From Candidatus Woesearchaeota archaeon (GTDB lineage: Archaea; Nanobdellota; Nanobdellia; Woesearchaeales; GCA-2686295): a stretch of 53,932 nucleotides of DNA. The DNA is taken from NCBI GenBank assembly GCA_016784125.1, contig JADHVI010000005.1, positions 1 through 53,932 of the forward strand, read 5' to 3'. Below the pieces are notes generated by a model that saw only the letters and a list, made by a program, of their open reading frames with translations, was not told the DNA's origin and did no database searches. The position numbers were made by a program, and so were the translations under genes. Each line of letters starts with the position of its first letter. The stretch's first letter is position 1. Positions 1 through 53,932 of the stretch are shown piece by piece.

Positions 1-2
1 AT

Positions 3-3000
3 TCCAGTTTAACAGACGGAAACACATATTACTATAAATTAATGGCTTTAGACACATCAGGGAACCCGTCTGCTAACACTAGTGTAGCAGCAGGCACACC
101 AACCGATACTGAAGCTCCAAGCGTTGTAACAGGTTTAACAGTTGTTGATACTGCAGATACCGAAGATAGTCTAAATATTAGCTGGACAGCCAGCGGAAGC
201 GCCGATGTAGCAGGATATTTCCTACATAGAAACAATGTGCTCATAGCCAATATAACTGATGTTTCATACACAGATACAGCTGTAACAGATGGAACGCAAT
301 ATACTTACACAGTGTCAGCATATGATGAAGTACCAAACTATGCTGCGAATGTCTCACAAGCAGGAACTGCAGTAGATGATTTAGCACCAAAAGTTGTAGC
401 GATAGCTGGAAGTTCAGCTTCAAATCACTCTGTAAATATTACCTGGGCAAATGTAACTCAGAATTCAGATAATTCTGCTATACAAGACTTAACAGGATAC
501 TTAGTGTATATGAATATAACAGGAACCTGGACAGTTGTACAAAATACTAGTGCAGGAACTTTGATGTATTATAATGATACCTTGAATAATACGCAATTAT
601 ACCAGTTTAGAATAACTGCGTATGACGATGCAGGAAATTCAGGAACAGTTGTAAGCGTTGAATTAACACCTTCAGAAATGCCGACAATAACCTTGACTCC
701 GGGAAGTGGATCATTAATTAAATCAAGTGTTGCTGTAAATATATCAATAACATCTGGACAAAGTTTGGATACACTATGGTATAGAATATATAATTCAACA
801 GGTCAACAACTATCTGATAACCAAACAAACGGGTCAGTAGGAGTAAATGATTGGAATTACAGTATAGATGCAAGTGGATGGTTAGAAGATAATTTACATA
901 CAATTGCAGTTTATGCGAATGATACAAACGGACAATACATTCAGCAAAACTATACTTACGAAGTTGATGATACTATTCCAACAGTTACAACACCAACTGT
1001 TGATGATACTAACGATCCAGATGGAGTTAGCAAGAGCACGCAAGCAATTACTTATGACCTTCAAGTAACAGATGCAAATCAAGCTTATGGCTTGACAGTA
1101 ACTTTTGGAGTTGTAGGTACAGAAGTCAGCATGACAAATGTAACTGCGATAGTTTGGCGAGCATCAACAAACGCTTCAGCTCTAGGATGTAGCGAAGGAA
1201 GTTGTACAGTAACATACATCGCTACCGATGCAGCTGGAAATATCAATAACACTGCGAATTATACTTTTACAGTTGATGATACTAAACCAGCAGTTTCTGG
1301 CGCAATTATGACTGGAGGAATAATAAATCTTACAAACAACAAAGTAAGAGAGAATGATTCCATTACTGTAAATGTAACTGTGACAGATGCAAACAATATC
1401 TCCAGTGTGGAAGTTAATAATCAGACAATGACTAATTCAACAGCTACAGTCTATACTTATACAGGAAACGTCTCAGCACTTGGTTGTAGTTCAGATGGGG
1501 GTTGTACATTAACATTCGAAGCAATAGATATTGCAGGAAATCTAAATAGTTCAACAACTCTACAAATAACTGTAGATGATCTGGCACCATTAGTCAATGT
1601 TGTAACAATAGCAGATGATTATGTGCAGAACAACACAGCTGTTTTCATAACAGTTAATGTAACAGACAATCACACATCAATTTACAATGTGACTGCAGAA
1701 GGAACATCGTTAGTATTACAAGGAGATGGTTTATGGAATGGAACTATAAACTTACTTGACTTGGCAACAAATGCAGTAGATGTTGTAGTAACAGATATTG
1801 TTGGAAATGAACGAACAGATTCAACAACGACATATACCGTTGATGATGTAGCACCAAGCATAAATTCAATCACTTTAGCTGATGATTATGCTAATAACGG
1901 AACTGTTGTATTATTAACTGTTAATGTTACAGATGACGCTATTAACACAGTTATTGCAGAAGGATCGGCTTTAACAAGAAGTGGAGATCTTTGGACTGGA
2001 AATGTAACTTTATTATCTGCTGATTTGATTATAAACATAAGTGCTACAGATAATGCAAGTAATTCTGCAGTAAATAATAGTGTAACATATATTATTGATG
2101 ACGCTGCACCAGTAATTAACACTGTAACTTTAGCAGATGATTATGTAAGACCCACGCAAGTTGTTCTAGTTACTGTTAATATAACGGATGGCCAAACAGA
2201 ATCAGCTATCGCATGGGCTGGAGGGGCTAGTTATGCATTGACTAACACTTCTGGTGATATATGGGTTGGAAACGTGACAATGCCTTCAAGCAGTGGAAAT
2301 ATAACTGTTACGGCGGCAGATGCAGCAGAAAACAATGCTACACCACATCTGAGCACAACATTTGTTGTAGATAGTGTTAGACCAACATTTAGTATCTTAA
2401 CACCTGCTGCAGGCGGAGTTTACACTAATTCAACAGGAAGTATAGTGATAAGCTTCAATGTTTCAGATGCTAACACATCATTAGTCAATGTAACATTGGA
2501 TAATGGATCAAGACATAATGGAAGTACTGCAAATGGAACTCATACATGGTTATTTACTGGTTTAAGAGCAGGTAGACACAGCGTTTTATTCTCAGCCACA
2601 GACGAGGCTGGAAATGATGCTGTCTTGGTTACTAGAAGCTTCCAAATAGTTAGACCTCTAAATCTAACAGAAATTATTTCAAATATGACTGATGCTATTG
2701 GTGACTCAGTGCTTAACTTCACTGTTTTGTCAAATACTACCGATGTCAGTAATAATGAAACCTTGGATGCAAATACTACTTTGTCGATTGAAATGAACCT
2801 AAACATATCAGGTTTGAATGTAACTGCAACAATACCAAATTTCAACGGTTTGGATGCAAACTGGGAACAAACATTCACAATTGAGACTAATGAGAGTTCA
2901 ACAAGTGGAACTAGAGCTTCAACCAGAGCAGGTACAACCATAGAAACATTGTTGTTATTCGAAAACTTGGAAGATTTCTTGGGAGAAGATGAGTTTACAA

Positions 3001-4790
3001 TGGCCACAATCGTATTTCGAGAAGCACTAGGTGGAAGAGATGTACTATATTTGGCTGATGACGCAGGATCGGTGATTTACAAGTTAATTTCATGTACCAG
3101 TATACCAACAAGTGTTGCAACAGCAAGTGCGGCTTGTTATAATGTATCTGGAGGTAATGTAACTTTGTACTTACCACATTTCTCAGGAGGAGGACTGGCT
3201 AATGATACTGCAGCACCATTAATCAATATAACAGGTCCTGACAATGGAAGTACAGTAGGTAATAGTTATTTTCAAGTTAATTTTACTGTATACGAATCAA
3301 ACCCTGCAACTGCTTTTTGTAACATCACTTTAACAAGTGGTGCAACAACTCAAGGTACATATGGTATGACTGCTGCAGTGATGGATTCAACAGGAACAGC
3401 ATACGACGCTAATAGAACTTTCAGAGCTGTTGCTGATGGAGCATATAACTTATCAGTTTACTGTATAGATCAAAACAATAAGAATTCAACTGAAACATAT
3501 ACTGTGACTGTAGCTGATAATACTGAACCAACTGTAACTGAGTTTACTACGACCAACAGTGGATCAAGTACAGTAAGTATATTGCTGGAGATGAGAACAG
3601 ATGAAAAAGCGGTTTGTAAATACAGTACTTCTTCAAGCAATGCTTATGCTGCTATGAGTGCATTCAGTACAACTAACTCAACCTATCACTCAAAAACATT
3701 GAGTTACTCATCAGATACAGATGGAACTTACTATGTGCTATGTAATGATACGGCAGGAAATTTGATGTCTACAAAGAATACTACTGCTTTCGATGCAGAT
3801 GTTTCATCATCGCCCGGAAGTAGTGGGGATCCAGGTACTACTTCTACTGTCAGTACTTACACTAAAGCATGGTCGGAGATCCTGGCTGGAGAAACAAAAA
3901 CAGTTACAATTGATTCAGCAGTATATACGGGTGTTCCAATCACAGGACTTGAATTCATGGCTTTAAATGATTTGAATAGTCCTCAGTTGAAAGTAAGAGC
4001 TTTAACAAGTGCGTCATCAAGCACAGGAACAATTGAGTATACTTCGTATAAGTACTTGCAACTTGTAGAAACAAACTTTGACTCAGATGATTTAACTAAT
4101 ACAAAAATTGAGTTTAAAGTTCCAAAATCATGGATTGAAACAGCTGATATAACAAAAGGCAATGTGGCTTTGTTCAGATTCATTAATGAAACCTGGGTTG
4201 CACAAGAAACAACAATTACTTCTGAAGATGCAGATAATGTATATTATGAAGCAATAACGAGTGGTTTTAGCTATTTTGCAATTGGACAATTAGGTGAAGA
4301 AGTTATTCCTCCACCAGTGATTCCACCTGTAATTATTCCACCAATAACGAATGGAAACATTACGCCTCCTCCTACTGGAGCTGTAACTGGCGGATATGAT
4401 GGTTCTGGTGGGAATGACAGTGGAGAAGGTCAAGGAGATACTAGTAAGGGATCCGGTAAACGTGCATGGCTTTGGAGCTTAGTGATAATTATTGTAATTA
4501 TCATATTGTTGTTTGTGTTCTGGAAAGAAGGAAGGTTCCAGAAAATAATAGGAAGAGCTCATGAAAAAGGATTGCATAAGAAGGAACCTAAAGCTGAACA
4601 ACCAGCTGATGATAAAGCTGCGTTCGTTGATGACAAGCCACCTGTTGAAGACAATCCAAAGCTTGATGAGTTCATAAGAAACGAGATCGCACTTGGACAT
4701 ACAAAGTCTGAGATTAAATCTGCGTTGGAACATGTTGGTTGGTCAAAAGAACAGATTGCAGAAGGCTTCAGAGACTACAACAAGAAGTAA
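3..4790 (+). CDS. Large cell-surface glycoprotein (FN3/Ig-like repeats, PGF-pre-PGF domain, Pro-rich linker, C-terminal TM helix and cytoplasmic tail); 5'-truncated by the window edge
   Basis: Frame is open from base 3 (SSLTDGNTYYYKL-MALDTSGN, an FN3 strand pattern), so ATG 42 is internal. Repeated (V/I)DDxxP domain boundaries, abundant N-x-S/T sequons, YYEAITSGFSYFAIG PGF-pre-PGF-like motif, PPPVIPPV linker, hydrophobic WLWSLVIIIVIIILLFVFW helix. Confidence 0.85.
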   Translation, partial: SSLTDGNTYYYKLMALDTSGNPSANTSVAAGTPTDTEAPSVVTGLTVVDTADTEDSLNISWTASGSADVAGYFLHRNNVLIANITDVSYTDTAVTDGTQYTYTVSAYDEVPNYAANVSQAGTAVDDLAPKVVAIAGSSASNHSVNITWANVTQNSDNSAIQDLTGYLVYMNITGTWTVVQNTSAGTLMYYNDTLNNTQLYQFRITAYDDAGNSGTVVSVELTPSEMPTITLTPGSGSLIKSSVAVNISITSGQSLDTLWYRIYNSTGQQLSDNQTNGSVGVNDWNYSIDASGWLEDNLHTIAVYANDTNGQYIQQNYTYEVDDTIPTVTTPTVDDTNDPDGVSKSTQAITYDLQVTDANQAYGLTVTFGVVGTEVSMTNVTAIVWRASTNASALGCSEGSCTVTYIATDAAGNINNTANYTFTVDDTKPAVSGAIMTGGIINLTNNKVRENDSITVNVTVTDANNISSVEVNNQTMTNSTATVYTYTGNVSALGCSSDGGCTLTFEAIDIAGNLNSSTTLQITVDDLAPLVNVVTIADDYVQNNTAVFITVNVTDNHTSIYNVTAEGTSLVLQGDGLWNGTINLLDLATNAVDVVVTDIVGNERTDSTTTYTVDDVAPSINSITLADDYANNGTVVLLTVNVTDDAINTVIAEGSALTRSGDLWTGNVTLLSADLIINISATDNASNSAVNNSVTYIIDDAAPVINTVTLADDYVRPTQVVLVTVNITDGQTESAIAWAGGASYALTNTSGDIWVGNVTMPSSSGNITVTAADAAENNATPHLSTTFVVDSVRPTFSILTPAAGGVYTNSTGSIVISFNVSDANTSLVNVTLDNGSRHNGSTANGTHTWLFTGLRAGRHSVLFSATDEAGNDAVLVTRSFQIVRPLNLTEIISNMTDAIGDSVLNFTVLSNTTDVSNNETLDANTTLSIEMNLNISGLNVTATIPNFNGLDANWEQTFTIETNESSTSGTRASTRAGTTIETLLLFENLEDFLGEDEFTMATIVFREALGGRDVLYLADDAGSVIYKLISCTSIPTSVATASAACYNVSGGNVTLYLPHFSGGGLANDTAAPLINITGPDNGSTVGNSYFQVNFTVYESNPATAFCNITLTSGATTQGTYGMTAAVMDSTGTAYDANRTFRAVADGAYNLSVYCIDQNNKNSTETYTVTVADNTEPTVTEFTTTNSGSSTVSILLEMRTDEKAVCKYSTSSSNAYAAMSAFSTTNSTYHSKTLSYSSDTDGTYYVLCNDTAGNLMSTKNTTAFDADVSSSPGSSGDPGTTSTVSTYTKAWSEILAGETKTVTIDSAVYTGVPITGLEFMALNDLNSPQLKVRALTSASSSTGTIEYTSYKYLQLVETNFDSDDLTNTKIEFKVPKSWIETADITKGNVALFRFINETWVAQETTITSEDADNVYYEAITSGFSYFAIGQLGEEVIPPPVIPPVIIPPITNGNITPPPTGAVTGGYDGSGGNDSGEGQGDTSKGSGKRAWLWSLVIIIVIIILLFVFWKEGRFQKIIGRAHEKGLHKKEPKAEQPADDKAAFVDDKPPVEDNPKLDEFIRNEIALGHTKSEIKSALEHVGWSKEQIAEGFRDYNKK

Positions 4791-4806
4791 AAATTAATTT
4801 ATTTTT

Positions 4807-5073
4807 TTATTCATTTATTCTATTATTTCTATAATGACTAATTGTTTCTACAACACCCATTCCTATACCAATTCCTACACTTATAGTTATGTTTTTCATG
4901 AATAATCCATTAGAAATCATCTGTTTATATTGTGGGATGTATTGGGAAACGCGTGCGTTCTCAATAGCCTCAATTAATTCTGGTTTAGTGTAAATCGCAT
5001 CTAAAACTTCACCAGTTCCAAAAACTGCCAATCCTGTGGCGACTGCAACTAACACTATTTGTCCGAGTCCCAT
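4807..5073 (-). CDS. Small hypothetical membrane protein (two hydrophobic segments)
   Basis: 88-aa ORF with N- and C-terminal hydrophobic stretches; TATA-like TTTTTATAT about 22 nt upstream on the minus strand. Confidence 0.6.
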   Translation of the reverse strand: MGLGQIVLVAVATGLAVFGTGEVLDAIYTKPELIEAIENARVSQYIPQYKQMISNGLFMKNITISVGIGIGMGVVETISHYRNNRINE

Positions 5074-5131
5074 GATGGATAGAAATGATGCGAAATATAA
5101 AAATGTATACGCTTCTTAAAACCAAAAAATA

Positions 5132-5167
5132 TTTAAATAACCTCTTCTTCGTTGATTTAAAGTCAAC
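5132..5167 (+). promoter_or_regulatory. TATA box plus inverted repeat (candidate operator) upstream of the grpE-dnaK operon
   Basis: TTTAAATA at 5132-5139 followed by near-perfect palindrome GTTGATTT-A-AAGTCAAC at 5151-5167; SD GAGGTGA before grpE. Confidence 0.5.
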
Positions 5168-5208
5168 TAAACATAACTGATAATCAACAACTGTTATAGA
5201 GGTGAAAT

Positions 5209-5676
5209 ATGACGAAGAAAACTAAGACGGTCAAAAAGCAACCAAAACAAGATCTAAAAGCAGATATTACTGAATTAACTCTAACATTGCAAAGAGTGCA
5301 AGCTGAATTCGAGAACTATAAGAAAAGAACAGAAGCTGAATGCACTGAATTCAAGAAATATGCTGAAACAGATCTGATAAAATCATTTTTACCAGTGCTA
5401 GATAATTTTGAATTAGCACTACAAAACAAAAAAGCTCAAGATGAATTCGTAAAAGGAATGGAATTAATCTATTCACAACTATTTGAATCACTTGAACAGC
5501 GAGGGCTAAAAGTTATTAAGGCGGAAGGAGAAAAATTCGATCCTTACAAACATGAAGCTCTATTAACAGAGAAAAGCACCAAAGAACCAAACATGGTATT
5601 GCAAGAATTGCAAAAAGGATATATGGTGTGTGACAAAGTCATAAGACATACAAAAGTCAAGGTTAGTAAGAAATAA
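5209..5676 (+). CDS. grpE: Nucleotide exchange factor GrpE
   Basis: [32 protein letters not shown] motifs; directly upstream of dnaK. Confidence 0.97.
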
Positions 5677-5689
5677 GGAGGAAAACAAA

Positions 5690-7615
5690 ATGGCAAAAAT
5701 AATTGGAATTGATTTAGGAACAACATTCTCAGCAGTATCTGTATTGGAGGGGGGGAAACCCGTAATTATACCTAATGCAGAAGGACAAAGAACAACACCG
5801 TCAGTTGTAAGTGTGACAGAGGAAGGGGAAAGACTAGTAGGACAAGTCGCAAGAAACCAAGCGATTAGCAACCCTGAACACACCATTGCAAGCGTAAAAA
5901 GAAAGATGGGCTCAGATTTCAAAGCAAAAATGTGGGATAAAGAATACTCTCCACAGCAAATATCTGCGATGATTCTACAAAAGCTTAAAGCAGATGCAGA
6001 AGCATATCTGGGAACAGAAGTCACACAAGCAGTAATAACGGTGCCTGCATACTTCGAAGACAGTCAAAGACAGGCAACAAAGGACGCAGGTAAGATTGCA
6101 GGATTAGAAGTACTAAGAATTATAAACGAACCAACAGCCGCATCATTGGCATATGGATTGGAAAAAGGACATGACCATACAATACTGGTATTTGACTTTG
6201 GAGGAGGAACATTCGACGTATCAATACTAGAACTAGGAGATGGAGTCTTTGAAGTAAAAGCAACAAATGGAGACAACCAACTAGGTGGAAATGATATTGA
6301 TGATATATTAGTAGCTTGGATGGCTGCAGAATTCAAGAAAAACGAAGGAATCGATTTGATCGAAGACAAAACAGCACATCAAAGACTAAAAGAAGCAGCA
6401 GAAAAAGCAAAAATCGAACTATCAACAAAGATGAAAACAGATATTAATCTGCCATTCATAACTGCAGGTAAAACTGGACCAAAGCATCTAAATATGAGTT
6501 TGTCAAGAGCAGAATTCGAAAAAATGCTGGAGCCAATTCTAGAAAAACTGAAAGTACCAACACAACTAGCATTAAAAGATGCAAAGTTGAAATCAAACAA
6601 CTTCGACAAAGTAATATTTGTAGGGGGGAGTACAAGAATACCATCAGTACAAAAACTGGTTAAAGACTTAACAGACAAGGATGGAGATAAATCAGTTAAT
6701 CCTGACGAAGCAGTTGCATTGGGTGCAGCAATCCAAGGAGGAATCTTAGGTGGAGACGTAAAAGACATTCTATTATTGGATGTAACACCGCTAAGCCTCG
6801 GAATCGAAACACTTGGAGGAGTAATGACTGTACTTATAGAAAGAAACACCACTATTCCAACAAAGAAAAGTCAGATATTCAGTACAGCAGCAGATAGTCA
6901 AACAGCTGTGACAATAAGAGTATTCCAAGGAGAAAGAAGTATGGCAGTAGATAATAAACTATTAGGACAATTTGATCTAGTAGGAATACCGCCAGCACCA
7001 AGAGGAATACCACAAGTAGAAGTAGGATTTGATATCGATGCAAATGGCATAGTACACGTAAATGCAAAGGATCTTGGAACAGGAAAAGAGCAAAGCATCA
7101 AGATAACAGCTTCCTCAAACTTAACAAAAGAAGAAGTTGAACAGATGAGACAAGAAGCAGAAAAACATGCTGAGCAAGACAAAACAATGAGAGAAGAGAT
7201 TGAAATAATAAACCAAGCAGACACACTTGCCTATTCAACTGAAAAGTTAGTGAAAGATATGGAAGGGAAAGTAGACAAGAAAGATCTTGAAGCAATAAAA
7301 AAGAATAACGAAGAACTGAAAAAACTTTTGGAAGCTGAAAAGAAAGATACAAAAGCCTTAAAGAAGAAGGTCGATGAACTAAATGAGATAGTTCAAAAAG
7401 CCAGCATGGAAATGTATAAGAAAGTCGCAGAAGAACAAGCCAAAGCACAGAAAAAAGGTACATCAGGAAAAGAAGATGCAAAAGAAGGCGATGAAAAGGT
7501 AGTGGATGCTGATTTTGAAGAAGTCTCAAAATCGAAAGATTCAGACAAGAAAGATGAGAAAGAAGCTACTGAAGAGAAAGACGCCAGAGACAAGAAAAAA
7601 AGCAAAAAGAAATGA
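5690..7615 (+). CDS. dnaK: Hsp70 chaperone DnaK
   Basis: [46 protein letters not shown] motifs; SD GGAGG. Confidence 0.99.
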
Positions 7616-7686
7616 TGTCTTGAGTTTAAACAATAATTTTATAATTTTTTAAATAATTTTTTAAAGGGGAAAGGCTGGAAGATACT

Positions 7687-9264
7687 ATGAAAATCAACAA
7701 ACTCACAATCAAGAATTATAAAAGTATACGAGACGTTGAAATACAAGACTTCAGAGATCTAAATGTATTCATAGGGAAAAACGATGCAGGAAAGTCCAAC
7801 ATTATAGGTGCAATAGACATACTATTTAATTCAAACCTGCAAAATTATAGTGGAACACTAAAACTAGTGGGTGAAGACCTTGTGGAAAGTATTTATGAAG
7901 GTCCATTAGAACACCAATTCTTCGACGAGAAAAAAAGCAAAGCAGAAATAACTGCATTTATAGACTTGACAAAACACGAATTAGAAACATATGGTATAAA
8001 TGATGCAGATACAGAACTTGTAATCTCCAAAACCATTACTAATGAAGGAAACAAAACGAGTGTAGGAATAAACTTTATCAGAATAGGGCGTGAAATAGTT
8101 GTGAAAACATCTGATGAAAAGAAACGATTTCAGTCAAAAAAAGGAAGTTATACAGAACAAATCTCAGATGGTTCAGCAAAAAAAATTCTAGAAGACCTAG
8201 AAAACCAATTCATACTTATACCTGCTGATAGAATTGTAATAAGAGATCCAGACATTAGATCAGAAAAAAACAGAGTCGAACAATACCTTAAAGAATCACT
8301 TATAAGACTTGCAAACAGCAAAGACAAAGACAGAAATCTTTTGTTCAAACAATTCACAGACTTCATAGGAGAAATATCTGCATTAATAGACTGCGTAGAA
8401 ACAGTTAAACAGAAACAAAAAATTGTTGATATAAAATTCAAAACATACGACGGTGCAGAAATACCATTATCCACTATAGGTGGAGGAAATAATGAACTCT
8501 TATTATTATTACATGACATGATTATTTCGGGGGGTTTAATCCTGGCAATAGAAGAGCCAGAAATACACCTACATCCTGAACCACAAAGAAAACTATACAC
8601 ATTCATGAAAGAATTCTCAAAAAGCACACAAATGTTTGTCGTAACACACTCACCAATATTTGTTCAGCCTGACAATATACGAGGGTTATTCAGAGTTGTA
8701 AAAGAATCATATGGAACAACAACATATGAAATGAACAAAGAAGAGTACATAGACCGTGATAGACTACAACAAGAGCTAAATTCAGAGAACTGCGAAATGT
8801 TCTTTGCAGACAAAGTATTGCTTGTTGAAGGCATATCTGACAAGATATTGATGGAAGGACTAATCAAAAAATACTGTAAATCGACAGACGAAATAAAAGT
8901 AGTGACGAGTTTTTCCAAAGATAATTTCGAAGTTTACGTACAATTGCTGAAAATATTCAAAATATCACATGTTGTAATGACTGACTTAGATTCACTAAAA
9001 GGCCGAATGCAAATAAAAGTAATTTGGCGAGAACTCAAAGGTAAAAGTTTCAAAAACCGGGATGAAAGGATAGAATTCTTAAAGAAGAAGAAAATCCATG
9101 TTTTATCAAAAGGCGATTTGGAAAGAAGTTATCCATCAAGATATAGGAGACATATATCAAAGCCACTTGATGCGCTATATGCAATACACAATCTCACAGA
9201 TGAGGAATATGAATCTAACAGGATGAAAGACTTGCGAGAAGTGATAGAAGCATTGGAGAGGTAA
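7687..9264 (+). CDS. OLD-family ATP-dependent nuclease (ABC ATPase + Toprim)
   Basis: Walker A GKNDAGKSN, signature-like STIGGG, Walker B/D-loop AIEEPEIHLHP, H-loop VTHSP, Toprim LLVEGISD and TDLD. Confidence 0.88.
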   Translation: MKINKLTIKNYKSIRDVEIQDFRDLNVFIGKNDAGKSNIIGAIDILFNSNLQNYSGTLKLVGEDLVESIYEGPLEHQFFDEKKSKAEITAFIDLTKHELETYGINDADTELVISKTITNEGNKTSVGINFIRIGREIVVKTSDEKKRFQSKKGSYTEQISDGSAKKILEDLENQFILIPADRIVIRDPDIRSEKNRVEQYLKESLIRLANSKDKDRNLLFKQFTDFIGEISALIDCVETVKQKQKIVDIKFKTYDGAEIPLSTIGGGNNELLLLLHDMIISGGLILAIEEPEIHLHPEPQRKLYTFMKEFSKSTQMFVVTHSPIFVQPDNIRGLFRVVKESYGTTTYEMNKEEYIDRDRLQQELNSENCEMFFADKVLLVEGISDKILMEGLIKKYCKSTDEIKVVTSFSKDNFEVYVQLLKIFKISHVVMTDLDSLKGRMQIKVIWRELKGKSFKNRDERIEFLKKKKIHVLSKGDLERSYPSRYRRHISKPLDALYAIHNLTDEEYESNRMKDLREVIEALER

Positions 9265-9268
9265 GAAC

Positions 9269-10393
9269 ATGGCAGGGAAAGATTATTATGATACATTAGG
9301 AGTCACAAGAGATTCAAGCAAGGAAGAAATAAGAAAAGCATATAAGAAGCTTGCAAAGAAATATCATCCAGACTTGAATAAAGATGACTCTTCCGCTGAA
9401 AAAAAGTTTAAAGAAATAAACGAAGCTGCAGCCATACTTAGTGATGATACTAAGAGACAACAATTCGACCAATATGGATCAGAAAGCTTTAAACAAGGTG
9501 GCAGATCATCGGCAAACTATTCAAATTTTGATTTCTCATCGTTCGGAGGAAACTTTGATGATATATTTGATCACCTAGGGGATATATTTGGAGGTTCTTT
9601 TGGAGGAAGAAGTTCTCAAAAGCGATCACAAAGAAGAGGGCATGATTTACAAGCAGAGATAGAAATAACCTTAGATGAAGTAGCCAAAGGCACAAAGAAA
9701 GTTCTACAAATTAGAAAAAATGAGAAATGCTCTGACTGTGAAGGGAAAGGTGGAACCGGACTCGAAAGCTGCTCAAATTGCCATGGATCAGGATCTATCA
9801 GAGATGCGAGGAGAACGCCATTTGGAATATTTCAAACGACATCCCCATGCAGAACTTGTGCAGGCTCAGGAGAAGTAATTAGAAATGTGTGTGGTGGTTG
9901 TAAAGGAAACGGAATGGTAAAATCTGAAAAGAAATTAGAAGTGGATATACCAGAAGGAATTGAAAACGGATCAAGATTACGATTATCAGATGAAGGAGAG
10001 GCTGGCTATAGAGGTGGACCATCAGGTGATTTATACGTCATTGTGCATGTAAAGCCACACGAAATCTTTGAACGGCATGATGAGGACATATATTTAGAAG
10101 TGCCAATAAGCATTGTGGAAGCATCTTTAGGTGATAAGATAGAAGTTCCAACATTAGACGGAAAAGCAAGTCTGAAAATACCTGCCGGAACACAAAGCGA
10201 AACAATCTTTAAAATGAAAGGCAAAGGCCTACCATACTTGCATAGTTATGGGGAAGGGGACCAACTAGTCAAGGTAATTGTTCAAACGCCTGAAAAGCTA
10301 AGTAAGAAGCAAAAGAAGCTTGTTGAAGAACTAGGCAAAGAACTAGGTGACAAAGTAGAACCTAGCAAGAGTTTCTTTAAGAAATTTTTCTAA
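9269..10393 (+). CDS. dnaJ: Chaperone DnaJ (class A)
   Basis: J-domain with HPD, G/F-rich region, four CxxCxGxG zinc-finger repeats, C-terminal domain. Confidence 0.99.
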   Translation: MAGKDYYDTLGVTRDSSKEEIRKAYKKLAKKYHPDLNKDDSSAEKKFKEINEAAAILSDDTKRQQFDQYGSESFKQGGRSSANYSNFDFSSFGGNFDDIFDHLGDIFGGSFGGRSSQKRSQRRGHDLQAEIEITLDEVAKGTKKVLQIRKNEKCSDCEGKGGTGLESCSNCHGSGSIRDARRTPFGIFQTTSPCRTCAGSGEVIRNVCGGCKGNGMVKSEKKLEVDIPEGIENGSRLRLSDEGEAGYRGGPSGDLYVIVHVKPHEIFERHDEDIYLEVPISIVEASLGDKIEVPTLDGKASLKIPAGTQSETIFKMKGKGLPYLHSYGEGDQLVKVIVQTPEKLSKKQKKLVEELGKELGDKVEPSKSFFKKFF

Positions 10394-10441
10394 TTATTTT
10401 ATTTAAAAAAATTTATAAGTGCCCAATTCTGAACATTTTAT

Positions 10442-11059
10442 ATGACAGAAAAAATGAGGGATTTTGTAAAATCAGGATATAATAAAGGAATGTACTCAAA
10501 AGTCTATTCTAGAGATAAAAATGAGTTCGATACTTTCGAAAAGTTCATGTGTGATAATCTAATATCAAGACTAAAAAAAGATTCAAAAATACTGGATTTG
10601 GGCTGTGGTATAGGATTACCTTATGATAAATACTTTTGTAAAAACAAATTTTTAATTGTAGGGGTTGATTCTTCTAAAAAACATATTCTAAAAGCAAGAA
10701 AAAATGTACCTGAAGGTAAATTTTTAGTAGATGATTTTTTTAGCAAAGAAGTAAAAGGAAAATTTGATGCTATAGTCTCATTTTATTCAATTTTTCATAT
10801 TCCAAGAAATGAACATAAAAAGTTATTTGTATATATTAATTCATTATTAAAAAAAGATGGTTGTATTTTAATTACTCTTGGCGTTGATTCCATGAAATAT
10901 GTTGTCAATGAAAATTTTGTTGGTTCACCAATGGCGTGGAGTTCATATAATGTTAAAAAAAATAAACAACTTGTTCAAGATGCTGGTTTTAAAATAATTC
11001 TTTGTGCAGAAGACTACAGAACTGAGAGACATTTATGGATTTTAGCTAGAAAGAAGTAG
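10442..11059 (+). CDS. Class I SAM-dependent methyltransferase
   Basis: Motif I ILDLGCGIG, GVDSS, FDAIVSFYSIFH, LKKDG. Confidence 0.9.
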   Translation: MTEKMRDFVKSGYNKGMYSKVYSRDKNEFDTFEKFMCDNLISRLKKDSKILDLGCGIGLPYDKYFCKNKFLIVGVDSSKKHILKARKNVPEGKFLVDDFFSKEVKGKFDAIVSFYSIFHIPRNEHKKLFVYINSLLKKDGCILITLGVDSMKYVVNENFVGSPMAWSSYNVKKNKQLVQDAGFKIILCAEDYRTERHLWILARKK

Positions 11060-11071
11060 TGCTGATTTCAA

Positions 11072-11620
11072 TTAGTATTCATTGTTTGTTTGTTGCCAGC
11101 TTTTAGAATACCATTGTCTTATCTGAGGAAGATTATCGCGATTCCATAATGCATAAACAAATGGTCTATCAAATCTTGGTCTAGGCCCCACATTCCATTC
11201 AAATAATTTGGCGTCACGCTTAGGAAACTGAGTGTGGTATCCAATAACCATATCTTCTATTTGAGTAAATTTAACTTCTGTAATCATCTGATACTGTGTA
11301 AGAGTTTTGAAAACAAGTTCAAATAATACTAATCCTTTACCTTCCATTTCTATGGTTTGACAGATATCATAAAAGTCAGCAGTTCCAATTTTTCTTCTAT
11401 ACCATTTCATCCATTTTTCTCCATTATGCACCCTTATTTGATCACTTCCATTAAAACATAGAAATTTTTCGAGAACTCGTTCATAGTCTGTTTCAACCCA
11501 AGGATTTATTATTTCAGCATGACCTTTAGAAATTTTAATAGGTTTAGAATACCACTGTGCATGTATATCTGCAAAATGTTCTGCTGTTGTTTTTTCTAAA
11601 GTCATGTTAAGACGTTGCAT
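11072..11620 (-). CDS. Hypothetical protein
   Basis: 182-aa ORF with its own TATA-like element at about 11641-11650; no family recognised. Confidence 0.65.
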   Translation of the reverse strand: MQRLNMTLEKTTAEHFADIHAQWYSKPIKISKGHAEIINPWVETDYERVLEKFLCFNGSDQIRVHNGEKWMKWYRRKIGTADFYDICQTIEMEGKGLVLFELVFKTLTQYQMITEVKFTQIEDMVIGYHTQFPKRDAKLFEWNVGPRPRFDRPFVYALWNRDNLPQIRQWYSKSWQQTNNEY

Positions 11621-11728
11621 CTGACATGATAATCAAACTAAATATAAAAACTTAGTCTAAACATTTTCACCCACCTTAAGTAGTGAAAAAGAAAGATTTA
11701 TATACTTGAGTGCATGTTCTAAATTAAA

Positions 11729-11980
11729 ATGGCTTTAACAGATAGAATGACAAAAACATTGTTAGGAGGACTGGCAGCAGTACTTTTAACTGTTGGAAAC
11801 CCAAATTTTGAAGCAAAAGATATTGTGAATCCATATAATGCAATGACAAAACCAACGCCTCACGGAATTATGCGTGATAGAATTGCATATAAAGCCACAT
11901 ATGCGGCAACAGCAGCATTTGGACTAGGTGCACTGTATTTAACAGTTACAGGCAATGCTCGAAGACGAAGAGAAGATTAA
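11729..11980 (+). CDS. Small hypothetical membrane protein
   Basis: 83 aa, two hydrophobic segments, basic C-terminus; TTTATATA about 24 nt upstream. Confidence 0.6.
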   Translation: MALTDRMTKTLLGGLAAVLLTVGNPNFEAKDIVNPYNAMTKPTPHGIMRDRIAYKATYAATAAFGLGALYLTVTGNARRRRED

Positions 11981-12810
11981 TCTTCGTAAGAAAGTTCACT
12001 TAATTCTAAACAGTGTGAAATCATAATTAGCCTTTTGAATTCTGCATCATTACGAGCACGGTATTTACTCTGAAGACCATTAATAACTTCTACAAAACCA
12101 TTGAAATTTTCAACAGCATCATAGTTTGGAATAAACAAAGGCTTTTGTGCAGCAAAAATCATACCCAAATCAAACTCCTTAAAAGGCGAGTTAGGGTCCC
12201 AAAACATGTGGACATCATCTGCTAATTCAATAGCTTTACAAATTTTAGTTAGATATTTTATATTCTGAGAAAACGGTGGATTTGAATCCTCAAAATGCCA
12301 ATAAGCTTTTAACTTAAGTTCTGCTAAAGCAGTTAAATAAGTATTAATGGCATGTTTGTTAGTAGGGTTTAATTCATTCATAGGATAAATTACTGCAACA
12401 TTATTTTTTTTAAGTTTGGAATTATCTTGCATTAAAGCAGGATTGTTACTTAATTCCAACAAAACATCATCCAGCCCTCCTTTATTCACTTTTGAATTGG
12501 GAACAAGATTCAGTTCTTTGCGTAACATAAAAGCCATTCCAAGATCAAATTTTAGTTGAGGATTAATATTGCTATTCCAGTAAATATGAACATTCTTTGC
12601 TCGTTTTATCAAAGAGCGTCTGGCCAGAGAACAGACATAGTGGTTGTCAAAATTAGATAAACTAGGTTGAATAAGCATATAGGGAGTCTCAGATAAAAGG
12701 TTAACACTATGAACATAATTTCCTACTGTGTTTAAACTATCACTACCTAATGTTTCAGAAAAAATCATATAATCATAAGGAGATTTAGTCACTGCTGAAG
12801 ATGTTATCAT
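11977..12810 (-). CDS. Hypothetical protein with two tandem nucleoside 2-deoxyribosyltransferase-like (flavodoxin-fold) repeats
   Basis: Internal duplication: RAKNVHIYWNSNINPQLKFDLGMAFMLRKEL versus LADDVHMFWDPNSPFKEFDLGMIFAAQKPL, resembling the NDT (E/D)LGxAxAxxKP motif. Confidence 0.55.
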   Translation of the reverse strand: MITSSAVTKSPYDYMIFSETLGSDSLNTVGNYVHSVNLLSETPYMLIQPSLSNFDNHYVCSLARRSLIKRAKNVHIYWNSNINPQLKFDLGMAFMLRKELNLVPNSKVNKGGLDDVLLELSNNPALMQDNSKLKKNNVAVIYPMNELNPTNKHAINTYLTALAELKLKAYWHFEDSNPPFSQNIKYLTKICKAIELADDVHMFWDPNSPFKEFDLGMIFAAQKPLFIPNYDAVENFNGFVEVINGLQSKYRARNDAEFKRLIMISHCLELSELSYED

Positions 12811-12910
12811 TCACGAGTGAAACTAGCCATCATTTATATAGTTGTTTACAGACATGGTCGTAGAATAAAAAATGAATATTTTTATAAAAAGAGAGATTTT
12901 CAACAGAAAA

Positions 12911-13888
12911 ATGATAATTTTAGGAATTGAAAGCACCGCACACACATTTGGAGTTGCAATTTTGGACGATAATAAGGTGTTGAGTAACGAAAAAGACTCA
13001 TATACGACTGAAACTGGTGGTATGATACCAACAAAGACAGCCGACCATCACGTCGAAATATGTGATATAGTGCTAAAACAAGCATTGAAAAAAGCAAATA
13101 AGAAAATAAATGAAGTAGACCTTATAGCATTCTCACAAGGGCCAGGAATAGGCCATTGTTTGCGTATAGGTGCGATATTTGCTAGGAGCCTATCATTATT
13201 GCTGAATAAACCATTAATCGGTGTCAACCACTGTATAGCTCATCTTGAAATTGGACGCTTAGAAGGTGCAAAAAATCCTATATTGTTGTATGCAAGTGGA
13301 GCAAACACACAGATAATAGCATATGACGGTGGAAAATATAGAATATTTGGAGAAACACTTGACACAGGAGTTGGAAATTTCTTAGACAGCTTTGGCAGAG
13401 ACATAGGATTGGGATTTCCAGCAGGACCAGGAATTGATAAACTAGCAGAGAAAGGAAAGAAATACATCCAATTACCATACTCAGTCAAAGGAATGGATGT
13501 AAGCTTTGCAGGCATGCACACATTTCTAAGAAACAAAGTGATAGGGAAACAGAAAGTAGAAGATATTTGTTATTCAGTACAAGAAACAGCCTTTGCAATG
13601 CTACTAGAAGTTGCAGAAAGAGCAATGGCACACTGTGACAAGAAAGAACTCGTTTTAGGAGGAGGAGTAGCATGCAATACTCGACTTAAAGAGATGAGCA
13701 AAATAATGTGCAAAGAAAGAGGAGCAAAATGCTTCATCCCAGAAAACCAATACTTAGTTGACAATGCAGCGATGATTGGATTAACAGGCTATTTAATGTA
13801 TAAAGCGGGTAATGAGACACCAATCAAGAATTCTGAAATCAGATCTTACGAACGGACCGATGATGTCGTAGTGAATTGGCGGAACTGA
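12911..13888 (+). CDS. kae1: tRNA t6A threonylcarbamoyltransferase Kae1/TsaD (stand-alone, not fused to Bud32)
   Basis: ILGIESTAHT, SQGPG, VNHCIAHLE, SGANTQ, GETLD, GGVACN, DNAAMI, C-terminal RTDDV; start reassigned to ATG 12911. Confidence 0.96.
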   Translation: MIILGIESTAHTFGVAILDDNKVLSNEKDSYTTETGGMIPTKTADHHVEICDIVLKQALKKANKKINEVDLIAFSQGPGIGHCLRIGAIFARSLSLLLNKPLIGVNHCIAHLEIGRLEGAKNPILLYASGANTQIIAYDGGKYRIFGETLDTGVGNFLDSFGRDIGLGFPAGPGIDKLAEKGKKYIQLPYSVKGMDVSFAGMHTFLRNKVIGKQKVEDICYSVQETAFAMLLEVAERAMAHCDKKELVLGGGVACNTRLKEMSKIMCKERGAKCFIPENQYLVDNAAMIGLTGYLMYKAGNETPIKNSEIRSYERTDDVVVNWRN

Positions 13889-14948
13889 ATTTTACAATTT
13901 GTGGTTCAGAATGAGGTGATAAATCTTCAGAGTCAGGTGTAATAATAGTAGATTCTTTTATTTTCGATATTTTTCTGAATTCTTTCCATGAAATACCAAG
14001 ATGTTTTGCAACATCTAAATATTCATATCCAAGTGCCTCGGCTTCTTCATAAGTATCAATATCTCGTGCAAAATCAGGATCATGGTTAATTTCAAGAACA
14101 AAATGTTCTCCTGCACCTTGATATTGCTCTGCTGTTAATGTGACTTTTTCCAATAGACGAGCAGCTTCTTGAATAGAGAGTTCTCTTGCTTTAAATGCCT
14201 CAAGAGCTGGAACTACATTTTTTGAGAATTCCCATTTGTTTACATGATTCCAAGCATTATATAACCAATAAGCCACTTTTGCTGCATCTGGTAATCCTCT
14301 TGCACCATACATTGTACCAATTAGCTTGAAAAGATTTTTTGGCATTCTACCAGTCTGTGTTCCCATACAATGACCGGTGATAATTTCAATTAATTCGTTA
14401 TCTGCTTCTTCATTTCTAACCATGAATCCGTGTTGATCATACGCTTCCTCAAGACCCGCTAAAGCCACCTTATCAGACATTTGTATAGAAAAATCGTAAT
14501 CGCCGCTAAGAATAAGCTCTATTGTAGAACCAATCTTTTCATCATAATCATGTTGTGACGCAGATGGTACTTTGTCTAATGGTATTAGCAAGGCAACTTT
14601 TTCTTTTCCAATAACCTCTTCAAGTACTTTTTCCACATTCCAAATGTTTTTAGTAAAATTATAATTATAATTAACCATATAATCCCAACCTTGCAATTGG
14701 AACACACCATCATATAAGAAAGCCGGACCTTGAACAATGATAGGATCAATATATGGACAGTCAATCGCGTTATTAATATTCTGTTGACCTAGAAATACTC
14801 CATTCTTTGAAAAAGCAACTGCCTTTGGATCTTTAGAACAATAACGATTCCCAGTGAGTTCATCAAAAAGTTTTTCTGTTCTCTTAATCTGTCTTTCATT
14901 AACACTATAACCGCCAATGAAAAACATCGCTGCTTGCCTCATAACCAC
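13839..14948 (-). CDS. Hypothetical protein
   Basis: 369-aa ORF, TATA-like TTTAAATA about 20 nt upstream; 3' end overlaps kae1 convergently by 50 nt. Confidence 0.7.
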   Translation of the reverse strand: MVMRQAAMFFIGGYSVNERQIKRTEKLFDELTGNRYCSKDPKAVAFSKNGVFLGQQNINNAIDCPYIDPIIVQGPAFLYDGVFQLQGWDYMVNYNYNFTKNIWNVEKVLEEVIGKEKVALLIPLDKVPSASQHDYDEKIGSTIELILSGDYDFSIQMSDKVALAGLEEAYDQHGFMVRNEEADNELIEIITGHCMGTQTGRMPKNLFKLIGTMYGARGLPDAAKVAYWLYNAWNHVNKWEFSKNVVPALEAFKARELSIQEAARLLEKVTLTAEQYQGAGEHFVLEINHDPDFARDIDTYEEAEALGYEYLDVAKHLGISWKEFRKISKIKESTIITPDSEDLSPHSEPQIVKFSSANSLRHHRSVRKI

Positions 14949-14981
14949 CGAGAAGTAATCAAATATATTTAAAGATATGCC

Positions 14982-15383
14982 TTATTTAAAGAATTTTTTG
15001 TACAAATCAACTTCTTTATGAAAATATTTGCAGAGCTTAGATTTAGTTTTCACAAGAGGAATCCATTCAAATTCTGAATGTTCATTACTAAGAACAACCT
15101 CTTTGTTTAAAGATTTGCAAACAAAATTTATCATAGTAATCTTTTTACCATCAAATTGTTCGTAGAATTGTACTGAGAGCGCATTTAGAACTTCAATATC
15201 TAAACCGCATTCTTCTTTAACTTCACGCTTCAAACCATCAAATGGGCTCTCATCAACATTTAATCTACCGCCAGGGAGTTCCCATAAACCAGGGTTCTGA
15301 ACATCATCACTACTTCTTTTTACAATGAATAATTCTTCTTTAGAATTGACAATAAATGCTTTAACAGCTAAATTTGACACCAT
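14982..15383 (-). CDS. NUDIX hydrolase
   Basis: Nudix box WELPGGRLNVDESPFDGLKREVKEECGL. Confidence 0.93.
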   Translation of the reverse strand: MVSNLAVKAFIVNSKEELFIVKRSSDDVQNPGLWELPGGRLNVDESPFDGLKREVKEECGLDIEVLNALSVQFYEQFDGKKITMINFVCKSLNKEVVLSNEHSEFEWIPLVKTKSKLCKYFHKEVDLYKKFFK

Positions 15384-15423
15384 ATAATAAATAAGAAAGA
15401 ATAATAATATAAAAAATTATCTA

Positions 15424-15461
15424 AGAAATATTTCTAAGCAATCAAAAATTAGAAATTTTTG
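15424..15461. repeat. Two-hairpin palindromic module (copy 1) downstream of rps10
   Basis: AGAAATATTTCT followed by CAAAAATT-AGA-AATTTTTG (15443-15461). Confidence 0.55.
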
Positions 15462-15477
15462 GGCTTAACTCAAAGAT

Positions 15478-15789
15478 TTAAGCATCTACCATTTCAATCT
15501 CAATATTGAGACCTTCTGGGATTGGTACTCTCATAACAAGTCTTAAAGCACGCTCATCTAGACCTAAATCTATGAGTCGTTTATGAACTCTCATCTCGTA
15601 TCTATCCCATGTAGCAGTTCCATCGCCACAAGGACTTTTTCGAGTAGTGATTTTAAGCTTCTTAGTAGGTAGTGGAATAGGTCCTTTCATTACAACACCT
15701 GTCTTCTCTGCGACTCCTTTGATATAATCACAAGTCTGATTAATCTTGTAAATATCTGTGCTTGCTAATTTGATTCTTGCTCTCTGCAT
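15478..15789 (-). CDS. rpsJ: 30S ribosomal protein uS10
   Basis: [41 protein letters not shown]. Confidence 0.99.
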
Positions 15790-15851
15790 TTTTTTTTGAC
15801 CTCTGGTTTTACACTTCGCCTACCACATGATAAAGCTTAACTCACCATGAA

Positions 15852-15892
15852 ACGCACAGAAAAAATCTGGCGTAACAAAAATATGGTTTTTG
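15852..15892. repeat. Two-hairpin palindromic module (copy 2) between tuf and rps10
   Basis: ACGC-A-CAGA-AAAAA-TCTG-GCGT followed by CAAAAA-TATGG-TTTTTG (15876-15892). Confidence 0.5.
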
Positions 15893-15913
15893 AATGTATA
15901 AAAAATAAAAAAA

Positions 15914-17221
15914 TTATGCTTTTTTAACTGAAGCTTCTTTTTTAACTAAATCGATGCACATTCCTGCTGCAACTGTAGCGCCAGAATCCCTAATAGCGAA
16001 TCTGGATAATTGTGGAATATCCCCTTGCTTTTCAATAACCAAAGGTTGTACCGGTTTAATCTTAACAATAGCTGCATCCCCATTCTTAATGAAATCTGGG
16101 TTTTCCTGCAATACTTCTCCTGTAGCAGGGTTTAACTTTTTCTCAATTGCGACGATTTGACATGCAATTTGAGCAGTGTGTATGTGAAATACTGGCGTGT
16201 AACCAACAGTAATAACACTAGGATGATTCAAAACAACAATTTGTGCTGTGAATTCACTAGCAACTGTAGGTACGTTGTCAGCTGGTCCAATAACATCTCC
16301 TCTAGCAATATCCTTTTTGCCGAATCCTCTTACGCTGATTCCAACGTTGTCTCCTGGTCCAGCAGTAGGCATTTGTGAGTGATGCATTTCAATACTTTTA
16401 ACCTCTCCAGGGACTCCTTTACCTTCTCTTCCAGGAACAGCCATAACTTTTTGACCGACTTTCATAATGCCTGTTTCAATTTTACCAACTGGAACAACTC
16501 CAATTCCTGTGATGTTATAAACATCTTGAATAGGCATTCTTAATGGTAGTCCTGTAGGTTTTTCAGGTTCTTTTAGATCGTTAATAGCATCTAGTAGAGT
16601 TCCGCCTTTCCACCATGACAAGTTATCAGTGTTTTTGAAAACATTGTCTCCAGGTAATGAAGCAATAGGTATAAATTTGACATCATCAGCTTTGTATCCA
16701 ACAGATTGAATTAAAGCAGTGACTTCAGTTTTAACTTTATTGTATCTTTCTTCTTTGTAGTCGACACCTGAGATGTCCATTTTGTTAACAGCTACGATCA
16801 ATTGGTTTACACCGAGTGTTCTTGACAAGAATACGTGCTCTTTTGTTTGAGCGTTAACTCCGTCATTTGCTGCAACTACTAGAACAGCTGCGTCAGCTTG
16901 ACTTGCACCAGTAATCATGTTCTTGATGAAGTCCTTGTGACCAGGAGCGTCGATAATAGTGAAGTAATATTTATCTGACTCAAATTTCTTGTGAGCCAAG
17001 TCAATTGTTACTCCTCTTTCTCTCTCTTCCTTCAAGTTGTCCATAACGAATGCAAATTCGAAACCGCCTTTTCCAAGCTCTTGAGCTTTTTCTTTAAGTT
17101 TCCTTAGTGCTTGCTCGTCGATGTTTCCTGAATCATATAATAGTCTTCCAACTGTTGTAGACTTTCCATGGTCTACATGTCCAATAAAGACAAGGTTTAT
17201 GTGTGTTTTTTCCTTTGCCAT
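15914..17221 (-). CDS. tuf: Elongation factor 1-alpha (aEF-1A)
   Basis: [33 protein letters not shown]. Confidence 0.99.
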
Positions 17222-17298
17222 TGTATTTGCCTCCTCTAATATGTTAAATTAAACGTGTTTTTCAGGAATAATAATCCCTTTATAAATCTTCTGATTGA

Positions 17299-19479
17299 TT
17301 ATTCTGAATGGTCCTCGTCCGCCTTTAATCCTTTTCTTTGCCTAATTCTGGTTACTATAGTATGTTGTATTTCATCAGGTAATCTCTCAAAGTTCTGATC
17401 TACCAATGATGAGATTCCTCTTCCGCCTGTTGCGCTTCTCAATTCTGAGCTCATACCAAACATTTCTCCTACTGGGAGTTTACCTAAAACTATAACTGTT
17501 TCTCCTTCTTGCTTCATATCAATGAGTTGTCCTCTCTTATTAGCTATTAATTTGCTAATTTCGCCCATATATGCTATTGGAGCTTCAAATCTCATCGTTT
17601 GAATTGGTTCGTACAATGAAGGTTTGGCTTGAGACATTGCTCCTCTAATACCCATTCTAACTGCAGGATAAAACTGGGCTGGTCCTCTGTGGATTGCATC
17701 TTCGTGAAGCTTCATATCATTGATTGTTACTTTTATGTTTAAGCATGGTTCTCGAGCAATAGCTCCAGCTTTCATAACATCTTCAAACATATCCATAATC
17801 ATTTCAATAACTTCACCAATATGAACAATACCTCTTGTTCCATCGACTAAAATGTTTCCATTGAAGATATCTCTAACTTTTCTTGATTGTTTTGAATCCA
17901 TCCCGGCAGCTTCTAATGATTCCCATAGATCCATGTCTTTTTTCTTAATTCTGCCAGCAGGTATTTTGCCTTCTTTTATAGCTGTTTTAAGCTCTTCAGT
18001 GACAGGTTCTACAGTGAAATATAGTTTGTTATGTTTATTAGGAGATTTTCCTTCAAATGGAGCTCCACTTGGAGCAGTAATTGTCTCTCTATAAACAACA
18101 ATTGGAGCACTTGTTTGAATATCCAAATGTTTTGTATCCTTGATTCTATTTTCAATAATCTCCAAATGTAATTCTCCCATTCCACTCATCAAATACTCGC
18201 CAGTTTCCTGGTTAATGTAGATTTGTAATGATGGATCTTCCTTTGAAACCTGTACTAAGATTTTTGCTAAGTCAGGAAGATCAGCAGGATTCTTGGCCTC
18301 GATAGATTTTGTAATAACAGGCTCAAAAATATGAGTTATCTTCTCGAATGGCTCATCAGCTTCGTCTGTAATTGTTTCTCCAGGATAAGCATCTTTTAAG
18401 CCACCTAATCCAACAATGTTTCCTGATGGTACATTGTCAACGACCTCTCTTTTAGCACCATTATATACATATATTTGTTGTGATCTTAGAGCTGTTTTCC
18501 TAATATTCATATAAATCGGCATTCCTTTTTTCAATGTTCCAGAGAACAATCTTCCGGCTGCAATCTCTCCTGCTTGAGGATCAACAACTACTTTTACAAC
18601 TACAAAAGCCAATTTTCCATTAGGATTACAAGAAAGCAAACTTTTTCCTAAAGCTGATTCTTTGTCACCATGCCAAATCTTTGGAATTCTATATTTCTGT
18701 GCATCAACAGGATTTGGATGATGTTTAATAACGGCATTCAAAAGAACTTCATGTAATGGAGCTTTTTTCTTTAATTCAGTCCATGTTTCATTATCATAAG
18801 CATCAATTATTTCTTTGAAGCTAATGTTTTTCTTCTGCATATAATCTAAGCTCATAGCCCAGTTGTGAAATGCACTTCCGAAACAAACCGATCCATCCTG
18901 AACATTTACGGCCCACTTTGAACCATATTCTTCTTCAGCAATATCCTTAATTAACTTATTAACACTTGCTATGATTTTCATGAATCTCTCTTGCATAACT
19001 TCAGGAGTTAATTGAAGTTCTTTCATGAGTCTATCAACTTTGTTAATGAATAGAATTGGTTTAACTCTTTCTTTTAAAGCCTGTCTTAAAACAGTTTCTG
19101 TTTGTGGCATAATACCTTCAACAGCACAACAAAGAACGACTGCTCCATCAACTGCTCTCATGGCACGTGTAACATCGCCACCAAAGTCAACGTGACCTGG
19201 TGTATCCATTAAGTTGATTAAGAACTCTTTACCCTCACATGTATGAACCATGCTGACAGATGCAGAATCAATTGTGATTCCTCTAGTTTGTTCGTCTTCG
19301 TGAAAATCCAGAGCACATGCTTTTCCAGCAAGATCCTCTGACATCATACCTGCTCCTGCGAGCAAGTTATCCGATAAGGTTGTCTTACCGTGATCTATGT
19401 GTGCGCATATAGCAATATTTCTAATTTGTTCTGGCTTCTTCATGATTCTCATGACCTTATCAACCATCTTTTCTCCCAT
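17299..19479 (-). CDS. fusA: Elongation factor 2 (aEF-2)
   Basis: AHIDHGKTT, DTPGHVDF, NKVD, GMGELHLE, diphthamide loop HEDAIHRG. Confidence 0.99.
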   Translation of the reverse strand: MGEKMVDKVMRIMKKPEQIRNIAICAHIDHGKTTLSDNLLAGAGMMSEDLAGKACALDFHEDEQTRGITIDSASVSMVHTCEGKEFLINLMDTPGHVDFGGDVTRAMRAVDGAVVLCCAVEGIMPQTETVLRQALKERVKPILFINKVDRLMKELQLTPEVMQERFMKIIASVNKLIKDIAEEEYGSKWAVNVQDGSVCFGSAFHNWAMSLDYMQKKNISFKEIIDAYDNETWTELKKKAPLHEVLLNAVIKHHPNPVDAQKYRIPKIWHGDKESALGKSLLSCNPNGKLAFVVVKVVVDPQAGEIAAGRLFSGTLKKGMPIYMNIRKTALRSQQIYVYNGAKREVVDNVPSGNIVGLGGLKDAYPGETITDEADEPFEKITHIFEPVITKSIEAKNPADLPDLAKILVQVSKEDPSLQIYINQETGEYLMSGMGELHLEIIENRIKDTKHLDIQTSAPIVVYRETITAPSGAPFEGKSPNKHNKLYFTVEPVTEELKTAIKEGKIPAGRIKKKDMDLWESLEAAGMDSKQSRKVRDIFNGNILVDGTRGIVHIGEVIEMIMDMFEDVMKAGAIAREPCLNIKVTINDMKLHEDAIHRGPAQFYPAVRMGIRGAMSQAKPSLYEPIQTMRFEAPIAYMGEISKLIANKRGQLIDMKQEGETVIVLGKLPVGEMFGMSSELRSATGGRGISSLVDQNFERLPDEIQHTIVTRIRQRKGLKADEDHSE

Positions 19480-19533
19480 TTTTTTAATACCTCATATTTT
19501 TTATATTATTATTTTATTTTTTAATTTTGTATT

Positions 19534-19923
19534 TTATCTTTGAACTTTATCTTTGTGATCAATTCCGCCAGCAAGCTTGTTTCCATGTCTGTGTTTTTTG
19601 ACTTCATTAATTGGAAATCTTTTTTCGTATTCATTTAACGTATCTGTTAATGCAACTTCGGAATCAATATCAAGCAAATATGCAATTTTTAAAATTAAGT
19701 ATAATTGATCTCCAACAAAATCTTCAAATTCGTGTTTGTTTTCTTCAATGACTTTTTTCAAAGTTTCTGGATCGTTCACCCATTTAATTATACTCCATGC
19801 TTCTCCAACTTCTTCACACATATTCAGTAGAAAGTCTTTAATGCTCGCATATTCACTGGATCGGTTTTTACCCCAATCTCTTGCTTCATTAAATTCCTTT
19901 ACTTTATCTTGAAACTCTTTCAT
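19534..19923 (-). CDS. MazG-like all-alpha NTP pyrophosphohydrolase
   Basis: F..ARDW, EEVGE, E..DFVGD acidic metal-binding pattern; ATGA overlap with adk stop. Confidence 0.75.
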   Translation of the reverse strand: MKEFQDKVKEFNEARDWGKNRSSEYASIKDFLLNMCEEVGEAWSIIKWVNDPETLKKVIEENKHEFEDFVGDQLYLILKIAYLLDIDSEVALTDTLNEYEKRFPINEVKKHRHGNKLAGGIDHKDKVQR

Positions 19924-20588
19924 TTGATTTCCTCTATAACATCAATTTTTCCTTCAAGATAGGCTTTGATTTGAGTTATTAGCTTTTCCCTGATTTCAGT
20001 TATGTTCTTATTGATCACAATCTCAACCAATAATCCATCATTTGTATAATGATCAATCAAAGGTTTTGTTTTTTCTCTGTAAACATCCAGTCTATTTTGA
20101 ATTGATTCTGGCTGATCATCTTTTCTTTGGAATAATTCTCCTCCACATTTATCGCAAATTCCTTCTTCTTTTGGAATTATGGATGCTGTGTTGAAGATTT
20201 TACTGCATTTCTTGCAAGTAATTCTGCCTGATAATCTTTGGATGATTACTTCATCATTTGCCTTAAAATTCAAGACATGAGTAATATCCACTAAATTCTT
20301 TAAGTGATTTGCCTGAACAAGATTTCTTGGAAAGCCATCCAAAATAAATCCTTTTTTACAATCGGATTCTGTGATTCTTTGTTCGATTAATTTGAGCATT
20401 AAATCATCGCCGACAAGTTCACCTTTCTCCATTATTTTTGCAAGTTCATTGCCTAAAGAGGTGCCTTTCTTTGTTTCTGCTCTCAATAGATCGCCTGTTG
20501 ATATATGTGGTATATTTAATACATCTGTAAGGACTTGTGCATACGTTCCTTTACCAACTCCGGGTGATCCTAAAAAGAGTAGTTTCAT
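19920..20588 (-). CDS. adk: Adenylate kinase (bacterial-type, Zn-binding LID)
   Basis: GSPGVGKGT, HISTGDLLR, GFILDGFPR, LID CKKC...CDKC, QRKDD. Confidence 0.96.
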   Translation of the reverse strand: MKLLFLGSPGVGKGTYAQVLTDVLNIPHISTGDLLRAETKKGTSLGNELAKIMEKGELVGDDLMLKLIEQRITESDCKKGFILDGFPRNLVQANHLKNLVDITHVLNFKANDEVIIQRLSGRITCKKCSKIFNTASIIPKEEGICDKCGGELFQRKDDQPESIQNRLDVYREKTKPLIDHYTNDGLLVEIVINKNITEIREKLITQIKAYLEGKIDVIEEIK

Positions 20589-20600
20589 ATCATTTCACCT

Positions 20601-21167
20601 TTACTTATTCTTCCTGTAATGGAGATGTGTTTCAACTCGGTCATATTTGTGAATTTCTTCAGGTTTAAACCAAATCTTTATTTCTTGTTTTGCTTCGTGT
20701 TTTTCTCCACTTGCATGAACAATAGTGATGATAGGTCTATCACTCACATTTGCAAGAGCGTAAGTGTCGTGAGAATAATCTCCTCTGATAGTTCCAGGTT
20801 GTGCTTCTTCAACATTTGTTGGTCCTGCAATTTTTCTAACAACATTAACTGCGTTATGACCTTCAACAACCATGCCAATAACTGGGTATAGCATCATATC
20901 TGACATTAGACCATCAACAATTTCTTGACCTGCTTTTTTCGGATCATAATTATCAGGATAACTCTTATTTTTTATGATTCCTTTTCCTTTTCTAATGAGC
21001 CATTCATCATCTTTTTGGTAATGTTCTTCAAGTTGTTTTTTACTTGCTGCAAGCATTTTCATACCTACAATTTTAAGTCCAACTTTTTCAAATCGCGTTA
21101 TGATTTCGCCTACAATTCCTCTTGCTACAGCGTCTGGTTTTAAAATAACTAGTGTTTGTTCGTTCAT
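20601..21167 (-). CDS. ndk: Nucleoside diphosphate kinase
   Basis: EQTLVILKPDAV, PGTIRGD, IVHAS active-site His; ATG 21167 preceded by SD GAGGTGG. Confidence 0.96.
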   Translation of the reverse strand: MNEQTLVILKPDAVARGIVGEIITRFEKVGLKIVGMKMLAASKKQLEEHYQKDDEWLIRKGKGIIKNKSYPDNYDPKKAGQEIVDGLMSDMMLYPVIGMVVEGHNAVNVVRKIAGPTNVEEAQPGTIRGDYSHDTYALANVSDRPIITIVHASGEKHEAKQEIKIWFKPEEIHKYDRVETHLHYRKNK

Positions 21168-21178
21168 TTTATCCACCT

Positions 21179-21370
21179 CTATACCTTTTTACCTTCCTTA
21201 ACTTTATGGAATTCTCCAGTCCATTTGGTTGTTCTGGCTTTTCGACCTAGTTTTAGCATATTTAACTCACATTTATGACTGCAAAAATCTAGTATCTTGC
21301 CATCTTTCTTAATGTATTTTTTTCCGGTTCCTGGTGGAACTTTTTTCTTACAAAAATCGCATTGTGCCAT
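21179..21370 (-). CDS. rpl24e: 50S ribosomal protein eL24
   Basis: CDFC...PGTG...DG...FCSHKC, KWT. Confidence 0.97.
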   Translation of the reverse strand: MAQCDFCKKKVPPGTGKKYIKKDGKILDFCSHKCELNMLKLGRKARTTKWTGEFHKVKEGKKV

Positions 21371-21380
21371 TCTAATTCAC

Positions 21381-21647
21381 CTATGAATTTCCTCTTCCAG
21401 CTCTATTGAGTGCTTGTGCTTCTATTTCTGTTTCTCTAAGCATCAATATATCGCCGATTTGGACAGGTCCTTTTACGTTTCTTCTGATGGTTTTGTTTTT
21501 ATCTCTGCCATCAAGGATTTTACATCTGACCTGGATAGCTTCTCCTCTTGTTCCGGTTCTGCCAACTATTTCATCGACTCTGCCTGGAACTGCGGATGAA
21601 AAGTTCACCTGTCCTTTTGTTTCTGATTTTGTTTCTTTTTCAGCCAT
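21381..21647 (-). CDS. rps28e: 30S ribosomal protein eS28
   Basis: [37 protein letters not shown]; start placed at ATG 21647. Confidence 0.97.
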
Positions 21648-21655
21648 TTTCACAC

Positions 21656-21958
21656 CTATAATTGTTTAACGATGTCTTTTGCTTCTCCTTCTTGGATAAT
21701 AGCAATTGCGGCTGTTCCAACAGGTAGACCTGCTGCAGCACCTAATTGTTCTTTACTGTCTACATCCACGTATTTGATGCCTTTTTCTTTGCATAGCAAA
21801 GGTAAATGCATGATGATTTCTGGTGGTTGAACATCTTTTGCTGCTATTACTAATTTAGGAGTTCCTCTCTCGATTTCCTTTGTAACTTCGTTACATCCTT
21901 TCTTTATTTTGCCTGTTTTAGTGGCAAGTTCTACTGCTTCATATATTTTTTCCGACAT
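21656..21958 (-). CDS. rpl7ae: 50S ribosomal protein L7Ae (eL8, K-turn binding)
   Basis: [31 protein letters not shown]; ATG 21958 with SD GGAGG. Confidence 0.97.
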
Positions 21959-21986
21959 TTTGTTTTTCCTCCAGAAAAACAAAGCT

Positions 21987-22005
21987 CAAAAATCTTCGAT
22001 TTTTG
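21987..22005. repeat. CAAAAA-Nx-TTTTTG hairpin (copy 3) in the rpl7ae leader
   Basis: Perfect inverted repeat CAAAAATC-TTC-GATTTTTG, nested in a longer stem that pairs with the L7Ae SD. Confidence 0.6.
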
Positions 22006-22054
22006 TTGTTTTGCTTTTCTCAATATGTTTTCTAGGAGATACTTAAGAATTAAG

Positions 22055-22096
22055 CACCTCATTCAGCTCATTTCTGAGCGTCATTAATCACTGGTA
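22055..22096 (-). promoter_or_regulatory. Tandem kink-turn hairpin in the rpl7ae 5' UTR (putative L7Ae autoregulatory element)
   Basis: Minus strand UACC-AGU-GAUU-AAU-GAC-GCUCA-GAAA-UGAGC-UGA-AUGA-GGUG: two 3-nt bulges each followed by tandem G.A/A.G pairs; TATA TTTATAAA at 22118-22125. Confidence 0.7.
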
Positions 22097-22171
22097 TGTT
22101 TGTGGAAATCTGAACCGTTTATAAAGATTACGCTATATGTTTTTCACCAACCAGTAACAAAAACCGAAATA

Positions 22172-22199
22172 TTTATATACTGTAACTACCGTATAGTTA
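22172..22199 (+). promoter_or_regulatory. Archaeal TATA promoter with downstream inverted repeat for the orphan-PBP gene pair
   Basis: Purine-rich BRE-like CGAAA then TTTATATA (22172-22179) 24 nt before ATG 22204; TAACTA-N5-TAGTTA at 22183-22199. Confidence 0.6.
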
Positions 22200-22203
22200 T
22201 AAA

Positions 22204-23238
22204 ATGGTGGCTTTTATTTTTAATAAGAAGAAAAAGTTTCAAAGACAAGTAGAGAATATACTCGCTGATTATGTGTTTTTGACTCAAAAAGGGCCCGACA
22301 CATTCTCAGAATTAAATCAAAGTATAACAGAAGAGACGAGATCACATTTAGAAGCAGTAAAAATAAAGAGAATAAAAAGCCTTATAGACGGCATAAATTG
22401 GGCTGACTATCATCAACCACGAGAAATGACTACTTTTTTAGAAGATGCAGTTGCAAATTTCAGAACAAATGATTCAAATTCATACAAATCTATCGTCGGA
22501 ATGTTATCAATAACTGATAATCCTGTGGAAGTTTATCTATTAACAAAGAAACTTGAAAAAGGAGCATTACCTCATGACCGAACCCTAATGCAAACAAGAA
22601 GTTCAGAAGTTTCTTTCTACAATAGGTTAAGAGAAACATTATCAAAAAGCGGTGCAATATCAGACTTAATCAAAGAAAAAAAGATTTGTGCTCCTGATGA
22701 TCTTTCCTGGATGGAACTAGCACAACTCAATTACAATCAAATGTCTAACGATCAATCGTTTAAACACCTCAAAGACTACATAGGTAGAGAAAGAGGAATC
22801 ATATCAACGCAAGGGGGAGAGACTGCAGTAGGAATGCTGTATAAGAATCTATTCTGGGACAACGACCTTGACGGAGTATTCTTCCAATATATGCCTGAAT
22901 TGAGCCACCAATTCGATCAGGCAATGAAAAATGTTGTATTGGCTTCTTCTAATATTGAAGAAGCTGATGCAAATATTTTCCAAACATACAAATCATTTTT
23001 TCAAAGTATGTTAACTGTGGCAGAACAATCAATCACATATCAAGAAAATAACGCTGATAACATAGCAGAAATACCCTTCAGGCCTGGTTTAACTGAGGTT
23101 GCAAAGGCTGTTGGATTAGAAGATGAATTGAAACGAACATACACACCCCATATTATTCAATTAAAAAAACAAGGAGATGTAGAATTAGCAGAACAATTTG
23201 AATATGCACTTGGAATAAACATATCGCTAGTAGGTTAA
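22204..23238 (+). CDS. Hypothetical soluble, probably alpha-helical protein, likely co-transcribed with the PBP gene
   Basis: 344-aa ORF, leaderless start, 1-nt gap to the next ORF. Confidence 0.75.
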   Translation: MVAFIFNKKKKFQRQVENILADYVFLTQKGPDTFSELNQSITEETRSHLEAVKIKRIKSLIDGINWADYHQPREMTTFLEDAVANFRTNDSNSYKSIVGMLSITDNPVEVYLLTKKLEKGALPHDRTLMQTRSSEVSFYNRLRETLSKSGAISDLIKEKKICAPDDLSWMELAQLNYNQMSNDQSFKHLKDYIGRERGIISTQGGETAVGMLYKNLFWDNDLDGVFFQYMPELSHQFDQAMKNVVLASSNIEEADANIFQTYKSFFQSMLTVAEQSITYQENNADNIAEIPFRPGLTEVAKAVGLEDELKRTYTPHIIQLKKQGDVELAEQFEYALGINISLVG

Positions 23239-23239
23239 A

Positions 23240-25804
23240 ATGGAATTCATAAAAAAATCACTAATAACAATTGAGATTATCGCTGCTTTAGGTATGGGTG
23301 GTGCTGTAGCAACTTATAATTGGGGTGGTGATTTAATGCTTGCAGCAGATAAAGCAGGCAAATTCAAGAAAGAGGGATTTTTATGGAACCAAGTTGAAGC
23401 GAAAAATCAATTAGAATCAATTGTTACTAATGGAGGATCTGCAGGTAATGATAATCCTGAAAACGAAGGAAGATGGTTTCCAAGTATATTTGCACTAGAC
23501 AAACTTGCAGAACAAAATTCTGAAAGAAATATTGTTGCATATGATACTAAAGGAAGAGAAATTGGAACTGTAAGATCCAACCATAAATATCATTCATTAC
23601 AAGATTTTTCACCAATGCTCAGAAATGCAGTAATAACTTTTGAAGATCATAAATTCTTAGATCATAGTGGTGTCAGCCCAAAGTCCAAGCTCAGAGCTTT
23701 AATTAAAGACATTAAAGAACGTTCATGGGTAGAGGGTGGAAGCACAATGACAGAACAATTAGCAAAACAATTCTATACAGAAAATGGTGGTGGGGCTGTA
23801 AAGAAAGTATCTAGAAAAATAAAAGAATCACTGACTGCATTAGAACTTGAAGAACATTATTCCAAATCAGAGATATTTGAGATGTACATGAATATTTGTC
23901 CTTTTCCTAACGGAACTAGAGGATATGGAGATGCTGCACAAGATCTTTTTGGAAAGAACGCAAGCGATTTAACCTTGGCCGAAGCAACATACTTGTCAGT
24001 CATACCTAACCAACCTGGAGCCACACCTTATACAGAAAATGGAAGACAAGTTATACAAAGAAAACAGGAAATAGTGCTTAAAAAAATAAGAGATAAAGGT
24101 CAAATATCTCAAAGACAAGTAGATGATGCTATTAGAGAAACACAAGGTTTCAACATTACTAAGAAAACATATGTTGATACAGACTACGAAGATGTTCTTA
24201 ATTTTATTAACAGACAATTCATGGAAGTAACAGGCGAACATGGGTCACTTAATACAAACATGGATTTCTTGAATAATCAATCAGCAATTAGACAAATTGG
24301 AGGTTTTATTAGATTATACACAACTATAGATTTGGATATAGTTAATGATCTGAGAAGAAATGTTAATACTCAAAAAGGTTTTCGTGAAGGGGAACAATTT
24401 GGGTATATTGTTTTAGATGCAAAAGGAAAAATTAGAGGTGTCTACGAACAAGCAGGTATAGGAGATAAAAGCCCAATCGTTGTAGAACGGTATCAAACAG
24501 GTTCATCATTATTCAAACCATTCATATTTGCAACATCATTGGATGAAGAATTAATAACACCTTATACAAAAATAAACGACATGGGAGTGGCACCGGTTGT
24601 GTTTAGGAAAGGTAAGCCCGTAGGTGTTACATTCACAGATCCAGTAGGTGAACCATGGAGTGTTAGTAATGCTATACAAGGTAGCGATTTTCTTAAAACA
24701 CAGAATGCTATTATGTATCATCTTCCCAAATCAAATAATATTATTGCAGCTCACTTAATGATGTCTTTAAACAGCCCTGGTCGTCCATCACCAAGAATAA
24801 TTAAACAATTTTTAGATCATCAAGGCGTAGAAATCCTTGATTATAAAGATAAAGCAGTATCTTCAGTACTAGGAACATTTGTAGAATCTCCAGAAGAAGT
24901 AGCATATGGCTTCATGGTATTTAATGATGGAAATCTGATTAAAGATCCTACAGAACAAGCTTCATTAATTTTTAATAGAATTAACATTAATGGAACAGTC
25001 ACAGATTATGAAAATGATCAAATTGAAGTTGTTCAAATGCTCAAACCTGAAAACTTAAAATATTTGCAGGCTGCATTATGGTTACAACAAAGTAAATTCC
25101 AAACAAATGGACAACAAATATTTGATATGTGGGGAAAATCAGGAACAACACAAACAATCTATGATGGATCAAAGAAAAATATTGGTTGGAAGAATCTATC
25201 AGTTGCAAATGATGAATATGGAAGATTGGTTGTAACGGGATTTGCAAAGGGACATGGTAAGGGATCAAGAGATTCTGGTGGAGGAATGCATGATGGAATC
25301 ATGGGTGCTTGTGTAATATCCTGGGGAGAAACAGGAGATAGAGATTTATATGCTCGTACAGTTGCCGAAGTTAATCCTCAAAGTACAAAGGTTAGACAGT
25401 CTCAACTTGCAGCTCAAACTAAAGATGCCAAGCCTATAATTAAACAAGATTTAGATACAGTCATTAAGAATTATGAAAAATTAAATATGGCACTTGCATC
25501 TGAGACAAAGAAAGATTATGTTTTGTTTGGTGGAACCAAAGTTTCAATCAATAATGAATTCTATGGTATCCTCAGTCAAATATCCTTGAATTTAGCACCT
25601 GAAAGTAGAGATGATTATATTAATGCATTGAACCACTTGCATTCGGGAGTTTCAACAAAGAAGAGAATTTGGACTTATGATATTGGAGATGTACTAAAAG
25701 ATCTTTCTAAAGCAGAAACGACTCAAAGAGCAAATGGTTCGGATACAGCTGCAGACAGTATACAGATAGTTAGAAAATATTTTGCCGAGAATTTTGCTAA
25801 TTAA
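23240..25804 (+). CDS. Class A penicillin-binding-protein-like bifunctional transglycosylase (GT51)/transpeptidase
   Basis: N-terminal membrane anchor; GT51 motifs EDHKFLDHSG, GGSTMTEQLAK, RKIKE, KSEIFEMYMN, LAEATYLSVIPNQP; transpeptidase motifs SLFK (24506), SNN (24731), KSGT (25136); extra C-terminal helical region. Confidence 0.88.
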   Translation: MEFIKKSLITIEIIAALGMGGAVATYNWGGDLMLAADKAGKFKKEGFLWNQVEAKNQLESIVTNGGSAGNDNPENEGRWFPSIFALDKLAEQNSERNIVAYDTKGREIGTVRSNHKYHSLQDFSPMLRNAVITFEDHKFLDHSGVSPKSKLRALIKDIKERSWVEGGSTMTEQLAKQFYTENGGGAVKKVSRKIKESLTALELEEHYSKSEIFEMYMNICPFPNGTRGYGDAAQDLFGKNASDLTLAEATYLSVIPNQPGATPYTENGRQVIQRKQEIVLKKIRDKGQISQRQVDDAIRETQGFNITKKTYVDTDYEDVLNFINRQFMEVTGEHGSLNTNMDFLNNQSAIRQIGGFIRLYTTIDLDIVNDLRRNVNTQKGFREGEQFGYIVLDAKGKIRGVYEQAGIGDKSPIVVERYQTGSSLFKPFIFATSLDEELITPYTKINDMGVAPVVFRKGKPVGVTFTDPVGEPWSVSNAIQGSDFLKTQNAIMYHLPKSNNIIAAHLMMSLNSPGRPSPRIIKQFLDHQGVEILDYKDKAVSSVLGTFVESPEEVAYGFMVFNDGNLIKDPTEQASLIFNRININGTVTDYENDQIEVVQMLKPENLKYLQAALWLQQSKFQTNGQQIFDMWGKSGTTQTIYDGSKKNIGWKNLSVANDEYGRLVVTGFAKGHGKGSRDSGGGMHDGIMGACVISWGETGDRDLYARTVAEVNPQSTKVRQSQLAAQTKDAKPIIKQDLDTVIKNYEKLNMALASETKKDYVLFGGTKVSINNEFYGILSQISLNLAPESRDDYINALNHLHSGVSTKKRIWTYDIGDVLKDLSKAETTQRANGSDTAADSIQIVRKYFAENFAN

Positions 25805-26500
25805 TTATTCTCTATTAGCCCAGGTTATAGCATCATCTATATCTGCAGTAGTTAAATCTAGCCAATGCTTTCTTGTCTGAAAAATCTTAGCACCCTTAGC
25901 ATCCCATAGTAATAAACCAGAGTAAATTTTACTGGGTTCAATGATTATTTCTGGTGGTGTAAAATAAGATGAATAAAGATTTTCTTTAATCATATCTTTG
26001 TTTAATTCATCTAAGTTTATCTTGCCAAGCATTGCTTTTCTCGCGAGAAGGTTAATAACTCCTAAAACTTCTTCCTGACCATCATATTTAACGCAGAAAT
26101 TTAAGAACAGATTATCATATTCAGCAGTATCTTCCATGAGCTTTTTGAAACTTGAAGTTAAACGTTGCTCCATGTCAAACCATCTGCCAATAACAAAAAT
26201 TCTTACTTTATGTTTTTGAATGCTTTCGTTGGTTTCTAATTCTTTAAAGAACTTAACCAACTCTACTATTTCATCTTCTGTTTCAGCAGAAATATTTAAC
26301 GTTATTATTGGAATGTCACTTTTTATTTGATAATTGACAAACCTTGTAAGTTGCTCAACATTCCTAATGGCTGCATCTTTTTCTTCCTTGCCATTTTTCT
26401 TAGTCCATCCTATTAGATTGCTTCCATCAATAGCTACGTGCAAAGGTCTTTTCTTTTGTTTCAAGAAATCCAAATCAATCTTTGGGAGCTTTAATGCCAT
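25805..26500 (-). CDS. Degenerate cis-prenyltransferase (UppS-like) homologue
   Basis: PLHVAI, KVRIFVIG, LNFCVKYDGQEE, NLYS...PPEIII, SGLLLWD match the UppS scaffold, but DGNRR and the RTSGExR arginines are absent. Confidence 0.75.
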   Translation of the reverse strand: MALKLPKIDLDFLKQKKRPLHVAIDGSNLIGWTKKNGKEEKDAAIRNVEQLTRFVNYQIKSDIPIITLNISAETEDEIVELVKFFKELETNESIQKHKVRIFVIGRWFDMEQRLTSSFKKLMEDTAEYDNLFLNFCVKYDGQEEVLGVINLLARKAMLGKINLDELNKDMIKENLYSSYFTPPEIIIEPSKIYSGLLLWDAKGAKIFQTRKHWLDLTTADIDDAITWANRE

Positions 26501-26547
26501 ACAATAGTAGGATTGGGAATGCTATTTAAAGATTGCGCTAGAAATGA

Positions 26548-27294
26548 TTAGAAGTGATAAGTAACATTTATGCCTTTTCGAAAGAGATGATCAATCATTA
26601 TTTCAAGATCTTGCATTCTAATGGCTGCCTTTTTTGAAGCCATCATTGTACTGTGAAGCCTAGCCCTATTTTCTCCATGATGATACTCAGACAGATCCAA
26701 TGGATTAAATTGGACAAAACCCCTTGATGTGGCAATATAACTACAATCATAATCCAGTCCGTGCTTTAGTATAACTGATTCATTATAGTCATGTAATAAT
26801 AAATGTTTTGTGCTGGGTGCTGCAAGAACCCTAAAGAAAATATCTCGTTCGTGAGGATTGGCAGGAATAGAATTAAGTATTGGATAAATTTCTGTATCAG
26901 GTATGAGAAAGTAGCTTGAGACATTAATGTTCATAGGTGCGCCTAGCATTTCATGTTCAAATTTGTAATATTTAATTGTTTCCAAAACATCTGCTGGGAT
27001 TGCAACACCAAATGATTCACCATTATCATGATAATCAAGTTTTATCCACACATCCAATTCATCAAGTGGATAATTAAATAGCATCCATGCCATTCTATGA
27101 TCTGCATGCTTTGCAAGCTCTAATAATGCTAATTCCCCCTTATCTCTTGTAATATAGGGCGAATTATTAGGGGCTAACATCGGACTTTCAAATGGAGGAA
27201 TACTCTCTTTTCCAGAAGCACAACTAACCAACCATGGAAAGGTGGCTAAAGCACCCAAGCCAATTATTCCCTTGACAATATCCCTTCTTTTCAT
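26548..27294 (-). CDS. Hypothetical Tat-type lipoprotein
   Basis: MKRRDIVKG twin-arginine-like start, hydrophobic core, lipobox-like LVS-C. Confidence 0.6.
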   Translation of the reverse strand: MKRRDIVKGIIGLGALATFPWLVSCASGKESIPPFESPMLAPNNSPYITRDKGELALLELAKHADHRMAWMLFNYPLDELDVWIKLDYHDNGESFGVAIPADVLETIKYYKFEHEMLGAPMNINVSSYFLIPDTEIYPILNSIPANPHERDIFFRVLAAPSTKHLLLHDYNESVILKHGLDYDCSYIATSRGFVQFNPLDLSEYHHGENRARLHSTMMASKKAAIRMQDLEIMIDHLFRKGINVTYHF

Positions 27295-27364
27295 TCTGCT
27301 CGGAATAAAGAATTATATATAAATCTGACTAAGATTTATAAAAACAACAGCACTCCTGGCCTGG

Positions 27365-27949
27365 ATGGGCGAATATTTAACATCATTAGAACAACAAGTT
27401 AGAAATGGCATGATGAGAAATCAAGTACTGCCAAATAATCAAGATGGGAATGTTTATTTGAGGCAACTTCTTGGAGACATGCATCACATTAATCTTAATT
27501 TTTCTTCAACAGAGATTGCTAAACGCATAGGAATGTCTAATGAAGGATATGCATATTTCAAAAAGGAATTCTTGACGAGCAATGTAAAAAAGGGAAATAA
27601 TTTTGGTCTTCCTAGCAAAACAGTGGGAATTGAAGACCCTGATTCAATAGTGATTGGAAAACAAGTTACATCTATAGAATATGAATTTGTTGGATATGAG
27701 GTTGTATCCTTGGGCGAGATTCAAACTCGTGTATTAGTCATGAGCCAAGTAGAGTTTGCTGATCAAGGTAATGGACTGTATGGTTTCATACAGAAAAATA
27801 TCATATTTAGGATGGAAAATATGCTTCCTCAGATTTTAACTCCTATTGGTTTAAATCAATTCAAACATTTTGCAATTGATGGTGTTAGAGCTTTTTTAGA
27901 CCAGGCAATTTATCTTTGTATGCGTCAAGCAAATCCAGAAATGGAATAA
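27365..27949 (+). CDS. Hypothetical protein
   Basis: 194-aa ORF, TTTATAAA about 22 nt upstream. Confidence 0.65.
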   Translation: MGEYLTSLEQQVRNGMMRNQVLPNNQDGNVYLRQLLGDMHHINLNFSSTEIAKRIGMSNEGYAYFKKEFLTSNVKKGNNFGLPSKTVGIEDPDSIVIGKQVTSIEYEFVGYEVVSLGEIQTRVLVMSQVEFADQGNGLYGFIQKNIIFRMENMLPQILTPIGLNQFKHFAIDGVRAFLDQAIYLCMRQANPEME

Positions 27950-27984
27950 TAAATTATTTAAAACATCTATTTAATAATCCTTCT

Positions 27985-28842
27985 ATGATTACAATTGCTT
28001 ATATCATTGCTTTGATAGGTTTATCTATTGCATCTTTTTGCGACATAAGGACTCGTGAGATACCTGATTGGATCAATTATACTTTAATCGCGATTGGTTT
28101 TGCAATTGCAGGAATGTTATCCATTATGTTTAAGGATTATTGGTTTATTTTAGGTTCAGTGATTGGCTTTGCAATTGGCTTTGCTTTGTCATACATATTC
28201 TATAAAGCAGGACAATGGGGTGGTGGAGATGCAAAGATGCTGATGGCATTGGGTGCATTAGTGGGTGTAACTTTCACCGGAGAAATACCAATTTTCTTCA
28301 TTTTAATATTTAATATCTTCATTGTTGGTGCTATTTACGGAATGTTGTGGAGTATTTTCTTAGCAGTAAAGCACAGGAAAGAATTTAAGAAATCATTCAA
28401 AGAACTCATTTACAGCAAAGAAATTTTGACAACGAGAAAATTAATGCTAGCAGTAATTGCGTTATTAATTGTATTTGCATTCATAGCACCCTCACATCTG
28501 AGAAATTATATTATAGGTGTTGCTGCATTCATATTCTTCATATTCTATTTCTATGTATACAGCAAATCAGTGGAGAAATCCTGCATGGAAAAAATGATTC
28601 CTATAAACAAACTGACAGAGGGTGACTGGGTATTACAAGACATTTTTGCTGGTACTAAAAAAATAGTTTCAATTAAAAATTATGGTATCACAAGGGAACA
28701 AATTGAAAAAATTCTTAAGACAAAGAATCTACATAAACTCACAAAAGTTAAGGTCAAAGAAGGAATTCCTTTCTTGCCAAGCTTCTTAATCGCATTTATT
28801 ATTACTTGGATAATCGGAAATTGGTTAATATTTTTTGCTTAA
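27985..28842 (+). CDS. A24 family prepilin/prearchaellin peptidase (FlaK/PibD-like)
   Basis: Catalytic Asp motifs DIRTREIPD and GGGDAK, multiple TM helices, LTEGD and GIPFLPSF C-terminal motifs; start placed at ATG 27985. Confidence 0.9.
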   Translation: MITIAYIIALIGLSIASFCDIRTREIPDWINYTLIAIGFAIAGMLSIMFKDYWFILGSVIGFAIGFALSYIFYKAGQWGGGDAKMLMALGALVGVTFTGEIPIFFILIFNIFIVGAIYGMLWSIFLAVKHRKEFKKSFKELIYSKEILTTRKLMLAVIALLIVFAFIAPSHLRNYIIGVAAFIFFIFYFYVYSKSVEKSCMEKMIPINKLTEGDWVLQDIFAGTKKIVSIKNYGITREQIEKILKTKNLHKLTKVKVKEGIPFLPSFLIAFIITWIIGNWLIFFA

Positions 28843-28843
28843 A

Positions 28844-29440
28844 ATGAAAATCGCTATAGATATCGCATTGCTATTGCCAGATGAAATAAACAGTTTGTGT
28901 ATTGGTCTTAATCAACAAGATAAAAACGCTTTTTTTGATCTTACAAAAAAAGATAATCATCCCCATATCACTTTAACAATGGCTGTCATTGATGAGGCAG
29001 ATATTCACAAAATAGAAGTTATATTAAGAAACGTTGCAGAAAAATTTTCAGGATTACAATTAGAACTCACAGAACTCAACTACACTATTACACCAGAAGA
29101 CAAAAAATCATATCAGTTTGTAATTGGGAGTTCAAAGGAAATAAAAGAATTACGACAAAAAATAGTGAAAGAATTATCACCTTATTTTTCTTATGAAGTT
29201 GAAGATAGCATGTTTTTTGTTGATAATGATGAAGAGTTTCGCCCTGTTAGTAAATATTGGGTTGCAAATCATGAAAAACGAAATCTCTCCTTAGATAAAT
29301 TCAAGCCTCATATTAGTTTAAAAAACACTGCTGCAACCTTTGATGAATTTCCAATTAAATTTACAACAAATAAACTTGTAATGGCTCAGTTAGGCAATTA
29401 TTGTACTTGTAGAAAAATTCTTATTGACATAGATCTTTAA
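28844..29440 (+). CDS. 2H phosphoesterase (2'-5' RNA ligase/LigT-like)
   Basis: Two HxT/S motifs: PHITL and PHISL; 1 nt after the peptidase stop. Confidence 0.82.
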   Translation: MKIAIDIALLLPDEINSLCIGLNQQDKNAFFDLTKKDNHPHITLTMAVIDEADIHKIEVILRNVAEKFSGLQLELTELNYTITPEDKKSYQFVIGSSKEIKELRQKIVKELSPYFSYEVEDSMFFVDNDEEFRPVSKYWVANHEKRNLSLDKFKPHISLKNTAATFDEFPIKFTTNKLVMAQLGNYCTCRKILIDIDL

Positions 29441-29949
29441 GGGATTCTGTCTAATTGTTTCAATAAATAATTCTCTTCTTCATCACTCATAACATCGCTG
29501 GGTTGCTCTTTAATCTTGGGCGGATGTTGAGGTTCAGACATAGAAGGTTCTTTAGAAGGTTTTGAGTCCTGATCTATGACTATCTTGTTAGAAATTGAGC
29601 TCATAACAGAATCCATCTCAGGAGTGTGTAGTTGTTTTGGTTGCCATTGAAAGTTTAATCCATCATCTTGCTTTCTTGCGACAACATCAATGTAGAATTC
29701 TTCACCTTCATTAGTGATTATGTTTGTTCCTTGTGCGCCTAATGATTCAAAGAGAACAGTGGCTGCATAGCTTGATACATAGAAAATGTGTTCTGATTCT
29801 TCTTCGGATAATTCTTCGATGTATTTTACCTTTCTTTTTGGAAGTATGATTATATGTCCTTTTGCAGCGGCATTTGCAGGTAATACTGCTGCAGCTATAT
29901 CATCTTCATACAATACAACATTTTTATCTTCTATTAATTTTCGCTTCAT
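29437..29949 (-). CDS. HIT-like protein lacking the histidine triad
   Basis: VLYEDD, KGHIIILPK, GTNII scaffold; triad region reads FYIDVVAR. Confidence 0.75.
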   Translation of the reverse strand: MKRKLIEDKNVVLYEDDIAAAVLPANAAAKGHIIILPKRKVKYIEELSEEESEHIFYVSSYAATVLFESLGAQGTNIITNEGEEFYIDVVARKQDDGLNFQWQPKQLHTPEMDSVMSSISNKIVIDQDSKPSKEPSMSEPQHPPKIKEQPSDVMSDEEENYLLKQLDRIP

Positions 29950-30824
29950 TTTGAAAACATGTGTGTGACTTTATCTAATAGTGAGTGATGGTCTTCTTTT
30001 TTGTCTTGTTTTGGTTTTTCTTCTTTCTTACTTTCTTCTTTAGTTTCTTCTTCTTTATTATCTACAGGTGATGCTTCGCCACCCTCTGTGGGTGCCGGCT
30101 CAGCAGACACTTGTTCTAGCTCACTCGAATGTCCTGTCTTAAGTTTTACTGACAACTTATCTATGTCAATGCCATTGAACAATACTTTCAATTGTGGATT
30201 GGTTTCCATAGCTGCTTTTACTTGGTCAGGATTATTAATGATCATATCTCTGAGTTGCTGATTTTGATCTAATACTTCCGCAAGTTGATCTTTTGATGGT
30301 GTCTGAATCGCAATCTTGCCTTCTCTTTGTAAGTGCGATTGCATCATCTTTGTCAGATTCATTTTTAGAGTGGGAAAAATATCTTCTTGAGAAATACCTT
30401 TTTTTGGAACATCAAAATTTGTTAAACCATCATCAGAATTTCGAGGTACAACATGAACTAAGAAATGTGGGCTTTGTTGACCGGCCACTCCTCCATTGGC
30501 GATAAATATGGTGCTTCTTTCAGACGGCAATGCATCTTTAACACCTTTAGCCAAATATTTAATTTTACTAAACAAGTGTTTAAACACATCTGGCGGTATT
30601 AGTGGCATTATTGGTGCGTGTTCTTTTGGTAATAGAATTACATGTCCTTTAGTTGATGGATAGATGTCTAAAATCCCAATCATTGTGCTGTCTTCATACA
30701 CTTTATGAGTTGGAACTTCTCCTTTTATGATTCTGCAGAACACACAGTTTTTTTTCTGTAGTTCTGCTAGTTCTTCAGGACTCATGTTCTTGAGTTCTTC
30801 TTCTGTAGGTTGTGTTTCACTCAT
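29946..30824 (-). CDS. HIT family protein with degenerate triad and C-terminal extension
   Basis: CVFCRIIKGE, VYED, LDIYP, GHVILLPKEH, AGQQSPHFLVHVVPR (HxLxH instead of HxHxH). Confidence 0.85.
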   Translation of the reverse strand: MSETQPTEEELKNMSPEELAELQKKNCVFCRIIKGEVPTHKVYEDSTMIGILDIYPSTKGHVILLPKEHAPIMPLIPPDVFKHLFSKIKYLAKGVKDALPSERSTIFIANGGVAGQQSPHFLVHVVPRNSDDGLTNFDVPKKGISQEDIFPTLKMNLTKMMQSHLQREGKIAIQTPSKDQLAEVLDQNQQLRDMIINNPDQVKAAMETNPQLKVLFNGIDIDKLSVKLKTGHSSELEQVSAEPAPTEGGEASPVDNKEEETKEESKKEEKPKQDKKEDHHSLLDKVTHMFSK

Positions 30825-30919
30825 AATCTTCCTCTAACTTCAGTTTATATAAATTTTTTCAAAAGGTGTATAGAATGAGATAGATATATGTATACAATAA
30901 GGATGTAAGAGGATTTAAC

Positions 30920-30976
30920 CTATTCTTCGTCCTCTTCTTCATACATAAATCCGTAGTTGTCGATTTGCCATGCCAT
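30920..30976 (-). CDS. Candidate 18-aa acidic micropeptide MAWQIDNYGFMYEEEDEE
   Basis: ATG 30976 to TAG 30920 read manually; A-rich context before the ATG, upstream hairpin (30987-31009) and TATA-like element near 31030-31039. Confidence 0.45.
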   Translation of the reverse strand: MAWQIDNYGFMYEEEDEE

Positions 30977-31031
30977 TTTATTAGTTTTGTGGGATTACTA
31001 ACTCCACAATTATATTTATGGATTAAGTTAA

Positions 31032-31073
31032 ATATATACTTTGCGTGTATATGAAGTATATGAGTGTATATTT
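31032..31073. promoter_or_regulatory. Cluster of GTATAT boxes upstream of the AbrB-PhoU regulator (candidate operator)
   Basis: GTATATGA at 31047 and 31056, GTATATTT at 31066, and inverted copy ATATATAC at 31032. Confidence 0.4.
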
Positions 31074-31124
31074 TAATAATAAACTATATAAATAACTAAT
31101 TGTTTATGATGTTCGGGTGAAATC

Positions 31125-32054
31125 ATGAGACGAAAAGTCATACAACATAGTCCAACATCTCTCGCTATAACTTTACCTGCAGAATGGGCAAAGAAAAACA
31201 GCATAATAAAAGGTGCAGAAGTAGATGTTTTAGACCAAGGAAATAAACTTACTGTAACAAATTCTGAACAAAAAAAGAGTTTAAAAGAAATTGAAATAGA
31301 TGTTTCTAACTTAGATAGAACTTCTATAATGTTGTCGTTAAGAAATCTTTATAGAGCAGGTTATGATAAAATTCATGTTGTATACAAAAGAGCAGCATTC
31401 GTCCATCATAAAACAGGTAAAATAGTTCATGTAAGTGAAATGATTCACACAAAGCTTCGAAAATTAATGGGGTTTGAGATAATAAGAGAAAAAATGGATT
31501 CTTGCACAATTGCTAATATTAGTGAGGGCTTAAGCGAAGAAATTCCAACTGTTATAAAAAGAATTCATCTCTCATTAGTTGATGTTGCAGAAAGCATATA
31601 TCAGTGTGCAAAAGATAAAGAATTAGAAGATCTTAAAACAATAAGTGATAAAATAGATACTATAATCAGATTCATAAACTATTGCTTACGAACTGCGAAT
31701 AAGGAGCGAGATGAAAAAACACTTAGTTTTACCGAATATCATTCATTAGCCACGTTAGATAGAATAGTATATAATCTTGATTCTTCAGCAAAACAATTAT
31801 TCAGACTTAAAAAAGACGTAAACCTCAAGACATTACTGTCGATTCAAATTACTCTTGAAGCATTGAGAATTTTTAATAAATTCTATAATACTAAAAATTC
31901 TTCATTAATTGTAGAACTAAATAATACACGTTATAAATTAGCAAAAGTAATTGAGTCAAAGTTTAAAGAATTCCCAAAAGAAGAGAAAATCGTATTATTT
32001 AACATGATGCAAACTCATCATCTTTTAGTTGACATAGTTGAAGTTAGAGGGTAA
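31125..32054 (+). CDS. Archaeal AbrB-domain/PhoU-like phosphate-uptake regulator
   Basis: N-terminal RRKVIQ..SLAITLPAEWAK..GAEV AbrB/SpoVT motif, LYRAGYDKI, GFEII, helical PhoU-like C-terminal half. Confidence 0.85.
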   Translation: MRRKVIQHSPTSLAITLPAEWAKKNSIIKGAEVDVLDQGNKLTVTNSEQKKSLKEIEIDVSNLDRTSIMLSLRNLYRAGYDKIHVVYKRAAFVHHKTGKIVHVSEMIHTKLRKLMGFEIIREKMDSCTIANISEGLSEEIPTVIKRIHLSLVDVAESIYQCAKDKELEDLKTISDKIDTIIRFINYCLRTANKERDEKTLSFTEYHSLATLDRIVYNLDSSAKQLFRLKKDVNLKTLLSIQITLEALRIFNKFYNTKNSSLIVELNNTRYKLAKVIESKFKEFPKEEKIVLFNMMQTHHLLVDIVEVRG

Positions 32055-32100
32055 TATTTCTTGAAAAACATTTTTAAAACAGACCTTAGTTCGAGAAAGT

Positions 32101-33780
32101 ATGAACTATTTTGAAGAACTGATAGAATACATCAAAAAAGAGAAGCCAACTAAGAAGAAGTTGAACAATAAAAAGATGGAACTCTGTGGTCTGCTTAAGA
32201 TAAAAAATATTCCTACAGATATAGAAGTTTTCTGTCATGCAAAACAGAAAGATTTAGAAATTTTAAAGAAATATTTGGTTACAAAGCCTACCAGAACAAT
32301 TAGTGGTGTTGCAGTAATTGCTGTAATGAGTGAGCCTAGACCATGTCCACACGGAAGATGTACATACTGCCCTGGAGGCCCTGATAGTGAGTTTGGTAAT
32401 GTTCCACAATCATATACTGGTAATGAACCTTCTACTATGAGAGGAATTAGAAATAATTATGATGCGTACAGAATTGTATTCAACCGTCTTGAGCAATACA
32501 TAGTACTGGGACAAAATCCAGAGAAAGCAGAAGTTATTGTTATGGGTGGAACATTTCTATCTTTTGACAAAGAATACAAAGAAAATTTCATTAGAAATGT
32601 GTTCAAAGCAATGAATGATTTTTCCAAGGAATTCTATGTTTCTGGTCAGATTGATATTGAAAAATTTAAAGAATACTTTGGTTTACCCGGAAAAGTTCAT
32701 GATAAAAAACGCGCAGATATGATAAAAAAGAAAGTTTTGGAATTAAAAGAAAATAACATTAAAACTTTGCAAGAAGAACAAAGAATCAATGAAACAGCTC
32801 AAATCAGATGTGTCGGATTAACATTAGAAACAAAGCCTGATTGGGGGTTATTAGAACAAGGAAATGAAATGCTCAACTATGGTGTTACTAGAGTTGAACT
32901 CGGCATACAAACAACATATGACTCAGTATTGAAAAGCGTAAATAGAGGTCATGGAAACAAAGAAGCCATTGAATCGATAAAAACCTTGAAAGATCTCGGA
33001 TTTAAACTCAATTTTCATATGATGCCTGGACTTCCAGGTGTTGATAAAGACAAAGACATTCATTCATTAAAAGAACTCTTCAAAAACCCTGATTATATGC
33101 CTGATATGCTCAAAGTATACCCGACCCTTGTAATGCCTGGAACACCATTATATTCTGATTATAAAAAAGGATTATATACTCCTATGTCAACTAATGAAGC
33201 AGCAGAAATAATCGTTGAAATGAAGAAAATAGTACCTAAATACTGCAGAATAATGCGAATACAACGAGATATTCCAACAAAATTCACTAGTGCAGGCGTA
33301 GATAGAACTAATTTTAGACAATACATTGAGAAATTACAAGCAAAAAAAGGTGTTAAATGTCATTGTATACGTTGTAGAGAAATAAAAAACGATGAGATTA
33401 CAGGAGAGCCGTTACTTGAAATTATAGAATATGACTCGTCACATGGCAAAGAGTTCTTTATATCAATAAGAGATGAAGCAGATAAATTACTTGGATTTTG
33501 TAGGCTAAGATTTGTTGGAAAGAGTTTAAGATCCGAAATCACTACGAACAGTGCCATAATCCGTGAATTACATGTCTATGGAACTGCTGTTGCTTTGAAA
33601 GCAAAAGGCGATGTACAACACAAAGGCTTTGGACGACAATTAATGGAAAAAGCAGAAGAAATATGCAAAGAGAATAATAAAGAAAAACTCTTGGTTATAA
33701 GCGGCATTGGCGTAAAAGAATACTATAAAAAACTGGGTTATTCTAATGATGGACCATATGTAAGTAAGAGATTAAATTAA
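32101..33780 (+). CDS. elp3: tRNA uridine(34) acetyltransferase Elp3 (radical SAM + GNAT)
   Basis: RTISGVAVIAVM, CPHGRCTYCPGG, MGGTF, ETKPD, RVELGIQ, RIQRDIP, RELHVYG, QHKGFG, VISGIGV. Confidence 0.97.
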   Translation: MNYFEELIEYIKKEKPTKKKLNNKKMELCGLLKIKNIPTDIEVFCHAKQKDLEILKKYLVTKPTRTISGVAVIAVMSEPRPCPHGRCTYCPGGPDSEFGNVPQSYTGNEPSTMRGIRNNYDAYRIVFNRLEQYIVLGQNPEKAEVIVMGGTFLSFDKEYKENFIRNVFKAMNDFSKEFYVSGQIDIEKFKEYFGLPGKVHDKKRADMIKKKVLELKENNIKTLQEEQRINETAQIRCVGLTLETKPDWGLLEQGNEMLNYGVTRVELGIQTTYDSVLKSVNRGHGNKEAIESIKTLKDLGFKLNFHMMPGLPGVDKDKDIHSLKELFKNPDYMPDMLKVYPTLVMPGTPLYSDYKKGLYTPMSTNEAAEIIVEMKKIVPKYCRIMRIQRDIPTKFTSAGVDRTNFRQYIEKLQAKKGVKCHCIRCREIKNDEITGEPLLEIIEYDSSHGKEFFISIRDEADKLLGFCRLRFVGKSLRSEITTNSAIIRELHVYGTAVALKAKGDVQHKGFGRQLMEKAEEICKENNKEKLLVISGIGVKEYYKKLGYSNDGPYVSKRLN

Positions 33781-33790
33781 AATTAAAAAA

Positions 33791-34129
33791 TTATTTCAAT
33801 TGTTTTACAACAAAAGTTAATATCTCAATTCTGTGCTTGTCTTTTGTCTTCGCTTTTCTGATTTTCTTCGCGAGTGGTTTCTCATCAAAAACATGTTCTA
33901 TCCAATCTGCAAAGTGGTTAAAATCACTTGAGACATGGTGTTCAAACACTTCATCCGCCATCATGTCAATTGCATCTGATAGTTGAAGAATATCATCACA
34001 AGAAGTGCCATCTGAAAAGAAAAACGCGAGTTCCGGATTAACTTTTTTCAGACCTTTCTTTTTTGTAGAAGTTTTCTTAGTTGGAGCTTTGTTAATTAGT
34101 TTTTTTTGAGAAGATATTTTTTTTGACAA
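33791..34129 (-). CDS. DUF5752-like small protein
   Basis: FFFSDG...FEHHV...NHFADWIEHVF..LAKKI pattern; probable TTG start at 34129 after SD GAGGTGA. Confidence 0.65.
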   Translation of the reverse strand: MSKKISSQKKLINKAPTKKTSTKKKGLKKVNPELAFFFSDGTSCDDILQLSDAIDMMADEVFEHHVSSDFNHFADWIEHVFDEKPLAKKIRKAKTKDKHRIEILTFVVKQLK

Positions 34130-34220
34130 TAACCTCACCTCAAGAAGATAATAGTGCTTGTTGTATTTATACTTTATCATTTTGAGAATATTTTTAAAAC
34201 AACTTCATTTCATATTCTCT

Positions 34221-35174
34221 ATGCTCGAAACAATCCCCCGATCAGCGGATATAATAATAAAAGATAAATTTGTAGAACGATACAAAGCTTTACTCGGTAA
34301 GGATTATGATACTTTCATGAAATATTCTTTCGCATATATTAGAAAGACAATAAGAGTCAATACATTGAAAGCAAAAGTTTCTGATGTAAAAAAAAGTCTT
34401 TCAAAGGATTGGGAATTAGAACAAGTGCCTTGGTGTAAGGAAGGATTCTGGATAAAGTATAGAGTTGGCAAGAGGTTTGATATTGGAAATACGCCTGAAC
34501 ATCAATTAGGAAGAATATATGTACAAGACGCCGCTAGCATGATTCCAGCAATAGTTCTTAATCCAAAATCCGGAGATATGGTTTTAGATATGTGTGCCGC
34601 TCCAGGCAGTAAAACAACACAATTAGCACAATATATGAAAAATAAAGGTTTACTTATAGCAAACGATTCCAGCGGAAAGAGATTAAGCGCGTTAGGAATT
34701 AATCTTACAAGGTGTGGAGTTCACAATACTATAATTACTCTGCAACAAGGGAACTATTATAGAAAAATACAGCAATTTGATAAGGTTTTAGTTGATGCAC
34801 CATGCTCGGCATCTGGAACTATAAGAAGAAGCCTAAAAGCCTTATCAATGTGGAGTCCTGGTCTGGTTAGAAAAATGGCCTCGATTCAAAAACAGCTCAT
34901 CCAGGCAGGTTTTATGGCTCTAAAACCAGGTGGAACAATGGTTTATAGTACCTGCACTCAGGAACTTGAAGAAAACGAAGCAATGGTGTCCTATTTATTG
35001 TCAAAGTATGAAGATGCTAAACTAGAAGAAATCAAACTAGATATTAAACGAAGCAAACCAATAACAAAATTTGAAAACCTTGAAATAAGCCCTGAAGTTA
35101 AAAAATGTTTAAGAATCTATCCTCAAGACAATGACACAGAAGGTTTCTTTATTGCCAAGATAAAAAAACTTTGA
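34221..35174 (+). CDS. RsmB/NOP2/NSUN family RNA m5C methyltransferase
   Basis: IRVNTLK, QDAASM, VLDMCAAPGSKT, DAPCS, YSTC, ENE, GFFIAK; start at ATG 34221. Confidence 0.95.
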   Translation: MLETIPRSADIIIKDKFVERYKALLGKDYDTFMKYSFAYIRKTIRVNTLKAKVSDVKKSLSKDWELEQVPWCKEGFWIKYRVGKRFDIGNTPEHQLGRIYVQDAASMIPAIVLNPKSGDMVLDMCAAPGSKTTQLAQYMKNKGLLIANDSSGKRLSALGINLTRCGVHNTIITLQQGNYYRKIQQFDKVLVDAPCSASGTIRRSLKALSMWSPGLVRKMASIQKQLIQAGFMALKPGGTMVYSTCTQELEENEAMVSYLLSKYEDAKLEEIKLDIKRSKPITKFENLEISPEVKKCLRIYPQDNDTEGFFIAKIKKL

Positions 35175-35230
35175 AAATAAGGAAACCAAAGTAAAACTTT
35201 TTAAAATACTTTTATTTCTTTCTCAAAACA

Positions 35231-36088
35231 ATGAGTACAGAAGCTGCCATGGGCGAACAAACAACTTTAGATTTTGTAACTACACAAAGTGGACAGAGTT
35301 ATAATGATGTAAGACATAATTGGTCACAATTATTTGAAGATATGAATGATATAGTAACAAACCACGTGAGCCATAGATGGGAAACTCTCCAATCAAGATT
35401 TCAGAAGGGTCTAAATATGCTTCATCATATAAAAACTTATGATGGTACCACAACCCTTCACATATTGCAAAATTTAGACGAAACTTTTGAATATATTTCT
35501 ATTAGAGATTTAAAACCACACGTAAGAACAATTATGAATAAAAAAGAAGGTGGTTTAGAAGAAAATCTTCTTCATACTTTTAAACAAGAATTGTTAGAAT
35601 ATAGAGATCAATGTTTCAAAGGCTGTTACCAGTTAAATGATAAATTAGTATCAGGAATGGCTTCTGAAACTAGTGATTTACAAAAAATAATTGATGATCC
35701 TCATATCAGAATTATACAAGGAGAACAAAAAAGCGAATCAATGTGGTATTGGAACCATAGAATGAATACAATAACTTCTTTAGTTGATTCACTTCAAGCA
35801 AAAGTAGAGCATAATGGTGTTGAAATGCTATCTTTACATGATTTAGATACTATTAGATATGCTGCTGAATACTTAGTGCAAAATAGATCTTTAAACAACC
35901 ATGCTGAACTACGAGAGCAGAGAGCTGAGAACATCACTAAATTAAGCAATATGTATCATGCAGCAGTTAAGTATAGAGATTTGCCTGAAGCATTAAAACC
36001 TGTGCCACCTGCAAAACAAGTCTCAAAACCAAAATTTACAAAGAATCCAATTAAATACATAAAAAGTTTAGTTGCAACTTATAATTAA
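35231..36088 (+). CDS. Hypothetical protein
   Basis: 285-aa helical-looking ORF with an upstream TATA-like TTTTTAAA. Confidence 0.7.
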   Translation: MSTEAAMGEQTTLDFVTTQSGQSYNDVRHNWSQLFEDMNDIVTNHVSHRWETLQSRFQKGLNMLHHIKTYDGTTTLHILQNLDETFEYISIRDLKPHVRTIMNKKEGGLEENLLHTFKQELLEYRDQCFKGCYQLNDKLVSGMASETSDLQKIIDDPHIRIIQGEQKSESMWYWNHRMNTITSLVDSLQAKVEHNGVEMLSLHDLDTIRYAAEYLVQNRSLNNHAELREQRAENITKLSNMYHAAVKYRDLPEALKPVPPAKQVSKPKFTKNPIKYIKSLVATYN

Positions 36089-36090
36089 TT

Positions 36091-38934
36091 CTAAGAATCA
36101 GATTGTTCTAATAAATACTTGTCAATCATTTGAATAGTTAATCCATGACTTTGTGTTTTCTGTAAATAGTTATCTAAAGGATTACCGGGATTATTGGAAA
36201 AGACATCTTCTTTTGCATCACCACCTAATCCTATTACAGGTGTATGCTCATAACCCCTCTCTTGTTCAACGCTTCGTAAAATATCTGCAAGCATAAAACC
36301 AGTATCAATTTTTCCATGTAAGCCAATATCTGTGATTACTACACTAGGCTGTTCTTTTTTGAATAATTTTACTGCTTCTTCCCCAGATTCAACTCCTATT
36401 GCATTATAACCTGCCATATTTAGAATTCTTGGCACCAATCTGACCATGCCAGGATCGTCATCTACAAATAAAACTATATGTTTGCTTCTTAGATTAGAAT
36501 CATACATTTCTATTGCTTCCGCAGCAGTTATAATTCGCTCTGCTTCTAAAACACCCTCTCTTAAAGGCAACGTAAATCCAAAGGTTGAACCCTTTCCAAG
36601 CTCAGATGTTACGTATGCTTCTCCACCCCATTGTTCAGCATATCCTTTAACTATGGACAATCCTTTACCAACACCTGCAGACACACCTAACTGTTTACCT
36701 GCATCTAGTTGTTTAAAAGGTTCGAAAATCCCATCTAAATCTTCTTGTCTAATTCCACAACCAGTATCTTTAACATAAAAATCGAGTGTTTTATCATCTT
36801 TCAATCTTACACCAAGTTCAATAGAACCTTCATCAGTAAATTTAACTGCATTAGTCCCTAAATTATCAAATAATTCAACAACTTTTACATAATCAGCAAT
36901 GACATCTGTTGGTAAATTTTCTGGCAGATTTAATTTAATATCTATGGGCTTTTCTTGATTTCTAACAAGCGCTTTCACACCCATAACCACATCCAATAAA
37001 ATCTCTTGTAAATTCAAATTATTTTCTCTTAATTCAATAATTCCTGACCCTATGGAAGTTGATTTTAAGATATCGTTATTTAAAGCTAATAAGTATTCTG
37101 ATCTCCTTGTAATGGTTTCTAACATCATATCTCTTTTTTTAGCAGGCATATCAGGCTTTGATTTTAATTCTGCAGCATAAGAAGTCATTATTGTTAAAGG
37201 AGTTCTAACATCATGTGCCAAAGTTGATAAATATTTAGTTTTATAACTATCTGCTCTTTCAGCCGATTTTTTTGCCTGAAGCAAAGCTTCTACGGCTTTT
37301 GCTCGATCAGATATATCTAAAATTGTACCTTGAACAGTTTGACCATCATCTAGAAGCAACGATGATTCCAGAACAGAAATAGAAGTTCCATCTTTTTTTC
37401 TCAAAATTAGTTCTTGACTGATGAAAGGACCTTTTTTTATTGCATCTACAAACTCAGATCTATCCGAATCTGAATCATATAGATTTTTTGCATCAAAACC
37501 CACTAACTCATCTTTTGAACTATAACCAAATAAATCGACAAGAGCCTGATTACAATCTAAAATTTTACCTGTTTTCAAATCGCTTCTAAAGACTGCGGCA
37601 ATATTATTCTGAAACAATGATTTGTATTTTTCTTCGCTTTCCTTTAAAGCTCTGTTCGTTTCATTTTGTGCGGTTATATCCATCGCACTACCAACAGCAC
37701 CAATCATATTGCCATCTCTATCATTGATTGGTGCCGTTGACAAATGAATATCAATTTTTCTACCGTCCTTGGTAACATTCTGTAAATCACCTCTCCAACC
37801 TTCACCCCCATCTACAGTTTTTGGATGTATACTGTTTACTTCGGATAAATCATTATCAACAATATCTTGGGGTCTAACTATGTTTATGTTTTTTCCAATC
37901 ATTTCATCCAGAGAACTATATCCATACATCTCTAAAAAAGCCAGATTTACATAAGTTATATTGTTGTTCATATCAGTAAATGATATTGCATTTTGATTAT
38001 TTTCTACAGCTGAAAGTGCTTGATACATTCTTTCTTCCAAAAGCCTTCTTTCAGTTACATCCCGAATAGTACCAATCATTCGTGTAGGTTGTTCTTCAAC
38101 AAAATCTTTTAAAGTTCCATCGCCATGAACCCACCTAGTTTGTTGATCTTCTGGTCTTAAAATTCTATATTCCTTATTAAAATGTTCATGGTTTGTTAAT
38201 ATATTCTGTGTTAAATACTCTCGCATCATTTCTCTATCATCAGGATGCACTATATTCAACCATCCTTCAGAAGTTCTAACATAATTTTTATCAATACCAA
38301 AGATTTTGTCCAAAACAGGCGTACTTTCCCAGAAATTATTAGTGATAAGGAATTCATAACTTCCAAGACCGGCAACTTCTTGTGCTTCTCTAAGTAAAGT
38401 TTCACTTTTCAATAATGTGGCATCCTGCTCTATGCGTTCAGAAATATCTCTAACAGCCCCTAAAATATACCAGTTCCAACCAATTCTTAGTAATAAATTC
38501 ACAATTTCAACTGTTTTAGGACCATTAGGAGTTATTACTGTGTACTCGTCAGGTCCTATCTGTCCATCTTTAATTAACTTACCAATGTTATTTTTTGCAA
38601 ATCGTGCATCTTCTTCTGATAAAAAACCGTCTGTAAGAAAATTTTTCCCAACTGCATCTTCTAAAGGAATTCCGATAATCTTTGTCGCTGCAGGGTTGCC
38701 ATATAAAAATTTGGCTGTAATACTAGCAAGATAATAACCATCAGGTAATATATCAAGAATCGAAGTAAGTCTCTTAAAACCTTTTTTAGGCCACATAAAT
38801 GATGAAACAGAATTAGCAATTGTTGCTAATGTTTCAGGAACTGCAATACTTTCTTCCCAGACTTTCAAATCTCTAAACAATTCTGGGTTTTCAATCCCAT
38901 GTCTTTCTAAAATTTGATCTAAACCTGTTTTCAT
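36091..38934 (-). CDS. Cytoplasmic hybrid sensor histidine kinase (about 4 PAS domains, HisKA, HATPase, REC)
   Basis: PAS/PAC ends RDISER, RDVTER, MDITAQ, LDISDR; H-box LAHDVRTPL; N-box NAVKFT; DTGCGI, IFEPF, GVGKGL; receiver FVDDD...ITDIGL. Confidence 0.95.
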   Translation of the reverse strand: MKTGLDQILERHGIENPELFRDLKVWEESIAVPETLATIANSVSSFMWPKKGFKRLTSILDILPDGYYLASITAKFLYGNPAATKIIGIPLEDAVGKNFLTDGFLSEEDARFAKNNIGKLIKDGQIGPDEYTVITPNGPKTVEIVNLLLRIGWNWYILGAVRDISERIEQDATLLKSETLLREAQEVAGLGSYEFLITNNFWESTPVLDKIFGIDKNYVRTSEGWLNIVHPDDREMMREYLTQNILTNHEHFNKEYRILRPEDQQTRWVHGDGTLKDFVEEQPTRMIGTIRDVTERRLLEERMYQALSAVENNQNAISFTDMNNNITYVNLAFLEMYGYSSLDEMIGKNINIVRPQDIVDNDLSEVNSIHPKTVDGGEGWRGDLQNVTKDGRKIDIHLSTAPINDRDGNMIGAVGSAMDITAQNETNRALKESEEKYKSLFQNNIAAVFRSDLKTGKILDCNQALVDLFGYSSKDELVGFDAKNLYDSDSDRSEFVDAIKKGPFISQELILRKKDGTSISVLESSLLLDDGQTVQGTILDISDRAKAVEALLQAKKSAERADSYKTKYLSTLAHDVRTPLTIMTSYAAELKSKPDMPAKKRDMMLETITRRSEYLLALNNDILKSTSIGSGIIELRENNLNLQEILLDVVMGVKALVRNQEKPIDIKLNLPENLPTDVIADYVKVVELFDNLGTNAVKFTDEGSIELGVRLKDDKTLDFYVKDTGCGIRQEDLDGIFEPFKQLDAGKQLGVSAGVGKGLSIVKGYAEQWGGEAYVTSELGKGSTFGFTLPLREGVLEAERIITAAEAIEMYDSNLRSKHIVLFVDDDPGMVRLVPRILNMAGYNAIGVESGEEAVKLFKKEQPSVVITDIGLHGKIDTGFMLADILRSVEQERGYEHTPVIGLGGDAKEDVFSNNPGNPLDNYLQKTQSHGLTIQMIDKYLLEQSDS

Positions 38935-39016
38935 ATATTACACCAACACATAAAACTATTACTGTTGGATAGTAAAAACTAGCTTTATATATAAACATTT
39001 CTAAAAAAAGAACGAA

Positions 39017-39454
39017 TTACTTCCTTGCTTTTTCTAATTTACCGTGAAGAAGTCCTTTAAGTGACTGATCATTAACTTTGATAACTTGCCATCTAACACC
39101 AGGCATATCTCCTTTAGAACGACCCATTGTACCACCAATGCACTCAATGAAAACTTCATCGTGTTCATCAATAAGCTTAGATGCACCGTCACCAGGACAG
39201 AAAGCAGTAACATGTTTACCATTCTTAATCAATTGAACTCTAACACATTTTCTCATAGCAGAGTTTGGCTGTTTAGCTTCTAATTGAACTTTTTCTAGAA
39301 CTATTCCTGAAGCTTGTGAAGTACCTCCTAGAGGATCTGATTTCTTTTTCAAGCCAAAAGTCTTCTTAACAAACCACTTATCTGAGTACCTTGAAGTCTT
39401 TCTTCTCTTCTGCAACTTCTTTCCAGCGTTTATACCTTGTGATTTACTAGCCAT
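39017..39454 (-). CDS. rpsL: 30S ribosomal protein uS12 (archaeal type)
   Basis: [30 protein letters not shown]; own TATA TTTATAAA at about 39480-39487. Confidence 0.99.
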
Positions 39455-39489
39455 TCTTATCCTCAGAAACAGCCGCCCCTTTATAAATA

Positions 39490-40215
39490 TTACTCTTTAT
39501 CATTATGTTGCTGATGACGTGGGTTTGCATTCATAAAATCTGACCCATATTCGTTTATCAATCCTTCTCGAACTCGCCCTAATTCCTCTGATTTTGACTC
39601 AATAGTAAGTTTATCTGTAAATAGCTCTTTAGGAAAAGTTATATCTGCACTTTCAGAATAAAGGTGAAGTCCAAGGTTGCAACCTTCAATATATTCATAT
39701 ACAATAATTCCTTTTAATTTTAAAATGTATAAGGATTTGTAAGAAGAAGTTCTATTTCCACTTCGTGGCGCTCCAGGACTATAGGAGTGTACTTCATTTT
39801 TGTGTTCTACATAACTAAAATCACTTAATTTAACTTTATAAAATTTAAAATGTGCTTCATTAATTTTTTTCTTTAAGAAGTCTTTTTTTCGTTGAAGTAG
39901 ACTTCTTTTTTGGCGATTTTCTAGCCAAGTACGTCTGAGTGCATATACCCTATCTTCAATTATATCCATTTGTAGTTTGTCATATTCATAAAAGAATGTA
40001 AATGCATCCTTTCCAGGATATATTTTGTATTCCTTTGTCTTTAAAGTATCTTGCAACTCTTTAAAATTTTGTTCCAAAGAACTGTATTCAGCAATCTGTT
40101 CTTTCCATGCATCTTCAAGCCTTTGCAGTTCACTTTCTCTAGCTTGCTGCTCATTTAAAGCAATATTTCTTGCATGTCTTGCTTGACTATTATTTATATG
40201 TTCCTCTAAACCCAT
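39490..40215 (-). CDS. Hypothetical coiled-coil protein inserted between nusA and rps12
   Basis: 241-aa ORF with a heptad-rich N-terminus and its own TATA-like TTTAAATA near 40236-40243. Confidence 0.7.
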
Positions 40216-40256
40216 AAGAACTAGTAATTAAACTATATTTAAATATCTTAGTAGAA

Positions 40257-40670
40257 CTAAATAACTTTTATCTCATTTAGTGCAGGGAAGTATTTCTTAA
40301 CAATCTCTTCTGTTTCTCTTAGATTCTTTGCTTTTGAACCAATCATTAAACCCTTTGTTTTAGTATCTGGCCCAACAATAGTTACTATGTCTTCTTCGTC
40401 TGTAATCTTAACTACCTTTAAAGGTGCAATTAAGTTTATGATGAAATTCAACATATCTTCGTTAAATTCAATAATTCTAATTGGTCTTTGGAACAATTTC
40501 TCTAATTTAAGCAAATTCGCCTTATTTTTACCTAATGCCTTAGTAAGTTGTCCAGGCTGAACCATATAAGTGGGTTTATCTTTAAATGTAAAGAATTCTT
40601 TTACTTGAGTGCCTGTAATTTTCTCAAAGAGATTGATTTGTCTGATTAGATCTGTATCGTATTTAATCAT
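40257..40670 (-). CDS. nusA: Archaeal NusA (KH domains)
   Basis: LFEKITG, KALGKNKAN, KGLMIGSKAKNL; conserved position after rpl30e. Confidence 0.92.
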   Translation of the reverse strand: MIKYDTDLIRQINLFEKITGTQVKEFFTFKDKPTYMVQPGQLTKALGKNKANLLKLEKLFQRPIRIIEFNEDMLNFIINLIAPLKVVKITDEEDIVTIVGPDTKTKGLMIGSKAKNLRETEEIVKKYFPALNEIKVI

Positions 40671-40921
40671 TTTAGAATTCCAACAACAGCTACTGAAAAT
40701 GGTTTTTTACATACAGTTCCTAATTCATCATTAGGAATATCTAGTTTTTCAATTTTTACTTCTGAGAAGTTTGCGAAATGTTCTATTTCTCCAAATACAT
40801 CTTTGTTGCAGTTTGATGCCAGGATAACCTTTTCAATTTTTCCCGCTTTCAAATACTTCAATACTCTATCAGCTCCAATGATGAGCTTCTCGCTTCCTAT
40901 TAATTTCTTTATTTCTATCAA
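40667..40921 (-). CDS. rpl30e: 50S ribosomal protein eL30
   Basis: KLIIGADRVLK, VILASNC, ELGTVCKKPFSVAVVGI; probable TTG start at 40921 after AGGTGG (GTG 40930 is an alternative). Confidence 0.93.
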   Translation of the reverse strand: MIEIKKLIGSEKLIIGADRVLKYLKAGKIEKVILASNCNKDVFGEIEHFANFSEVKIEKLDIPNDELGTVCKKPFSVAVVGILK

Positions 40922-40938
40922 AATTTCCACCTTATAAA

Positions 40939-40971
40939 TTTTGGGAGATCCCAAAAATCTTCATATTTTTG
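40939..40971. repeat. Overlapping two-hairpin module (copy 4) between rpoA'' and rpl30e
   Basis: TTTTGGGA-GA-TCCCAAAA (40939-40956) overlapping CAAAAAT-CTTCAT-ATTTTTG (40952-40971). Confidence 0.55.
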
Positions 40972-40978
40972 TTATCTT

Positions 40979-42121
40979 TCATTTTGTCTTCGTTGTTTTA
41001 GTTATTAAACCTGGTAACCCTGTTCCTACAGGAACTGGTTGGTTAATCATGACATTTTCAATAACACTGTTCAAATAATCAACTTCTCCTGTTAAAGCAG
41101 CGTTAATTATGTGCTTGATAGGTGTTTCAAAAGATGCTCTAGCAAGAACGCTAGGTTTTTCTTTAACAATACCGTATCGGTTAATACCCATTACTTTCCC
41201 CGACATAGTCATAGCATCAGAGACAAGCATTATGTGTCTAATATCAATATTAATACCTTGAGTATCTAGAACCTTCATTGATTCATTGATGATGGCCTGT
41301 CTTGCAGCTTCAACTCCAAACAAGCCTTGAATCTCAAATATATCATTGCTAAAAATCCTTGTTGAATCGACATAATCTTTTTTCAGTAATTCTTTAATGT
41401 TTGACCCTGCAGTTACAATCAAGAATTCTTCTCCTCTTTTGACTGGAAGAACTTGTGTTATTCCTTTAATGCCTGAAATATATGTGTCTTTAACCTTTTC
41501 TTTTAGTTTATATATTTCATTTAAAGCAGCATCTTTAGAACTAGGTGTAACTAATAATGATTGATCTTTTTGTATTTTGAATTTGAACCCTTTGAATCCT
41601 TTGTCTAATATTTTAGCAACAGCATCTTCGGTCAAAAGAGCAACTTTTAATTTAGACTTATTTAAAATAATAACCATTTGCATATTAGCAATATTAATAG
41701 ATATCTCATCGACAAACTCCTTAAGAGTTGTCTCTTTAATCGTTTCTGCAATCTTCTTTATGTCTTTTCCTGTAGAATAAGGTTTTTTTAAATAAACTTC
41801 CATCATAGTTGTAGTAATTTTCTTTCGCCCATCTAAAATTTCTATTATTCTTGGCAAACCTGTAGTTACGTTAAGTTCTGATACACCAGCAAAGTGAAAT
41901 GTGTTCAAAGTCATCTGTGTACCTGGTTCTCCAATTGATTCAGCAGTCACTAAACCTACACTCTCTCCAGGTTGAGCTCTTGAATCTGAATATTCTTTGT
42001 ATACAGCTACCAAAATCTTCTTTAGTTTTGCATCCGAACATTTTGGAGGTAGGTATTCCTTTACTTCAGTTAATATCTTTCGTGGAAGCAAGTTTTCATA
42101 TTCTTTAAATAAGTCAGCCAT
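40979..42121 (-). CDS. rpoA2: RNA polymerase subunit A'' (Rpo1C)
   Basis: PGESVG...[43 protein letters not shown]; ATG 42121. Confidence 0.98.
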
Positions 42122-42126
42122 TATAA

Positions 42127-44718
42127 TCACTCAATTGAATTTATTATTTGTTTAACATTAATCTTTCCGCCTTCGCTTTTTGAAACATCTATACCATCTT
42201 CACCGTAAGCGAATTGAACTATTTTACCTGATGCATCTCTTACAGTAAAATCATATTCTACTTTAAAATCTTGAAGTGCATTTGCCAATCTTCTGTATAA
42301 ATAACCTGATTTTGGCGTTCTTAGAGCGGTATCCATCAGACTATCTCTTCCAGTCATTGCCATGAAAAACATCTCGTGCGGTCTCAATCCTTTTTTGAAT
42401 CCGTTCTTAATAAAACCACGAGCTTCTGGTCCAAGATCATTTTTTCTAAAGCATGATAGTGTTCTACCATTATATCCTTTACCAATTCTTCCGCCTCTCA
42501 AAGCTTGCTGTCCTACACAGGCAGCAATTTGAGCAAGATTAATCAAGTTTCCTCTTGCGCCTGATTTAACCATTGCCATAGTGTTACTTGTTTGATCTGA
42601 AGTATCTGCCACTATTTGACCTGTATCATTTCTTGCTTTGTTGAGCCTTTCAAGAATTCTTAATTCAAGAGTTTCAGATATTAATCTTCCTGGTAATAAT
42701 TCGAGCGTTCCATTCTTGAATTGTTCAATTAGTTTTTGAACATGTACATATGAATCATCAATAATTGCGTCGATTTGAATTGTTGCATCGCTACTTAAAT
42801 CAGCATCAGATAATCTTGTAGTAAAACCATACTTCAATAGAACTTCATTTCCTAATCTATAAATTCTACCAAGAATTTCTACCATTTCATCTCGCCCATA
42901 TCTCTTATGAATATTTCTAAGTAGTAATCCTGAACCTTCACCAAGAGTACTCTTGTCCATTACACCAGATAAAAGCTTTCCTTTTCTGATTTTAACAATG
43001 TGATCAGGATGATCAGGAGGCATAGACTTTGAATTTCCATCAAAGTTATAATCATCAGGCAACATCGCAGAGAATATCTCTTTTCCAGTTACTTGAGCCT
43101 TATTTGGTAAGCTTGAGAATTCCTCAATACCAACTGAAGCCATCAAGTCAATTGCTTCTTCTCTTGGAACAGTCATATCTTTAGTTAACAAGTAATTTCC
43201 ACAAATCGCGTCCTGATTACATCCTATAATACTAAGACCATATCTCGGACTGATTAATTGTGTTTGTACTTCCATTAACACTTCTGCCTCTGCTCTTGCT
43301 TCTTCTGTTTGAGGAATATGTAAGTTCATCTCATCTCCATCAAAATCTGCGTTATAAGGTGCACATACAGCAGGATTAAGTCTCAATGTCAATCCTGGTA
43401 ATACTCTTACCCTATGACACATCATACTCATTCTGTGTAGTGATGGTTGTCTATTAAATAATGATATATCTCCATCGCAAAGATGTCTTTCAACTGTGAA
43501 ACCAGGTTGTAATTCTTCAAGAAGTTGCTCCTTTGTTTCATCAGTAATTTTTTTCCTTTTTCCATCAGGTCGAATAATATAATTTGCGCCAGGATATTTA
43601 TCAGGTCCATTTTCGAGAAATGTTTTCAAGAATTTCATGTTCCATTCTGTGACTCTCTCAGGGACAGAAAGTTTCATAGCAATAACAAAAGGTACTCCTA
43701 CTTCATTGATATTCAACTTTGGATCTGGACTAATAACTGTTCTAGCTGAAAAATTAGTTCTTTTTCCTGCCAAGTTATGCCTAATTCTTCCCTCCTTACT
43801 TTTAATCCTTGCAGTGAGAGTTTTCAGAGGCTCACCACTTCTATGTCTTGCAGGAGGAATCTGCGATATTTCATTATCGAAGAATGTAGTAACATGGTAT
43901 TGCAGGAGATCCCAAAGGTCTTCTATAATTATTTCTGGCGCTCCCGCATTTATATTTTCAAATAATCTCTGATTAATCCTAACAATATCGCCTAATTTAT
44001 GTGTCAAATCGTCTTCACTTCTTTCTCCACTTTCCAAGGTTATCGAAGGTCTCATTGTAACCGGTGGTATTGGTAGTATAGTCAGAATCATCCATTCAGG
44101 TCTTACAGCTTTTGGATTCATACCAAAAACTTCCAGATCATCGTCATTAACTCTTTCTAATCGAGTTCTTATTTCAATAGGTGAGACTCTCCTAACATCT
44201 TCTATAAAAGTTGTAGGTTTGTCAAGTGATATTTTTAATTGTTTTTCCTTACAATGAGGACATTTATTGATAGTTTTTAAGCCAGCAATTATCTCTGATA
44301 CTTTTTTTCTTCTGGCAGATAAACCTAATTCCTGACCGACATCTTCCAATATGCCTAAATTCTTCTTGATTTTATCTTGAGGAATAAGTATTCTTCCACA
44401 TGATTTACAAGTGCATCTCATCAAATCTAGGATTTCTTTTGTGAACTTAATATGAACAATTGGTCTGGCTAATTCAATATAACCAAAGTGACCAGGGCAT
44501 TCTTTTAATTTATGACCACAAGACTTACATTTTAAACCAGGATCAATAACGCCCATTCTTACATCCATTAAACCACCATCTACAGGGTATCCTTCTTTAT
44601 CATAAAGTTCTGGAGTAACAACCTTAGCAGACGCCATATCCTTAAGGAACTTTGGTCCCATGATTCCAAATGTTATTGATTTAATCCTCTTATAAACCAA
44701 CTTATCGTCTGTGCTCAA
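42127..44718 (-). CDS. rpoA1: RNA polymerase subunit A' (Rpo1N)
   Basis: Zn-binding CKSC...[25 protein letters not shown], catalytic [19 protein letters not shown]; TTG start overlapping the rpoB' stop. Confidence 0.99.
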
Positions 44719-46517
44719 TATTTCCCCTCCAATTCGAGTTTTGGGTATACGGTCATCGCTTTTAATTCATCGAGCAATAACTTGAATGCATAACTCATTT
44801 CAATATGTGAAATCTCAGTGTTCTCTCCAAAGTTTGGACAGAATGATTTACCTGTTCTGGCGTCATCAATGGCCATCATACCTGAAGCTTCAGATATAGG
44901 AACAATAGTATTATCTGCATTGAATCTTTCTTTTAATAATAGAGATGTACCGTGTGCAATGAATGTGTCTTTCTCCATTTCTCCCAGTCTCAATCCACCT
45001 TCGTTAGCTCTTCCTTCAGTAGGTTGTCTAGTTAATAGTTGTATAGGTCCTCTCGCTCTGGAATGAACCTTGTTTGCAACCATGTGTTTAAGCTTTAAGT
45101 AGTACATGTTTCCAACGTAAATTTTTCCTTGGTATCTTTCGCCTGTAATTCCATTGTACATGGTTTCTGAACCATTCTCAACAAAACCCATTCCAAGTAA
45201 TTCTTTTCTCAAATCAACTTCAGATTCAGAATCAAAAATTGTTGAGTTAATTCTTCTAGCTGAAAGAGCACCTGTTTTTCCAGCCAATAACTCAATCATA
45301 TGAGCAACAGTCATCCTGGACGGGATACCTTGTGGACTGAAAATGATATCTGGTTTTGTACCAGAAGCTGTAAATGGAACGTCCTCTTCAGGAACAATAA
45401 TACTAATAACTCCTTTCTGACCATGTCTACTTGTAAATTTATCACCAATCTCAGGTATTCTTTGACTTCTGAGTCTTACTTGGATTAATTTATTACCTTC
45501 TGAATTTTCAGTTATGGTAACAAAGTCAACAACTCCTCTTTCTCCATGTTTTAGGGCCATTGAAGATTCTCTTCTTGAACTGCTTGTTAAATTGTATTCG
45601 TCTAATGAACTTAAGAATCTTGGTGGACTTGATTTTCCAATAATTACATCTCCTTCCTTAACGACTGCTTCAGGATAAATGATTCCATCATCTTCTAAGA
45701 ATCGGTAATCTCTCTCTGATCTGTATCCTTTAACTTCTTTGTCAGGAAGACCAACTTCATCTATTAAACCACCAGCATATCTAAGTTCTTCTGAAACTAC
45801 GGGTCTATAATAAGTGCTTCGACCCATTCCTCTGTCAACAGATCCTTTATTGATTACAACAGCGTCTTCCATGTTATATCCTTGATATGACATAACTGCA
45901 ACGACGACGTTTTGTCCTGATGGATGCTTATCAAAATTAAGTGTTCTGTGCATTAATGTTTCAACAACTGGTCTTTGTGCATAATTCAATATGTTTACAT
46001 CCATATCCATTCTATTGAAAAAGTTTGCAATATAGAAACCTATGGCTTGCTTCTGGTTCTTTGAACCCTGACTCAATCTTACACCATGGTTGAAATTTCC
46101 AAATGGAACTAAAGCGGTTGTTAGCCCTACGATATCTAACGGACTAATTTCCAAATGAGTATGATCTTCTGTTAAATCTTCTTGAGTAAAAGCAACCAAT
46201 GCGCTTTCTTCTTCTAATGCATCTAAATAATCAACAAATCCTTGTTTAACAAGATCTGTCCAAGTGATTTCGTTCTTTACTAGCTGATCAAGATGTTTTT
46301 CTGTCAATAATGATTTTCCATCTTTTACTACGAGAAGAGGTCTTACAGATCTACCACCACATATATCAATTCTAATTTCTTTTAGATCTTCTCTATGCAA
46401 TATATTTACTGTAATAGGAAGTTTCCCCATTCTCCTTTCTGAAATTACTTTTTCAACAAAATCTTTTGGATTCTTCACAATACCTACAAATTTGTTATCT
46501 ATGTAAACATCAGTCAT
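44715..46517 (-). CDS. rpoB1: RNA polymerase subunit B' (Rpo2C)
   Basis: GYNMEDA, GDKFTSRHGQKG, PSRMT, KLKHMV, QPTEGR...GGLRLGEME. Confidence 0.99.
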   Translation of the reverse strand: MTDVYIDNKFVGIVKNPKDFVEKVISERRMGKLPITVNILHREDLKEIRIDICGGRSVRPLLVVKDGKSLLTEKHLDQLVKNEITWTDLVKQGFVDYLDALEEESALVAFTQEDLTEDHTHLEISPLDIVGLTTALVPFGNFNHGVRLSQGSKNQKQAIGFYIANFFNRMDMDVNILNYAQRPVVETLMHRTLNFDKHPSGQNVVVAVMSYQGYNMEDAVVINKGSVDRGMGRSTYYRPVVSEELRYAGGLIDEVGLPDKEVKGYRSERDYRFLEDDGIIYPEAVVKEGDVIIGKSSPPRFLSSLDEYNLTSSSRRESSMALKHGERGVVDFVTITENSEGNKLIQVRLRSQRIPEIGDKFTSRHGQKGVISIIVPEEDVPFTASGTKPDIIFSPQGIPSRMTVAHMIELLAGKTGALSARRINSTIFDSESEVDLRKELLGMGFVENGSETMYNGITGERYQGKIYVGNMYYLKLKHMVANKVHSRARGPIQLLTRQPTEGRANEGGLRLGEMEKDTFIAHGTSLLLKERFNADNTIVPISEASGMMAIDDARTGKSFCPNFGENTEISHIEMSYAFKLLLDELKAMTVYPKLELEGKY

Positions 46518-46563
46518 TATAAAATCACCTCGTGATTTTGTAATTCAAAAATGATTATTTTTG
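46518..46563. repeat. Two-hairpin module (copy 5) filling the rpoB''-rpoB' spacer; the first hairpin contains the SD
   Basis: AAAATCAC-CTC-GTGATTTT (46521-46539, includes minus-strand GAGGTGA) and CAAAAAT-GATT-ATTTTTG (46546-46563). Confidence 0.55.
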
Positions 46564-48048
46564 TCATTTTGCCAACTGCAATCCCATGCCTTTCAATATG
46601 GTTGTGATTTTTTCTTCATTTTCCACTTGTGTAACATTTGCTAGTAATGCGAGATTCTTTCTTAAACCAATATTTGTTCCTTCTGGAGTCTCACTTGGGC
46701 AAAGTCTTCCAAGATGTGTAGGATGAAGCGCTCTAGCTTCAAAGTTTTCTTGACTTGAAGATAATGGGCTAACAACCCTTTGAAGATGTGATTGTGCTTG
46801 TAAGAAATTCAATCTCTCTATTCTCTGTGAAATACCTTTTCTTCCACCAACCCAGTTACCAGTTGCTAAAGAACTGTATATTCTTTGGGTTAATAATTTT
46901 TCTCTGATAATAACTTTGATACTTGGAAATTTTCCTCTTTTTACAATCCTTTGGAAATTGTAAAGGAAATCTCCAATTAAAACCTTAAGATTAACTCTGA
47001 ATAAATCCGCTAACAAATCTCCTGGTAACTTGATTCTTTTATTCATGTAATGATCTTTATCATCAGTTGGCAATAAATCGTTTGAAACAAGTATATATTT
47101 TTTTAACATTTTGCAGATGTTATTTGCTTTTTTACCTCTGAACTCTGTTTCGCTTCCCAGATGAGGTAGTAAGTATTTATCAAGAATCTCAGTCATCCTT
47201 GTAAGTCTAATATCTCTTGCTTGTGTAATACCCATCTTTTTTGCCAAGAAATCAACTGCATCTTCATCGTTTTTAATATCAACATACTCATAAAGATTAA
47301 TTATGACTTCAGAATTATCTTCTAAATCGATTAGTTTCATAATATCTTCATCCTTTGTTATTCCTAAAGCCTTAATAACTACTATTAGAGGCACTCTTTT
47401 GACTCTTGTAAATGTTAAATAGAAAATACCATCTTTCATCTTCTCAATTTGATGAGGAATCTTGTAAGAACCTTTTTCTGAGAAAATTTTCCCTACAAAT
47501 TTGCTTACACCAACCGATGCTTTTTCAACTAAAAATTTATTTGCTGCGAGATCTTCAATGTTAACAATGGCCTTTTCAGTTCCATTGACAATAAAGTAGC
47601 CACCATCATCATCAGGGTCTTCACCTTTTTCTATTAGTTCTTTTCTATTAAGTTCTGATAAATGACAGTATTTAGATTTAAGCATGATTGGCAAATTACC
47701 AATTTGGGTCTTGAATGATTCTCTTTGCACACCATTAATGTGTGAACTGACTTCTAAGAAAATTGGCGCTGAATATGAAAGTTTTCTAAGTCTTGCTTCA
47801 ACAGGAAAGATAGGTCTTTTTGAACCGTCAGCTTCCGTGATTTCTGGTTTTGTAACCCAAACTCGATCTAATCTAATTTTGAAATCTTCGACGTTTGGTG
47901 GAATAATTGTCGGTTCGATTTCTCTGTTTTCATCAATGATTATTTGTAATTCTTTATCAACAAATCTATTGAAAGAATCAATTGAAGACTTAACAATAGA
48001 ATTTTCTTCAAAATATTTTTGAATTAGAACTTCTGAGAATCTATTCAT
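46564..48048 (-). CDS. rpoB2: RNA polymerase subunit B'' (Rpo2N)
   Basis: SFNRF, PVEARLRKLSYSAP, GGYFIVNG, DKDHYMNKR, CPSETPEG..IGLRKNL. Confidence 0.99.
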   Translation of the reverse strand: MNRFSEVLIQKYFEENSIVKSSIDSFNRFVDKELQIIIDENREIEPTIIPPNVEDFKIRLDRVWVTKPEITEADGSKRPIFPVEARLRKLSYSAPIFLEVSSHINGVQRESFKTQIGNLPIMLKSKYCHLSELNRKELIEKGEDPDDDGGYFIVNGTEKAIVNIEDLAANKFLVEKASVGVSKFVGKIFSEKGSYKIPHQIEKMKDGIFYLTFTRVKRVPLIVVIKALGITKDEDIMKLIDLEDNSEVIINLYEYVDIKNDEDAVDFLAKKMGITQARDIRLTRMTEILDKYLLPHLGSETEFRGKKANNICKMLKKYILVSNDLLPTDDKDHYMNKRIKLPGDLLADLFRVNLKVLIGDFLYNFQRIVKRGKFPSIKVIIREKLLTQRIYSSLATGNWVGGRKGISQRIERLNFLQAQSHLQRVVSPLSSSQENFEARALHPTHLGRLCPSETPEGTNIGLRKNLALLANVTQVENEEKITTILKGMGLQLAK

Positions 48049-48283
48049 TGACTACACCTCGATAAAAAATAGTTGTTTCGGCAGTTGAACTTTTTCTAAT
48101 GATTTTAATAACATCTTTTTCTTTAGGATCAAGATGTTGAATTGCGGCATCTGTTAGAGCAATCTTAGGTAGTTCTTTTGTCGTTAGATGAAATTTCTCC
48201 ATTAGTTCCTTTTTCTCCTTGTCATTCAACTTTGAATGTTCTGGAACCAGGAAGTGGTTGATTTTCTCTTTCTTAGCTGCCAT
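48041..48283 (-). CDS. rpoH: RNA polymerase subunit H (Rpo5)
   Basis: HFLVPEH, LPKI...D, KIIRKSSTA...YR.V. Confidence 0.97.
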   Translation of the reverse strand: MAAKKEKINHFLVPEHSKLNDKEKKELMEKFHLTTKELPKIALTDAAIQHLDPKEKDVIKIIRKSSTAETTIFYRGVVNE

Positions 48284-48303
48284 TTTGATTTGTGGTTATC
48301 GTA

Positions 48304-48421
48304 TGGGCCGGACGAGATTTGAACTCGCGACCCCTTGATTGCTTCATGCATAGCTTGAAGTTTCAAGACCTCAAGTTTTGCTTAAAAGTCAAGTGCTCTA
48401 GCCAGGCTGAGCTACCGGCCC
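48304..48421 (-). tRNA. tRNA-Lys(TTT) with a 43-nt canonical 37/38 intron (48340-48382)
   Basis: Mature cloverleaf GGGCCGG-TA-GCTC-AGCCTGGCTA-GAGC-A-CTTGA-CTTTTAA-TCAAG-GGGTC-GCGAG-TTCAAAT-CTCGT-CCGGCCC-A; central helix CUUU/GAAG; no encoded CCA. Confidence 0.93.
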
Positions 48422-48444
48422 AAACGAACCTCCATGAGGATAAA

Positions 48445-48550
48445 CGCCCTGGCCGGGATTCGAACCCGGGTCGAAGCCTCGACAGGGCTTCATGATAGTT
48501 ATCGCGTGAAATCGTTTGATTGTCAACGTGCCGAACTACACTACCAGGGC
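48445..48550 (-). tRNA. tRNA-Asp(GTC) with a 31-nt non-canonical D-loop intron (20/20a; 48499-48529)
   Basis: Acceptor GCCCTGG/CCAGGGC-G, anticodon arm AAGCC-CTGTCGA-GGCTT, T arm CCGGG-TTCGAAT-CCCGG; removing the insert gives a typical D arm GTGTAGTTCGGCCTATCAT. Confidence 0.9.
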
Positions 48551-48796
48551 ACATATTAATGTCTATATCTCATGTTTTTACTTACTTTTTTAGATGAGAA
48601 ATGACCATGGTTTTTTTTATTTCCTGAGCTCTCGGGCGTGTATTGATGGGAAAAAGATTCCCTTTATAAACCTTACGTTTTATTATAGCAAATCGTCATA
48701 CTATTTGAAAAAAAATTAAAAAATCCATTTTTTTACAGAAAAAAAAATTCTTTCTAATCCAAAAACTTTTTATAATACTTATCTATAAACCAAGCT

Positions 48797-49159
48797 ATGA
48801 AGAGGCTGCTAATTATAGAGGATGAAGAACACATTGCCGAAGCGGAAAAATTAATTCTTAAAGATAAATATAGGGTGTTTGTAGCTCGCACTGGAAGCGA
48901 AGGTTTAGAAATGGCTAAGAAAATTCGGCCAGATGTTATTGTTCTTGACATTATGTTGCCTCACATATCAGGTTATGAAATCTGCCAACGTTTAAGAGAT
49001 GAAAAAAACCTTTCAAATGTTAAAATTGTAATGGTAACAGCCAAGAGTGAACAAGCAGATGAAGACATTGGTATGGATCTTGGTGCAGATGATTATATTA
49101 TGAAACCATTTGAACCTGAGGAATTGCTACATGTTGTAAGTCAAGTCTTGAAGAAATAA
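48797..49159 (+). CDS. Single-domain response regulator (REC only)
   Basis: IIEDE, PDVIVLDIMLP..SG, VTAK, GADDYIMKPF; no output domain. Confidence 0.95.
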   Translation: MKRLLIIEDEEHIAEAEKLILKDKYRVFVARTGSEGLEMAKKIRPDVIVLDIMLPHISGYEICQRLRDEKNLSNVKIVMVTAKSEQADEDIGMDLGADDYIMKPFEPEELLHVVSQVLKK

Positions 49160-49209
49160 TTTTTTTGTGATTCTGAAAAAAAAGAGGTGTAGCTTATAGA
49201 GGGGAATAC

Positions 49210-50682
49210 ATGAATATTGAATTATTATTTTGGGTTTACCATTCAATAAATAGATTTATGGCCACTGATGATGGTGAACTTTTCAAAAAATTTGTAGAAC
49301 TTTTTCTTTTCGCAATTGTTACTTATATGATTGCCAGCGAATATGGTAGAACAAAAGAAAGTCATTTGAAATATTTGTTGATTGGTTTTGGTGCTTTGGC
49401 AATTGATAAATTGATTATGACGCTAGTTTATAGCTTCATAGTGTTTGGAGAGGTACAAACTCTGATGTTCAATCCATTCCTCCCGGTTTTAGATTTGTTT
49501 TTAGAAATATTTGCCCTCGTCTTACTAACCAATGCATTCATTTTCCCTATATTCGCTGATAAAATTGGCAAACTTCGAAAGAAAATTGGACGAGAGATAA
49601 TCGTAGTTATCATTGTAGTGTTAGCTATAGAAGTTTTTTGGTACGTTGTTATCTCTTTGAATCCGACAGCCGCTTTTAGAACTGAATTGAGCTATCTGAT
49701 ACTTGAGCTTATCAAAATACTGATACTTTTTGGTCCTATATACTATATACTATGCAATTATAACAAATTAGGGAAATATGGTCCTCATATAATCATCGCT
49801 TTTGCAGTATACATGATTGCACCAATTGCTAATGTGATAAACGTTGTCTTCTATGGTGGTTTGAGTAATGATCTGAGAGTCTTTGCAAATCCTTTTCCAT
49901 TTATAGCTGTTTTATTATTTACAAGGGTTATTTATCTGAAATTAGTAGATAAAGCAACTATAAAACGCGAATTAGCCGACACAAAAGAAAAATATATACA
50001 TGAACAAGAAGTTAGCAAGTTAAAAGATGAATTTGTAAGTACTGTTAGTCATGAATTAAGAACTCCATTGACATCAATGGGACTTTACTTATCATTATTA
50101 AAGAATCATAAATTTGGGAAACTAAATTCTAAACAAAGTGGAGCTGTAGATATTATTAAAAAAGAAAGCAAACGATTAGCAAATTTGATCAACGATGTAT
50201 TAAGTTTGTCTAAATTGGAAGCTAAGAAAACAAAGTTGAGAATTGAAAAAGTAGACTTAAAAAAATTAATAGATAACAATTTGTATTATAATTATGCTGA
50301 ACAAAAAGGCATAGTGATAAATAATAAAATTCCAAAGAACTTTCATGTCAAGATTGACTCTGAAAAGTTTAAACAAGTTTTCATTAATTTATTTAGTAAT
50401 GCTACTAAGTATGCTAAAAGCAAAATTCATATTTCTGCGAGCAAACATAAGGATCACTGGTTATTCTGCGTTGAAGACGATGGACCTGGCGTTCCCAAAG
50501 AGAAAATTAAGAAACTATTCGATAAATTCTATCGAGTTGGAGACTATTTAACAAAAGAACAGCAAGGAACAGGTCTTGGGTTGAGTATTGTAAAAAATCT
50601 CGTTGAATTACATGGTGGAACAGTTTGGGCTGAATCAGAAGAGAATGTTGGCACGAAGTTTATGATTAAGATACCTCATTAG
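49210..50682 (+). CDS. Multi-pass membrane sensor histidine kinase
   Basis: About 7 hydrophobic helices, then FVSTVSHELRTPLT, NLFSNATKY, DDGPGV, LFDKFYR, GTGLGL. Confidence 0.95.
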   Translation: MNIELLFWVYHSINRFMATDDGELFKKFVELFLFAIVTYMIASEYGRTKESHLKYLLIGFGALAIDKLIMTLVYSFIVFGEVQTLMFNPFLPVLDLFLEIFALVLLTNAFIFPIFADKIGKLRKKIGREIIVVIIVVLAIEVFWYVVISLNPTAAFRTELSYLILELIKILILFGPIYYILCNYNKLGKYGPHIIIAFAVYMIAPIANVINVVFYGGLSNDLRVFANPFPFIAVLLFTRVIYLKLVDKATIKRELADTKEKYIHEQEVSKLKDEFVSTVSHELRTPLTSMGLYLSLLKNHKFGKLNSKQSGAVDIIKKESKRLANLINDVLSLSKLEAKKTKLRIEKVDLKKLIDNNLYYNYAEQKGIVINNKIPKNFHVKIDSEKFKQVFINLFSNATKYAKSKIHISASKHKDHWLFCVEDDGPGVPKEKIKKLFDKFYRVGDYLTKEQQGTGLGLSIVKNLVELHGGTVWAESEENVGTKFMIKIPH

Positions 50683-52041
50683 TATCGTTACATCGGAGTT
50701 TTAGATAAACCCATTTCTCTTCTTGTTTACACATTTCTAAATCTACTAAGTTAGTTTCATGCAGAGAGGTATTACGAAATTCAGACATTCGCACAGACCA
50801 AACATCTGTTGAAGAATGATCCTTAACCAAATAATGAACTTGTTGTAGATCATTGACTGAAGTTAAAAAATTGAGAATTAAAAAAACTATTATGAAAATA
50901 ATTGTAATCAAAATTTTCTTCTGGTTTAGTTTTGATATGTAAATTGAAGATTTTGAAATCATGTATGAGACTAAAATAATGAATATTGCTCCTGGTATAA
51001 TGAATGAAAATCTGGCGTTTTGCCATTGAGGAAGAATTAAGATCATGATTATATATGAACAAAACCATTTTGCAATATGTCTATCTTTAAAACTCATGTA
51101 AATAAACAATACTAATGCAATTCCTGCGACATAGTATGCGTTAAAAAAACCTAATCCTTCTACGACTTCTAGAATTGATAATAATAAAAAAATAATTATT
51201 AGCTTTGTGTATGATAATTTCCAGAGATGCTTCCTAAAAATTAGACTTCCCAAACCAATGAAGATTAGGGATATTGGTAAATAGTGCATTAATATTGCGA
51301 ATCTATTAAAGAGAAAGAATAATTCGCTGGCAGGTTTTATGAACTCTGAAAATGATAGCGTCAAACTCCAAGATGGTATAGATGATATTATCTGACTATC
51401 TACAATTAGAAATATTATGGCAATCAACGCAAATATTAAGATAAAAACGAATAATTTCAAAGAAAAAGGTTTTCTAAGTAATACATAAAAAAAGAGTATA
51501 GGAATCAACAGAAAAAATACATTTGCAGTCAAACAACCTAACAAAAAAATAATTATGAACATAATTACTTGATGAGGGTTTCGAAATCCTATTTTTTCAA
51601 AATTCAAAAAATAATAGAATGCTGCAAGAACAAAAAATAGCGACATGAAATAAACCATGTTGAAGCGCTGGATAAAAATCATTAAGAAGGGAGCTAATGT
51701 TATGAGAGTCAAGTAAGCTATAAATGCTGAAAAAGAGCCATACAGTTTTTCAGACACTTTGTAAAACATTATTAATGTCAGAAAAAAAATAGGAAAGGTG
51801 CAATTGTGACTGTAAGCATAGACTCTCCAAAGGAGTTATAGGACGCAGTCCATACTAGACTCACTAGAGGTCTAAAATATGACCCCATATATGGATTTAT
51901 AACACTTTCAAAACCTTGAGAAGCATAGTGAATCATCGAATCTTCTTCAAAGTAATAATCGAAAGTAAATGTAAGAGAGGCAGGAATAATTGCTAATAAA
52001 ACCACCAATACAAGCATTAACTTCTTATTTTCAAAAAGCAT
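50666..52041 (-). pseudogene. Polytopic membrane protein (GT-C/ArnT-like glycosyltransferase candidate) split by a frameshift in a T8 tract
   Basis: ORF 51778-52041 (TM, then YYFEEDS...YFRPL luminal loop) and ORF 50666-51769 (many TMs, NARF) join in frame if the T8 run at 51782-51789 were T9: ...PFLFFFLTLIMFYKV. Confidence 0.6.
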
Positions 52042-52128
52042 AACGTTAATTTAGAGAATGGGAATATAAATTTTTCCTCAAAAAAATTACAAATGTATAA
52101 AAACAAATCTTATTTCCTGTTTTGAGCC

Positions 52129-52995
52129 TTGACAGAATTAAACATTTTTCCACATTCATTAAAACACCAAATTGACTTAAAGGTATCTGATCTTGATGGA
52201 ACAATGGGACATGGTAATATTTCTCCTGCGAGCGCCCGGTCAATCCACGAATTTTTAATGGCTGATTATAATAACCGATTCATTGGAGCTTCTGGTAGAG
52301 CTGCTTTTTCTACAAGAGATGAACTTATTAGAGTTGGTTTAGGAGAGTTTCTAGACACTAGAATTGATATTATTGGCTTTAACGGCGGTTATGCAACTCA
52401 TAATGGTGAAGTCATTCTTGACAGACCCTTAAATCCTGAACTTGTAAGCAGAATTAGAGAAAATTGTTTGAAACATAATAAAAATGCTTTGTTTTACGGA
52501 ACATCTGTGATGTATGTAACAGAAGCAACTAAGCAATTTCGTCTTGTAGCTGATATGATGGGTTATGAATTAGTTGAAGGAATTCCAGAAAATGAAACTT
52601 GTTATGTTATTGATCTATTAAAATGGCCTGATGAAGATTTTGAGACATTAGAACAAATATGGGGTACAGCTGATTTGAGAGCCAATCAAGGAAGAAAAAT
52701 GTTCTTTGGACATTCTTCAGTAGGCGATCCAAATATGCAATGGCTTGAAATAGTACCTCCAAACGTTGATAAGGTTTATCCAATGATAGAAATAATGGAA
52801 CAATTAGGAATTTCTCCTCAAAGGACATTTGTCATTGGAGATCATGTAAATGATAAAGGAATGGTTAGTCTTGATGGGGTTGTAGGTGTGGCGATGGGTA
52901 ATGCACCTGTACAATTAAAAGAAGTCGCAAAGTTTGTCACCAAACCTGTAAGAGAAGAAGGCTTCAGTTATGCTTCTAAATATTTAATTCTATGA
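52129..52995 (+). CDS. HAD superfamily Cof-like (subclass IIB) hydrolase
   Basis: SDLDGT, ASGR, NGG, WLEIVP..VDK, IGDHVND..M, AMGNA; start codon uncertain (TTG). Confidence 0.9.
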   Translation: MTELNIFPHSLKHQIDLKVSDLDGTMGHGNISPASARSIHEFLMADYNNRFIGASGRAAFSTRDELIRVGLGEFLDTRIDIIGFNGGYATHNGEVILDRPLNPELVSRIRENCLKHNKNALFYGTSVMYVTEATKQFRLVADMMGYELVEGIPENETCYVIDLLKWPDEDFETLEQIWGTADLRANQGRKMFFGHSSVGDPNMQWLEIVPPNVDKVYPMIEIMEQLGISPQRTFVIGDHVNDKGMVSLDGVVGVAMGNAPVQLKEVAKFVTKPVREEGFSYASKYLIL

Positions 52996-53018
52996 TAGAT
53001 GAAAATATCTAAATAATA

Positions 53019-53438
53019 TTATTTTCTATACCAGCCACCATTGTTAATTCTAAACCTAACATCTTCAAACCTCTCAATATTGAACTATATTTGCCAATTA
53101 TCATGAAAACTTACAAAAATAACAAAAACCTTTATCCCTAAGGCCAATGCATTTTTATAACAATAATAGCTTTTTCTAGTAATATCAGGAATTCTTTTGA
53201 TACTGTCTGTAACAGTTTTCACTTCAAATAATTCTAATTCATTATTAGGATTCACTCTAAATAAATCAATTGAATTCCAATGAATTTTTAAAAACTCAGA
53301 ATATTTTTTGGTCAACCAATTATATTTAGAGAAATACTTACTTCTAGTACAAAAAGCTTTGACATGAAAAGATGCAAGAAGCTCAGCTACAGCCCCTCTC
53401 CGATTATAATCTGTCTTTAGGGAATATTTTCTATTCAT
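53019..53438 (-). pseudogene. Small PD-(D/E)XK nuclease-like protein, possibly truncated by an in-frame TAG at 53085-53087
   Basis: RGAVAELLA helix, IDLF...LFEVKT motif; after the TAG the frame continues FNIERFEDVRFRINNGGWYRK to TAA at 53019. Confidence 0.5.
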
Positions 53439-53514
53439 AAACTAAAAATAAGAGAATGTATTTTTAACTATGTCCGAGATAATTCCGGAATATTTTTTGA
53501 ATGAATAGAAAATA

Positions 53515-53752
53515 TCCCCCCGCCCAGACTTTCATCCCGATTTTGCATGCTTGAGCATTACAGAAACTTGTTTCTGAACCTCAAAAACCCAGGGTTTTTG
53601 TAGGAAGCGAAACATACTTTGTCTTCAATGGGCAAAACCGTTGTTTTGAACCGGGGACCTTTCGGTCTCGACTGGCTACATTTCATTCATACCCTTCGGG
53701 TTAGTCATATAGCATCTACAGCCGAACGCTCTAGCCGCTGAGCTACGGGGGG
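53515..53752 (-). tRNA. tRNA-Tyr(GTA) with two introns: 49 nt at 37/38 (53667-53715) and 116 nt at 59/60 in the T-loop (53529-53644)
   Basis: Acceptor CCCCCCG/CGGGGGG-A (C1:G72 Tyr identity), D arm GCTC-AGCGGCTA-GAGC, anticodon TTCGG-CTGTAGA-CCGAA, T arm CCCGG-TTCAAAT-CTGGG after splicing; TTCA/TGAA helix with 3-nt bulges; TATA TTTATAAA at 53778-53785. Confidence 0.9.
53561..53600. repeat. Two-hairpin module (copy 6) inside the tRNA-Tyr T-loop intron
   Basis: CAGAAAC-TT-GTTTCTG followed by CAAAAACCC-A-GGGTTTTTG. Confidence 0.6.
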
Positions 53753-53810
53753 AATAGAGGAGAAAAATTTGTGTTCGTTTATAAAATTTGTTATAGAAAG
53801 AACAATTTGT

Positions 53811-53930
53811 TTACATGTAACTTGCAAATACTCTTCTGAAATGATATCCATGTATTGCAAATGTTATTGCTACAGGAAACTGCGAAGGCCTTTTGAATAG
53901 TGTCCAGAAAAAGAGTTGCCAGTATTGAGC
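53811..53930 (-). CDS. 3' end of a gene entering from beyond the window; resembles the DUF4070 C-terminus of B12-binding radical SAM proteins
   Basis: Manual translation AQYWQLFFWTLFKRPSQFPVAITFAIHGYHFRRVFASYM-stop. Confidence 0.6.
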   Translation of the reverse strand, partial: AQYWQLFFWTLFKRPSQFPVAITFAIHGYHFRRVFASYM

Positions 53931-53932
53931 TC

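Follow-up and report, generated by a model that had tools for sequence, protein, structure and literature searches.

The genome of a marine Woesearchaeota-type DPANN archaeon encodes a protein that is, as judged from its sequence, an intact bifunctional penicillin-binding protein (PBP) of the class A type, in which a GT51 glycosyltransferase domain is combined with a DD-transpeptidase domain of the acyl-serine type and with a C-terminal domain specific to the lineage. Its gene lies in the window, i.e. the whole stretch of 53,932 nt of DNA that was analysed and that belongs to genome G000, and is best explained as an accessory surface gene that is kept in the genus. GT51 enzymes and PBPs are regarded as bacterial hallmarks. 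In the available part of a survey from 2012, the minimal GT28/GT51/GH gene set is reported for 0 of 101 archaea, and GT51 is absent from the partial matches named for archaea (PMC3541169). Moreover, no discussion of GT51 proteins or class A PBPs (aPBPs) in DPANN archaea was found in the literature searched. The observations reported here matter in that an intact aPBP is inherited inside an archaeal genus and in that one genus of the same order has most of the murein pathway. If the enzymes are active, one of two conclusions follows: wall precursors from bacterial partners are handled by certain DPANN archaea, in which case there would be direct molecular evidence of symbiosis or predation across domains, or else murein-type polymers extend beyond Bacteria. 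Both alternatives are testable with existing PBP probes.

The features of the locus, in window coordinates, are as follows.

21656-21982, minus strand: gene for ribosomal protein L7Ae, left border of a variable slot (family match, synteny)
22172-22179, plus strand: TATA-box-like TTTATATA, about 25 nt upstream of the orphan ATG (sequence)
22204-23238, plus strand: orphan ORF of 344 aa, first gene after the promoter (species-specific, no Pfam or NCBIfam family)
23240-25804, plus strand: the whole PBP gene, encoding an 854-aa class-A-PBP-type protein
23258-23314, plus strand: hydrophobic anchor near the N terminus, residues 7-25, directly after KK (Kyte-Doolittle maximum of 1.68 at residue 7)
23555-24085, plus strand: GT51 peptidoglycan glycosyltransferase domain, residues 106-282 (Pfam Transgly, Aquifex PBP1a match)
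24437-25249, plus strand: divergent penicillin-binding transpeptidase domain, residues about 400-670 (Pfam, TIGR02074, PBP1A 5u2g, hhalign)
25451-25795, plus strand: C-terminal helical extension, residues 738-852 (no family match)
25805-26500, minus strand: cis-prenyltransferase (UPPS family) gene, right border of the slot (Prenyltransf, 79.7 bits)

The original prediction of an intact class A PBP was borne out: the 854-codon frame is open, the GT51 and transpeptidase motifs are present in order, orthologues are kept, and the Pfam models for both domains scored above their cut-offs. Pfam Transgly matched residues 106-282 with 161.7 bits (cut-off 27), and a PDB search matched it to the GT domain of Aquifex PBP1a (E 9e-44). 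The catalytic Glu codons are located at 23642-23644 (E135, with which the motif EDHKFLDHSG begins at nt 23642) and 23825-23827 (E196). The score with Pfam Transpeptidase was 24.0 bits (cut-off 22.1), no single stretch passing alone. The class A assignment is supported by Pfam and by the motifs and not by the NCBIfam PBP_1a cut-off (TIGR02074, 208.7 vs 508.75 bits, aligned over residues 116-642); all 13 NCBIfam matches of the protein were below their cut-offs. In addition, a phmmer search of the PDB with the single-sequence transpeptidase region gave chance-level matches only and no PBP. Thus, the transpeptidase half is very divergent. Its motifs SxxK (SLFK, S423-K426, nt 24506-24517), SxN (SNN, residues 498-500, nt 24731-24739) and K(S/T)G (KSGT, residues 633-636, nt 25136-25147) occur in this order and align with those of bacterial PBPs. 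A profile of four transpeptidase sequences matched PBP1A in the PDB (5u2g, E 1.6e-4) as well as spurious armadillo-repeat designs, and hhalign matched the profile of this region to a bacterial aPBP alignment (probability 99.6%, E 8.9e-24, 227 columns) in an alignment running through SxxK, SxN and KTG. In total, by these comparisons, the transpeptidase domain is divergent but real.

The predicted N-terminal anchor coincides with the hydropathy maximum at residues 7-25, and an AlphaFold2 model of the protein (mean pLDDT 85.9, pTM 0.82) predicts a single long helix at residues 2-38. A hydropathy plot, used in place of a dedicated topology predictor, showed no other strongly hydrophobic window in the PBP, and by hydropathy each orthologue likewise has one N-terminal hydrophobic stretch. 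In the model, the GT51 domain has a pLDDT of 89-98, and a low-confidence linker (residues 713-758) is followed by helices across residues 738-852. The proteins of G005 and G007 have this C-terminal extension as well, as does P0124 from Nanoarchaeota, whereas P0125 and P0126 lack it; an Atlas search with it returned nothing at a level of at least 0.9.

Orthologues of the PBP are present in three of eight congeners (G003, G005 and G007; with G000, the four PBP-bearing genomes), in every case in the same slot between the L7Ae and UPPS genes. Identity among these orthologues is 31-38%, as opposed to 63-88% for the flanking proteins, and all of them keep all catalytic motifs. Among 76 aligned aPBPs, E135, D136, Q173, K193 and G228 are invariant and E196, S422, K426, S498, N500, K633, G635 and T636 are conserved in at least 90%; among 20 sequences of the clade to which the PBP belongs, E135, D136, G166, S168, Q173, K193 and E196 are invariant. 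These residues cover the catalytic Glu of GT51 motif 1 (EDxxF), that of motif 3 (RKxxE) and the GxSTxTxQ motif. The Pfam Transgly model matched 8/8 members of this clade and the Transpeptidase model 4/8. In the tree, the clade is divergent, brings the PBP together with Nanoarchaeota and Woesearchaeota proteins, P0125 and P0126 being deep members, and with a Fibrobacterota/Chitinivibrionia group, and is separate with support of 100/99 and not nested inside any named bacterial clade. The GT51 genes of the order as a whole are found at several separate places among bacterial sequences, pointing to repeated uptake. Profile searches detected the three congeners and four distant bacterial PBPs in genome contigs, one orthologue (on the same contig as that of G005) and 79 distant PBP loci in metagenome contigs, and one weak GT51 match in viral contigs, with no sign of virus carriage. 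Relatives in metagenome-assembled genomes of Nanoarchaeota and Woesearchaeota are already called 'penicillin-binding protein' by the NCBI automatic annotation.

As described originally, the PBP gene is the second of a two-gene layout, with 1 nt between the orphan stop codon and the PBP ATG. The suggestion that the orphan is a partner of the PBP is not supported, and we found nothing in its favour. The orphan has no homologue in 60 relatives and is absent from all three orthologous loci, i.e. the pair is not conserved in related genomes, and a search of near-length proteins among 5.8 billion proteins found only the orphan itself. It has no Atlas feature matches, and its Atlas model indicates a poor predicted fold (pLDDT 0.48; all structure matches with TM <=0.32). 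The TATA-box-like TTTATATA lies upstream of the orphan, as described originally, within a block that is conserved as the promoter 5' of the congeners' PBP genes, and the orphan is located between this promoter and the PBP gene. An alignment of the four intergenic regions showed conservation of AAAAACCGAAATATTTATATA ... TAGT.GTAAAA, and Rfam gave only a chance-level match to this block (mir-249, 16.6 bits, E 0.51). No RNA dataset is listed for the locus. Run X14, labelled metatranscriptomic and flagged 'probably DNA', gave contigs of 151-309 nt identical to stretches of the orphan, of its junction with the PBP gene (23194-23502), of the 3' part of that gene and of the UPPS gene; we do not take these contigs as evidence for expression.

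The absence of mur genes, noted originally for the window, extends to the whole G000 assembly except for a FolC-type ligase on another contig, which is its sole Mur-family match. PF00953, PF04101, PF01098, PF03023, PF07478, PF00275 and PF02873 had no match in this assembly and, since it is only 83.6% complete, these absences are provisional; from the complete lipid II pathway (MurA, MurB, MurC-F, Ddl, MraY, MurG, flippase and SEDS/GT51), G000 has GT51 only. Similarly, MraY, MurG, FtsW/RodA and Bac_transf were each detected in 0/4 of the PBP-bearing genomes, Mur_ligase_M gave one match per genome, which in G000 and G007 was classed as FolC (TIGR01499, 359 and 394 bits, respectively), and a YkuD L,D-transpeptidase was found in 0/5 genomes. 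By these searches, the genus lacks the canonical lipid II pathway, in line with the original interpretation. By contrast, all of the five genomes tested in the genus encode an SLT-domain protein; the copy in G000 (807 aa, N-terminally anchored, 38-40% identity) has a divergence like that of the PBP.

Because the genus is without MraY, MurG, SEDS proteins and Mur ligases, the murein or lipid II of a bacterial partner is favoured as the substrate. Our preferred reading, which we hold tentatively, is that the substrates of the PBP are murein building blocks that come from a bacterial partner where the two cells are in contact. We infer that the PBP is catalytically active and faces outward; it would be held in the membrane by its N terminus at the contact with the partner cell. 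There, the GT51 domain would bind lipid II or nascent glycan of the partner, or extend it; the transpeptidase domain would form an acyl-enzyme on D-Ala-D-Ala stems and then cross-link them. Acting alongside the SLT lytic transglycosylase of the genus, the PBP may open, re-knit or tether to the wall of the partner. Here, the substrate would be exogenous and the putative partner a bacterium. The invariance of the catalytic residues despite an overall orthologue identity of only 31-38% supports this reading. Counts in the order do so as well: SLT proteins occur in 24/30 GT51-positive vs 196/371 other genomes, among which kin are not independent, and 25 of the 30 GT51-positive genomes are MurB-negative. 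The repeated uptake of GT51 genes in the order also counts in its favour. A functional analogy is provided by predatory bacteria such as Bdellovibrio, which deliver wall-modifying enzymes to their prey, so that a cell on the outside remodels the murein of another with PBP-type or transpeptidase enzymes; those enzymes, however, are bacterial, are secreted into the prey periplasm and are mostly peptidases or L,D-transpeptidases and not GT51 synthases. Several points count against a partner-derived substrate: lipid II, the substrate of GT51, sits in the enzyme's own membrane; we know of no precedent for GT51 action across two cells; and there are the MurA/MurB pair of the congeners, the co-occurrence of MurB with GT51 and a murein cluster with GT51 in another genus, all described below. 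Finally, according to the available part of the source, cultured DPANN archaea are described as archaeal epibionts (PMC7613921), which counts against a partner that is bacterial.

Proteins related in theme have been reported. In the available parts of two studies, Woese- and Pacearchaeota are proposed to have bacterial partners or prey because they encode large extracellular SLT/GH23 'murein-like lytic transglycosylase' proteins, and these proposals are in line with our preferred reading. The proteins are likewise bacterial-type, murein-directed and surface-exposed, and they are lytic whereas the PBP is of a synthetic type (GT51 plus transpeptidase); those parts of the texts do not mention GT51 or PBPs (PMC8204110; PMC9723730). 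Pseudomurein of Methanobacteriales and Methanopyrales is, in the available parts of the sources, also an archaeal wall polymer made with relatives of Mur ligases and MraY (PMC10117817; PMC11915815), whereas the protein in the window is a true GT51/PBP and the organism a DPANN archaeon. With bacterial class A PBPs, among which Aquifex PBP1a GT (2oqo), PBP2 (2olu/3dwk), PBP1b (5fgz/3vma) and PBP1A (5u2g) were matched as solved structures, the PBP has in common the N-terminal anchor, GT51 with both catalytic Glu residues and five motifs, the linker and the transpeptidase motifs. It differs from them in its archaeal host lacking a lipid II pathway, in the very divergent transpeptidase half scoring far below the NCBIfam PBP_1a cut-offs, in a predicted C-terminal helical extension of about 115 residues after a disordered linker, and in its separate clade.

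A live rival, in our estimate rather unlikely, is that the PBP makes and cross-links an endogenous surface polymer that contains MurNAc. UDP-MurNAc would then come from the lineage's own MurA and MurB, and non-canonical enzymes would carry out the assembly on a polyprenyl carrier. MurA (TIGR01072, 489 bits) and MurB (TIGR00179, 198 bits), both above cut-off, are encoded adjacently in each of the three PBP-bearing congeners, and these are all that the congeners add to the pathway. In G007, the pair is part of a glycan cluster that also contains two GT2 genes and genes for a TylF-like methyltransferase, an SGNH/AlgX-like protein and a class IV aminotransferase. In the same genome, a PMT_2 GT-C gene has as its neighbour a Ddl-like ATP-grasp gene, whose score of 221 bits falls short of the cut-off (243). 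Within the genus, MurB was found in 3/4 PBP-positive genomes vs 1/4 PBP-negative genomes (G008; the others being G001, G002 and G006, with G004 left out). In the order, GT51 is present in 30 of 401 genomes (about 7%), comprising 5/9 MurB-positive genomes vs 25/392 others. On the other side, neither MurA nor MurB was found in G000 itself, and MurB is present in G008 and G009, which lack the PBP. Moreover, with MraY, MurG, SEDS proteins, Bac_transf and any Mur ligase other than FolC missing from the four PBP-bearing genomes, there is no known route to a lipid-PP-disaccharide or a D-Ala-D-Ala stem. The UPPS gene, which is convergent with the PBP gene and abuts its stop codon, would also fit an endogenous polymer; however, it belongs to the conserved core genes and stays in place with or without the PBP gene.

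We consider it unlikely that true murein chemistry occurs in Archaea, either as an own murein-like layer or, in the genus of the window, by an aPBP polymerising the lipid II of a bacterial partner into a shared or own wall; if true, the latter would amount to a covalent 'weld' between archaeon and bacterium. An own layer is suggested by the near-complete, dcw-like murein cluster of G221/G018, in a different genus of the same order. A single archaeal contig of G221 encodes MurA, MurB, MurG, MraY, two Mur ligases, a FemAB-like protein, a monofunctional GT51 protein and a MOP flippase, a gene set that also speaks for the endogenous polymer. As in the window, a GT51 gene is thus found in a DPANN genome of this order; however, the G221 protein has 284 aa, belongs to another GT51 branch and is encoded next to MurA, MurB, MurG, MraY and the Mur ligases, whereas the genus of the window lacks MurG, MraY and Mur ligases. 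Because of this cluster and the MurA/MurB pair of the congeners, the premise that the group cannot make murein-type precursors is weakened.

Distinctly doubtful is that the PBP is a murein-binding adhesin or a hydrolase (DD-carboxy- or endopeptidase) acting on the wall of a partner or prey, in which the fold is kept without net synthesis. The divergence of the transpeptidase domain, the extra C-terminal domain without a family match and a fast evolution like that of other surface proteins would fit this possibility, as would the abundance of lytic SLT proteins, which occur in 220 of 401 genomes of the order (including the unpublished G281 and G218). However, the orthologues share the GT51 motif residues without change, both catalytic Glu included, and this would be unexpected under selection for binding or peptidase activity alone.

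That the gene survives from a bacterial transfer only as a neutral or decaying remnant, without present function, is very unlikely. Its presence is patchy, the slot being empty in G001, G006 and G008 and occupied by other genes in G002, and orthologue identity is low; however, G000, G005 and G007 have open, full-length frames and the G003 frame is open up to the contig end, the catalytic motifs are conserved, the structure of the entire chain is predicted with confidence, the PBP has diverged as much as the SLT surface protein, and a variant with 87% identity is present in another sample.

Finally, although this is a bacterial-type gene in a metagenome-assembled genome, an assembly chimera or bacterial contamination, the latter already argued against in the original prediction, is most improbable given the archaeal flanks (L7Ae, S28e, aEF-2, RpoA' and split RpoB), the even GC across the locus (0.33-0.35), the estimated contamination of 0.56%, the synteny repeated in three other species, and the bridging of 21500-26600 with 0-2 differences by contigs from three studies. 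Among these, single contigs of 14.3, 15.4 and 22.5 kb, at most one of which can be the window's own source, span L7Ae, the orphan, the PBP and UPPS genes (run X4 from 21525).

The window is the whole of contig C22 of a 0.95-Mb assembly in 32 contigs (83.6% complete, 0.56% contamination), and GC is even along its length. Its archaeal genes include those for L7Ae, S28e, aEF-2, RpoA' and a split RpoB; genes for ELP3 and an A24 prepilin peptidase are also present. The 5.1 kb from 21500 to 26600 are fully present in runs of three marine or estuarine metagenome studies, and three of these runs each yield one contig (14.3, 15.4 and 22.5 kb) that spans this region with 0-2 differences and no joints, the 15.4-kb contig beginning at 21525. 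Because at most one of these three contigs can be the source of the assembly, we conclude that an assembly chimera is very unlikely at the locus of the penicillin-binding protein (PBP), which comprises two ORFs:

22204-23238, + strand: orphan ORF, 344 aa, 1 base before the PBP ORF
23240-25804, + strand: PBP ORF, 854 aa, same strand as the orphan

Residues 106-282 of the 854-aa PBP match Pfam Transgly (GT51) with 161.7 bits, and the match to Pfam Transpeptidase is weak (24.0 bits, cut-off 22.1). NCBIfam PBP_1a aligned to residues 116-642 with 208.7 bits, far under its cut-off of 508.75. A profile of five orthologues matched the GT51 domains of solved class A PBPs (aPBPs; E 9e-44 for Aquifex PBP1a), and where it aligns to chains of PBP2 and PBP1b, the alignments extend into the transpeptidase domain. 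With the transpeptidase part alone, a single-sequence search found no PBP; a profile of four sequences of this part found PBP1A (5u2g) in an alignment spanning SxxK and SxN, and profile-profile comparison with 16 bacterial aPBPs gave 99.6% probability over 227 columns that include SxxK, SxN and KTG. The motif positions of the original prediction were borne out, with EDHKFLDHSG from nt 23642 followed by SLFK, SNN and KSGT. An AlphaFold2 model computed from a 76-row alignment was confident (mean pLDDT 85.9, pTM 0.82). It has a long helix at the N-terminus (residues 2-38), GT51 and transpeptidase parts that are both well modelled, disorder over residues 713-758 and a C-terminal helical domain (738-852).

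A near-length protein search with the PBP returned an 87%-identical variant and a piece of the PBP itself; beyond these, no match exceeded 32% identity (about 41% of the length covered). By whole-genome searches, full-length orthologues were detected in three of eight congeners, G005 (37% identity), G003 (38%, cut by a contig end) and G007 (32%); orthologue records are labelled Nanobdellati archaeon, Nanoarchaeota archaeon and Candidatus Woesearchaeota archaeon. Each congener orthologue sits between the L7Ae gene and a UPPS-family gene. These two genes are adjacent in G001, G006 and G008, leaving the slot empty, and in G002 two unrelated genes take the place of the PBP gene (L049 3446-5222; 297 aa and 277 aa, the latter with a hydrophobic N-terminus). 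Since presence varies between constant borders, we conclude that the PBP gene is accessory and variable, occupying a slot that is itself fixed.

Between species, the proteins at the slot borders and conserved ones nearby share 63-88% identity, compared with 30-37% for the PBP, in which identity is 38-44% in GT51, 30-37% in the transpeptidase domain and 24-34% in the C-terminus. Invariant among the orthologues are E135, D136, H142, G144, G166, S168, Q173, R192, K193 and E196 in GT51, and S422, S423, K426, S498, N499 and N500 in the transpeptidase domain, where K(S/T)GT is also retained. The window's own genome, G000, encodes a second surface protein, with a lytic transglycosylase (SLT) domain:

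G000:C29 (L065 1370-3790), - strand: SLT protein, 807 aa, N-terminal anchor and SLT domain

Full-length orthologues of this protein in G007 and G003 are 38-40% identical. Because it has diverged as much as the PBP, the pace of PBP divergence looks like that usual for exposed proteins and not like decay.

An exhaustive profile search with the PBP gave 40,909 matches. Below the orthologues, the top scores drop sharply to a few proteins, among them ones that NCBI calls PBP or transglycosylase and that come from MAGs of Nanoarchaeota, Woesearchaeota, Fibrobacterota and Chitinivibrionia. Trees were inferred from 203 GT51 domains (FastTree) and from 40 full-length rows (IQ-TREE, LG+C20 PMSF) that were picked after the 203-row tree had been seen. 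In both, the PBP lies within a 19-row clade, separated from all other rows with support 100/99. Within this clade, six archaeal rows group together (86/89), a 10-row group containing Fibrobacterota and Chitinivibrionia (100/100) joins a partial Woesearchaeota protein (84/80), and two further proteins branch deeper; monophyly of all seven archaeal-labelled rows was not rejected (p-AU 0.225). The PBP is thus not nested in any named bacterial clade in the tree; nesting in one bacterial clade, as a recent decaying transfer without archaeal orthologues, was an outcome that the original prediction had listed as refuting it. Other GT51 genes of the order occupy several separate positions among bacterial rows, and this scatter points to repeated uptake of GT51 genes in the order.

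Of 401 genomes sampled from the order, 30 had a GT51 match, 28 of them above the cut-off; 23 of 257 genera were represented, and single-contig genomes were among the positives. A phylum-wide sample gave 21 of 401. SLT domains were found in 220 of the order's 401 genomes, a tally that takes in the unpublished G281 and G218. They occur in 24 of the 30 GT51-positive genomes and in 196 of the 371 others (Fisher p 0.004); because kin are not independent, this association is only suggestive. Lytic transglycosylases have been described in these archaea, with bacterial partners or prey inferred, in published work (PMC8204110, PMC9723730, PMC12352652). In the literature text covered, neither GT51 nor PBPs are mentioned for DPANN; supplementary tables may list such families. 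We tentatively propose that the PBP is a predicted active, outward-facing aPBP-type enzyme that may act, together with the SLT protein, on a bacterial partner's wall or its murein precursors.

The main rival, which we consider less likely, is that the PBP serves an endogenous MurNAc polymer. Among the genus's four genomes with the PBP gene, none had a match to MraY/GT4, the MurG C-domain, FtsW/RodA or Bac_transf, and YkuD was found in none of five genomes searched. Each of the four has a single Mur_ligase_M protein, which is FolC in G000 and G007, and MurJ-family matches were weak or non-specific. MurA and MurB genes were unexpectedly found adjacent in G003 (C36), G005 (C31) and G007 (C14). 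Both G007 proteins score above the NCBIfam equivalog cut-offs, and G007 also has a Ddl-like gene scoring below its cut-off; none of the three was found in G000, an incomplete assembly (83.6%). The adjacent pair suggests that UDP-MurNAc is made in archaea without MraY and MurG. MurB had a match in 9 of the order's 401 genomes, five of them with GT51 (Fisher p 2e-4); as kin are not independent, this too is only suggestive. In G007, the neighbours of MurA and MurB are genes for a class IV aminotransferase, a TylF-like methyltransferase, a GT2-radical SAM/SPASM fusion and a GT2, and an SGNH/AlgX-like gene. A dcw-like cluster was found on one 48-kb archaeal contig of G221, which belongs to a different family of the same order:

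L067 = G007:C14:12000-28000: MurA/MurB glycan cluster
L066 = G221:C2:4000-23999, with L015, L151 and L152: dcw-like cluster

The G221 cluster encodes MurA, MurB, MurG (GT28 N and C), MraY with the MraY signature, two Mur ligases (one fused to Peptidase_M23), a DUF4015 hydrolase and a monofunctional GT51 of 284 aa, and includes FemAB/GNAT-like and MOP flippase-like genes. It is flanked by genes for a YGR210-type GTPase and a DIE2/ALG10 GT-C protein. The contig is uniform in GC, and ORFs elsewhere on it share 35-69% identity with G000 genes. MurB and GT51 are also present in G018, a congener of G221, and SLT had no match in either genome.

The orphan, proposed in the original prediction as a candidate partner of the PBP, found no support as a conserved one: it matches no family, has no homologue among 60 relatives or in a large protein collection, and its Atlas model is poor. 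The region 5' of the orphan, which holds the TATA-like box at 22172, aligns with the region 5' of the PBP gene in three congeners, including a TTTATATA box and the bases immediately before the start codon. Because of this match, the orphan has the conserved PBP promoter on one side and the PBP gene on the other, and the two genes would be co-transcribed in G000. A further non-coding element lies between the L7Ae gene and this promoter:

22036-22096, - strand: conserved non-coding block upstream of the L7Ae gene

This block is common to four species and contains a 5-bp helix with two-sided compensating changes at three pairs; GUGAUUAAUGA and GAAUGAG boxes flank the helix. It has no Rfam match; we take it to resemble a kink-turn or C/D-type element, which L7Ae could presumably bind in its own leader.

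The interval 26548-27949, bordered by the UPPS and A24 peptidase genes, contains two genes that match no family; one product has 248 aa and a signal/lipobox-like N-terminus, the other 194 aa. The bordering genes lie next to each other in G006 and G008, and G007 has a related-looking (by eye) 196-aa ORF at the matching position; this interval may be a second variable slot. An OLD-family-like protein (7687-9264, + strand), of a type often tied to defence systems, combines an AAA_15/AAA_21 ATPase with an OLD-like TOPRIM domain. Finally, a 1582-aa ORF (42-4790, + strand), with weak matches only to the bacterial Ig-like domains Big_13 and Big_7, probably encodes a large surface protein.
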